A DNA stretch of 32,000 nt from assembly GCA_900234795.1 (NCBI GenBank), contig LT962688.1, forward strand, positions 2,190,001-2,222,000. The letters are read 5' to 3'. The notes under the pieces were generated by a model that searched no databases, had not been told where the DNA came from, and was given only the letters and a program-made list of their open reading frames with translations. Position 1 is the first letter of the stretch; every line of letters begins with the position of its first letter. This DNA is from Methylorubrum extorquens. GTDB lineage: Bacteria; Pseudomonadota; Alphaproteobacteria; Rhizobiales; Beijerinckiaceae. The position numbers were made by a program, and so were the translations under genes. Shown in pieces: positions 1 to 32,000 of this stretch.

Positions 1-26
1 GTGACTGTCCTGGAGGACCGGCCAGA

Positions 27-455
27 ATGCCGCACTCGATTGCGCGGGAACGTTTCATCCACCACAATGATGTCATCGTGACCATCATGACTCGCCTTGC
101 ATCGACGGGCCGTACCCATGCCGGCCGACCGGCCCGCATCGTTCTGTCCACGCTGGTCGGGCTGCTGAGCCTGCTCGTCGTCATCGGACTGCCGACCGAC
201 GGCTCTGCCCTCGGCGGGATCCCGCAGGCACATGGCGTGGTGACGTTCGAGCAACGCCCCGACACGGACCCGCTCGCCAGCGTGCGGATCGGCCACGCCG
301 TGCTCGATCTCGACGAGGTCGCGAAACTCGGGCGCGTGAGCGCGGTCCTTCCGGGTCTCGACCGCGTGCGGGCGTCGTCCCGTCCCCGTCCCCTCTCGGA
401 TCGGAACCCCGCTGCCGCCGAACGCGGTCAGCCCGAGCGTCCGCCCTGGGCCTGA
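27..455 (+). CDS. hypothetical membrane-anchored protein (single N-terminal TM helix)
   Basis: ATG at 27 follows GGAGGA (13-18). Third-position GC is high along the frame. Hydrophobic segment IVLSTLVGLLSLLVVIGLP. No family recognised. Confidence 0.35.
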   Translation: MPHSIARERFIHHNDVIVTIMTRLASTGRTHAGRPARIVLSTLVGLLSLLVVIGLPTDGSALGGIPQAHGVVTFEQRPDTDPLASVRIGHAVLDLDEVAKLGRVSAVLPGLDRVRASSRPRPLSDRNPAAAERGQPERPPWA

Positions 456-834
456 CAGGCGCGCGGTCGCGGTCGTACGGGCGTTGCGAGAGGTTTGAGC
501 GATGGCATGGCGCCGATGCGCGCCGTCGTCGGATTGCCAAACTTCGCGCCCAGGATGTACCCCGACCCCATTCGGCTGTCCCGCACCGTCGATCCCGATG
601 CCTCTGGCATCTTACGTCCAGGGCCTTCGATCCCCGATCGTCGCAGCGGCCCGGTGATTGCAACGGCGCGCGAGGCCGATCCGGTCTCCCCCGTCATCCG
701 TGACGCGCGGTGACGCTCTCCTTCCCGGGGGACCGCCGGCCGCGTCACGGCATCGGCTCGAAGGCCAGCACCGGCCTTCGGACAGACGTCGATGCGACAA
801 CAAATGCCGAGAGCATCGTAGGAGTAACCCCATC

Positions 835-2160
835 GTGACGCCGTCTCCCCAGTCGCCCGGCAGCAATCCCGGCCTTGCCAAGGCCGGAAGCCGCCGCTCC
901 CGCTGGTCCCTGCCGGCCTCTCTTCTCGTCGGTGCCGTCCTCGTCGCCGTCTCGGCCTGCAACGAGCAGAAGGCGGCCGCGCCCGTGCCGCTGCCGCCGC
1001 CCGAGGTCAGCGTCGTCAGCGTCCGTCCGCAACCGATCCCCTACGTCCGTGACCTGCCCGGCCGCGTCGCGCCGATGCGCATCGCCGAGGTGCGCTCGCG
1101 GGTCTCGGGTCTGGTGATCCGGCGCCTGTTCGAGCAGGGCAGCCACGTCAACGAGGGCGACGTCCTCTACAAGATCGACCCGGCCCCCTATCAGGTCGAC
1201 CTCGCCAGCGCCGAGGCGACTTTGGCCAACCGCGAGGCCGCCCTGGTGCTGGCCAACCAGCAGGCCGACCGCCTCGAGACCCTGCTCGCCCGCAACACCG
1301 CGAGCCAGGCGCAGTACGACACGGCGTTTGCCGCCAAGAAGCAGGCCGAGGCCGAAGTCGCCGGCGCCAAGGCGGCCCGCGACCGGGCCCGGCTCAACCT
1401 GTCCTGGACCGACGTGCGCGCGCCGATCTCCGGCCGCATCGGCCGGGCGCTGCTCACCGAGGGTACGCTGATCGAGTCCGGCATCACCGGCGTGCTCGCC
1501 ACGATCCAGCAGCTCGATCCGATCTACGTCGACATCACCCAGTCGGTGGGCGAGCTGAACAAGCTGCGCCGCGACATCGCCTCGGGCGAACTCGCCAAGC
1601 TCGCCGCCGACACCGCCAACGTCCACCTCATCATGGACGACGGCACGCTCTACGGCTCGGCCGGGCGCCTGCTGTTCTCCGACGTCACCGCCGACCCGAG
1701 CACGGGCCAGGTGACGCTGCGGGTGCAGTTCCCCAACCCGCACAACGAGCTGTTTCCCGGCATGTATGTCCGCGCCCGGATCAAGCAGGGCATCGACTCG
1801 GACGCCATCGCCGTGCCGCAGCAGGCGATCCAGCGCACCAGTGACGGCAAGCCCGAGGTCTGGGTGGTCAAGCCCGACGGCAAGGTCATGCTCCAGCCGG
1901 TCGAGGTCGGCCCCGTGGTCGGCGGCAACTGGCTGATCCGCGAGGGCCTGGAGGGCGGCGAGAAGGTCGTCGTCGAAGGCTTCCAGAAGATCTCCGCGGG
2001 CATCCAGGTGAAGACCGTCCCGTGGAAGACGGAGACCGCTGCCGACGAGGGCAAGCCGATCGACACCGACAGTCACGACACCGACGGCAAGGAGACGAAC
2101 GAGAAGAGTTCGTCCGCGGCCGAGCCGGCCGCCCAGCCCGTCGCCCAGTTCGCCGACTGA
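835..2160 (+). CDS. RND efflux periplasmic adaptor subunit (membrane fusion protein, AcrA/MexA-like), lipoprotein
   Basis: Track ORF 658..2160. Likely GTG start at 835, 10 nt after AGGAG (820-824). Signal peptide with lipobox LVAVSAC. HlyD/MFP-type motifs YKIDPAPYQ and LSWTDVRAPISGRIG. Sits directly upstream of the RND permease. Confidence 0.9.
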   Translation: MTPSPQSPGSNPGLAKAGSRRSRWSLPASLLVGAVLVAVSACNEQKAAAPVPLPPPEVSVVSVRPQPIPYVRDLPGRVAPMRIAEVRSRVSGLVIRRLFEQGSHVNEGDVLYKIDPAPYQVDLASAEATLANREAALVLANQQADRLETLLARNTASQAQYDTAFAAKKQAEAEVAGAKAARDRARLNLSWTDVRAPISGRIGRALLTEGTLIESGITGVLATIQQLDPIYVDITQSVGELNKLRRDIASGELAKLAADTANVHLIMDDGTLYGSAGRLLFSDVTADPSTGQVTLRVQFPNPHNELFPGMYVRARIKQGIDSDAIAVPQQAIQRTSDGKPEVWVVKPDGKVMLQPVEVGPVVGGNWLIREGLEGGEKVVVEGFQKISAGIQVKTVPWKTETAADEGKPIDTDSHDTDGKETNEKSSSAAEPAAQPVAQFAD

Positions 2161-2238
2161 TTCTTTCTCAAGCATCGCGCGGCCGGCGGGCGTCCCGACG
2201 CCCCGCCGGCCCGATGGCATAGGACATCAACGCGCCTC

Positions 2239-5200
2239 ATGGCTCGCTTCTTCATCGACCGGCCGGTCTTCGCCTGGGTCGTCGCCCTCTTCATTCTGCT
2301 GGGCGGCGCGCTCTCGATCCCGCAACTGCCGATCGCCCAGTACCCGATCATCGCGCCCCCCGCGATCGCGCTCTCGACCTCGTATCCCGGCGCCTCGGTG
2401 GAGAATCTCTACACCGGCACGACGCGCCTCATCGAGGACGAGCTCAACGGTGCGGCCAACATCCTGAGCTTCGAATCGGCCTCCGACTCGTTCGGCGTGG
2501 TCGAGATCACCGCGAGCTTCCAGCCCGGCACCGATCCCGGCTACGCCGGCGTCGAGGTGCAGAACCGCTTGAAGCGCGTCGAGGCGCGCCTGCCAGCCGA
2601 GGTGCGCCAGCAGGGCATCCTCGTGGAGGAGGCCTCGGCTGCGACGCTGAACATCATCACGCTCGTCTCCACCGACGGGAAGACCGACGAGGTGGGGCTG
2701 GGCGACTTCCTGATCCGCAACGTCATCAACGAGATCCGCCGCATCCCCGGCGTCGGCCGCGCGACCCTCTACTCGACCGAGCGGGCGCTGCGGATCTGGA
2801 TTGACCCGGACAAGCTGCGCGGCCTCTCGCTGAACGCCGCCGACGTGACCAAGGCGATCGGCCGGCAGAACGTGCAGATCGCCTCCGGTGCCGTCGGCGC
2901 GCAGCCGTCGCCTGAGCGCCACGCCGTCAACTTCCCCATCATCGTCAAGGGGCAGATGACCGAGCCGGAGGCGTTCGGCGCCATCGTGCTGCGGGCGAAC
3001 CCCGACGGCTCCAACGTGCGCCTGCGCGACGTCGCCCGGATCGAACTCGGCGGCGACGACTACAAGTTCACCACCCGCCTCAACGGCGGCCCGGCGGCGG
3101 GCATCTCCGTGACGCTGGCGCCCGACGGCAATGCCATCGAGACGGCGAAGGCCATCCGCGCCAAGATGGTGGAGCTGTCGCAGTTCTTCCCCGACACGGT
3201 GAAGTGGGACATCCCCTACGACATCACGCCCGCGGTCGATGCCTCGATCGAGAAGGTGCTGCACACGCTGGTCGAAGCGGTGGTGCTGGTCTTCATCGTC
3301 ATGTTCGTGTTCCTCCAGAACATCCGCTACACCCTCATCCCGACCATCGTCGTGCCGATCGCCCTGTTCGGCACCTGCACCGTCATGCTGCTCGCGGGCT
3401 TCTCCGTGAACGTGCTGACCATGTTCGGCATGGTGCTGGCCATCGGCATCCTCGTCGATGACGCCATCGTCGTCGTCGAGAACGTCGAGCGCATCATGAA
3501 CGAGGAAGGGCTGCCCCCGAAGGAGGCGACCCGGAAGGCGATGAGCCAGATCACGGGGGCGATCATCGGCATCACCCTGGTGCTGATCGCCGTGTTCATC
3601 CCGATGGCGTTCTTCCCCGGCTCGGTCGGCATCATCTACCGGCAGTTCTCGATCGCGATGGTGACCTCCATCGCCTTCTCGGCCCTGCTCGCCCTCTCGC
3701 TCACCCCGGCCCTCTGCGCCACGATGCTGAAGCCGATCGAGAAGGGGCACGGTCACGCCAAGGGCGGCGTGTTCGGATGGTTCAACCGGTTCGTCGACCG
3801 GGAGACCGCCCGATACGGCCGCGGTGTGGCATGGTTCATCCGGAAGTCCGGCCGGGTGATGCTGATCTACCTCGTGCTGGTGGCGGGCGTGGCCTACGCC
3901 TTCATGCGCCTGCCCGAGGGCTTCCTGCCGCTCGAGGATCAGGGCTTCTTCACCGTCGATATCCAGACCCCGCCGGGCTCCTCCTTCAACCGCACGGAAG
4001 CGGCGGTGAAGAAGGTCGAGGATTATCTCCTGGCCCAGCCGGGCGTGGCGACGGTCACCGTCATCAACGGCTTCTCCTTCTCCGGCCAGGGCCAGATGAC
4101 GAGCCAGGCCTTCGTCACGCTCAAGCCCTGGAGCGAGCGTGACGCGGCGAATTCCGCCGCCAAGCTGGTCGAGGGCACCAACAAGGCGCTCGGGGGCTAC
4201 AAGGATGCCGTGATCCAGGCGCTGGAGCCGCCGCCGATCGACAACCTCGGCAACGCCTCCGGCTTCTCGTTCCGCCTGCAGGACCGGGCGCAGAAGGGCT
4301 ATTCGGCGCTGATGGCGGCCCAGGAGCAACTGCTCTCGCTCGCCCGCAAGAGCCCCGTGCTGACGAAGGTCTATGTCGAGGGCCTGCCGCCCGCGCCCGA
4401 GGCCGAACTCATCATCGACCGCGAGAAGGCGGCCGCGCTTGGCGTCGATTTCGAGGACATCAACAACACGATCCAGGTCAATCTCGGCTCGGTCTACGTC
4501 AACGACTTCCCGAATCGCGGCAAGATGCAGCGCGTGATCGTGCAGTCCGAGGATCTCCAGCGCCTGCACGCGGCGGACCTGTTGAACTACTCGGTCAAGA
4601 ACGCGCAGGGGACGATGGTACCGATGTCCTCCTTTGCCGACCTGAAATGGGGCGTCGGGCCGGCCCAGATCATCGGCTTCAACGGCTACCAGTCGGTGCG
4701 CATCACCGGCGATCCGGCCCCCGGCTACACCTCCGGCGACACCATCAAGGAGATGGAGCGGCTGATGACCTTCCTGCCGAAGGGCTTCGGCTACGCCTGG
4801 ACCGGCCAGTCGCTCCAGGAGAAGGAGGCGGGCTCCCAGGCCTCGCTGCTGCTGGCACTGTCGGTGCTGATCGTGTTCCTGTGTCTGGCCGCGCTCTACG
4901 AGAGCTGGTCGATCCCGATCTCCGTGCTGCTCGTGATCCCGCTCGGCGTCATCGGCTCGGTGGCGGCGGTGTATCTGCGCGGCATGCCCAACGACGTCTA
5001 CTTCAAGATCGGGCTCATCACGATCATCGGCCTGTCGGCCAAGAACGCGATCCTGATCGTGGAGTTCGCCCGCGACCTGTGGAAGCCCGGCACCAACATC
5101 GTCCAGGCGACGATCCAGGCGGCGACGCTCCGCTTCCGCCCGATCGTGATGACCTCGCTCGCCTTCATCTTCGGCGTGGTGCCGCTGGCGATTGCCACGG

Positions 5201-5403
5201 GCGCCTCCTCGAAGAGCCAGCAGGCCATCGGCACGGGCGTGATGGGCGGCATGATCTCGGCCACCGTGCTCGCGGTGTTCTTCGTGCCGGTGTTCTTCGT
5301 GGTGGTGATGCGCCTGTTCAAGCGCAAGGAGGTCGCCGCGGGCGAGAACGCGGAGCAGGTGCCTGCTCCGGCTCATCATGGGCACTCGGTGCCGGCGGAG
5401 TAG
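2239..5403 (+). CDS. RND (HAE1 family, AcrB/MexB-like) multidrug efflux permease
   Basis: 1054 aa. Canonical N-terminus MARFFIDRPVFAWVVALFILLGG. Conserved TM4 region GMVLAIGILVDDAIVVVENVER. About 12 TM segments with two large periplasmic loops. Confidence 0.95.
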   Translation: MARFFIDRPVFAWVVALFILLGGALSIPQLPIAQYPIIAPPAIALSTSYPGASVENLYTGTTRLIEDELNGAANILSFESASDSFGVVEITASFQPGTDPGYAGVEVQNRLKRVEARLPAEVRQQGILVEEASAATLNIITLVSTDGKTDEVGLGDFLIRNVINEIRRIPGVGRATLYSTERALRIWIDPDKLRGLSLNAADVTKAIGRQNVQIASGAVGAQPSPERHAVNFPIIVKGQMTEPEAFGAIVLRANPDGSNVRLRDVARIELGGDDYKFTTRLNGGPAAGISVTLAPDGNAIETAKAIRAKMVELSQFFPDTVKWDIPYDITPAVDASIEKVLHTLVEAVVLVFIVMFVFLQNIRYTLIPTIVVPIALFGTCTVMLLAGFSVNVLTMFGMVLAIGILVDDAIVVVENVERIMNEEGLPPKEATRKAMSQITGAIIGITLVLIAVFIPMAFFPGSVGIIYRQFSIAMVTSIAFSALLALSLTPALCATMLKPIEKGHGHAKGGVFGWFNRFVDRETARYGRGVAWFIRKSGRVMLIYLVLVAGVAYAFMRLPEGFLPLEDQGFFTVDIQTPPGSSFNRTEAAVKKVEDYLLAQPGVATVTVINGFSFSGQGQMTSQAFVTLKPWSERDAANSAAKLVEGTNKALGGYKDAVIQALEPPPIDNLGNASGFSFRLQDRAQKGYSALMAAQEQLLSLARKSPVLTKVYVEGLPPAPEAELIIDREKAAALGVDFEDINNTIQVNLGSVYVNDFPNRGKMQRVIVQSEDLQRLHAADLLNYSVKNAQGTMVPMSSFADLKWGVGPAQIIGFNGYQSVRITGDPAPGYTSGDTIKEMERLMTFLPKGFGYAWTGQSLQEKEAGSQASLLLALSVLIVFLCLAALYESWSIPISVLLVIPLGVIGSVAAVYLRGMPNDVYFKIGLITIIGLSAKNAILIVEFARDLWKPGTNIVQATIQAATLRFRPIVMTSLAFIFGVVPLAIATGASSKSQQAIGTGVMGGMISATVLAVFFVPVFFVVVMRLFKRKEVAAGENAEQVPAPAHHGHSVPAE

Positions 5404-5415
5404 CAAGCTCAGGGA

Positions 5416-5441
5416 GCGGGCGCGGTTGGAACCGTGCCCGC
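5416..5441. terminator. GC-rich hairpin between convergent genes (possible bidirectional terminator, no U-tract)
   Basis: GCGGGCGCGGT-TGGA-ACCGTGCCCGC: 11-bp stem with one G-U pair. Lies between the permease stop (5403) and the antitoxin stop (5453). Confidence 0.3.
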
Positions 5442-5452
5442 CATGATCGGGT

Positions 5453-5839
5453 TCAGCCGAGCCAATCCGGCGCGACACCCGTGCAGGATGCGATGCGCTG
5501 CCGTTGCCCGTCGTCCGGATCGGCTTCCGCTCGCTCGAACCGGATGATGGCGTCTTGCGGGATGCCGGTGGCTTTCGAGAGGTCGGCCTGCGTGCCGCCG
5601 CCGTGAGCGCGGGCAGCCGCGACCGGCGAACCGTGTTCGACCACGAGCTTCACGAACCAGTGCGGTATCGCAGCAGGTTGCCCCGCTGCTTCCTCAATCA
5701 GGTACGCGTCCGTGATCCGTGCCGCGTCGCGATCCTCGGTCGCTTCGCCGTCGATGGTGGCGAGAAGGGCGTCGTACTCTCGTCGCGTCAGCACGACGAG
5801 TTCCTCGCCCGTTTCCGTTCTGATGATTTGCGGCTTCAT
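5453..5839 (-). CDS. type II antitoxin, C-terminal Xre-type HTH with a Phd/YefM-like N-terminal segment
   Basis: 128 aa. ATG is 15 nt downstream of the toxin stop, with GAGGGTG as RBS. N-terminus IIRTETGEELVVLTRREYDALL. C-terminal HTH GTQADLSKATGIPQDAIIRFERAE. Confidence 0.7.
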   Translation of the reverse strand: MKPQIIRTETGEELVVLTRREYDALLATIDGEATEDRDAARITDAYLIEEAAGQPAAIPHWFVKLVVEHGSPVAAARAHGGGTQADLSKATGIPQDAIIRFERAEADPDDGQRQRIASCTGVAPDWLG

Positions 5840-5854
5840 GGCTGCTGCACCCTC

Positions 5855-6097
5855 TCAGGTGTAGATGTCACGTCGGTCACCGATCGCAAAGACCGAGATC
5901 GTATCGCCAGTCTCGGTGAAGACCGCGCGGTAATCGCCGATCCGCAGCCGCACACCGGGCCGGCCAACCAGGGACTTCGTCGAACCCAAGCCGGTTGCCG
6001 CGTAGCGTTCCAGCTTCGCCAGGATATCGGCCTGCGCGGGCTTGGGGAGTTTGGTGAGGCTTTTGAGGGCAGCGGCTGTGTAGAGAATAGTCTTCAC
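5855..6097 (-). CDS. type II toxin, RelE/ParE superfamily
   Basis: 80 aa, GTG start. Characteristic C-terminal half VGRPGVRLRIGDYRAVFTETGDTISVFAIGDRRDIY. The toxin precedes the antitoxin (HigBA-like order). Confidence 0.75.
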   Translation of the reverse strand: MKTILYTAAALKSLTKLPKPAQADILAKLERYAATGLGSTKSLVGRPGVRLRIGDYRAVFTETGDTISVFAIGDRRDIYT

Positions 6098-6174
6098 GGC
6101 ATCGGCGTCGCAGGCATGCGCGCAAGAGTGCAGAGTCGCTCAGACGATGCAGCCGTAAAGTGCCGGCGCGGCGA

Positions 6175-6486
6175 TCAATGACGCCGGTCGAACACCCGCC
6201 GCGCGCCATATCCGGCCGCCGCCCAGAGAAACGCCGAGACCGTTCGCACCGGAAAGAACGTCGGCAGGTCGGCCGCGACAGGGGCCGGCCAGGGCAGGCC
6301 GATCCGCGTCACGAGCCACGCGAACAGCACCGAGACCCCCAAAGCGGCGATGGCCGCGATGAAGACCTTGCCGAACTGATCCGCCTTCCAGCCGAGGAAC
6401 ACGGCGATCAGGATCAGGAGGGGGTCGAACCCGGCGAGGATCCAGACCGAGAACGAATAGACCGGGACGACGGGGGCGGCGTTCAC
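6175..6486 (-). CDS. small hypothetical integral membrane protein (about 3 TM)
   Basis: GTG at 6486 overlaps the gatA stop (GTGA). Hydrophobic stretches [20 protein letters not shown] and [19 protein letters not shown]. The rest of track ORF 6175..7116 is a gatA shadow frame. Confidence 0.5.
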
Positions 6487-7964
6487 GCCCACCACGCCTT
6501 CGGCAGGCTGATCCGCCCGGCCGCATTCTCGATGGTCTGCGCGGCGGCGAACAGTGTCTCCTCGTCGAAGGGACGCCCGATGAGCTGGAGGCCGAGCGGC
6601 AGCCCCTGCGCGTCGAGGCCGGCCGGCACCGAGATGCCGGGCAGGCCGGCCATGTTCACCGTCACCGTGAACACGTCGTTGAGATACATCTCGACCGGGT
6701 CGGCAGAGGCCATCTCGCCGATGCCGAAGGCGGCCGACGGGGTTGCGGGGGTGAGGATCGCATCGACGCCGGCGGCGTAGGCCGCCTCGAAGTCGCGCTT
6801 GATCAGCGTGCGGATCTTCTGGGCCCGGACGTAGTAGGCGTCGTAATAGCCCGCCGACAGCACGTAGGTGCCGATCATGATGCGGCGCTTCACCTCGCGG
6901 CCGAAGCCGGCGGCGCGGGTGTTCTCGTACATCCCGGCGATGTCTTTGCCCGGCACCCGCAGGCCGTAGCGGACGCCGTCGTAGCGGGCGAGGTTCGAGG
7001 AGGCCTCGGCCGGCGCCACGATGTAGTAGGCCGGCAGCGCGTATTGCGTGTGCGGCAGCGAGATTTCCTTGATCGTCGCGCCGGCTTCCCGCAGCCAGTC
7101 CGCGCCCTGGTCCCACAGCCGCTGGATCTCGGCGGGCATGCCCTCGACCCGGTATTCCTTCGGGATGCCGATGGTGAGGCCCTTCACGCCCCGCGAGATC
7201 GCCGCCTCGAAATCGGGCACCGGCATGTCTACGGACGTCGTATCACGCGGGTCGTGTCCAGCCATGGAGCCGAGCAGGATCGCGCAATCCTGCACCGTGC
7301 GGGCGATCGGGCCGGCCTGATCGAGGGAGGAGGCGTAGGCGATGATGCCCCAGCGTGAGCAGCGGCCGTAGGTCGGCTTGATGCCGACGGTGCCGGTGAA
7401 GGCGGCGGGCTGGCGGATCGAGCCGCCGGTATCGGTCGCCGTGGCGCCGAGGCAGAGATGCGCGGCCACCGCTGCCGCCGAGCCGCCCGACGAGCCGCCG
7501 GGCACCAGCGGCGCGTCGGAGCCCTGGCGGCGCCAGGGGGAGATCGTCTTGCCGTAGGCGCTGGTCTCGTTGGACGAGCCCATGGCGAACTCGTCGAGGT
7601 TGAGCTTGCCCAGCATCACCGCGCCGTCGCGCCAGAGCTGGGACGAGACGTTCGACTCGTAATGCGGCTCGAACCCTTCGAGGATCTTCGAGCCTGCGGT
7701 GGTGTCGACGCCCTGCGTCGCGAACAGGTCCTTGATGCCGAGCGGCAGGCCCTCGAGCGGGCGCGCCTCGCCCTTGGCGATCTTCTGGTCCGAGACCTCG
7801 GCCATCTTCAGCGCCCGGTCGGGCGTCGCGACGATGTAGGCGTTGAGCGCCTTTGCCCGGTCGATGGCGTCGAGATGCGCCTGCGCGATCTCGCGGGCCG
7901 AGAAGTCTTTGGCCTTCAGCCCGTCGCGAGCCTCGGCCAGGGTGAGTTCGTTGAGTGCCGTCAT
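6483..7964 (-). CDS. gatA: Asp-tRNA(Asn)/Glu-tRNA(Gln) amidotransferase subunit A
   Basis: 493 aa. Amidase signature [14 protein letters not shown]-terminus [26 protein letters not shown] is typical of GatA. gatC lies upstream. Confidence 0.95.
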
Positions 7965-8060
7965 GCCCGTTCCAAGTGTCTGCCAGGTATCCGCACCAAG
8001 CCCGCGGGCGCGTGGCGTCTCGCGGGTGGCAGAAAAGCCGCTCCGTCGCGTCCCAGGGGA

Positions 8061-8348
8061 CTACTCGACGACCTTCGGCACGAGAAAATAGTTGTCCTCG
8101 GTCTCGGGCGCGTTGGCGACGATGTCGCTCGCCCGGCCGCCGTCGTTCACCACGTCGGCGCGCTTCTTCATGCGCATCGGGGTGACGGAGGTCATCGGCT
8201 CGACGCCCTCGACGTCAACCGCGCCGAGTTGCTCGACGAAGGCGAGGATCGCGTTGAGCTCCCCCTTCAGCGGGCCGACTTCCTCGTCGGTCACCGCGAT
8301 GCGGGCCAGATGCGCGATGCGCCGTACCGTTGTCTCGTCGACCGACAT
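8061..8348 (-). CDS. gatC: Asp-tRNA(Asn)/Glu-tRNA(Gln) amidotransferase subunit C
   Basis: 95 aa from the ATG at 8348 ([23 protein letters not shown]...), the typical GatC length and sequence. The longer track ORF to 8441 is an upstream extension. Confidence 0.9.
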
Positions 8349-8843
8349 GCCGCCCGTGTCGCCTCGCCTGCCGTGAGCGCGGGTGAAAGACCTCGCGCCG
8401 GGATCAGCCGGGCTATAGCACCCGCCTTCGCGCAGGGGCAACGCTCCGGGCCGCGCCGATGGCGGAGAGTGTCACAGAGCCTGTAATCCCCGATCGAACC
8501 GGCCGCTCAGACGATGACGTGGCCTCGCGTCACCGGCATGTCCACGGTGATTCCGGGGCGGCGGTAGCGGTCGGCGTTGTAGGCCCCGACGCAGAGGATC
8601 TCTACGGCAAGCGCCAGCATCAGCACGTGCCGCCGCATGAGGCGGCCGGAGGCGGGAGGGGTCGGCGTCGGCGTGAGGGGCACGGGGCGGTTCCGGCGTC
8701 GTTAATGAAACCTTAACACCGCTTTTCGCTTTCCGGTCCATCCCGGGAGGGACGACTGCCTGCCATGGTTAATCTGTGCGGTGGACAAGTCCGCGCGGGC
8801 GGGCGTAAGCCCCTCCCTCATCGGGATACGGGGAGGACGGGGC

Positions 8844-9422
8844 ATGTGGGACAGCGTCTTCCGGGAACTGCGTCCGGGGCTGACCTCCAGCGAGGCGGAT
8901 CTCGCCCGCGCCGAGGCCGAGCTCGGGTTCCCCCTTCCCCAGAGCTACCGCAACTTCGCGCAGAGCTGCGGCGCCGGGCGGATCGGCGGGCATCTGCGCA
9001 TCTTCACCCCGGTTCCGGTGGAGGCGGCGGATCTTGGTTCGCGCGCGCACCTGATCTCGCACGGCGTGGCGCTCGCCCTCGACGGCCTGCGCGACGAGGA
9101 CAGCGACGAGCCGCACCGCTTCACCATCGAGGGTGATGCCGATGCCGGGCTGATGGAGCGGGCCTGCTTCTTCGGGCAGACCGAGCGGGGCGATTTTCTG
9201 TTCTTCGACGTGACGCCCGGCTTTCCCGAATACGACATCTGGGTGCTGTGCGCCGATCTGGAGACGGTGCATTTCGGCGGCGCTGACCTGCCCACCTTCC
9301 TGCGCGGGCTTCAGGGCCTTGAGATCCTGCACATCCTCGGCGACGGGGAAGGTCCGCTGCCCGCGACCTTCGTCGGCGACGACGCAGCGGCCCTGGAACA
9401 GCTCGGAGCGACGGATTCGTGA
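8844..9422 (+). CDS. SMI1/KNR4 (SUKH-1 superfamily) protein
   Basis: ATG at 8844 follows GGGAGGA (8831-8837). N-terminal SUKH-like motif [22 protein letters not shown]. About 192 aa. Its stop overlaps the ruvX GTG (GTGA). Confidence 0.65.
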
Positions 9423-9916
9423 ACCGGGAGGAGATGGCAGCCTTCGCCGAAGCCTCGGCCGGCGCGCCGCGCCTGATCGGGCTCGACCTCGGCACCAAGA
9501 CCATCGGAATCGCCCTGTCCGATGTCGGCCGGCAGATCGCCTCGCCGCTGGAGACGATCCGGCGGGTGAAGTTCACGCCCGACGTGGCGCGGATCGTGAC
9601 GCTCTGCGCGACGCACGCCGTCGGCGGCCTCGTAATCGGCCTGCCGCTCAACATGGACGGCTCCGAAGGCCCCCGTGCCCAATCGAGCCGAAGCTTTGCC
9701 CGTAACCTCAAGCCGCTGTTGCCGCTGCCGGTCCTGTTCTTCGACGAGCGCCTCTCCACCGCCGCCGTCACCCGCACGCTGATCGAAGCCGACGCCTCGC
9801 GGGCGCGTCGCGGCGAACTCGTGGACAAGCTCGCCGCCGCCTACATCCTGCAAAGCTGCCTCGACGTGATGGGCGGGATGTTTTCGGGCGCGGCCGAGGA
9901 GGCGGACGGGTTTTAA
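9419..9916 (+). CDS. ruvX: Holliday junction resolvase-like / pre-16S rRNA nuclease YqgF
   Basis: [18 protein letters not shown] and [19 protein letters not shown] are canonical YqgF motifs. Start is GTG 9419 or ATG 9434. Confidence 0.9.
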
Positions 9917-10587
9917 CCCCGCGTCACCCGCGCCACGATGGCCTCCCGCTCCCGGCGCGTCGCCGACAGCCGCTCGCGGGCGGCCGCGAGAATCTCTGGA
10001 CCCGCGGTTTCGGGGCGGCCGGCATCGAAGGGCGGGGCCGGAGCGTATTCCTGATGGAGCTGGATCGCCTTCGCGGTCGCCACGTCGGTGAGTTCGGCCG
10101 CGAGCGTCAGGCCGAAATCGATGCCTGCGGTCACGCCGCCACCGGTGATCAGGTTGCCGTCGCGCACCACGCGCCCCTCGGTCGGGATCGCCCCGAAGGC
10201 GGCGAGGAGATCGTGCGCCGCCCAGTGCGTGGTGGCCCGCTTGCCCCGCAGAAGTCCCGCCGCGCCGAGCACCAGGGCACCGGTGCAGACGGAGGTGACA
10301 AAGCGTGCGTTCGCCGCCTGACGGCGCAGGAAGTCGAGGGTCTCGGCATCCTCCATCAGCGGGTTCACCCCCGCGCCGCCGGGCACGCAGATCACGTCGA
10401 GAGCCGGGCATTCGGCGAAGGTGATTGTGGGCGTCAGCACGAGGCCGGTGGCGCTCGTGACCGGTTCCAGCGCCTTCGCGACGAGATGGACGCGGGCGCC
10501 CGGCACCATGGCCAGCACCTCGTAGGGGCCGGTCAGATCGAGCTGCTGCACCTTGGGGAAGACGAGGAATCCGATCTCGATCGTCAT
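9913..10587 (-). CDS. DJ-1/PfpI family protein (isonitrile hydratase/GATase1-like)
   Basis: Starts at ATG 10587 ([25 protein letters not shown]). Nucleophile-elbow Cys in [24 protein letters not shown] motif. Confidence 0.85.
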
Positions 10588-10677
10588 GGTCTCGAAGCCT
10601 CGGCTCGGAAGAATCTGAAGCATCGTCCCGAAAGGTAGCCGCCGACTTTCGGAAAAAGACGGTGCAAAAACAAGAAC

Positions 10678-11829
10678 CTAGCGCAGATAGATCACGCTGT
10701 AGAGCGAGGCGCGCAGCTCGTCCTCGTCGAGCCAGACCCGGCCGAGGTCGCAGCGCTCGGCGATGCCCGGCCGCATCCGGGCGCAGTACTCGCCGGTATT
10801 GTCCTGCAGGTGGTACTGGCAGCGTCCGCCCGCCTTGCGCCGGGCGAGGATCGGGCTCGAATGGTCGGCGGCGATGTCCGGCTCCTTCGGCAAGCGCTCT
10901 TCCAGCACGTACCAGGAATAGCCCACCACCGGCAGGCGGCCCCGGTCGAGGGCGTAGTCGATCATCGCCATCAGCCGGTCGGTGCCGGCCTTGAGGCCGG
11001 GCTCGCTGCGCGCGGCCTTGTCCATGAAGTCGAGCTGGTTGTCGGCGATCGACTCCGAGACCGGGATCAGCGGCACCGGCAGAGGCTTGCGGCGGCAGCG
11101 CCGCTCGACATGGGCGATCCAGCCGGCGTTGAAGGCGTCGGTCGCCGGATCGCGCAGCCGCGGCACCGTCCCGCCGAGGCTGCGCCACGAGATTTTTGGG
11201 GCCGCGACGCGGCTGCGCCAGCGCAGGGCTCCAAAGGTGCGCGCGTGCTGGCCGTAGCCGTCGAAGGAGGGCAGGTCCAGGTCCGTGCACAGGCCGCCGA
11301 GGTTGTAGAGAAGGGTCGCCGCCTCCTCCTGCCCATCCTCCAGCTTGTCGAAATAGGGCTTGCGGCCGGGGTTGCGGTCGCGGCTCGCCTCGGTGTCGTT
11401 GCGGCTCTCGGCGATCTCCTCCGCGAGGTCGGGATGCCGGCGCAGGTAGTTCCGCAGGGCACGGTCCCGGCTGCGTTCGAGGCCGGCCGGGTCGGCAAAG
11501 TAGTAGCGGGTGGCGACGTCGAGCGCCGACACGGTGACCCCGACGCGCTGCGAGATCATGTCGGCGGTGGCGTAGGCAAAGCAGATCGCACTGTCGCCCT
11601 GGCTCATCGGCGACAGGGCCGGGTTGGGGCTGATCCGATCGTCGAGTGGATGCGTGCCGGGCCGGCGCGCCGGCGCCACGACGGTGACGTCGGCGCAGGT
11701 CGGGTTGCGTGCGTAGCGCGGGTTTTCGGGCAGCAGGCGCAGATCGACCGCCCCGGCGGGCGCTGCCGCGAGCACAAGGCCGACTGCGACACAGCGGGCG
11801 GCGTGGGCCGCCCCGGATGATGGCCTCAA
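10678..11829 (-). CDS. secreted hypothetical protein with papain-like Cys-peptidase motif order (Q-x5-C ... H ... N)
   Basis: C-terminal 383 codons of track ORF 10678..12102. Proposed TTG start at 11829 overlaps the SGNH stop (TTGA). Signal peptide MRPSSGAAHAARCVAVGLVLAAAPAGA. QGDSAICFAY resembles papain QGSCGSCWAF, then AADHSS and LQDNTGEYC follow in the papain order. High GC3 upstream of the internal ATG 11607 supports the long form. Confidence 0.5.
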   Translation of the reverse strand: MRPSSGAAHAARCVAVGLVLAAAPAGAVDLRLLPENPRYARNPTCADVTVVAPARRPGTHPLDDRISPNPALSPMSQGDSAICFAYATADMISQRVGVTVSALDVATRYYFADPAGLERSRDRALRNYLRRHPDLAEEIAESRNDTEASRDRNPGRKPYFDKLEDGQEEAATLLYNLGGLCTDLDLPSFDGYGQHARTFGALRWRSRVAAPKISWRSLGGTVPRLRDPATDAFNAGWIAHVERRCRRKPLPVPLIPVSESIADNQLDFMDKAARSEPGLKAGTDRLMAMIDYALDRGRLPVVGYSWYVLEERLPKEPDIAADHSSPILARRKAGGRCQYHLQDNTGEYCARMRPGIAERCDLGRVWLDEDELRASLYSVIYLR

Positions 11830-12686
11830 TCCGTCCCCGCCTCGGCGAGCGCGACCGGTGCCGCCTCGGCGCCGTCGAGCACCGTGTCCTGCGCCGCCTC
11901 GGCGAGCAGGGCGTAGCCGCCATCCGCCATGTGCAGGCCGTCGCTGGCGAACAATTCGGTGCGGGTCAGCCGCCCCTGCCCGATCCAGTCGCGCATCAGG
12001 TCGGAGCGGCGGATCACCGGGACGCCGAGATCGGCGCCGAGGGTGCGCACCGCGTCGCGAAACCGGTCGGCGCCGGGCGTGGCGTCGAGCGTCGGGCACC
12101 ATTGCGGCTCCATCAGAACCACGTCGATCCCCGCTGCGCGGATACGCTCCAGCGCCGCCTCGGTCGCCTCGCGGAAGTGATCGAGGGAGACGCCGCGCAG
12201 GGCGTCGTTGCTGCCGGTCTGCCAGATCACGAGATCGGGCCGGGGCGCGATCACGTCCCGGTCGAGCCGGGCCAGCATCTCGTCCACCGCCTCGCCGCCG
12301 ATGCCGCGGTTGGCGACCGTGATCTTGCTGCCGAGATGCGGCAGGGCGCGCCGCAGCCCGGCTTCGAGGCGGGCGGGATAGGCGGCGGCCGGCGTCGAGG
12401 CGCCGATGCCTTCCGTCGAGGAGGAGCCGAAGGCGACGATGCTCAGCGGCCCGCCCAGCGCGATCTTCTGGGCGACGTGGGGAAGGCCGGCCGGGGCCGC
12501 ATCCTCGAACAGGCCGAGATCGAGGTCGAAGCCGAGATCGAGGTGTTGCGGCAGCAGGTCGGCGTAGGCGAGCACCGCGGTCGAGGAGAGGGTGAGGGCC
12601 AGCATCAGCGCCGTCGCGCCGACAAGCCGCCGCGGACGTCCCGTCGGGACCATCCGCTTCCGAGCCTGAGGAAGAAGCCGTACCAC
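11826..12686 (-). CDS. secreted SGNH/GDSL-family hydrolase
   Basis: Signal peptide LVGATALMLALTLSSTAVLAYA. Block I VAFGSSSTEG, block II NRGIGGE, block III WQTGSNDA, block V SDGLHM. Start is GTG 12686 or ATG 12653. Confidence 0.8.
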   Translation of the reverse strand: MVRLLPQARKRMVPTGRPRRLVGATALMLALTLSSTAVLAYADLLPQHLDLGFDLDLGLFEDAAPAGLPHVAQKIALGGPLSIVAFGSSSTEGIGASTPAAAYPARLEAGLRRALPHLGSKITVANRGIGGEAVDEMLARLDRDVIAPRPDLVIWQTGSNDALRGVSLDHFREATEAALERIRAAGIDVVLMEPQWCPTLDATPGADRFRDAVRTLGADLGVPVIRRSDLMRDWIGQGRLTRTELFASDGLHMADGGYALLAEAAQDTVLDGAEAAPVALAEAGTD

Positions 12687-12976
12687 CGTTCGAGCCCCCG
12701 CCCGCGGGCCACCTCGACCGGGGGGCTTCGCGGAATGACTGATATCGACCCTTCTAACCGAACCGAGGCCGGATTACGGCCCAATAATCGTGATTCGCCA
12801 CAGCCGCAATGCGCAGTGTTTGATGGAGTCTTAAGGGCGAGACTCGGATCAAAGATTTGTCGGTCATGGACGCCGCCCGTTCGACGCCGGCATGAAGTTC
12901 GGGGGCCGCGATCGAGCGCGGTAACGGCGCCGTCCTGCCCCGGCGTCATGGGCCTTTCCTCGCCGGATCGGCCGCG

Positions 12977-14173
12977 TCACGCCCGCGAAACCAGGGAGAC
13001 CGTCCCACTGCCGTGCCGCTCGATCCGGCCGTCGAGTTCGAGTTCGAGCAGCGTCGTCTGCACGATCCGAACCGGTAGGCCGGTGGAGCGGGCCAGTTCG
13101 TCGGTTCCGACCGGAGTCGGGCTCAGGCATGCGATCAGCCGCGCGCGGTCGTCCCGGGGCTCGGGGGGGGAGCCTCGATCGGCTCCGCCGCGGCGGGAAG
13201 CAGCGGCGGCGCGATCTCGGCTCGTCCGTCGAAATCGATCTCGTCCCAGTAATCGGGCGTGCGCCAAGTCTCGGAGCGGTCGTTCAGGCCGTCCGCCTGC
13301 GGCACGTCGCCGGCGATCAGCGGATCGAGCACCGACAGGACGTGCTCGACCTCCGAGACCAGCGTCGCGCCCTGGCGGATCAGGTCGTTGGTGCCCTCCG
13401 CCCGCGGATCGAGCGGCGAGCCGGGCACCGCGAAGACCTCCCGGCCCTGCTCCAGCGCGAAGCGGGCGGTGATGAGCGAGCCGGAGCGGCGCGCGGCCTC
13501 CACGATGACGGTGCCGAGGCTGAGGCCGGAGATGATGCGGTTGCGGCGGGGAAAGTCGCGCCCGCGCGGCACCCAGCCCATCGGCATCTCGGCGACCACC
13601 GCCCCACCCGCCCCGACGATCTCCTCGACGAGGCCGGCATGGTTCTCCGGATAGATCCGGTCCTGCCCACCCGCGAGGACCGCGACGGTGCCGGTGGTGA
13701 GCGTCGCCCTGTGGGCGCGGGCGTCGATCCCCCCGGGCGAGCCCCGAGACCACGACGAGACCGGCTTCGCCGAAGCCGCGGGCGAGCCGCTCGGTGAAGG
13801 CGAGGCCGGCGGTCGAGGCGTTGCGCGAGCCGACGATGGCCACCGAAGGCTTGAGAAGCGTGGCCGGATCGCCGCGAACGGCGATCAGCGGTGGCGCGGT
13901 GTCGGTGGCGTGCAGCGCCTTCGGGTAGGCCGCCTCGCCCATGGCGAGAAAGCGGATGCCGAGGCGGGCAGCGGCGGCCATCTCGCGCTCGGCCTCGGCC
14001 GTCGTGGGCGGTACGGCGCGTTTGCCCGCCCGCTTCGTCAGGTCCGGCAGGGCATCGAGCGCGGCCGACGCGCTGCCGAAGCGGTTGATCAGGCCGCGGA
14101 ATGTGCGCGGGCCGATGCCGTCGGTGCGGATCAGGCGCAGCCAATCGAGGCGTTGCGCATCGGTGAGCTGCAT
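12977..14173 (-). pseudogene. dprA: DNA-processing protein DprA, conserved core displaced by two opposite frameshifts at homopolymer runs (true pseudogene or sequencing error)
   Basis: ATG 14173 follows GGAGGGGG. The N-terminus (MQLTDAQRLDWLRLIRTDGIGPRTF ... VVVSGLARG) and the C-terminal winged helix ([43 protein letters not shown]) share one frame. The Rossmann core (IDARAH...[58 protein letters not shown]) is in another frame. The switches are at C6 (13729-13734) and G8 (13163-13170). Confidence 0.85.
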
Positions 14174-14204
14174 CGGTCCCCCTCCGTCCGGGAGGGGGCG
14201 GCGC

Positions 14205-14813
14205 TCACCCCTTCTTCCCGATCCGCCCCTCGGTGCCGGCGGCGAGTCGGCGGATGTTGGGCGCGTGCTTCCACCATAGCAAAGCTGCGAGCACGAGGAA
14301 GAGCGCTGCAACCGCTCCGTGTCCCAGCGCCCACAGGATGAGGGGCGTGGCGGCCGACGCCGCAAGCGCGGCGAGCGAGGAGTATTTCAGGGCAAAGGCG
14401 AGCCCGAGCCAGATCGCGGCGAAAGCGGCCAGCGTCACTGGGCTTAGCGCCAGCAACACGCCGATGAAGGTCGCCACGCCCTTGCCGCCCTTGAAGCCGA
14501 GCCAGACCGGGAACAGGTGGCCGAGGAAGGCGCCGAGCCCGGCGGCGAGCGCCGGCCCCTCGCCCCAGTGGCTCGCTGCGAGCACCGGCAGCGTGCCCTT
14601 GAGCGCGTCGCAGAGCAGCGTCGCGGCAGCCAGGCCTTTGCGGCCGGTGCGCAGCACGTTGGTCGCGCCGATATTGCCCGAGCCGATCGCCCGCACGTCG
14701 CCGAGACCGGCGAACTTCGTGAGGATCAGCCCGAAGGGGATCGCGCCGCAGGCATAGCCGAGGACGAGAGCCGCGATGAGGACCGGCCAGCCGGCCGCGA
14801 GAAGCGTGGTCAT
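14205..14813 (-). CDS. plsY: glycerol-3-phosphate acyltransferase (acyl-phosphate dependent)
   Basis: 202 aa. [15 protein letters not shown] and [16 protein letters not shown] are PlsY signatures. ATGA overlap with the upstream gene. Confidence 0.95.
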
Positions 14814-16123
14814 GCGGCCAGGGCCGAGAGGTCGGAGCGGTGGACGATGCGGCCGCCGACCAGCGTCAGCACCGCGGCGCCCTGGAGCCGGGCCTCGTCG
14901 AAGGGCGAGTTCTTGGAGCGCGACTTCAGCTGCCGCTTGTCGAGCAGGTAGGGCAGATCGGGGTCGATCAGCACGAGGTCGGCGGGCGCGCCCTTCTCCA
15001 GGCGCCCCGCCTCGCGGCCGAGCAGCGTGGCCGGGTTAGCCGAGAGGGCCTTCAGCAGCGTTCCTAGCGTCACGTCGCCGGTATGGAGCAGGCGAAGGCT
15101 CGCGCCGAGCAGGGTCTCGATGCCGAGTGCGCCGTCCGCGGCTTCGGCGAAGGGCAGGCGCTTGGTCTCGACGTCCTGCGGGTTGTGGTCGGAGACGATG
15201 ACGTCGATCACGCCTTCGTTCAGTGCGGCGATCACCGCCTGCCGGTCGTCCTCGCGGCGCAAGGGCGGCGAGAGCTTGCAGAAGGTGCGGTAGTGGCCGA
15301 TGTCACCCTCGTTGAGCACGAGGTTGTTGACCGAGACGCCGCAAGTGACGGGCAGTCCCGCCTCCTTGGCCCGCCGGACGATGTCGACGGAATCGGCACA
15401 GGAGATCATCGCCGCGTGGTAGCGCGCGCCGGTGAGGCGCACGAGGCGGATGTCGCGCTCCAGCATCACCGTCTCGGCCTCGCGGGGGATGCCGATCAGG
15501 CCGAGGCGGGAGGCCATCTCGCCCTCGTTCATCACGCCTTCGCCGACGAGGTCCGGCTCCTCGACATGCTGCATCAGCAGCGCGCCGAAATCGCGGGCGT
15601 AGGTCAGCGCGCGGCGCATCACCTGCGCGTTGGTGACGGCTTTCAGCCCATCGGTGAAGGCGACCGCGCCGGCTTCCGCCAGCAGGCCGAACTCGGTCAT
15701 CTCCCGGCCGGCCAAACCCTTGGTGATGGCGGCGGCCGGCAGGACGTTGACGCTCGCGGTGTCGCGGGCGCGGCGCAGCACGAAATCGACGATGGCCGGT
15801 CCGTCGATGACGGGGTTGGTGTCGGGCATGCAGACTAGGGTCGTCACGCCGCCGGCCGCCGCGGCAGCGCTCGCCGAGGCCAGGGTCTCGCGGTGCTCGG
15901 CGCCCGGCTCGCCGACGAAGGCGCGCAGGTCGATCAGGCCCGGCGCGAGGGTGAGACCCCCGCAATCGATCTTTTGGGCGCCCTCCGGTGCGTCGGGTGC
16001 GGCACCCCATGCGATGTCGGCGATGCGGCCGTCGCGCACGAGCACGGCACCGGGACCCTCGCGGCCGCTGGCCGGATCGAGGAGATGGACGTTGGAGAGG
16101 ACGAGCGCGCTCATGAGTGTCAC
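14810..16123 (-). CDS. pyrC: dihydroorotase-like protein, probably the non-catalytic PyrC' partner of aspartate carbamoyltransferase
   Basis: 437-aa amidohydrolase fold, ATGA-coupled to pyrB. The expected class I metal-ligand motifs look substituted: [10 protein letters not shown] instead of D-x-HVH-x-REPG, AFTDGL instead of AFSDDG, YHAAMIS, and SDHNPQ instead of DHAPH. Confidence 0.85.
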
Positions 16124-17067
16124 CCGTTCGGCAAGTGGGTCGCCAGCGCTTCCAGCACGGCCATGCGCACGGCGACGCCCATCTCGACCTGCTCGCGGAT
16201 CAGCGACTGCGTCCCGTCGGCGATGTCGGAGGCGATCTCGACGCCGCGGTTCATCGGACCCGGATGCATCACCAGCGCGCCGGGCTTGGCCAGCGCCAGC
16301 TTGTCGCCGTCGAGGCCGTAATAGCGGAAATACTCCTTCACGCTCGGCACGAAGGAGCCGTTCATCCGCTCACGCTGGAGGCGCAGCATCATCACGATGT
16401 CGCAGCCTTTCAGCCCCGCGCGCATGTCGGTGAACACCTCGACCCCGAAGCGCTCAATGCCGGTGGGCAGCAGCGTCGAGGGGCCGATCACCCGCACCCG
16501 GGCGCCCAGCGCCTGGAGCAGGATGATGTTGGAGCGCGCCACCCGCGAATGCAGGACGTCGCCGCAAATCGCGATCTGAAGCCCCTCGATGCCGCCCTTG
16601 TTGCGGCGGATGGTGAGCGCATCGAGCAGCGCCTGGGTCGGGTGCTCGTGAGCGCCGTCGCCGGCGTTCACCACGGCGCAATCGACCTTGCGGGCGAGCA
16701 GATGCACCGCGCCCGCCGCGTGGTGGCGCACCACGATGATATCGGGCCGCATGGCGTTGAGCGTCGCGGCCGTGTCGATCAGCGTCTCGCCCTTCTTCAC
16801 CGAGGACGAGGCGACCGACATGTTCATCACGTCGGCGCCGAGGCGCTTGCCCGCGAGTTCGAACGAGGATTGCGTGCGGGTCGAGGGCTCGAAGAACAGG
16901 TTGATCTGCGTGCGGCCCCGCAGGACGGTGCGCTTCTTCTCGACCTGCCGCGACAGGGCGACGGCGGCGTCGGCGCGCTCCAGGAGCGCTTCGATGTCCG
17001 GCCGGCTCAGGCCTTCGATGCCGAGCAGGTGCCGGTGCGGGAAGGCGGGTGCGGTCTGAGCGGTCAT
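16120..17067 (-). CDS. pyrB: aspartate carbamoyltransferase catalytic subunit
   Basis: 315 aa from ATG 17067 ([29 protein letters not shown]). [13 protein letters not shown] carbamoyl-phosphate motif. HPGPMNRG near the C-terminus. Confidence 0.95.
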
Positions 17068-17341
17068 GCGGCGGTTCTGGCGTCGGCTCCGCGCTATAGG
17101 TGTCCGGGAGGGACCCGGCAAGGCGCAGGCGTGTCCGGTTGGCTGGCGCGACCGGCGCCGCGAGGAAAAATGGTCTCTCTCGGTCGCGGCTGAGAGATTT
17201 TCTTGATCATCGCGAGCCTGTGATCGAGAAAAATTTGAACGATCCGGCCTCGCTTCCGTTTTTCCAACATCTGTTGGGGTTTGCGCGCGACGAATGCCTG
17301 TCCCGGTATTCGCTGGCCGACCCGGAAACGAAGGGTAGCTC

Positions 17342-17653
17342 ATGAATACGCGACTTCTCCTGACCGCCGGTGCGCTCTCGCTCGGCCTCGCCCTCTCGTC
17401 CGGCGCCTACGCTCAGGGCATGCAGCGGGGCGGCATGGAGCCCGGCATGGGCGGCCAGCCCGGCGGGCAAATGGGTGGCCAGATGGGCGGCCAAATGCAG
17501 CAGGGCGCCATGGGCGACGACATGGGCCAGGAGCAGCGCCCGATGAAGCGCAGCTCCAAGAAGATGAAAAAGCCGATGAAGAACAAGAAGATGATGCGCT
17601 CGAAGCGCATGAATTCCGGCTCCGGCATGGAGTCCGGCGCGGGCGGGATGTAA
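17342..17653 (+). CDS. secreted methionine-rich low-complexity mini-protein (Gly/Gln/Met half plus Lys/Met half)
   Basis: RBS AAGGGTAG lies before the ATG. Sec signal [26 protein letters not shown]. 16 Met in the 79-aa mature part. GGQM x3. Codon usage is good, and a strong intrinsic terminator follows. Confidence 0.65.
17462..17497 (+). repeat. three tandem in-frame 12-nt units encoding GGQM
   Basis: ggcgggcaaatg / ggtggccagatg / ggcggccaaatg. The units differ only at synonymous third positions. Confidence 0.9.
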
Positions 17654-17701
17654 TCCACCCGTCACCCGACTGTGACCGGATCGCCATCTAGGCGATCCTC
17701 G

Positions 17702-17731
17702 GCCCGCCCGGTTAAACCGGGCGGGCTTTTT
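17702..17731 (+). terminator. rho-independent terminator of the Met-rich gene
   Basis: GCCCGCCCGG-TTAAA-CCGGGCGGGC: perfect 10-bp stem followed by TTTTT. Preceded by a second hairpin, GGATCGCC-ATCTA-GGCGATCC (17678-17698). Confidence 0.75.
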
Positions 17732-17817
17732 CGTGTCGAACCAAACCTTCCGAGTCTTCCCGCGCCGAACAGTCCATCCCCCCGGCGCGGGTTGCTGCAA
17801 CAGGGAACAGCCGCGCC

Positions 17818-18690
17818 GTGGCCGCAGGATCGACGCTCTCGGGGCCGGACATCGTCGAGACGGTGCGGCGGCGCTGGATGTTTCGCCATCCGCTGGTGAT
17901 CCGGCTGGCGCACTGGCTCAACGTGGTCTGCCTCGCCATCCTGCTGATGAGCGGGTTGCAGATCTTCAACGCCCATCCGGCGCTGTACTGGGGCGCGGCC
18001 TCGACCTTCGATAAGCCGTTCGTCGCCATCACCGACGACCAGCGGGACGACGGCACGCCGCGCGGCATCGTCTTTGTGGCCGGCCACACCTTCGACACGA
18101 CGGGGGTGCTCGGCCTGTCGAACCTCAACGGCCAGCAGGCGGGGCGCGCCTTCCCCGCCTGGGCGACCCTGCCGGCGCATCAGGATCTCGCCACCGGGCG
18201 GCGCTGGCACTTCCTGTTCGCCTGGGCTTTCGTCATCAACGGGCTGATCTACCTCCTCTACGGGATCGGGACGGGCCAGCTACGGCGGCGCCTCGTGCCT
18301 GACGGCGACCAGCTGCGCGGGTTCGGCTCCTCGATCCGCGAGCACCTGACCCTGCACTTTCCGGAAGGGGACGAGGCCAAGCGCTACAACGTGCTGCAGA
18401 AGCTCTCCTACCTCGTCGTGGTGGCGGTGCTGCTGCCGCTGATGGTGCTCACCGGGCTCGCCATGTCTCCTGGCGTCAACGCGGTGGTGCCCCTGCCCGA
18501 CCTTTTCGGCGGCCGGCAATCGGCCCGCACGATCCACTTCATCGTCACGAACCTGCTGGTGCTGTTCGTGATCATCCACGTCCTGCTCGTGCTGCTCTCC
18601 GGCGTGGTCAACAACATGCGCAGCATGATCACCGGCTGGTTCGTGATCGAGCGCCAGAAACTTCCCGCCGGCCCGGGAGAGCCCCCATGA
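17818..18690 (+). CDS. membrane b-type cytochrome subunit (cytochrome b561 / PhsC / Ni-Fe hydrogenase cytochrome b-like)
   Basis: HPLVIRLAHWLNVVCLAILLMSGLQIF, WHFLFAWAFVINGLIYL and IHFIVTNLLVLFVIIHVLLV are His-bearing TM helices. Start is GTG 17818 or ATG 17878. The stop overlaps the next gene (ATGA). Confidence 0.8.
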   Translation: MAAGSTLSGPDIVETVRRRWMFRHPLVIRLAHWLNVVCLAILLMSGLQIFNAHPALYWGAASTFDKPFVAITDDQRDDGTPRGIVFVAGHTFDTTGVLGLSNLNGQQAGRAFPAWATLPAHQDLATGRRWHFLFAWAFVINGLIYLLYGIGTGQLRRRLVPDGDQLRGFGSSIREHLTLHFPEGDEAKRYNVLQKLSYLVVVAVLLPLMVLTGLAMSPGVNAVVPLPDLFGGRQSARTIHFIVTNLLVLFVIIHVLLVLLSGVVNNMRSMITGWFVIERQKLPAGPGEPP

Positions 18691-19634
18691 CACCTCGTCT
18701 CATGACCCCCCGTCTCCACATCCCCCGCCCCCACCGCCGCGGTTTCCTCACGGCGGCGGCCGGCCTGCTCGGCGTCTCGGCGCTGGGCGGCTGCGACCGC
18801 TTCGCCGCGAGCCCGACCGGACAGCGCGCGCTGAAGGCGGGCGAGGACGCCAACCTGTTCGTGCAGCGCCTGCTGCTGACGCCGGCCTCGCTCGCCAAGG
18901 AATTCCCGGATTCGGAGATCTCGCCCTGGTTCAAGCCGAACGGCACGATCGAGCCGCCGGACCGGGCCTACAAGGCGCTCGCCGCCAAGAGCTTCGACGG
19001 GTTCAAGTTGCGCGTCGACGGGCTCGTCGAGCGGCCCCAGGATCTCAGCCTCGCCGATCTGCGGGCCCTGCCCGCCCGCACCCAGACGACGCGGCACGAC
19101 TGCGTCGAGGGCTGGAGCGCCATCGGCAAGTGGACGGGCGTGCCGCTCGCGGAGGTGCTCAAGCGGGCCGGCCTGAAGCCGAATGCCCGCTACGTCGTGT
19201 TCCACTGCGCCGACACGATGGAATACGCCATGAGCGGCGGGGAGGACGAGGCGGAACCGGAAAAGACCGCCAATCCCAGCATGGAGACGCGGCCGGAGGG
19301 GGCCGAGAATCAGGCAAGCGATTCGCAGGCCGCAGGCGCGGAGGCACCGAATGCCGAGGACGAAGCGAGCCAGGGCACGCCGGTTCGCTATTACGAGAGC
19401 ATCGATCTCACCGATGCCTACCACCCGCAGACGATCCTCGCCTACGACCTGAACGGCAAGGCGCTGCCGGTCTCGAACGGCGCGCCGCTACGCCTGCGGG
19501 TTGAGCGTCAGCTCGGTTACAAGCAGGCGAAATACATCCAGCGGATCGAGCTGACCGAGGGCCTGACCGGTATCGGCGACGGCAAGGGCGGCTACTGGGA
19601 GGACCGCGGCTACGAGTGGTACGCGGGGATTTAA
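18687..19634 (+). CDS. Tat-exported molybdopterin-dependent oxidoreductase, sulfite-oxidase/YedY(MsrP) fold, possibly lipidated
   Basis: Twin-arginine signal HRRGFLTAAAGLLGVSALGGC, which ends in a lipobox-like LGGC. RHDCVEGWSAIGKWTGVPL. PLRLRVERQLGYKQAKYIQRIEL. Low-complexity acidic insert at aa ~181-232. Confidence 0.85.
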   Translation: MTPRLMTPRLHIPRPHRRGFLTAAAGLLGVSALGGCDRFAASPTGQRALKAGEDANLFVQRLLLTPASLAKEFPDSEISPWFKPNGTIEPPDRAYKALAAKSFDGFKLRVDGLVERPQDLSLADLRALPARTQTTRHDCVEGWSAIGKWTGVPLAEVLKRAGLKPNARYVVFHCADTMEYAMSGGEDEAEPEKTANPSMETRPEGAENQASDSQAAGAEAPNAEDEASQGTPVRYYESIDLTDAYHPQTILAYDLNGKALPVSNGAPLRLRVERQLGYKQAKYIQRIELTEGLTGIGDGKGGYWEDRGYEWYAGI

Positions 19635-19782
19635 GTGCAGGTCCGGCGCGTTCACCCGATTTGACAACGCCGCGCGGCTCACCCACTTCTGCGCGGCGCG
19701 AGAGCCGGCCTCCGACCGGTACGCATCCGCGCCATTCCCAAAACCGTATCTGCGGTGAGGCTCTGGCGAGAGGCAGAGGTTC

Positions 19783-22515
19783 ATGAAAGTCGTCGTCGTC
19801 GAGTCGCCGGCCAAGGCCAAGACGATCAACAAATACCTGGGGCGCGATTACGAGGTTCTGGCCTCGTTCGGCCATATCCGCGATCTGCCGGCCAAGGACG
19901 GCTCGGTCGATCCGGAGGCCGACTTCGCCATGATCTGGGAGGTGGAGGATCGCGGCGCCAAGCGCGTGTCCGAAATCGCCCGTGCCGTGAAGGGAGCCGA
20001 GAAGCTTATCCTCGCGACCGACCCGGATCGCGAAGGCGAGGCGATTTCCTGGCACGTCATCGAGGCGCTCACCGCCCGCAAGGCGCTGAAGGGCATCCCC
20101 GTCGAGCGGGTGACCTTCAACGCCATCACCAAGGCGTCGGTCGACGCGGCGATGAAGAAGCCGCGCCAGATCGACCAAGCCTTGGTCGATGCCTATCTCG
20201 CGCGCCGCGCCCTCGATTACCTCGTCGGCTTCAACCTCTCGCCGGTGCTGTGGCGCAAGCTGCCCGGCGCCCGCTCGGCGGGCCGTGTGCAGTCGGTGGC
20301 GCTTCGCCTCGTGGTCGAGCGCGAGATGGAGATCGAGCGCTTCAAGCCGCGTGAGTACTGGTCGATCATCGCGACGCTGGTGACGGAAGCCGGCGGCGTG
20401 TTCGAGGCCCGGCTCGTCGGCGCCGACGGCAAGCGCATCCAGCGCCTCGACGTCGGCAATGCCGAGGAGGCCGCCGCCTTCAAGCGCGACCTCGAACTCG
20501 CGACCTTCCAGGTGGCGAGCATCGAGGCCAAGCCCGCCAAGCGCCATCCGCAGCCGCCCTTCACCACCTCCACGCTGCAGCAGGAGGCGTCCCGCAAGCT
20601 CGGGATGGCCCCGGCGCAGACCATGCGGGTCGCCCAGCGGCTCTACGAGGGCGTGGATGTCGGCGGCGAGACCGTCGGCATTATTACCTACATGCGAACC
20701 GACGGCGTCGACATGGCGCCGGAGGCGATCCAGGACGCGCGCCAAGTGATCGGCCGCGAGTTCGGCGACGCTTACGTCCCCGGCGCGCCGCGCAAATACA
20801 CCGTCAAGGCCAAGAACGCGCAGGAGGCCCACGAGGCCGTGCGCCCGACCGATATGGGCCGGTTGCCGAAGCACGTCGCTCGCCACCTCGAGCCGGAGCA
20901 GGCCAAGCTCTACGACCTGATCTGGACCCGCACCATCGCGAGCCAGATGGAATCGGCGGAGTTGGAGCGCACTACCGTCGAGGTGAGCGCGAATGTCGGC
21001 CCGCGCCGGATCGACCTGCGCGCCACCGGTCAGGTCGTGAAGTTCGACGGCTTCCTCGCGCTCTATCAGGAGGGCAAGGACGACGAGGAGGACGAGGACG
21101 CCAAGCGCCTGCCGGCGATGAAGGCGGGCGACGCGCTCAAGCGCGAGCGCATCGCCTCGACCCAGCACTTCACCGAGCCGCCGCCGCGCTACTCCGAGGC
21201 CAGCCTCGTCAAGCGGATGGAGGAGCTCGGCATCGGCCGGCCCTCGACCTATGCCGCGGTGCTGCAGACCCTGCGCGACCGCGAATATGTCCGCATCGAG
21301 AAGAAGCGCCTTCAGCCGGAGGACAAGGGGCGGCTCGTCACCGGCTTCCTCGAAAGCTTCTTCAAGCGCTACGTCGAGTACGACTTCACCGCGAGCCTGG
21401 AGGAGCAGCTCGACCGGGTCTCGAATGCCGAGATCGACTGGCGCTCCGTGCTGCGCGACTTCTGGCGCGATTTTTCCGCCGCGATCGGCGGCACCAAGGA
21501 ATTGCGCGTCGCGGAGGTTCTCGAGGCGCTCAACGGCCTGCTCGGGCCCCACATCTTCCCCGAGAAGGCGGATGGCGGCGATCCGCGCGCCTGCCCGACC
21601 TGCGGAGCGGGCCAGCTCTCGCTCAAGCTCGGCAAGTTCGGCGCCTTCATCGGCTGCTCGAATTACCCGGAATGCAAGTACACCCGCCAACTCTCGGCCT
21701 CCGGCGTCGAGGGCGAGGGTGACGGCTCCTCGGCCGAGGGCGGCCAGCCCGGCGTGCGCGTGCTCGGCGACGATCCGGCCACCGGCCTGCCCGTGACCCT
21801 GCGCGACGGCCGCTTCGGGCCGTTCGTGCAGCTCGGCGAGGCGAGTGCCGAGAAGGGCGCGGAGAAGCCCAAGCGCTCCTCGTTGCCCAAGGGTATGACG
21901 CCGGGCAGTGTGACGCTCGAGATCGCGCTTCGCCTGCTGTCGCTGCCCCGCGAGGTGGCCAAGCATCCCGAGACCGGCGAGCCGATCCTGGCCAATCTCG
22001 GCCGCTTCGGCCCCTACGTGCAACACGGGAAGACCTACGCCAATCTCGGCAAGGACGATGACGTGCTGGAGATCGGCGCCAACCGCGCCATCGACCTCAT
22101 CGTCGCCAAGGAGCAGGGTGGCGGACGCGGTCGCCCCTCCTCCGATCCCGGCCGCACGCTCGGCCAGCATCCGGACGGTGCCGCCCTCGTGGTCAAGGCC
22201 GGCAAGTACGGCCCCTATGTCAGCGACGGCTCGGTCAATGCGACGCTGCCAAAGACCATGGCCGCCGAGAGCCTGACGCTGGAGCAGGCGATCGACCTCG
22301 TCAACGCCAAGCGCGCGTCGGGCGGCGGCAAGAAGCCGGTCCGCAAGACGGCTTCCCGCGCCCGCGCGCCGGCGAAGAAGGCGGAGGCCGGCGAGGCGAA
22401 GAAGCCGGCCGTGCGCAAGACCGCAGCAAAGCCGGCGGCCAAGGCGACGGCGACGAAGGCCGCGGCCAAGCCGGCAGCTGCGAAGAAGGCGACGGCGAAG
22501 ACGAAGGCGGGCTGA
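19783..22515 (+). CDS. topA: DNA topoisomerase I (type IA)
   Basis: 910 aa. TOPRIM MKVVVVESPAKAKTINKYLG. Active-site region ITYMRTDG. Zn ribbon CPTCGAGQLSLKLGKFGAFIGCSNYPEC. Ala/Lys-rich tail. Confidence 0.97.
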   Translation: MKVVVVESPAKAKTINKYLGRDYEVLASFGHIRDLPAKDGSVDPEADFAMIWEVEDRGAKRVSEIARAVKGAEKLILATDPDREGEAISWHVIEALTARKALKGIPVERVTFNAITKASVDAAMKKPRQIDQALVDAYLARRALDYLVGFNLSPVLWRKLPGARSAGRVQSVALRLVVEREMEIERFKPREYWSIIATLVTEAGGVFEARLVGADGKRIQRLDVGNAEEAAAFKRDLELATFQVASIEAKPAKRHPQPPFTTSTLQQEASRKLGMAPAQTMRVAQRLYEGVDVGGETVGIITYMRTDGVDMAPEAIQDARQVIGREFGDAYVPGAPRKYTVKAKNAQEAHEAVRPTDMGRLPKHVARHLEPEQAKLYDLIWTRTIASQMESAELERTTVEVSANVGPRRIDLRATGQVVKFDGFLALYQEGKDDEEDEDAKRLPAMKAGDALKRERIASTQHFTEPPPRYSEASLVKRMEELGIGRPSTYAAVLQTLRDREYVRIEKKRLQPEDKGRLVTGFLESFFKRYVEYDFTASLEEQLDRVSNAEIDWRSVLRDFWRDFSAAIGGTKELRVAEVLEALNGLLGPHIFPEKADGGDPRACPTCGAGQLSLKLGKFGAFIGCSNYPECKYTRQLSASGVEGEGDGSSAEGGQPGVRVLGDDPATGLPVTLRDGRFGPFVQLGEASAEKGAEKPKRSSLPKGMTPGSVTLEIALRLLSLPREVAKHPETGEPILANLGRFGPYVQHGKTYANLGKDDDVLEIGANRAIDLIVAKEQGGGRGRPSSDPGRTLGQHPDGAALVVKAGKYGPYVSDGSVNATLPKTMAAESLTLEQAIDLVNAKRASGGGKKPVRKTASRARAPAKKAEAGEAKKPAVRKTAAKPAAKATATKAAAKPAAAKKATAKTKAG

Positions 22516-22524
22516 GGGCTCGCC

Positions 22525-22566
22525 GGAAGCGGCCGCTTCCTCCAGATGTCGGGTCTTCCCGACATC
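22525..22566 (+). terminator. two GC-rich hairpins after topA (no U-tract)
   Basis: GGAAGCGGCCGCTTCC (22525-22540) and GATGTCGGG-TCTT-CCCGACATC (22545-22566), in the convergent gap between topA and trmB. Confidence 0.4.
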
Positions 22567-22762
22567 CGGCCGACGCCCCGCGCTTCAATCGGGTCGAGAG
22601 GGCGTTCAGACGCCATCGCCGCGCGTTCTCTTCTGGCAGGTTCGTTCAGCCGGCCGTCATCGCGAGCGACCGCGCAATCCAGCCACGCGACCTTTCAAAG
22701 AAAGGCGGCGCGCCGGATCGTTTCGGCTTCGTTTGGCGATGATGTCGTGTTCGGCGGCTGGA

Positions 22763-23500
22763 TCAGTCCGCGCCGACCCGCTCGAACGTGAGGTAGCTCG
22801 GCAGCCGGCCGGCCGCGAGGGCCTTGGCCTCGTAGCGGGTGCCCGGCCAGCCTTCGAACGGCTTGCGCCAGTCGTCGGCGGTCTGCGCCGTCCAGCGCAG
22901 CTGCGGGCAGCGGGCGGCGCGGACCAGGGTCCAGCCCACATAGTCGTCGATGTCGCTGGCGAAGCGGAAGTGGCCACCGGGGCGCAGCACGCGCGCAATC
23001 TCGGCGAGCGAGGCGTCCGACACGAAGCGGCGCTTGCGCTGGCGGCGCTTCGGCCAGGGATCGGGATAGAGCAGGTAGACGCGGGCGAGGCTCGCATCCG
23101 GCAGGGCGGCGAGCAGGGCGGTCGCGTCCTCGTCCCAGACGCGGACATTGCGCAAGTCGCGCTCGTCCACCGCGCGCAGCAGCTTGACCACGCCGTTGAC
23201 GAACGGTTCGCAGCCGATGATGCCGGCTTGGCGGTGGGCCTCGGCCTGGGCAGCGAGATGCTCGCCGCCGCCGAAGCCGATTTCCAGCCAGACCTCGTCG
23301 ACCGGCACCGGAAACAAGCTCGGCGGATCGAGGAATTCGCCGCGCTCGGGCAGCGTCACGCGAAGAGAAGGCAGCGCCCCTTCGAGGCGCTGCTCCTGGC
23401 CCGGGCGCAGGCGCTTGCCCTTGCGGCGCCCGTAGAAGGCCCGCTCGGTCTCCGCCGTCCCACCCGTCTCGGGAGGGATGTCGTCATCCCTCCCCATCAT
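22763..23500 (-). CDS. trmB: tRNA (guanine46-N7)-methyltransferase
   Basis: 245 aa. EIGFGGGEHL SAM-binding motif. YLLYPDPWPKRRQRKRRF, the hallmark TrmB motif. Confidence 0.9.
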   Translation of the reverse strand: MMGRDDDIPPETGGTAETERAFYGRRKGKRLRPGQEQRLEGALPSLRVTLPERGEFLDPPSLFPVPVDEVWLEIGFGGGEHLAAQAEAHRQAGIIGCEPFVNGVVKLLRAVDERDLRNVRVWDEDATALLAALPDASLARVYLLYPDPWPKRRQRKRRFVSDASLAEIARVLRPGGHFRFASDIDDYVGWTLVRAARCPQLRWTAQTADDWRKPFEGWPGTRYEAKALAAGRLPSYLTFERVGAD

Positions 23501-23509
23501 GGTTCGGGC

Positions 23510-24685
23510 TCAGAACGCCGACTTCAGCTTGTCGGCCAGATCCGTCTTCTCCCAGGAGAAGCCGCCATCGGCATCGGGCTCGCGGCCGAAATGGCCGTAG
23601 GCCGAGGTGCGGGCGTAGATCGGCTTGTTGAGCTGAAGCGCCGTGCGGATGCCGCGGGGCGAGAGATCGAGGGCGTCCATCAGGACCGTCTCGAGCTTGG
23701 CCTCGTCCACCGTGCCGGTGCCGTGCAGATCGACGTAGATCGACAGCGGCTTGGCCACGCCGATGGCGTAGGAGAGCTGGATCGTGGCTCGGCGGGCGAG
23801 GCCGGCGGCGACGACATTCTTTGCCAGATAGCGGGCGGCGTAAGCGGCCGAGCGGTCGACCTTGGTCGGGTCCTTGCCGGAGAAGGCGCCGCCGCCATGG
23901 GGCGCCGCGCCGCCGTAGGTGTCGACGATGATCTTGCGGCCGGTGAGGCCGGCATCGCCATCGGGGCCGCCGATCACGAACTTGCCGGTCGGGTTGACGT
24001 GCCAGACGGTGCCTTCGTTGACCCAGCCCTGCGGCAGAGCCTTGAGAATGTAGGGCTCGACGATGGCGCGCACGTCGGCCGAGTCGAGCGACTCGTCGAG
24101 ATGCTGCGTCGAGAGCACGATCTGCGTCACCTCGACCGGGCGGCCGTTGGCGTAGCGCACGGTGACCTGGCTCTTGGCGTCGGGGCCGAGCTTGGCCGCG
24201 TCGCCCTGCTTGGCCTTGCGCGCGTCGGCGAGGTCCTTGAGGATCTTGTGGGCGTAGAAGATCGGGGCCGGCATCAGGGCCGGGGTCTCGTCGGCGGCGT
24301 AGCCGAACATGATGCCCTGGTCGCCCGCGCCCTCGTCCTTGTTGCCGGCGGCGTCCACGCCCTGCGCGATGTCGGCCGACTGCGCGTGCAGGTGGATGGC
24401 GACGTCGTTGTTCTTCCAGTGGAAGCCCGACTGCTCGTAGCCGATGTCGCGCACGGCCTCGCGGGTCAGCTCTTCGAGATCCTTGAAGGTCACGGAATCG
24501 GGGCCGCGCACCTCACCCGCGATCACGACACGGTTGGTCGTCGTCAGCGTCTCGACGCCGAGACGCGCCTCCGGCATCGCCGAGAGATAGGCGTCGACCA
24601 CGGTGTCCGAGATCCGGTCGCTCACCTTGTCGGGGTGGCCTTCGGAGACGGATTCGCTGGTGAAGAGGTAGTCGGAACGAGGCAT
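23510..24685 (-). CDS. metK: S-adenosylmethionine synthetase
   Basis: [20 protein letters not shown] from ATG 24685 (the track ORF starts at an upstream GTG, 24694). [12 protein letters not shown] and DTYGG motifs. Confidence 0.95.
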
Positions 24686-24750
24686 TGGCTGCACCCCCGA
24701 TTGTCGGGCGCGCCTCGTGTGTCACGGCGCTTACCCTGGTCTCCAGAGGG

Positions 24751-24803
24751 GCGGCTTGTCGCATCGCCGTTCCGGACGGTCAAGCCGGAATGGCGAAATC
24801 GTC
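24751..24803 (-). promoter_or_regulatory. candidate H-type pseudoknot in the metK leader (possible SAM-II/SAM-V/SAM-SAH-like riboswitch)
   Basis: Minus-strand RNA GACGAUUUCGCCAUUCCGGCUUGACCGUCCGGAACGGCGAUGCGACAAGCC. Stem CGCCAUUCC/GGAACGGCG. Loop GGCUUG pairs with downstream CAAGCC. Recognised by eye only; it lies about 65 nt from the start codon. Confidence 0.3.
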
Positions 24804-24892
24804 CGTTTTAACGAACGCTGTTGCATGCAACCGCAGCCTGCGGTTCCGAGCCCGATCGGGATTGGGGTGGCACCGGCACGGAGCGGTGACCG

Positions 24893-25300
24893 TCAGCCCT
24901 TGAGTTCCTGGCTCAGGATTTCGACGGCGGCCGAGAGTTCGCGGCGCTGTTGCTCGGTGAAGGTTTCCGTGAACTGGCGCGCGAAAGCGCGGGCAAGATC
25001 GGACCACGGCTCGACAGCGTAAGCGTGCTGGCCATTGTCTGAAAAGCCACGCTCCGTTTCCGGGTCCGGATGCGGAATGCCATCGAGAAAGTCAGAAACC
25101 GGAGTATTGGTGAGCCGACTGAGGATCGCGAGATGAATCGCGCTGATCCGGTTAACGCCTTTTTCGTACTTCTGGAGTTGTGCGGCAGACATCCCGAAGC
25201 TGTCGGCAACTGCTCGCTGCGTTAGCTTCGAGCGTTTGCGCTGCTCGGCAATGCGACGTCCGAGAAGGACGTCGCGCTCATCGGTCTTCTGGCCTGCCAT
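24893..25300 (-). CDS. XRE-family helix-turn-helix transcriptional regulator
   Basis: HTH_3 core LGRRIAEQRKRSKLTQRAVADSFGMSAAQLQKYEKGVNRISAIHLAILSRL. Start is ATG 25300 or 25315. GC content is visibly lower than in the flanking genes. Confidence 0.7.
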   Translation of the reverse strand: MAGQKTDERDVLLGRRIAEQRKRSKLTQRAVADSFGMSAAQLQKYEKGVNRISAIHLAILSRLTNTPVSDFLDGIPHPDPETERGFSDNGQHAYAVEPWSDLARAFARQFTETFTEQQRRELSAAVEILSQELKG

Positions 25301-25485
25301 CTTCGTTCTGCCCAAGCTCTTTCGGGCGATGCTTCGAACGAAAACTTTCCGCTTGCAAGGGCGCGTCGGGAGCTAATGGCAACGACACACACGTTATGTC
25401 ATTTGTTATAGCTGCGGCGCGACGTCGCACTCAGATCGCAGGAAGTATCGGCTGTCCGCCTGCAATCTGAGGCAGCGAAAACCCT

Positions 25486-25805
25486 TGGCGTCCCCGGCAG
25501 GGCTCGAACCTGCGACCCCAGGTTTCATACCACTTCGACTTTCGCCGCCACGCTGTTCGCGCGTTCGTGGTCTGGACTATCCCTTCACCGTGGGCTTCGA
25601 ACGAAGCCTTTAGGTGCCACCCGTCTAGTCTCTACACCTTCCCGTGGGCCGTGACCGGACCTCGGGCTTGGCTCGGGATCGGCAGAGCGCCGCGGCGCCG
25701 GAAGCTTTCCCCGAATTTGAGTGGATCCGCCGTGCGGTTTCCCATCACGGCGCCCAATTGTGGAGTTTAGGAAACCTGTGCTCTGTCCAGCTGAGCTACG
25801 GAGAC
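25486..25805 (-). tRNA. tRNA-Arg(CCU) interrupted by a group I intron in the anticodon loop
   Basis: - Exon 1, 25805..25769: GTCTCCG TA GCTC AGCTGGACA GAGC A CAGGT TTCCT.
- Exon 2, 25525..25486: AA ACCTG GGGTC GCAGG TTCGAGC CCTGC CGGGGAC G CCA.
- The joined exons give a 77-nt cloverleaf. All four stems pair, with one G-U in the acceptor.
- G18G19, T54-psi-C loop, U33 and A37 are present, and CCA is encoded. Confidence 0.9.
25526..25768 (-). ncRNA. group I self-splicing intron (IC3-like, Azoarcus/Agrobacterium tRNA-intron type), 243 nt, no ORF
   Basis: - Inserted after U36 of the anticodon; it ends in G (25526).
- P1: exon CCU plus intron AA pairs with UUGGG (25757-25753), giving the U-G pair at the splice site.
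- P2 hairpin GCCGUGAUGG-GAAA-CCGCACGGC.
- Core strings UCAAAUUCGGGGAAA, CCGAGCCAAGC, GAAGGUGUAGAGACUAGACGG and CACCUAAAGGC match, from memory, the Azoarcus tRNA-Ile intron core. Confidence 0.85.
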
Positions 25806-26033
25806 GTCGATTCAGGCTTAGCATCATCGCAGGGGGCCGCCAACCGGTCCGGCCTGGGCCGTCGGCGATTGTACGGGGCGAGCCGGAGCGCGCGATCGGC
25901 GCGCTGTTGCCCGAGAGGCGCACGGGCCGGCAATCCGCGATTGTGCGTCCGCGGCGCTCTCGCGTGCCGCGATCCGGGCACTTTTCGCGCGGCATCTTCG
26001 CCTAAATCGAAAGGCCGAGCGCGAACGGTGACG

Positions 26034-26885
26034 ATGTTGCCCGGTGGTGGTCACGAGATCGGCTCGCGTGGGAGCCGGACGAGCCGAGGCGGCGCCCCGG
26101 CTCTCGTTTGGCTGCTCGCGGCCGCGTGCGGCGCGCCCGGTGGTGCTTCAAGCGCTCCGCGGGTGGAGGAGGCGTGCCGGCCTTCCGCCTCGCGGGACGA
26201 CCGCCTTGCCGAGATCGGACCCAGGGGCGAGCTGCGCCTCGCCTCCGGCCGCCGGGCCGTGCTCTCCGGGCTGCGCTGGCCCGACGAACCGGCGCTCGAC
26301 GCGGCCGCGCGAACCTGGCTGCACGCCTTTCGCGGCGCACCCCTGGTTTTGACCGAACGCGGTGCCGAGGACCGCTGGGGCCGCCGTCGCGCCGACGCAA
26401 TCGGGATCGCGGGCGAGGCGGAGCCGGTCGATCTTGCCGGAGGATTGGTCGCGGCCGGGCTTGCCTATGCCGATGCCGGCGAGGCCGACACGCTGTGCCG
26501 CCCGGCGCTCCGCGTCGTCGAGGCGGCGCCGCGCGCGGCCGGGCTCGGCCTGTGGGCCGGCGGCCCGCTCGCGGCGACCGATGCCGCGGCGCTGAGCGGG
26601 CGCGCCGGGCGCTTCGCGGTGGTGGAGGGGCGCATCCTGCATGTCGGCGAGCGGTCGGCCCGAACCTATCTCGACTTCGCGCGCCGGGGCGAGCAAGGCT
26701 TGACCGTAACCGTGCAGAAACGCTCTTGGCGGATTCTGAGCGAACATGGTTTGTCTGCGGCCACGCTGAAGGGCCGCCTCGTGAGAATCCGCGGCATGGT
26801 CGAGATCGGTCGGGGACCGTTCATCGACCTCGCCGGTGTCGACGGCATCGAGGTCATCGAGGGAGAGCGGGCGCTGCGGCGCTAG
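26034..26885 (+). CDS. SNase-like (thermonuclease family) lipoprotein
   Basis: ATG 26034 lies within track ORF 25644..26885, whose upstream part overlaps the tRNA/intron. Lipobox LLAAACG. DRWGRRRADA...LVAAGLAYA and the C-terminal TYLDFARRGEQGLTVTV...GRLVRIRG resemble the alphaproteobacterial thermonuclease family. Catalytic residues were not verified. Confidence 0.5.
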   Translation: MLPGGGHEIGSRGSRTSRGGAPALVWLLAAACGAPGGASSAPRVEEACRPSASRDDRLAEIGPRGELRLASGRRAVLSGLRWPDEPALDAAARTWLHAFRGAPLVLTERGAEDRWGRRRADAIGIAGEAEPVDLAGGLVAAGLAYADAGEADTLCRPALRVVEAAPRAAGLGLWAGGPLAATDAAALSGRAGRFAVVEGRILHVGERSARTYLDFARRGEQGLTVTVQKRSWRILSEHGLSAATLKGRLVRIRGMVEIGRGPFIDLAGVDGIEVIEGERALRR

Positions 26886-26891
26886 AACGGC

Positions 26892-28394
26892 ATGACGGGG
26901 GATCGGCAGCATCAATCGGGGCGGCGGCGCGTGCGCGGGGGCGGTCGTCGGAGACTTGCGCGGCTCGGCACGCTGGCCGCGCTCGCGGGCCTGCTCGCGG
27001 CCTGCGCCGCCGACCAGACCGGAAGCGTCTTGACGCCGGCGGTCATCACGGTGCCCGAGCAAGCGCCGAAGACGACCGGGCGCACCCGATCCGACGAGGC
27101 GGACCACGCCAAGCTCGTGGCCTCGTTCGGCGGCGAGTACCGCGCGCCCGCCGCCCACCGGCTCATCACCGAGATCACCGACCGGCTGGTGCGCGCCAGC
27201 GACCGGCCGGAGGAGAGCTACGCGGTCACGCTGCTCGATTCGCCCGTCGTCAACGCCTTCGCCCTGCCGAGCGGCCGGCTCTACGTCACCCGCGGCCTGT
27301 TGGCGCTCGCCGGCGACAGCTCGGAGGTCGCGGCGGTGCTGGCGCACGAGATCGCCCACGTGACGTTGCGCCATGCCACCGCCCGCAGCGAAATGGCCCT
27401 GCGCTCGCAACTCGTCAGCCGCGTGGTCGCCGATGTGCTGAACGACCCCGTCACGGGGGCACAGCTCGAGAGCCAGTCCAAGTTCACCCTCGCCCGCTTC
27501 TCCCGCGAGCAGGAGCTGGAGGCGGACACGAACGGCGTGCGCGTGCTGGCCCAGGCCGGCTACGACCCGTTCGGTGCCGGCCGCTTCCTCGATGCGCTTC
27601 AGCGCACCATGGCGCTCAAGGCCGGCAACGGCAGCGCGGCCGAGCCCGACATGCTCGCGACCCACCCCGCGACCGCCGAGCGCATCGCGCTGGTCACCCG
27701 CGCGGCCCGGCGCATCGGCGCCCCCGGCCTCGGCGCCGACGACCGCGCCCGCTATCTCGCGGCGATCGACGGGCTCGCCTATGGCGACAATCCCGGCGAG
27801 GGGCTCGTGCGCGGTCGCCGCTTCCTGCATCCGGGCTTGAGCATCGCCTTCGAGGTGCCGGACGCCTTCGCCATCGAGAACACCCGCAACGCGGTACTCG
27901 GCACCACGCCCGAGGGCAGCCGCCGCCTGCTGTTCGATCAGGTCGAGGCGAGCGGCGACCGCAGCCTGGAGGACGTGCTGCGCGCGACCTGGAACGATGC
28001 CATCGAGGCGGGCTCGGTCGAGAACCGCATCGTCGGCGGTCGCTCGGTCGCCACCGCCCTGTCGCGGGGCAAGGACTGGACCTTCCGCCTCGCGGCGATC
28101 CGCATGGGCGAGACCACCTACCGCATGATCATGGCGGCCAAGGGCGCGACCGACCCCGAGCCGGCCTTCCGCCGCTGGCTGGAGAGCCTGCGCCCGATCG
28201 AGCCGGAGGAGACCGCCTCGCTCAAGCCGGCGCATCTGCGGATCGTCACCGCCGCTCCGGGCGACACCGTGGAGGGGTTGGCCCGCCGCATGAGCGTGCC
28301 CGACCGCGCCGTCGATCGCTTCCTCGTGCTCAACAGCCTGCAACGCGGCGCGGTGGTGAAACCCGGCCTGAGCTACAAGCTCGTCGTCGAGTGA
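26892..28394 (+). CDS. M48-family zinc metalloprotease lipoprotein with C-terminal LysM domain
   Basis: Lipobox LAGLLAACA. HEIAH zinc motif in AAVLAHEIAHVTLRH. EQELEAD third-ligand region. C-terminal LysM-like IVTAAPGDTVEGLARRMSVPDRAVDRFLVLNSLQRGAVVKPGLSYKLVV. Confidence 0.85.
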   Translation: MTGDRQHQSGRRRVRGGGRRRLARLGTLAALAGLLAACAADQTGSVLTPAVITVPEQAPKTTGRTRSDEADHAKLVASFGGEYRAPAAHRLITEITDRLVRASDRPEESYAVTLLDSPVVNAFALPSGRLYVTRGLLALAGDSSEVAAVLAHEIAHVTLRHATARSEMALRSQLVSRVVADVLNDPVTGAQLESQSKFTLARFSREQELEADTNGVRVLAQAGYDPFGAGRFLDALQRTMALKAGNGSAAEPDMLATHPATAERIALVTRAARRIGAPGLGADDRARYLAAIDGLAYGDNPGEGLVRGRRFLHPGLSIAFEVPDAFAIENTRNAVLGTTPEGSRRLLFDQVEASGDRSLEDVLRATWNDAIEAGSVENRIVGGRSVATALSRGKDWTFRLAAIRMGETTYRMIMAAKGATDPEPAFRRWLESLRPIEPEETASLKPAHLRIVTAAPGDTVEGLARRMSVPDRAVDRFLVLNSLQRGAVVKPGLSYKLVVE

Positions 28395-28465
28395 AGTGCG
28401 AGGCCGTCGGGCTTGCGCGTCCGGGAGCCGGCGCCTAGGCCGTTGACCTCGATAACAGGTCCGAC

Positions 28466-29371
28466 GTGACGCCCTCCGAGCTTCCCACCGATACCGCCGT
28501 CGCGGTCGTGTTCTTCCGTCCCTCGCCCGAACAGGTCGTGCGGATCGTCGAGCGCTTTGCCGGGCGCCTGCCCGTCTTCGTCTACGACAATGGCGGCATC
28601 CCGCCCGAGGCGCTGACGCAGCTGCGGGAGGCGGAAGGGCTCACCCGGCTCGGTGAGGGCCGCAACCACGGCATCGCCGCCGCCCTCAACGCGCTGGCCG
28701 AGGCGGCGACGGCCGCCGGGTTCCGCCGCCTGTTCCTCCTCGATCAGGATGCCGATGCCACCGTCGAGACGGCGCAGGCGCTGGGCCACGCCCTCGACCG
28801 GGCCATAGGCGAAGGCCCGCCCCCGGCTCTCGTCGGGCCGGCGCCCGCGCCGAAGCCCGGCCATAAGGCACCGGCCTACCCGCTGCGCCCCGGCGTGCCG
28901 CCCCGCGAAAACCTTCGACCGGTCGAATTCCTGGCAACCTCCGGCTCGCTCGTGGATCTGGCGACCTTCGCGCGGGTCGGTCCGTTCCGCGAGGACTTCT
29001 TCATCGACGCGGTCGATCTCGAATGGTGCTTTCGCGCCTGGGCCCGCGGCCGGAGCTGCTGGATGGACCCCGGCACCGCCATCCCGCACAGCGTCGGGCG
29101 CGGCACGATCCGGATGCGATTCCTGCCGGTGACGATGCCCGATCAGCCGCTGTTCCGCATGGCCGTCTACGTGCGCAACTCCGCCTATAGCTGGCGCCTG
29201 CCGCACGTGCCGGGCCGGTGGAAGCTGAAGCAGGCCGCCTACCTGCCGCTCCAGATCGCGCTCTACTGGAGCCGTCACCGGTTCTCGCCCCGCGTGCTCG
29301 CCCGCCTTCTCGCGGCCCTGGCCCAGGGGCTGGGCGGGCGTCTCGGCCGGCCGGCGGACGCGCCGCCGTGA
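28466..29371 (+). CDS. glycosyltransferase family 2 (rhamnosyltransferase-like)
   Basis: GTG start. AVAVVFFRPSP, NGGIP, GRNHGIAAALN, LFLLDQDA (DxD) and VDLEWCFRAW are typical of the GT2 WbbL-like group. Confidence 0.75.
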   Translation: MTPSELPTDTAVAVVFFRPSPEQVVRIVERFAGRLPVFVYDNGGIPPEALTQLREAEGLTRLGEGRNHGIAAALNALAEAATAAGFRRLFLLDQDADATVETAQALGHALDRAIGEGPPPALVGPAPAPKPGHKAPAYPLRPGVPPRENLRPVEFLATSGSLVDLATFARVGPFREDFFIDAVDLEWCFRAWARGRSCWMDPGTAIPHSVGRGTIRMRFLPVTMPDQPLFRMAVYVRNSAYSWRLPHVPGRWKLKQAAYLPLQIALYWSRHRFSPRVLARLLAALAQGLGGRLGRPADAPP

Positions 29372-30327
29372 CCGCGACCCCCGTAGCCTCGCCCTCTGCG
29401 GCGGTCCTCGACGTCGTCATCGTCAACTGGAATGCCGGAGACCAGCTCAGGGCCTGCCTCGCGAGCCTCGCCGCGAGCGAGGGGGCGGAGCACCTGCGGG
29501 TCGTCGTCGTCGACAACGCCTCCTCCGACGGTTCGGCGGAGGGCCTGGATCGGCCGGGCCTCGCGCTCACGGTGCTGCGCAACGCCGGCAATCGCGGCTT
29601 CGCTCGTGCCTGCAACCAGGGCGCGGCTTTGGGCTCGGCTGCGGCCATCCTGTTTCTCAACCCCGACACGGGGGTCAGCCGGGACGGTATCGCCGCGGCC
29701 CGTGCTCAGCTCGGCGCCGATCCCGGCACCGGCATCGTCGGCGCCCGGCTGGTCGATGAGGCCGGGCAGACGCACCGCACCTGTGCCCGCCATCCGACGG
29801 GCGCGCGCTTGATCGCCCACACCTTGTTCCTCGACCGGTTGCTGCCCGGCCGCGTCGCGCCCCACTTCCTGCTCGACTGGGACCACACCGAAACCCGGCC
29901 GGTCGATGCGGTGATGGGCGCCTTCCTGATGATCCGGCGCCCGCTCTTCGCTGCGCTCGGCGGGTTCGACGAGCGCTTCTTCGTCTACTGGGAGGATGCG
30001 GACCTTTGTGCCCGTGCCGCCGCCGCCGGCTTTGCGGTGTGTCACGTCGCAGAGGCCGAGATCCGCCACCGCGGACAGGGCACCACCGAGGCGGTGAAGG
30101 ACCGTCGCCTGTTCTACTTCCTGCGGGCGCAGACGCTCTACGCGTGCAAGCATCACGGCCGGGCGGTGTCCCTCGCCGTGCTGGCGGCCGCGCTGGCCGT
30201 GAACCTGCCCGTCCGCCTCGGCCGGGCGCTGGTACGTGGCTCGGCCGGAGACGCAGGTGCGGTGATCCGCGCAGGGCTTATGCTGATACGGGCCGTGCCG
30301 CGCCTGTTGACCGGCAGCGGTCGATGA
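29368..30327 (+). CDS. glycosyltransferase family 2
   Basis: GTG 29368 overlaps the preceding stop (GTGA). LDVVIVNWNAGDQLRACLASL, VVVVDNASSDGS, NRGFARACNQG, LNPD and FFVYWEDADLCARA. Confidence 0.85.
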   Translation: MTATPVASPSAAVLDVVIVNWNAGDQLRACLASLAASEGAEHLRVVVVDNASSDGSAEGLDRPGLALTVLRNAGNRGFARACNQGAALGSAAAILFLNPDTGVSRDGIAAARAQLGADPGTGIVGARLVDEAGQTHRTCARHPTGARLIAHTLFLDRLLPGRVAPHFLLDWDHTETRPVDAVMGAFLMIRRPLFAALGGFDERFFVYWEDADLCARAAAAGFAVCHVAEAEIRHRGQGTTEAVKDRRLFYFLRAQTLYACKHHGRAVSLAVLAAALAVNLPVRLGRALVRGSAGDAGAVIRAGLMLIRAVPRLLTGSGR

Positions 30328-30435
30328 GGCTTGCCCTCGACCGGGCATCTTGTTGTCCGCGGCGACCTCCGTCATGGTGCCGCCCTCCGGACGGTCCCGC
30401 TTGCACCCGCGGCGGGCGGCTGAACGGGGAGTATC

Positions 30436-32000
30436 GTGTACGACAGCGCGGACAAGGGCTCTCGACCGGCGGACCTCTCGCCCGCCTTGTACCGCGCGGC
30501 CTTCGACCGCGCGCCGGTGGGGCTCGCCGTGTTCTCGCCCGATGGGCGCACGATCCGCACCGCCAATCCCTGCCTGTACCGCTGGCTCGGCTACCCCTCG
30601 GGCTTCCTCGATGGCCGCCCGATCGACCAAGTGATCGGCCGCGACGCGTTCGACGGGGAGACGCCCGGGCTGAAGGCCGGCATCCGCCGTTGGCTGCGGG
30701 CGGATGGCAGCAGCCTCGATCTGCGCCTGACCCTGTCCGGAGAGGACGGTGGCGAGACGGTCGCGGTCGTGAACCTCGTCGATGCCGACGATCTCGTCCG
30801 GGCCGAGCAGAACCGCGACGCCCTGACGGCGGCGGGGCTCGGCGAATGGCGCTGGGATCTCGTCACCGGACAGATGGTGTTTTCCCGCCGCGCGGCGCAG
30901 ATCCTCGGCTACGCGCCGGGGCGCTCCGTCACCTGGGAGGGGATGCGCGGCCAGGTCGATCCGGAGGACGCCGAGCGGATTCAGACCGCGGTCGCCGCCG
31001 CCATCGCCGAGCGGCGCCCCTACGCGTTCCAGACCCGTTTCCGGCGCGCCACCGACGGTGCCGAGATCTGGATCGGCGCCCGCGGCGAGGCGCTTCTCGC
31101 CGCCGACGGTGCGCCCATCGGCATCGTCGGCGTGGTGCAGGACGTCACCACCCGGGTCGAGGCTCGGGAGGCCCTGGCCGAGCGCGAGGAGCGCCTGCGG
31201 GTCGCCACCACGGTCGCCGACCTCGGCATCTTCGAGTGGCATGTCCTCGACGACCGGGCGACCTGGGAGAACGAGCGGATGTTCGCGATCTTCGGCCGCC
31301 GGCCGGACGAGGGCAGCATCGGCAAGTCCGCCTTCCTCAAGGAAATCCTGCATCCCGAGGATCGCCCCGTCTTTCGGCAGGCGATCCTGCGGGCGCTGCG
31401 CGACGACACGATCCTGCACGCCACCGGCCGCATCCGCCGCCACGACGACGGCCTTTGGCGCACCATCGACATGGCCGGCCGGTTCGAGCGGACCCGGCCG
31501 GGTGGGCTGCCGCGGCGCCTGATCGGCGTCGTCGCGGACGTGACCGACCGCCACCTCTCGGAAGAACGCCGCAGCCTCCTGATCCGCGAGCTGCACCACC
31601 GGGTGAAGAACACGCTCGCCACGGTCCAGGCCATCGTCGGCTCGACCGCGCGCACTGCCACCAGCATCGACAGCTTCCACGAGGCCTTCGTCGGCCGCAT
31701 CAAGTCGCTCGCCCACACCCACAGCGTGCTCACCGAGGCGACGTGGCAGACGGCGAGCCTGCGCGATCTGCTCGCCTCCGAACTGATGCCCTATGCCGAG
31801 AGCGAGACCGAGACCTCGCCGGACCTGCGCATCGTCCTCGACGGCCCGGCAGTGGACCTGCCCTCCGAGATCGCCGTGCCGATCGGCATGGCGATCCACG
31901 AATTGACCACCAACGCCGCCAAGTACGGTGCCCTCTCGACGGGGCGCGGCCGGATCACGATCACTTGGAGCGTCGAGGCCGGCGTGCTGCACCTCGATTG
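30436..32000 (+). CDS. PAS-domain sensor histidine kinase, HWE/HisKA_2 type (3' end beyond the window)
   Basis: Not in the ORF track because no stop falls inside the window. GTG 30436 is 4 nt after GGGGAG (30426-30431), and an in-frame TGA lies at 30421. Three PAS-like repeats (LYRAAFDRAPVGLAVFSPDG; GEWRWDLVTGQMVFS; GIFEWHVLDDRATWENERMF). H-box LIRELHHRVKNTLATVQAIV. N-box AIHELTTNAAKYGAL. Confidence 0.85.
   Translation, partial: MYDSADKGSRPADLSPALYRAAFDRAPVGLAVFSPDGRTIRTANPCLYRWLGYPSGFLDGRPIDQVIGRDAFDGETPGLKAGIRRWLRADGSSLDLRLTLSGEDGGETVAVVNLVDADDLVRAEQNRDALTAAGLGEWRWDLVTGQMVFSRRAAQILGYAPGRSVTWEGMRGQVDPEDAERIQTAVAAAIAERRPYAFQTRFRRATDGAEIWIGARGEALLAADGAPIGIVGVVQDVTTRVEAREALAEREERLRVATTVADLGIFEWHVLDDRATWENERMFAIFGRRPDEGSIGKSAFLKEILHPEDRPVFRQAILRALRDDTILHATGRIRRHDDGLWRTIDMAGRFERTRPGGLPRRLIGVVADVTDRHLSEERRSLLIRELHHRVKNTLATVQAIVGSTARTATSIDSFHEAFVGRIKSLAHTHSVLTEATWQTASLRDLLASELMPYAESETETSPDLRIVLDGPAVDLPSEIAVPIGMAIHELTTNAAKYGALSTGRGRITITWSVEAGVLHLD

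Follow-up and report, generated by a model that had tools for sequence, protein, structure and literature searches.

Frame changes at homopolymer tracts inside coding regions are a feature of contingency loci, such as the phase-variable genes of Neisseria, Haemophilus and Campylobacter. They can also be produced by sequencing, and Watson and Warr reportedly showed in 2019 that indels at homopolymers in assemblies of long (ONT) reads lead to artefactual frameshifts and 'pseudogenes'. The gene considered here, dprA, codes in Methylorubrum extorquens for a DprA/Smf protein of 397 aa (KQQ15473.1 in strain Leaf121, WP_012254581.1 in PA1-type strains and C5AYG6 in AM1).

The window, by which we mean the whole stretch of 32,000 nucleotides that was analysed, comes from M. 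extorquens TK 0001 (DSM 1337, ATCC 43645), which we take to be the type strain of the species. Its dprA neighbourhood is organised as elsewhere in M. extorquens, with pyrB, a dihydroorotase-like gene, plsY, dprA and a GDSL lipase gene. Farther away, at about 5456-6100 on the minus strand, a ParE-like toxin (80 aa, weak Pfam match) and an HTH_3 protein (128 aa) are encoded between an RND efflux pump and gatA and form a putative toxin-antitoxin module. The TK 0001 genome is an assembly of 2018 and, according to the genome announcement, a single 5.71-Mb contig (LT962688). After correction of the MinION reads by Canu, the contig was assembled with smartdenovo, 'polished' with MiSeq data (2x150, coverage ~134x) and annotated in MicroScope.

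In this record dprA is open from end to end, while the segment that codes for its conserved core lies in another frame. Judged from sequence comparisons, the deposited gene is very probably the product of homopolymer-length miscalls in the TK 0001 consensus, and the organism would carry a normal gene. The features to which we refer are the following.

12977-14173, minus strand: dprA as deposited, 1197 nt, 398 codons with no internal stop (frame analysis, Pfam)
13729-13734, minus strand: frame switch 1, G6 on the coding strand (CGG GGG G ATC); G5 (CGG GGG ATC = R-G-I) in all same-lineage assemblies and in Leaf121
13171-13728, minus strand: out-of-frame core, 558 nt, coding for the DprA Rossmann core and linker (IDARAHR...EPIEAPP), as seen from frames, Pfam, TIGR00732 and GC periodicity
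13163-13170, minus strand: frame switch 2, C8 on the coding strand; C6 (GCT CCC CCC GAG = A-P-P-E) in same-lineage assemblies and in Leaf121
12977-14365, minus strand: deposited CDS SOR29009.1, 462 aa, TTG start, 'protein of unknown function' (exact match)
13135-13581, minus strand: deposited CDS SOR29010.1, 'DprA (fragment)', 148 aa, in the core frame and overlapping SOR29009.1 (exact match)
8936, plus strand: third discrepancy, T where C is found elsewhere (CTT vs CTC, Leu30, synonymous), in an SMI1/KNR4-family gene at 8847-9422
Presumed true dprA gene, minus strand: 1194 nt / 397 aa, as obtained by repair to G5 and C6

The ATG at 14173, which is preceded by GGAGG 8 nt upstream, opens the 398-codon frame that ends at 12977. 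This outer frame (frame 0) codes for the N-terminus of DprA as far as ...VVVSGLARG, for 189 residues that are not DprA (residues 149-337 as deposited, 70% of which are R, G, P or A), and finally for the C-terminus of DprA to the stop. The conserved core of DprA can be read through the middle segment in the +1 frame, to ...EAPPP. The two switches coincide with runs of C6 at 13729-13734 and G8 at 13163-13170 on the forward strand (G6 and C8 on the coding strand), exactly where the first-pass annotation had located them. Six homopolymer runs of at least 6 nt are present in the 32 kb, the longest being the G8/C8 of dprA, and the number of G/C runs of at least 5 nt is 43. In the annotated frame, the GC contents at codon positions 1/2/3 were 0.74/0.58/0.89 for the N segment and 0.74/0.55/0.82 for the C segment, as compared to 0.93/0.75/0.51 for the middle segment, which corresponds to a rotation by one position and is independent of homology.

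We scored the protein families on the deposited gene and on a version in which the two runs were repaired to G5 and C6. The match to PF02481 in Pfam covered profile positions 4-84 of 212 with a score of 64.8 bits as deposited, and positions 4-211 of 212 with 229.5 bits after repair. Likewise, the TIGR00732 score was 51.7 bits as deposited vs 211.9 bits after repair, with a cut-off for this family of 191.15 bits. By both profiles, a full-length DNA_processg_A Rossmann domain in a single frame is missing from the deposited dprA and present in the repaired gene. DprA_N (PF21102, profile positions 1-64 of 64, E = 2.4e-26) and DprA_WH (PF17782, E = 4.7e-19) were matched in both versions; that is, the N-terminal HHH/SAM-like domain and the C-terminal winged helix are both present in the deposited outer frame. 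Pfam coverage, the TIGR00732 score and the rotated GC at codon positions are three lines of evidence that confirm the presence of the frame excursion in the deposited sequence. They bear out the earlier description of a gene with its N-terminal part and winged helix in one frame, its Rossmann core in a different frame, and about 190 residues of nonsense in the middle.

It had also been noted that the outer frame stays open for 462 codons, which is the case when the TTG at 14365 is taken as the start, and that an annotator would call an apparently intact gene. This is what the record contains: the outer frame was deposited as SOR29009.1, which is identical in sequence to UniRef100_A0A2N9ANV0, and the core was additionally flagged as SOR29010.1, which extends from a Met at 13581 to a TGA at 13135 that is produced by the C8 run. 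Relative to the orthologous ATG at 14173, SOR29009.1 is over-extended by 64 codons, and the extension (14174-14365) enters the 3' end of plsY (14205-14813, minus strand). The two products as deposited (462 aa and 148 aa) were found in one NCBI/UniRef record and on one contig each, and for the 462-aa product the search for encoding contigs gave no gene beyond the NCBI entry.

Repair to G5 and C6 yielded a protein of 397 aa (...IEAPPEPRDD...) that is identical to KQQ15473.1, the DprA of Methylobacterium sp. Leaf121, and the exact protein was recovered from 26 contigs. Based on this exact match, the window carries one extra base at run 1 and two extra bases at run 2, a net difference of +3. The first-pass annotation had suggested that one base fewer at the first run and one more at the second would restore a DprA of about 398 aa. 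The first half of this proposal holds (G5), but the second run is two bases too long rather than one too short, and the restored protein has 397 aa, not 398. The alternative repair to G5 and C9 (398 aa) was absent from a collection of 15 billion proteins by exact look-up, whereas the G5 and C6 repair was present.

About 25 independent run assemblies (Logan) of the same lineage jointly span positions 1-32000 of the window and are 100% identical to it except at three sites: an extra G at 13729, two extra C at 13163-13164 and a C to T difference at 8936. The Logan assemblies that contain the exact 397-aa protein are ERR2849800-17, ERR2822809, ERR2831471/504 and ERR2660577-82, to which Leaf121 is added. 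Tract-length variation, for which the first-pass annotation had proposed to look among isolates, was not observed in the approximately 25 same-lineage assemblies, all of which have G5 and C6. The intact DprA was present in 27 sample blocks as compared to 25 for the neighbouring efflux pump of 1054 aa, which indicates that there is no sizeable group of lineage runs without an intact dprA.

The strain Leaf121 served as an outgroup, with 12 SNPs over the 21.2 kb compared and further substitutions elsewhere. In agreement with the lineage assemblies at all three sites, Leaf121 shows G5 and C6 in the two tracts and C at 8936, and the states in the window are thus private and derived. Another genome, CP021054.1 (9 substitutions over 18.5 kb), covers only the first tract of the three sites and has G5 there. 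At 8936, the T is private to the reference and situated in a C-run context, CCCCCTCCCCC, with C in every same-lineage assembly, and probably represents one more residual error of the consensus. The three discrepancies span no more than 4.8 kb, each in the context of a G/C run, and the other 27 kb are perfect; the remaining four 6-nt runs and roughly 40 5-nt runs of the window are concordant with the lineage assemblies. Just outside the window, beyond position 1, Leaf121 encodes a 2OG-Fe(II) oxygenase of 340 aa (3649-4671 of the compared piece). A +1 change (GG to GGG) breaks this gene into 57 + 251 aa in the short-read assemblies of the TK 0001 lineage (1087-2012 of the compared piece), which is probably a real strain difference.

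From their near-identity to the window, the three matching accession series and the approximately right number of sample blocks, we infer that the ERR runs are derivatives of the same TK 0001 stock, generated in a continuous-culture evolution study by the same laboratory. In that study, four adaptation steps were sampled, with six isolates of TK 0001 per step sequenced with MiSeq, along with populations, and the data were deposited in PRJEB27428, PRJEB29054 and PRJEB29055. The 24 isolates, from up to 855 generations, had 3-13 mutations genome-wide (5.7 Mb). Three differences common to all isolates are listed in Table 1 of the study (metY, an ATPase-like gene and dxs), and dprA is not listed. 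The gene labels 'TK 0001_v2' used there suggest a revised reference. The supplementary files of the study contain no mention of dprA, plsY or frameshifts, and no statement on errors in the reference was found in a later TK 0001 paper or by a full-text search for LT962688. A PF01053 gene located directly beyond the edge of the window encodes H as residue 34, invariant among the runs, and the published mutation is MetY T34M; either this gene is not the published metY or it is numbered differently.

These data bear on the pseudogene that the first-pass annotation had listed among its explanations. If the deposited allele were genuine, the reference clone or culture would truly have had G6 and C8, dprA would be a pseudogene, and the evolved isolates would descend from an intact sub-line. 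Such an allele is conceivable in that homopolymers are also true mutational hot spots and that dprA possibly carries real lesions in other M. extorquens (GCA_977887135.1/SRR34479653 and ERR1103852, described below), from which it follows that the gene may be dispensable in this species. However, it would require three private changes in 4.8 kb, as compared to the 3-13 changes seen genome-wide in the isolates, and there would have been no selection for a second, frame-restoring +2 after the core had already been destroyed. Furthermore, dprA is intact in about 25 runs from the same laboratory and DSMZ stock, the link to the stock being presumed, the table of wild-type differences has no entry for dprA, and the lesion, which occurs in a single record, was not reproduced in the independent data from the lineage. 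We therefore consider a genuine double-frameshift allele very unlikely.

We also examined whether the frame structure has a counterpart in relatives. A protein search retrieved about 8,000 DprA homologues, the closest of which were M. extorquens proteins of 397 aa, and all 28 members of the 90% cluster were 397 aa in size and single-frame. DNA alignment of seven relatives (two Methylobacterium, four Microvirga and a MAG with an amino-acid identity of 88%) showed a single-frame dprA in all, with CGC/CGG-GGC/GGG-ATC at the first site. Neither the two-frame architecture nor the shift sites were present in any of these orthologues (7 aligned relatives and 28 cluster members), and the comparison with orthologues that had been suggested earlier thus gave no parallel to the window. 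The same observation argues against recoding, in which G6 and C8 would be real and each of the two runs would be overcome by transcriptional slippage or a programmed ribosomal frameshift to give full-length DprA. Recoding would also need two efficient shifts per mRNA and is at odds with the unshifted gene in the same lineage; the sole point in its favour is that both switches are on slippery homopolymers, and we regard it as extremely improbable. Two observations were made in passing on these loci. A DprA of 442 aa from a JGI metagenome has a tandem duplication of 45 aa (...DEIVGA twice) in the Rossmann domain, which is either an assembly artefact or real. In GCA_029504475.1, topA (12171-14898 of the compared piece) is in two pieces of 737 + 190 aa vs 910 aa in all other loci, a likely frameshift or assembly error.

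Three further cases of broken dprA genes were found via truncated relatives in the DprA protein cluster. The dprA gene in the Logan assembly of SRR21970170 has a C5 tract, and comparison with CP110131.1, the finished genome of the same strain, showed no mismatches in 5.8 kb and four 1-base deletions (at 1026, 1315, 1467 and 1492 of the compared piece), all located in 6-nt G/C runs and one of them in the dprA C6 tract. This pattern is the signature of long-read-style homopolymer undercalls, by which we take the deletions to be technical and the C tract of dprA to be error-prone. In the Logan assembly of ERR1103852, which is 99.9% identical to Leaf92 (6 SNPs in 7 kb), dprA (3447-4639 of the compared piece) lacks one C in the CCC directly before the G5 tract, at gene position 439. 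The repaired protein is the same as the DprA of Leaf92, and the missing base may be either a real lesion or an error. The third case is a 2-bp deletion in GCCGCGCGCC (GCGCGC), at dprA gene position 678-679, that is common to GCA_977887135.1 (CDWLER010000004.1) and the Logan assembly of SRR34479653 (3259-4450 of the compared piece in both). Only a winged-helix fragment of 149 aa was called in GCA_977887135.1 (CAO4144521.1). No difference separates these assemblies over 7.2 kb, and the lesion may therefore represent a genuine pseudogene.

Indels at or beside the two tracts have thus been seen in three data sets (the window, the C tract of SRR21970170 and next to the G tract in ERR1103852), as might be expected from slipped-strand phase variation, which was the third explanation offered by the first-pass annotation. 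The tracts would in that case be contingency repeats that toggle DprA and hence the capacity for recombination and transformation. The ancestral tracts are, however, just 5 and 6 nt long in a window with many such G/C runs, and the first corresponds to CGCGGC in PA1/AM1-type strains (6 of 20 species loci), which consequently have no run at this site. A scan of metagenomes for G5 or G5+N at tract 1 recovered only two distant contigs (80-83% identity), both with G5. Moreover, the tract lengths were invariant in the approximately 25 same-lineage assemblies across hundreds of generations, the state in the window represents two simultaneous changes that still give no functional product, and the indel in SRR21970170 is accompanied by three more deletions in 6-nt runs within 500 bp, a technical signature. 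Phase variation is therefore highly improbable. Given the indels at or near the same tracts in unrelated data sets and the other broken dprA genes, we nevertheless assign a slim chance to the dprA tracts being unstable in M. extorquens cultures, in which case G6/C8 would be truly present in the DSM 1337 stock and stocks of one strain would differ in their DprA state. If this were true, dprA would be a recombination-mediator gene with a cryptic on/off state or a tendency to decay.

Two run-length miscalls in the consensus remain the best explanation, as the first-pass annotation had also favoured on grounds of parsimony. The lesions are on homopolymers, the assembly was made on the MinION platform, which is prone to run-length errors, and G5, C6 and an intact 397-aa DprA are found in about 25 assemblies and Leaf121, these data being independent of the reference and, presumably, from the same stock. 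It is almost certain that the organism itself has no such frame excursion, and we infer that the states private to the reference have a technical origin and did not arise by mutation in the clone that was sequenced. In this scenario, one extra G:C pair would have been introduced at 13729-13734 (true G5) and two at 13163-13170 (true C6), and short-read polishing would have failed locally, leaving residual errors of a 2017-era nanopore consensus. With errors that sum to +3 nt in DNA of 73% G+C, the wrong frame is free of stops and the gene looks intact, and the annotation pipeline would then have called the 462-aa 'protein of unknown function' and the overlapping 'DprA (fragment)'. CcrM methylation motifs (GANTC), which were inspected as a cause of systematic nanopore errors, are absent from the two run sites. 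The DprA of the organism would be an ordinary protein of 397 aa with an N-terminal HHH/SAM-like domain, a Rossmann domain (DNA_processg_A) and a C-terminal winged helix; by homology with characterised DprA proteins, it is assumed to bind ssDNA and to load RecA.

Two points count against miscalls. Deletions are commoner than insertions among ONT homopolymer errors. In addition, that both indels are in one 1.2-kb gene and sum to a multiple of three would be a coincidence with a chance of a few percent when one window is considered. If residual errors occur at about 1 per 10 kb, as extrapolated from the three events, the whole genome should contain dozens of close pairs, so that one such coincidence somewhere in a 5.7-Mb genome is unsurprising, and exactly those cases would be noticed in a first reading. 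Extrapolated in the same way, the three discrepancies in 32 kb hint at several hundred residual errors genome-wide in LT962688.

The biology of the locus is ordinary, its product being a standard DprA already known from the databases, and the practical point is one of data quality. LT962688 and UniProt A0A2N9ANV0 contain a 462-aa protein with about 189 nonsense residues and an N-terminus that is 64 codons too long, along with an overlapping 'fragment' CDS. Homopolymer errors that cancel in frame evade pseudogene detectors based on stops or truncated length and can thereby seed databases with chimeric sequences. The case is a warning that chimeric CDSs with an intact appearance are present in a widely used reference genome.

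Compared to the DprA/Smf proteins of M. extorquens, the repaired window protein is of the same size (397 aa), has the same three Pfam domains and differs at 5-17 of the 397 residues from the other species members compared (about 96-99% identity). The deposited version is set apart from them by the nonsense at residues 149-337 and by a CDS start 64 codons too early. Compared to contingency loci, dprA likewise changes frame at homopolymer tracts in the coding region, but its tracts are short (5-6 nt), not conserved and invariant in clonal isolates, and the off state requires two changes. As in the known ONT homopolymer artefacts, the lesions in dprA are exactly on G/C runs, in a MinION assembly with short-read polishing, and are missing from the short-read assemblies of the same lineage. 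Unlike most such artefacts, which are deletions, the errors in dprA are insertions, and unlike the usual outcome they cancel each other (+1 and +2), which leaves the CDS free of internal stops and intact in appearance.

Follow-up and report, generated by a model that had tools for sequence, protein, structure and literature searches.

A methionine-rich secreted protein gene beside a cytochrome b/molybdoenzyme pair in Methylorubrum extorquens resembles a locally rewired BcrXQP locus

Genes and signals at the locus

The stretch of Methylorubrum extorquens DNA analysed here, hereafter the window, is 32,000 nucleotides long. On its forward strand, the ORF listing and composition point to an ATG-initiated ORF of 103 amino acids (17342..17653) encoding a Met-rich, predicted secreted protein. 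Its signal peptide (17342-17413) ends in the cleavage site AYA/QG, leaving a mature part of 79 amino acids (17414-17650). With cleavage taken after AYA, 16 of these 79 residues are methionine (20.3%), and only 11 residue types occur (G20 M16 Q10 K9 S6 R5 P4 E3 A2 D2 N2); the composition count over the 79 amino acids found no cysteine, histidine or aromatic residue. Three tandem 12-nt units, GGCGGGCAAATG, GGTGGCCAGATG and GGCGGCCAAATG, lie at 17462-17497; each encodes GGQM, and they differ only at third codon positions, synonymously. The essentials of this had been claimed in a sequence-only reading of the same DNA and were confirmed on recounting. The Lys/Met-rich half that it described is also present, and is the best-conserved part of the protein among 10 orthologues, whereas the number of GGQM units differs from relative to relative. 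The n-h-c signal region with AYA/Q is likewise kept in the orthologues.

The Met-rich gene is under purifying selection. Comparison with Methylorubrum thiocyanatum counts 14 synonymous and 3 non-synonymous changes and gives a dN/dS of 0.05, within an overall range of 0.05 to 0.4, and the protein is identical, in the same context, in 10 genomes of the M. extorquens group. We found 12 homologues, and every source that carries an organism name is Methylorubrum or Methylobacterium. Neither Pfam nor NCBIfam (the latter searched to E 0.1) holds a family for the protein, and P0002 likewise gave no NCBIfam match; by NCBIfam it is not a member of the MXKDX family TIGR02953. AlphaFold returned a pLDDT of 54 and a pTM of 0.14, with no secondary structure beyond the signal helix. 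No second credible Met-rich secreted ORF was found in the 32-kb window. Two alternative gene calls were rejected as over-calls, namely an upstream ORF of 68 to 81 amino acids (17100..17345) and a 165-amino-acid extended call of the Met-rich ORF (P0001), because the stretch concerned shows no conservation at the protein level and includes the promoter island described below. The extended call carries the JGI name 'CpxP/Spy'.

The gene has its own ribosome-binding site, GAAGGG, read from the sequence at 17330..17335 on the forward strand, 6 nt 5' of the ATG. Further upstream, motif search and conservation identified a putative promoter of the EcfG (general stress response) type, GAAC-N16-CGTT, at 17237..17260 on the forward strand, its last base 81 nt 5' of the ATG. 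It fits the EcfG consensus of M. extorquens, GAAC-N16,17-C/GGTT (PMC4814048), and TTGAACGATCC...TCCGTT is the sole invariant island when the upstream region is aligned with those of loci L011, L092 and L094. Judged by motif and conservation, EcfG may drive the Met-rich gene. Downstream, on the same strand, an intrinsic terminator at 17701..17737, with a 12-bp stem of 10 G-C pairs and a T-run, occupies part of the 164-nt gap before the cytochrome gene, and the hairpin is kept in L011, L092 and L094. Both the ribosome-binding site and the terminator had been reported by the sequence-only reading. In the window, the Met-rich gene and the downstream pair look separately transcribed. An Rfam scan of 16800-20000 returned sub-threshold matches only, driven by the terminator hairpin.

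We found no promoter for the window pair. The SigF-type motif that relatives carry is absent before the window cytochrome gene, no sigma or NrsF gene lies beside the locus, and no ECF16/SigF motif (GTAAC-N15-19-CG(A/T)A) occurs anywhere in the 32 kb, even with relaxed patterns. Control of the window locus by a BcrS-like sigma factor was dropped as an idea because of this missing motif.

The pair itself is as had been described, two genes coupled by an ATGA overlap (18690/18687). The first (17818..18690, forward strand) encodes a membrane b-type cytochrome of 290 amino acids that matches PF01292 (Ni_hydr_CYTB) at 8e-25 and, weakly, DUF4405, and nothing else in Pfam. The label 'PhsC-like' given to it earlier is loosely right, but the best NCBIfam match is a hydrogenase b-type cytochrome, and the protein lies under every NCBIfam equivalog cut-off. 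Across 76 orthologues, His24, 32, 131, 176, 240 and 254 are invariant, and His53 is kept in 97%. We infer that this cytochrome is the quinol-linked electron donor of the enzyme encoded next to it.

That enzyme (18687..19634, forward strand; 315 amino acids) is a SUOX-fold molybdoenzyme, matching PF00174 at 5e-35. It consists of the Mo domain only, without a dimerisation domain, and has a Cys motif of the CVE(A/G)WS type, with the presumed Mo ligand Cys139 in RHDCVEGWS (19101-19103). It is probably a Tat lipoprotein, since a lipobox Cys36 (LGGC, 18792-18794) follows the twin-arginine motif RRGFL (18735-18749). Among 81 sequences of the enzyme, Cys36 and Cys139 are each kept in at least 95%, and a lipobox-like motif is present in 79; amino acids 184-232 (19236-19382) form a variable acidic insert. 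By both sequence and fold, MsrP/YedY is the nearest characterised enzyme. E. coli YedY (1xdq) is the best PDB sequence match (4e-18, 28% identity, with the alignment spanning the Cys motif) and also the best Foldseek match (7e-13) of an AlphaFold model of moderate quality (pLDDT 66.5). The NCBIfam MsrP model (NF003767) scores 98.4 bits, against 60 for SorA and 56 for SoxC, but falls short of its equivalog cut-off of 207. The enzyme is thus MsrP-like and not an MsrP equivalog; reduction of Met-sulfoxide would be its activity by analogy. More than 8000 proteins whose annotation goes no further than 'molybdopterin-binding protein' or 'molybdopterin-dependent oxidoreductase' match it at E <= 1e-10.

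Orthologous pairs and their neighbours

The comparison set comprised 80 orthologous cytochrome b/Mo pairs in other genomes, from many Proteobacteria, at 47-87% identity, in nearly all of which the cytochrome gene stands directly 5' of the Mo gene. The sequence-only reading had suggested looking for Met-rich signal-peptide ORFs beside such pairs, and these do recur: at 18 of the 80 loci the strand of the pair carries, within 600 bp of it, a secreted ORF of about 17-33% Met, and nothing of that Met density is present in the other ~1.2 Mb of flank strands. Recurrence of the association across lineages is thus an observed fact. The adjoining ORFs are of about five sequence types, namely MXKDX, RMMMKKRMM, GGQM/KKMKK, a two-Cys type and one containing an EF-hand-like motif. 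Some are TIGR02953 MXKDX proteins, and those in L069, L025 and L057 exceed the cut-off of that family; one MXKDX relative also gives a weak Spy match (E = 0.003). The RMMMKKRMM type accompanies a plasmid paralogue of the pair in M. extorquens ATCC 55366. The mature parts of the different types have no significant similarity to one another (BLASTP E > 0.6), and HMM scores linking the window-type family to the others roughly matched the bias term or derived from the signal peptide; for these reasons we do not claim homology between types.

The neighbour families that recur across the 80 loci are ECF sigma factors, NrsF, DUF1223, MsrB, TetR, SDR and LysR. An ECF sigma gene is present in 16 loci and NrsF in 12 (a representative matches PF06532 at 6e-66), and Met-rich ORFs co-occur with ECF sigma genes (Fisher p = 5e-5). 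MsrB lies beside the pair or close to it in 5 loci, and DUF1223 does so in 8. In 23 of the 80 loci, a promoter motif of the ECF16 type precedes the pair on its own strand; these account for 23 of all 40 matches to the motif and fall within about 7% of the sequence searched. Taken together, the SigF/NrsF genes, the SigF-type promoters and MsrB place the pairs in a context of envelope methionine-oxidation defence.

The association is absent at some related loci and kept at others. In the syntenic pyrB-topA Methylobacterium orthologues L012-L016 the pair is present and the Met-rich gene absent, so the pair works without it. In M. organophilum, the trio is intact despite rearranged downstream synteny. 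A RefSeq-annotated Rhizobium plasmid has the order NrsF, sigma, MXKDX protein, cytochrome b/b6 and molybdopterin-binding protein, and its Mo protein is 47% identical to the window enzyme over the full length. When the Mo enzyme of Phyllobacterium was used as the query, no Brucella protein was among the best 120 matches, all of them at least 70% identical.

Comparison with Brucella, Azospira and E. coli

The products of the Brucella melitensis bcrXQP operon are an MXKDX protein, a protein with a cytochrome b/b6 domain and a molybdopterin oxidoreductase. BcrS/AbcS (sigma-24, DUF1109) control the operon, which HOCl induces and whose deletion causes HOCl sensitivity; the paper that describes it equates BcrQP with MsrPQ (PMC8315932). 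[quoted passage not shown] It also shares the proposed logic, in which a Met sink is sacrificed and then recycled by a periplasmic reductase that quinol drives. We judged homology from indirect but specific evidence, namely product names, the Rhizobium operon and five peptides encoded by the published bcrXQP primers: PSYRDLAT, NPLQKL, WSTIAKW, YVVFHCF and YDWYGG have the window counterparts PAHQDLATG, NVLQKL, WSAIGKW, YVVFHCA and YEWYAGI, whereas E. coli MsrP differs at two of these positions (WSMVVPW, YVAFET). By RefSeq product names and primer peptides, BcrQ and BcrP match the family of the window pair and would belong there, not with canonical MsrQP. The earlier claim that the window module is built from different parts than MsrPQ was right, but it does not describe anything new in practice, since the HOCl-induced bcrXQP operon, which is needed for HOCl resistance, has primers that encode the same family motifs.

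The window also differs from the Brucella operon, among other things in a Mo enzyme that appears to be a Tat lipoprotein. BcrX is a TIGR02953 MXKDX-repeat protein, and the window protein neither belongs to that family nor shows significant similarity in its mature part. The bcrXQP genes form one transcript from an ECF16 promoter beside bcrS-abcS, whereas the window has a terminator after the Met-rich gene, neither an ECF16 motif nor sigF/nrsF in 32 kb, an EcfG-type motif before the Met-rich gene, and the housekeeping genes pyrB and topA as neighbours. The window locus looks like a local rewiring of the bleach-defence module known from Brucella, which makes it a variant of BcrXQP and not a system of a new kind.

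The yedY1-yedZ1-mrpX locus of Azospira suillum offers a second parallel, with a signal-peptide protein of 20% Met accompanying a periplasmic SUOX-fold Mo enzyme and a membrane haem partner; the Met residues of MrpX were shown to be oxidised, and fitness data support its role as a sink (PMC4436054). The window protein has the same traits of a predicted signal peptide, about 20% Met and no predicted fold. However, the Azospira genes are annotated yedY/yedZ and run in the order P-Q-X, the haem partner in the window is of the PF01292 type and not MsrQ, control there is by SigF/NrsF and not through an EcfG-type motif, and charged residues make up 44% of MrpX but 24% of the window protein, which is 25% Gly. 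Sequence homology between these two proteins is unlikely to be recognisable, given the absence of similarity among the Met-rich types compared above.

With E. coli MsrPQ the window enzyme shares a SUOX fold consisting of the Mo domain only, the Cys in CVE(A/G)WS (CVEAWS in YedY/MsrP, CVEGWS in the window), twin-arginine export and, presumably, electrons from a membrane b-haem protein. In contrast to E. coli, the window cytochrome gene precedes the Mo gene and the partner is PF01292 and not an MsrQ-type haem protein encoded after msrP, MsrQ being of the ferric-reductase-like PF01794 type. Moreover, the window enzyme belongs to a family with a conserved lipobox Cys, and E. coli has no associated Met-rich gene.

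A possible sink-and-repair module and its alternatives

We suggest, as the probable though by no means certain explanation, that the three genes form a periplasmic methionine-oxidation sink-and-repair module of the Brucella BcrXQP type. The 103-amino-acid protein would be exported by Sec, and HOCl, chloramines or related oxidants would convert the 16 exposed Met of its disordered chain to Met-sulfoxide, sparing envelope proteins. The membrane di-haem cytochrome b would draw electrons from the quinol pool and pass them to the membrane-anchored, MsrP-like Tat-lipoprotein Mo enzyme, which would regenerate Met from Met-sulfoxide on the sink, and probably on further proteins of the envelope. In the Methylorubrum lineage, the sink gene would have been added later, upstream of an older cytochrome b/Mo pair, and would be transcribed alone, apparently from the EcfG promoter. 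The recurrent adjacency, the SigF/NrsF/MsrB context, the Brucella precedent and the MsrP-likeness support the sink and repair roles proposed by the sequence-only reading. Counting against them are a Mo enzyme far below the MsrP cut-off (98 versus 207 bits), the strong terminator between the Met-rich gene and the pair, the L012-L016 pairs that have no Met-rich gene, the lack of a SigF-type promoter in 32 kb and of any promoter found for the pair, and a Met-rich protein with no detectable homology to MXKDX proteins.

Several of these points would suit a mere adjacency with no mechanistic link, in which the Met-rich product is a general-stress envelope protein (e.g. a polycationic membrane- or LPS-associated protectant, or chaperone-like) and the pair serves other substrates. 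The EcfG-type motif and strong terminator of the Met-rich gene, the syntenic Methylobacterium pairs that lack it and the missing SigF-type motif of the pair all agree with such independence, as do the 'CpxP/Spy' name of the extended ORF and the weak Spy match of an MXKDX relative, although this resemblance to Spy is weak and probably a matter of composition. However, about five unrelated Met-rich types adjoin one and the same pair family across many lineages and occur at no other place in the flanks. Such a pattern is difficult to account for if no function links them to the pair, and the M. organophilum trio has stayed together through rearrangement. We therefore consider independence unlikely.

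It is less likely still that the Mo enzyme is some other SUOX-family oxidoreductase whose substrate is sulfite, another S- or N-oxide or a small molecule, with the Met-rich protein related to it in another way or not at all. Its score below the MsrP cut-off, the distinct lipoprotein family and the different haem partner would fit, and the initial discussion of the C. crescentus SigF regulon was framed around sulfur metabolism (PMC3511200). Yet MsrP/YedY outscores SorA, SorT, SoxC and sulfite oxidases by far in HMM, PDB sequence and fold searches, the CVEGWS motif and the Mo domain without a dimerisation domain are of the YedY type, the neighbours are Met-rich proteins and MsrB, and the Brucella operon protects from HOCl. 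A copper role, also raised earlier, seems very improbable to us. The Met-rich protein would then bind or buffer periplasmic Cu(I), as do the Met-rich segments of CueO, PcoA, PcoC and CusF, which are also periplasmic, Met-high and of low complexity, and its GGQM and MxxM-like spacing is similar to that of Met-rich segments that recruit copper (PMC11494321). However, it has no His, and gene context gives the idea no support: no multicopper oxidase, cop/cus/pco or other copper-homeostasis gene adjoins the Met-rich gene in the window, the neighbour families that recur across the 80 loci are oxidative-stress genes and include no copper gene, and relatives are under SigF-type oxidative-stress regulation.

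Beyond the sink-and-repair reading of this one locus, we tentatively propose, as a possibility we would not yet back, that PF01292 cytochrome b and Tat-lipoprotein Mo pairs of the BcrQP type are a second widespread family of quinol-driven periplasmic Met-sulfoxide reductases, distinct from MsrPQ. Such a family would, time and again, have taken on disordered Met-rich proteins with no relation to one another, of four or five types at least, as dedicated sacrificial substrates, and the Methylorubrum sink would have moved from the oxidant-specific SigF (ECF16) regulon to the EcfG general stress response. The links to Met-rich proteins, SigF/NrsF and MsrB support setting the family apart from MsrPQ. 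Its recognition would identify the real parts of Brucella BcrXQP and sharpen the annotation of the more than 8000 vaguely named Mo proteins, where they occur with a PF01292 cytochrome. The independent rise of several unrelated Met-rich partners would exemplify selection on composition and not on sequence. Methylobacterium and Methylorubrum are known to persist in water systems that are chlorinated and on leaf surfaces exposed to sunlight. If the proposal is true, Methylorubrum has a methionine 'sponge' coupled to the general stress response, and this sponge may add to its tolerance of both environments.

The Met-rich gene and the cytochrome b/Mo pair

In the window, dprA, plsY, pyrC and pyrB lie on the minus strand and are followed on the plus strand by three genes, for the Met-rich protein, the cytochrome b and the Mo enzyme, and then by topA. 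The cytochrome b gene (17818-18690, +; PF01292, 8e-25) and the Mo-enzyme gene (18687-19634, +; PF00174, 5e-35) overlap through ATGA, and this overlap, together with the two family matches, confirms the coupled pair that the sequence-only reading had placed downstream of the Met-rich gene. Cytochrome b residues His24, 32, 131, 176, 240 and 254 are invariant in an alignment of orthologues. As a PF01292 protein, it differs from MsrQ, which is ferric-reductase-like and whose family we take to be PF01794. The Mo enzyme carries the YedY-type Cys motif RHDCVEGWS and, at residues 17-36 (18735-18794, +), a twin-arginine motif and then a lipobox, LGGC, with a Cys (Cys36) that at least 95% of 81 family members share. 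Because this conserved Cys follows a twin-arginine motif, the family is predicted to consist, probably, of Tat-exported lipoproteins, unlike E. coli MsrP/YedY, which is a soluble periplasmic protein. The Mo domain also contains an acidic low-complexity insert (19236-19382, +; residues ~184-232, between CADTMEY and PVRYYESIDL). Its length is very variable across Methylobacterium and Methylorubrum, it is modelled with pLDDT <50, and family members of 257-258 aa elsewhere are without it.

The Met-rich gene (17342-17653, +, in the ORF listing) encodes 103 aa. The mature part of 79 aa holds 16 Met (20.3%) and uses only G, M, Q, K, S, R, P, E, A, D and N; three tandem units encoding GGQM (17462-17497, +) differ at third codon positions only, and a terminator with a 12-bp stem containing 10 G-C pairs follows the gene (17701-17727, +). 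The ORF, its composition, the synonymous units and the terminator had all been described before, and all hold on recheck. Ten genomes, complete or draft, encode an identical 103-aa protein in this setting, among them FP103042.2 and CP001298.1, which we take to be M. extorquens DM4 and CM4, and the nearest homologues returned for both the Met-rich protein and the Mo enzyme were named Methylorubrum or Methylobacterium. These matches place the window on a chromosome of the M. extorquens group. Relative to M. thiocyanatum, the Met-rich gene shows 14 synonymous and 3 non-synonymous differences (dN/dS 0.05), and dN/dS is ~0.4 against both M. organophilum and a metagenomic relative; by these comparisons, the gene is real. 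Ten orthologues of the protein keep a core segment and a C-terminal GM, with a variable number of GGQM units. The signal helix is the only structure predicted by AlphaFold (pLDDT 54, pTM 0.14), a result compatible with a disordered chain.

Some annotations include a 68-aa ORF at 17100-17345 (+; 81 aa if counted from its first start) whose ATGA end overlaps the start codon of the Met-rich gene, and a JGI entry, P0001, extends the Met-rich protein N-terminally to 165 aa under the name 'periplasmic protein CpxP/Spy'. Both the ORF and the extension span the promoter island, their protein is not conserved in L092 or L094, two loci with orthologous pairs in other genomes, and on these sequence grounds both are probably over-calls.

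Relation to the Brucella system

The idea of a sink plus a reductase was established with the SigF-controlled yedY1-yedZ1-mrpX operon of Azospira (PMC4436054). In B. melitensis, bcrXQP is controlled by BcrS/AbcS and induced by HOCl, its deletion lowers HOCl survival, and the authors equate BcrQP with MsrQP (PMC8315932). Translation of the bcrXQP primers gave PSYRDLAT, NPLQKL, WSTIAKW, YVVFHCF and YDWYGG, which match PAHQDLATG, NVLQKL, WSAIGKW, YVVFHCA and YEWYAGI in the window, whereas E. coli MsrP departs from both at two of the sites, where it reads WSMVVPW and YVAFET. A RefSeq-annotated Rhizobium plasmid carries the product names of the Brucella operon in identical order, and its Mo protein shares 47% identity with the window Mo enzyme over the full length. 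Because of the primer peptides, and of the RefSeq product names with this plasmid as intermediate, we assign BcrQP to the same pair family as the cytochrome b/Mo pair of the window. PF01292 cytochrome b/BcrP-type Mo enzymes are absent from a 2026 review of sulfoxide reductases, and therefore the distinction of the BcrQP-type pair from MsrPQ seems not yet to have been drawn in the literature searched.

Neighbours of orthologous pairs

With each species represented by one genome, the scan for orthologous cytochrome b/Mo pairs (47-87% identity) gave 80 loci, which belong to Alpha-, Beta- and Gammaproteobacteria and to some other MAGs. The filter for Met-rich ORFs required a length of 40-260 aa, a signal-like N-terminus and, beyond residue 25, no less than 10% Met. 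Such an ORF, with about 17-33% Met, was seen on the same strand and no more than 600 bp from the pair at 18 of the 80 loci, just upstream in 16 and just downstream in 2, and the same filter returned no ORF of comparable Met density in the remaining flanks. The recurrence that the sequence-only reading had proposed to look for was thus found. The window-type ORF occurs at L011 and, through further searches, at L092 and L094. In Methylobacterium (L017-L022), the neighbour of a second, paralogous pair is of an RMMMKKRMMRK type, which an M. extorquens plasmid carries as well, under the RefSeq name hypothetical protein. An MXKDX-repeat type, in some cases a lipoprotein, was found at L025, L029, L031, L036, L043, L049, L057 and L069, with three of these neighbours passing the TIGR02953 cut-off; a two-Cys type lies downstream of the pair at L038 and L041, and a type with an EF-hand-like stretch at L060. 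Comparison of mature parts between types revealed no significant similarity.

Methylobacterium sp. E-045 has two paralogous pairs (L012, L020), with a Met-rich gene at one only. On the mobilisable M. extorquens plasmid pME152 (L095), an RMMMKKRMM-type trio stands beside catalase-family and thioredoxin-domain genes. The L060 protein (3668-3958, from a Steroidobacterales MAG), whose EF-hand-like stretch is DTNGDGKITKEEY, matches the lanmodulin profile weakly (31 bits, cut-off 135) and may be a metal-binding variant.

When the ORFs flanking the pairs were clustered and cluster representatives annotated, an ECF sigma factor gene was found in 16 of the 80 loci, NrsF in 12 (PF06532, 6e-66 for the representative tested), DUF1223 in 8 and MsrB/SelR in 5, and Met-rich ORFs co-occur with ECF sigma genes (Fisher p = 5e-5). 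The ECF16 motif is GTAACC-N16-CGAA in Caulobacter (PMC3511200), and the Brucella ECF16 promoter elements are TGTAAC and GCGAAA (PMC8315932). At 23/80 loci, some with no sigma gene nearby, this motif precedes the operon on its strand; these sites make up 23 of the 40 occurrences in total and fall within ~7% of the searched sequence.

The first gene of SigF-type-promoter operons at L025, L029, L031 (3094-3822), L043 and L051 encodes a DUF1223 protein that has a CSSCPP motif. These operons run on into a Met-rich gene (not in L051) and then the pair, after which sigF-nrsF follows at L025, L029, L031 and L043; the DUF1223 protein may act in this stress module as a thiol-redox component. An unnamed secreted protein of ~216 aa, ending in VPPM, takes the slot just upstream of the pair in 14 mainly Rhizobium/Neorhizobium loci (L034, L035 at 3380-4030, L039, L040, L042, L048, L056, L057, L061, L063, L065, L066, L075 and L082). 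It is on the pair's strand in 14/14, upstream in 13 and downstream in L057; its gene is often preceded by that of a TetR regulator, and neither Pfam nor NCBIfam assigns it to a family. It may serve the pair as an alternative partner or substrate.

Regulation and interpretation of the window locus

Syntenic pyrB-topA pairs of Methylobacterium (L012-L016) are without the Met-rich gene and have a SigF-type motif ~95 nt before the cytochrome gene. In M. organophilum and a MAG, which have the window-type Met-rich gene, a SigF-type motif overlaps its stop codon, and a motif search found none in the window or in M. thiocyanatum. Alignment of four species leaves a single invariant island ahead of the Met-rich gene, TTGAACGATCC-N9-TCCGTT (17237-17260), which fits the EcfG consensus of M. 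extorquens, GAAC-N16,17-C/GGTT (PMC4814048); the background density of EcfG-type motifs is 0.04 per kb per strand. We infer that, in this lineage, an older pair acquired the sink gene on its upstream side and that the general stress response controls this gene. Upstream of pyrB, in the stretch that separates this gene from the EcfG-type motif, a second hairpin (17176-17197) has a 9-bp stem and is flanked by T- and A-runs. It is kept in close relatives, has no significant match in Rfam, and could be a pyrB leader/attenuator element or a bidirectional terminator.

We think it fairly probable that the trio is a BcrXQP-type periplasmic methionine sink-and-repair module, which would have a non-homologous sink and rewired regulation. 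The main rival, that sink and pair are functionally independent in this species, appears unlikely to us; it is to be read beside both the pyrB-topA loci that hold the pair alone and the recurrence of Met-rich ORFs next to orthologous pairs. We give still less credence to a non-Msr function of the Mo enzyme. Among NCBIfam profiles, MsrP scores best, at 98 bits, far under its cut-off of 207, with SorA at 60 and SoxC at 56. Among solved structures, E. coli YedY/MsrP (1xdq, 4e-18) comes nearest by sequence, those of sulfite-oxidising enzymes match at 1e-7 to 1e-4 only, and 1xdq is also the top Foldseek match of a model of moderate quality. By profile, sequence and fold, the enzyme is nearest to MsrP among characterised enzymes. 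Copper binding by the Met-rich protein seems very improbable, and contextual support for it is lacking.

The wider value of the sink-and-repair reading and of the comparisons behind it would lie in the evidence that the cytochrome b/Mo pair is a family separate from MsrPQ, one that has repeatedly gained unrelated Met-rich partners.

Follow-up and report, generated by a model that had tools for sequence, protein, structure and literature searches.

The intron in the tRNA-Arg(CCU) gene of Agrobacterium tumefaciens was reportedly found to be self-splicing by Reinhold-Hurek and Shub in 1992, and the tRNA-Arg(CCU) introns of alpha-purple bacteria are said to have been surveyed by Paquin, Heinfling and Shub in 1999. 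The IC3 intron of the tRNA-Ile(CAU) gene of Azoarcus sp. BH72, which serves as a crystal-structure model system, is inserted after nucleotide 36 of the anticodon loop. In 2020, the intron BbgpI of Bartonella bacilliformis was described in an unannotated tRNA-Arg(CCU) gene, where it splices in vivo, and it was also found to self-splice in vitro (PMC7717549). It had first been noticed as a highly expressed 'sRNA', its host tRNA having been missed by standard annotation tools (PMC7717549).

In the window (the whole stretch of Methylorubrum extorquens DNA that was analysed, 32 kb), a tRNA-Arg(CCU) gene is divided by a 243-nt insert at the same position as in Azoarcus. It can be stated with high confidence that this is a chromosomal tRNA-Arg(CCU) gene of the M. 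extorquens group, split by an IC3-like ribozyme intron that lacks an ORF and belongs to a known alphaproteobacterial family. The initial annotation of this DNA had read the locus as a tRNA-Arg(CCU) gene split directly after U36 by an Azoarcus-like group I intron with no homing-endonuclease ORF, and this reading is borne out by the anatomy of the locus, by homology (an Rfam match and a covariance model built with the genus left out), by a structure supported by covariation and by syntenic conservation. It had also named a self-splicing intron at this tRNA-Arg(CCU) site as a precedent, correctly, and Bartonella BbgpI extends that precedent (PMC7717549). A search of the accessible literature returned no paper that ties Methylobacterium or Methylorubrum to a tRNA-Arg(CCU) intron; the locus therefore adds to a well-known element a host that is new or has at least gone unremarked. 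The element is mechanistically ordinary and brings nothing new in concept to group I intron biology, its value being chiefly practical, for annotation.

Genomic context and organization of the split gene

All parts of the gene are located on the minus strand. The 5' exon (25805..25769, 37 nt, GTCTCCGTAGCTCAGCTGGACAGAGCACAGGTTTCCT) comprises the 5' strand of the acceptor stem, the D arm (with A20), the 5' strand of the anticodon stem and U32 U33 C34 C35 U36; it ends ...UUCCU, with the anticodon CCU at 25771..25769. The 3' exon (25525..25486, 40 nt, AAACCTGGGGTCGCAGGTTCGAGCCCTGCCGGGGACGCCA, AAACC...GCCA) begins with A37 A38, followed by the 3' strand of the anticodon stem, the variable loop, the T arm, the 3' strand of the acceptor stem, G73 and an encoded CCA (25488..25486). 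Between U36 and A37 lies the intron (25768..25526, 243 nt, IC3-like and without an ORF), the last nucleotide of which is a G (25526). Joining of the exons in silico gives a 77-nt cloverleaf that ARAGORN calls as tRNA-Arg(cct), and the unspliced locus, when long introns are allowed, is called as tRNA-Arg(cct) i(38,243). The expected junction of the ligated exons reads ...GGUUUCCU|AAACCUGG... Direct reading of the minus strand and the ARAGORN call on the joined exons agree in every coordinate with the two halves that the initial annotation had assembled into a 77-nt tRNA with anticodon CCU, and with its placing of a 243-nt intervening sequence directly after U36 and ending in G.

Over 7.7 kb, the window shares 99.9% identity with CP021054.1, and the MetK encoded near the locus is 100% identical to Methylorubrum MetK. 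The order of genes here (M48 peptidase, a 283-aa gene, the split tRNA, an XRE-type HTH gene, metK and a tRNA methyltransferase-like gene, PF02390) is common to six Methylorubrum genomes. For metK, use of the true start gives a protein of 391 aa, as against the 394-aa ORF. Simple scans of the locus found neither a sigma-70-like promoter nor an intrinsic terminator, which is weak evidence against the reading since these scans are centred on E. coli.

Three ORFs overlap the locus (25567..25770, plus strand; 25585..25995, minus strand; and the 5' part of 25644..26885, plus strand). They were rejected as genes, as they have no Pfam match and a GC3 of 0.64-0.79 compared to approximately 0.9 in real genes. 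The initial annotation had thus rightly mistrusted them, but its view of them as false protein calls does not extend to the public record: in ten public assemblies none of them is called and no gene call crosses the locus, the real neighbouring (upstream) gene starting at 26034. No homing-endonuclease ORF was found in the 243-nt intron, in agreement with the initial annotation. The intron holds no conserved ORF, its longest frames being unconserved in sequence, switching strand among homologues and having no Pfam match.

Secondary structure of the intron

The insert possesses the canonical order of core helices from P1 to P9 with a P3/P7 pseudoknot, and this structure is supported by covariation. 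Intron nucleotide 1 corresponds to 25768, all helices below are on the minus strand, and pairing was scored in a set of nine tRNA-Arg(CCU) introns and in a set of 99 family members. P1 (25753..25771) pairs C34 C35 U36 A1 A2 with U12 U13 G14 G15 G16 (guide UUGGG, intron 12-16) and is paired in 96-98% of cases. The wobble pair U36.G14 marks the 5' splice site; a U.G pair is present there in all nine tRNA-Arg(CCU) homologues and in 90 of 95 family members, which upholds the P1 with a U-G pair at the splice site (CCU|AA with UUGGG) that had been proposed initially. The UU of the guide could alternatively pair with A37 A38 of the 3' exon (P10), switching between a P1 extension and P10 being the usual device for exon alignment. 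P2 (25728..25752, intron 17-41) is a hairpin capped, as previously noted, by a GAAA tetraloop (25741..25738); five of its seven pairs are changed on both sides among the nine sequences and all seven among the 99.

The two strands of P3, CCACUC (25719..25724, intron 45-50) and GGGUGG (25617..25622, intron 147-152), are 100% paired in the nine sequences, with compensatory changes in 4/6 pairs, and 99.7% paired in the 99. The P4-P5-P5a domain (25672..25715, intron 54-97) consists of P4 (UUCGGG/CCCGAG, 54-59 / 92-97), J4/5 (GAAA), P5 (GC/GC) and P5a (GGCGC/GCGCU), the last two falling within 64-87. P4 varies hardly at all (93.9% paired), and 99% pairing is seen in P5. The P6-P6a-P6b domain (25637..25671, intron 98-132) consists of CC/GG and CCCG/CGGG, followed by a distal hairpin whose length varies; pairing is 99.5% in P6, and compensatory changes are seen in P6a. 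P7 is formed by GACUA (25626..25630, intron 139-143) and its pseudoknot partner UAGUC (25575..25579, intron 190-194) and is 99.8% paired. Its last pair is A-U in 79 and G-C in 19 members of the 99-sequence set, with no mismatches, and its invariant G-C pair is presumed to be the guanosine-binding site.

P8 (25586..25616, intron 153-183) is built of CACC/GGUG, an internal loop (CCUAAA/CACGG) and the distal helix GGCUUC-GUUC-GAAGCC, and is 98.7% paired, with compensatory changes in all six pairs of the distal helix among the 99 sequences. The initial annotation had assigned this distal helix to P9; its location between the 3' strands of P3 and P7 identifies it as distal P8. The internal loop resembles an 11-nt tetraloop receptor and may act as one, although it reads CCUAAA/CACGG where relatives have CCUAAG/UADGG (D being A, G or U).

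The P9 domain (25529..25571, intron 198-240) is a three-way junction composed of a closing helix (ACCAC/GUGGU), P9a (CGCGC-GAACA-GCGUG) and P9b (CGGC-GAAA-GUCG, GAAA at 25543..25540). In the nine sequences these helices are 97.8%, 100% and 100% paired, with one, four and three compensatory pairs, respectively; in the 99 they are 94-99.7% paired. The same junction was found by RNAalifold in an alignment without Methylorubrum and Methylobacterium. A CCACG...CGUGG hairpin that had been suggested for this region was rejected, being 73% paired with covariation not above that of shuffles, and the competing three-way junction is preferred for that reason. The intron closes ...UAUG with the terminal G (omega-G, G243, 25526) at the 3' splice site. 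All of the aligned tRNA-Arg(CCU) introns end in G: the junction reads ...GGUAYG|AA, save for two with ...GGGAUG|AA and one with ...GGCACG|AA.

Taken over the whole hand-built P1-P9 structure, the nine tRNA-Arg(CCU) introns are 90.8% paired, compared to 31-45% with slid partners; 33 of 73 pairs are changed on both sides, a number reached by none of 500 shuffles. For the 99 family members the corresponding values are 93.9% against 30-46%, with 53 of 71 pairs compensatory, though the fitting of this alignment to the model biases it towards the structure. From the alignment that omits Methylorubrum and Methylobacterium, RNAalifold recovers P2, P3, P4, P5, P6a, P8 and P9 and additionally pairs the exon flanks as the anticodon stem. 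This fits the known requirement for the anticodon stem in the splicing of tRNA introns, as attributed to Zaug et al. 1993 in the citing passage of PMC3984707.

Group I identity and the intron family

The Rfam group I intron model (RF00028), which the initial annotation had named as a check, matches 25773..25558(-) with 36.0 bits and E = 1.7e-7 in a permissive search of 25300..26000. The match spans the full model (positions 1-253) but remains below the gathering score of 50 bits. The same model at its gathering score misses all 14 tRNA-Arg(CCU) introns from other genomes, as well as two of four Azoarcus-type introns; the shortfall thus reflects the limited sensitivity of a general model and is not evidence against membership. 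A specific model (R2), trained on ten tRNA-Arg(CCU) introns that all came from outside Methylobacteriaceae, with its structure taken from RNAalifold, gave 224.9 bits (E = 3e-70) at 25776..25520(-), its sole match in the 32 kb. With model R1, tRNA-Arg(CCU) introns outside the seed scored 206-221 bits, and no tRNA-Leu intron exceeded 195 bits.

The family was gathered by using the core string GAAGGTGTAGAGACTRGACGG to scan a collection of genomes, which gave at least 120 loci, nearly all of those listed falling in tRNA anticodon loops. Among the matches listed, tRNA-Leu(UAA) forms the majority of hosts and tRNA-Arg(CCU) accounts for at least 12 loci, with further hosts including tRNA-Ile/Met(CAU), tRNA-Arg(UCU), tRNA-Thr, tRNA-Lys and others. 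The insertion junction CCU|A is identical in 12 other tRNA-Arg(CCU) loci among these matches. With long introns allowed, ARAGORN named several hosts of homologues as 'tRNA-His(atg)', 'tRNA-Phe(gaa)' or 'tRNA-Stop'; these names were rejected on inspection of the junctions, which identified the hosts as tRNA-Arg(CCU) or tRNA-Leu(UAA).

Predicted splicing pathway

Transcription, both transesterification steps, the tertiary contacts and efficient splicing in vivo would be expected from group I chemistry and from the experiments on the Agrobacterium and Bartonella introns. A precursor transcript of approximately 320 nt would be made from the split gene, and the intron would fold into a core of P3-P8 and P4-P6 held by the P3/P7 pseudoknot. 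The GAAA tetraloops L2 and L9b probably dock into the receptor-like loops in P8 and P5. The guide UUGGG would pair with the anticodon CCU and so display the U36.G wobble, allowing an external guanosine bound in P7 to attack 3' of U36. In the second step, G243 would take the place of this guanosine in P7, the UU of the guide would pair with A37 A38 (P10), and the free 3'-OH of U36 would attack 3' of G243. Ligation of the exons would give a 77-nt tRNA reading AGG codons, with release of the intron.

A genuine intron could nevertheless depend in vivo on a host protein, whether chaperone or cofactor, in which case 'self-splicing' would be a misnomer. The P8 receptor-like loop deviates from that of relatives and the predicted folding stability is unexceptional, as would suit such a dependence. 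The authors of the Bartonella study state that assistance by proteins in vivo is the general presumption for group I introns and that the 1999 survey had not settled whether members of this family splice by themselves or require a cofactor, but BbgpI does self-splice in vitro (PMC7717549). In the present intron, all of the core helices, together with the splice-site wobble, G243 and the two GAAA loops, are intact and constrained by covariation, which argues against a need for protein. The Agrobacterium member is also reported to be self-splicing (Reinhold-Hurek and Shub 1992), and dependence on a host protein is considered unlikely overall.

The intron might also be retained across Methylobacteriaceae, despite lacking a homing endonuclease, because of some useful function, either by gating the supply of tRNA-Arg(CCU) or through the excised intron acting as an abundant, stable RNA, but this seems quite improbable. 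In the former case, splicing would set the supply of this rare-codon tRNA in response to stress or to GTP or Mg2+ status. The latter role is suggested alongside the first sighting of BbgpI as an 'sRNA' (PMC7717549).

Conservation and inheritance within Methylobacteriaceae

The survey of related genomes that the initial annotation had called for showed that ten Methylorubrum and Methylobacterium assemblies carry the split gene at this locus. Among six Methylorubrum genomes the exons are invariant, the intron differs at zero to four positions per genome, and the tRNA with its intron is 98.75-100% identical, with flanks at 97.2-99.9%. Seven distinct substitutions were seen in the intron of these genomes: five are in loops or exchange G.U and G-C pairs, one (G89A) is unpaired beside P5, and one converts a P2 pair to C.A in a single genome. 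In three Methylobacterium contigs and in M. radiodurans, the split gene is likewise found with the intron at the same site (introns of 265 and 253 nt, 208-215 bits). When the syntenic locus was searched for an allele without the intron, none was found. Within Methylobacteriaceae the intron seems to have been passed on by vertical descent, and it has no homing means of its own. A copy in a Herbaspirillum MAG (L119) is a candidate case of transfer.

These data bear on whether the locus is a dead copy, in which the intron no longer splices and AGG is read by a second tRNA-Arg(CCU) or by tRNA-Arg(UCU). Intronless tRNA-Arg(CCU) genes are indeed common: a scan of metagenomes for the spliced junction gave 48 with the same anticodon arm, on 48 contigs, and one of them (L140) is identical to the exons at 77/77 positions. 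L140, however, is situated among transposase genes, and its flanks have neither similarity nor synteny to the Methylorubrum locus. The invariance of the exons, the conservation of the intron and the placing or type of most substitutions described above also oppose decay. The retention of the split gene in synteny across Methylorubrum and Methylobacterium, together with peripheral helices that vary in length and undergo compensatory change, is characteristic of a working ribozyme under purifying selection. A dead copy is accordingly regarded as highly improbable.

The idea of two tRNA-like halves enclosing a GC-rich spacer that resembles a group I intron by chance draws on the RF00028 score below gathering and on a minimum-free-energy fold whose stability does not significantly exceed that of shuffles (z = -1.42, a single-sequence measure that is uninformative for this GC-rich RNA), and can be dismissed, being refuted by the extensive covariation in both the 9- and 99-sequence sets, by the exact boundaries returned by the leave-genus-out model and by more than 130 homologues of the same architecture in tRNA anticodon loops. 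Judged from these comparisons, the 243-nt insert can be classed as a genuine group I intron within a probably functional tRNA-Arg(CCU) gene.

Implications for tRNA annotation

The expectation in the initial annotation that standard callers would miss the gene proved correct. Default ARAGORN reports no tRNA in the 32-kb window, Rfam at gathering thresholds gives no match in the whole 32 kb, and RF00005 found none of the split tRNAs. Together with the failure of RF00028 on the 14 introns from elsewhere, these misses generalise across the family the annotation point that was made for Bartonella.

Methylorubrum extorquens serves both as a model for methylotrophy and as a chassis for production. 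Under default ARAGORN and Rfam gathering thresholds, its tRNA set appears without tRNA-Arg(CCU), and such an apparent gap would mislead models of codon usage and tRNA supply as well as any engineering that makes use of AGG codons. A covariance model for the subfamily would close the gap in annotation across the family.

Comparison with related tRNA introns

The Azoarcus type was represented by tRNA-Ile(CAU) introns of 204-223 nt (L080, L085, L094, L012, L072 and L044) from Neisseriaceae, Propionivibrio, Polynucleobacter and other MAGs. Three of these (L080, L085 and L094, each 204 nt) presumably correspond to the Azoarcus sequence. A literature search with the Azoarcus core string gave no match, so the comparison is based on the genomic tRNA-Ile(CAU) introns. 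The initial annotation had recognised four core strings as Azoarcus-like. Three of them, CCGAGCCAAGC, UCAAAUUCGG and GAAGGUGUAGAGACUAGACGG, are common to the tRNA-Ile(CAU) introns, and GAAA-capped P2 and P9 and the P3/P7 pseudoknot are likewise alike. Across the 99 family members CCGAGCCAAGC is present in 94 and UCAAAUUCGG in 52; the count for GAAGGUGUAGAGACUAGACGG, 80 of 99, is biased since this string served as a search pattern. The fourth string, CACCUAAAGGC, does not follow this pattern, as it is confined to the Methylorubrum lineage (1/99) and relatives carry CACCUAAGG.

The Azoarcus-type introns are 57-66% identical to the intron of the window on shared columns and are approximately 40 nt shorter, having neither the P9a hairpin and three-way junction nor the extended distal P8 and P6b. 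The extra length of the present intron relative to the 204-nt members had been placed in P9 by the initial annotation; P9a does account for part of it, but distal P8, P6b and P5a are also longer. Further differences are the near-canonical 11-nt receptors in P5 and P8 of the Azoarcus type, its different host tRNA and the RF00028 gathering score, which is passed by two of four Azoarcus-type introns as against none of 14 tRNA-Arg(CCU) introns. Features of subgroup IC3 in the present intron are the two GAAA loops (25741..25738 and 25543..25540), the lack of P2.1 and of a large P5abc extension, and core sequences of J3/4, J6/7 and J8/7 held in common with tRNA introns. These place the intron in subgroup IC3, an assignment predicted from homology to the presumed Azoarcus-type introns.

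By identity on shared columns, proteobacterial tRNA-Leu(UAA) introns stand closer to the intron of the window than the Azoarcus-type introns do. Among the matches listed, alphaproteobacterial tRNA-Leu(UAA) introns are its next-nearest relatives, with identities of up to 79%. Bacterial and plastid tRNA-Leu(UAA) introns agree with it in their IC3-like core and in the three-way junction of P9, and a plasmid-borne tRNA-Leu intron has the motifs AGUCCAGACCACGAACG and GGCGGCGAAAGUCGARGUGGUAYG in common with the present intron. The tRNA-Leu(UAA) introns differ in their insertion site, which lies between U34 and A35 and not 3' of nucleotide 36, and in a guide that reads ACUU rather than CCU.

The closest relatives are the alphaproteobacterial tRNA-Arg(CCU) introns, which occupy the same host gene at the same CCU|A insertion, lack an ORF and have homologues of 222-265 nt. 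All of the nearest neighbours of the window's intron among the matches listed are of this type (79-89%): identity on shared columns is 86-89% with the introns of Methylorubrum and Methylobacterium, and 77-82% with the others listed, which include same-site homologues from Mesorhizobium, Xanthobacter, Tokpelaia, Rhodobacter, Skermanella and Acetobacteraceae. For 12 of the 13 tRNA-Arg(CCU) introns among the matches listed, the nearest neighbour is another tRNA-Arg(CCU) intron, which indicates that the tRNA-Arg(CCU) and tRNA-Leu(UAA) introns are separate lineages. The guide AAUUGGGC is conserved among the tRNA-Arg(CCU) introns, with UUUGGGC or ACUGGGC in three members. The relatives differ from the present intron in the length and sequence of P5a, P6b, distal P8 and P9a, and in the P8 internal loop, where they have G.U in place of A/C. 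The published Agrobacterium and Bartonella introns were likened to it by description, with Tokpelaia, a relative of Bartonella (L087), as the sequence proxy. On both insertion site and homology, the intron of M. extorquens can be assigned to this alphaproteobacterial tRNA-Arg(CCU) family.

Distribution of the intron family and its annotation

A scan of the genome collection for the intron core recovered at least 120 loci (L009-L128). The same core interrupts the anticodon loops of many tRNAs, among them Leu-UAA, Arg-CCU, Arg-UCU, Ile/Met-CAU, Thr, Lys and other tRNAs. The hosts include Alpha-, Beta- and Gammaproteobacteria and, beyond the Proteobacteria, Acidobacteriota, Eremiobacterota, Chloroflexota, Gemmatimonadota, Bacteroidota and one Saccharibacteria metagenome-assembled genome (MAG). 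As this count is a lower bound only, the family is much larger than the loci listed. Fourteen loci hosted by tRNA-Arg(CCU) were examined with Rfam models (L019, L023, L035, L040, L050, L054, L069, L079, L087, L102, L114, L119, L129 and L132). The general group I intron model (RF00028) detected none of the fourteen introns at its gathering score, and none of the split tRNAs at these loci was detected by the Rfam tRNA model. These misses represent a systematic gap in the annotation of the tRNA-Arg(CCU) intron subfamily.

A split tRNA gene on resistance plasmids

An unannotated tRNA-Leu(UAA)-like gene was identified on 1271 resistance plasmids from enterobacterial, Acinetobacter and Aeromonas hosts. 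On plasmid pCTX-M3 it lies on the plus strand at approximately 61818..62121 of NC_004464.2 (2925..3228 of locus L001), with further copies at locus L002 and in about 1270 other plasmid records. The gene is interrupted by a group I intron of approximately 225 nt (36.8 bits with RF00028; 172 bits with R1, a covariance model of the tRNA-Arg(CCU) intron family) and adjoins aac(3)-IId and a gene for a tmrB-like AAA ATPase. Its closest relatives are alphaproteobacterial, namely a Bradyrhizobiaceae MAG (84% over 472 nt), Novosphingobium (89%) and Rhodovulum (89.5%), and this sequence similarity hints that an alphaproteobacterium was the source of this part of the aac(3)-IId region.

Atypical copies in other genomes

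The most divergent intron of the tRNA-Arg(CCU) set (179 bits) is found in a betaproteobacterial Herbaspirillum sp. MAG (L119, 4187..4435, plus strand), where the body of the host tRNA also differs. This copy reflects either horizontal transfer outside the Alphaproteobacteria or a binning artefact. One Proteobacteria MAG (L020) carries two intron copies on opposite strands approximately 300 nt apart, at 5544..5778 (plus) and 6072..6258 (minus). One is hosted by a tRNA-Leu(UAA); the other may be decayed or ectopic, as it is shorter (83.9 bits) and no surrounding tRNA was detected. An intronless tRNA-Arg(CCU) gene with exons identical to the spliced tRNA of the window (77/77) was found on metagenome contig Ga0307409_100039268 (L140, 225..301, minus strand). 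It is flanked by putative IS110-like and DDE-type transposase ORFs, identified by eye, and the locus shows no synteny with the window.

Features of the Methylorubrum extorquens locus

An XRE-type HTH gene (24893..25315, minus strand) separates the tRNA from metK. Its GC3 of 0.68 is unusually low, compared to approximately 0.9 in its neighbours, despite which the gene is syntenic across Methylorubrum and Methylobacterium.

Within the intron itself, the internal loop of P8 (25586..25616, minus strand) departs from that of its relatives. The M. extorquens-group lineage possesses CCUAAA/CACGG, whereas its relatives possess CCUAAG/UA(A/U/G)GG, which resembles the 11-nt receptor. At a position where the loop of the relatives has G.U, this lineage thus has A/C, and these two bases could pair as an isosteric A+.C wobble.
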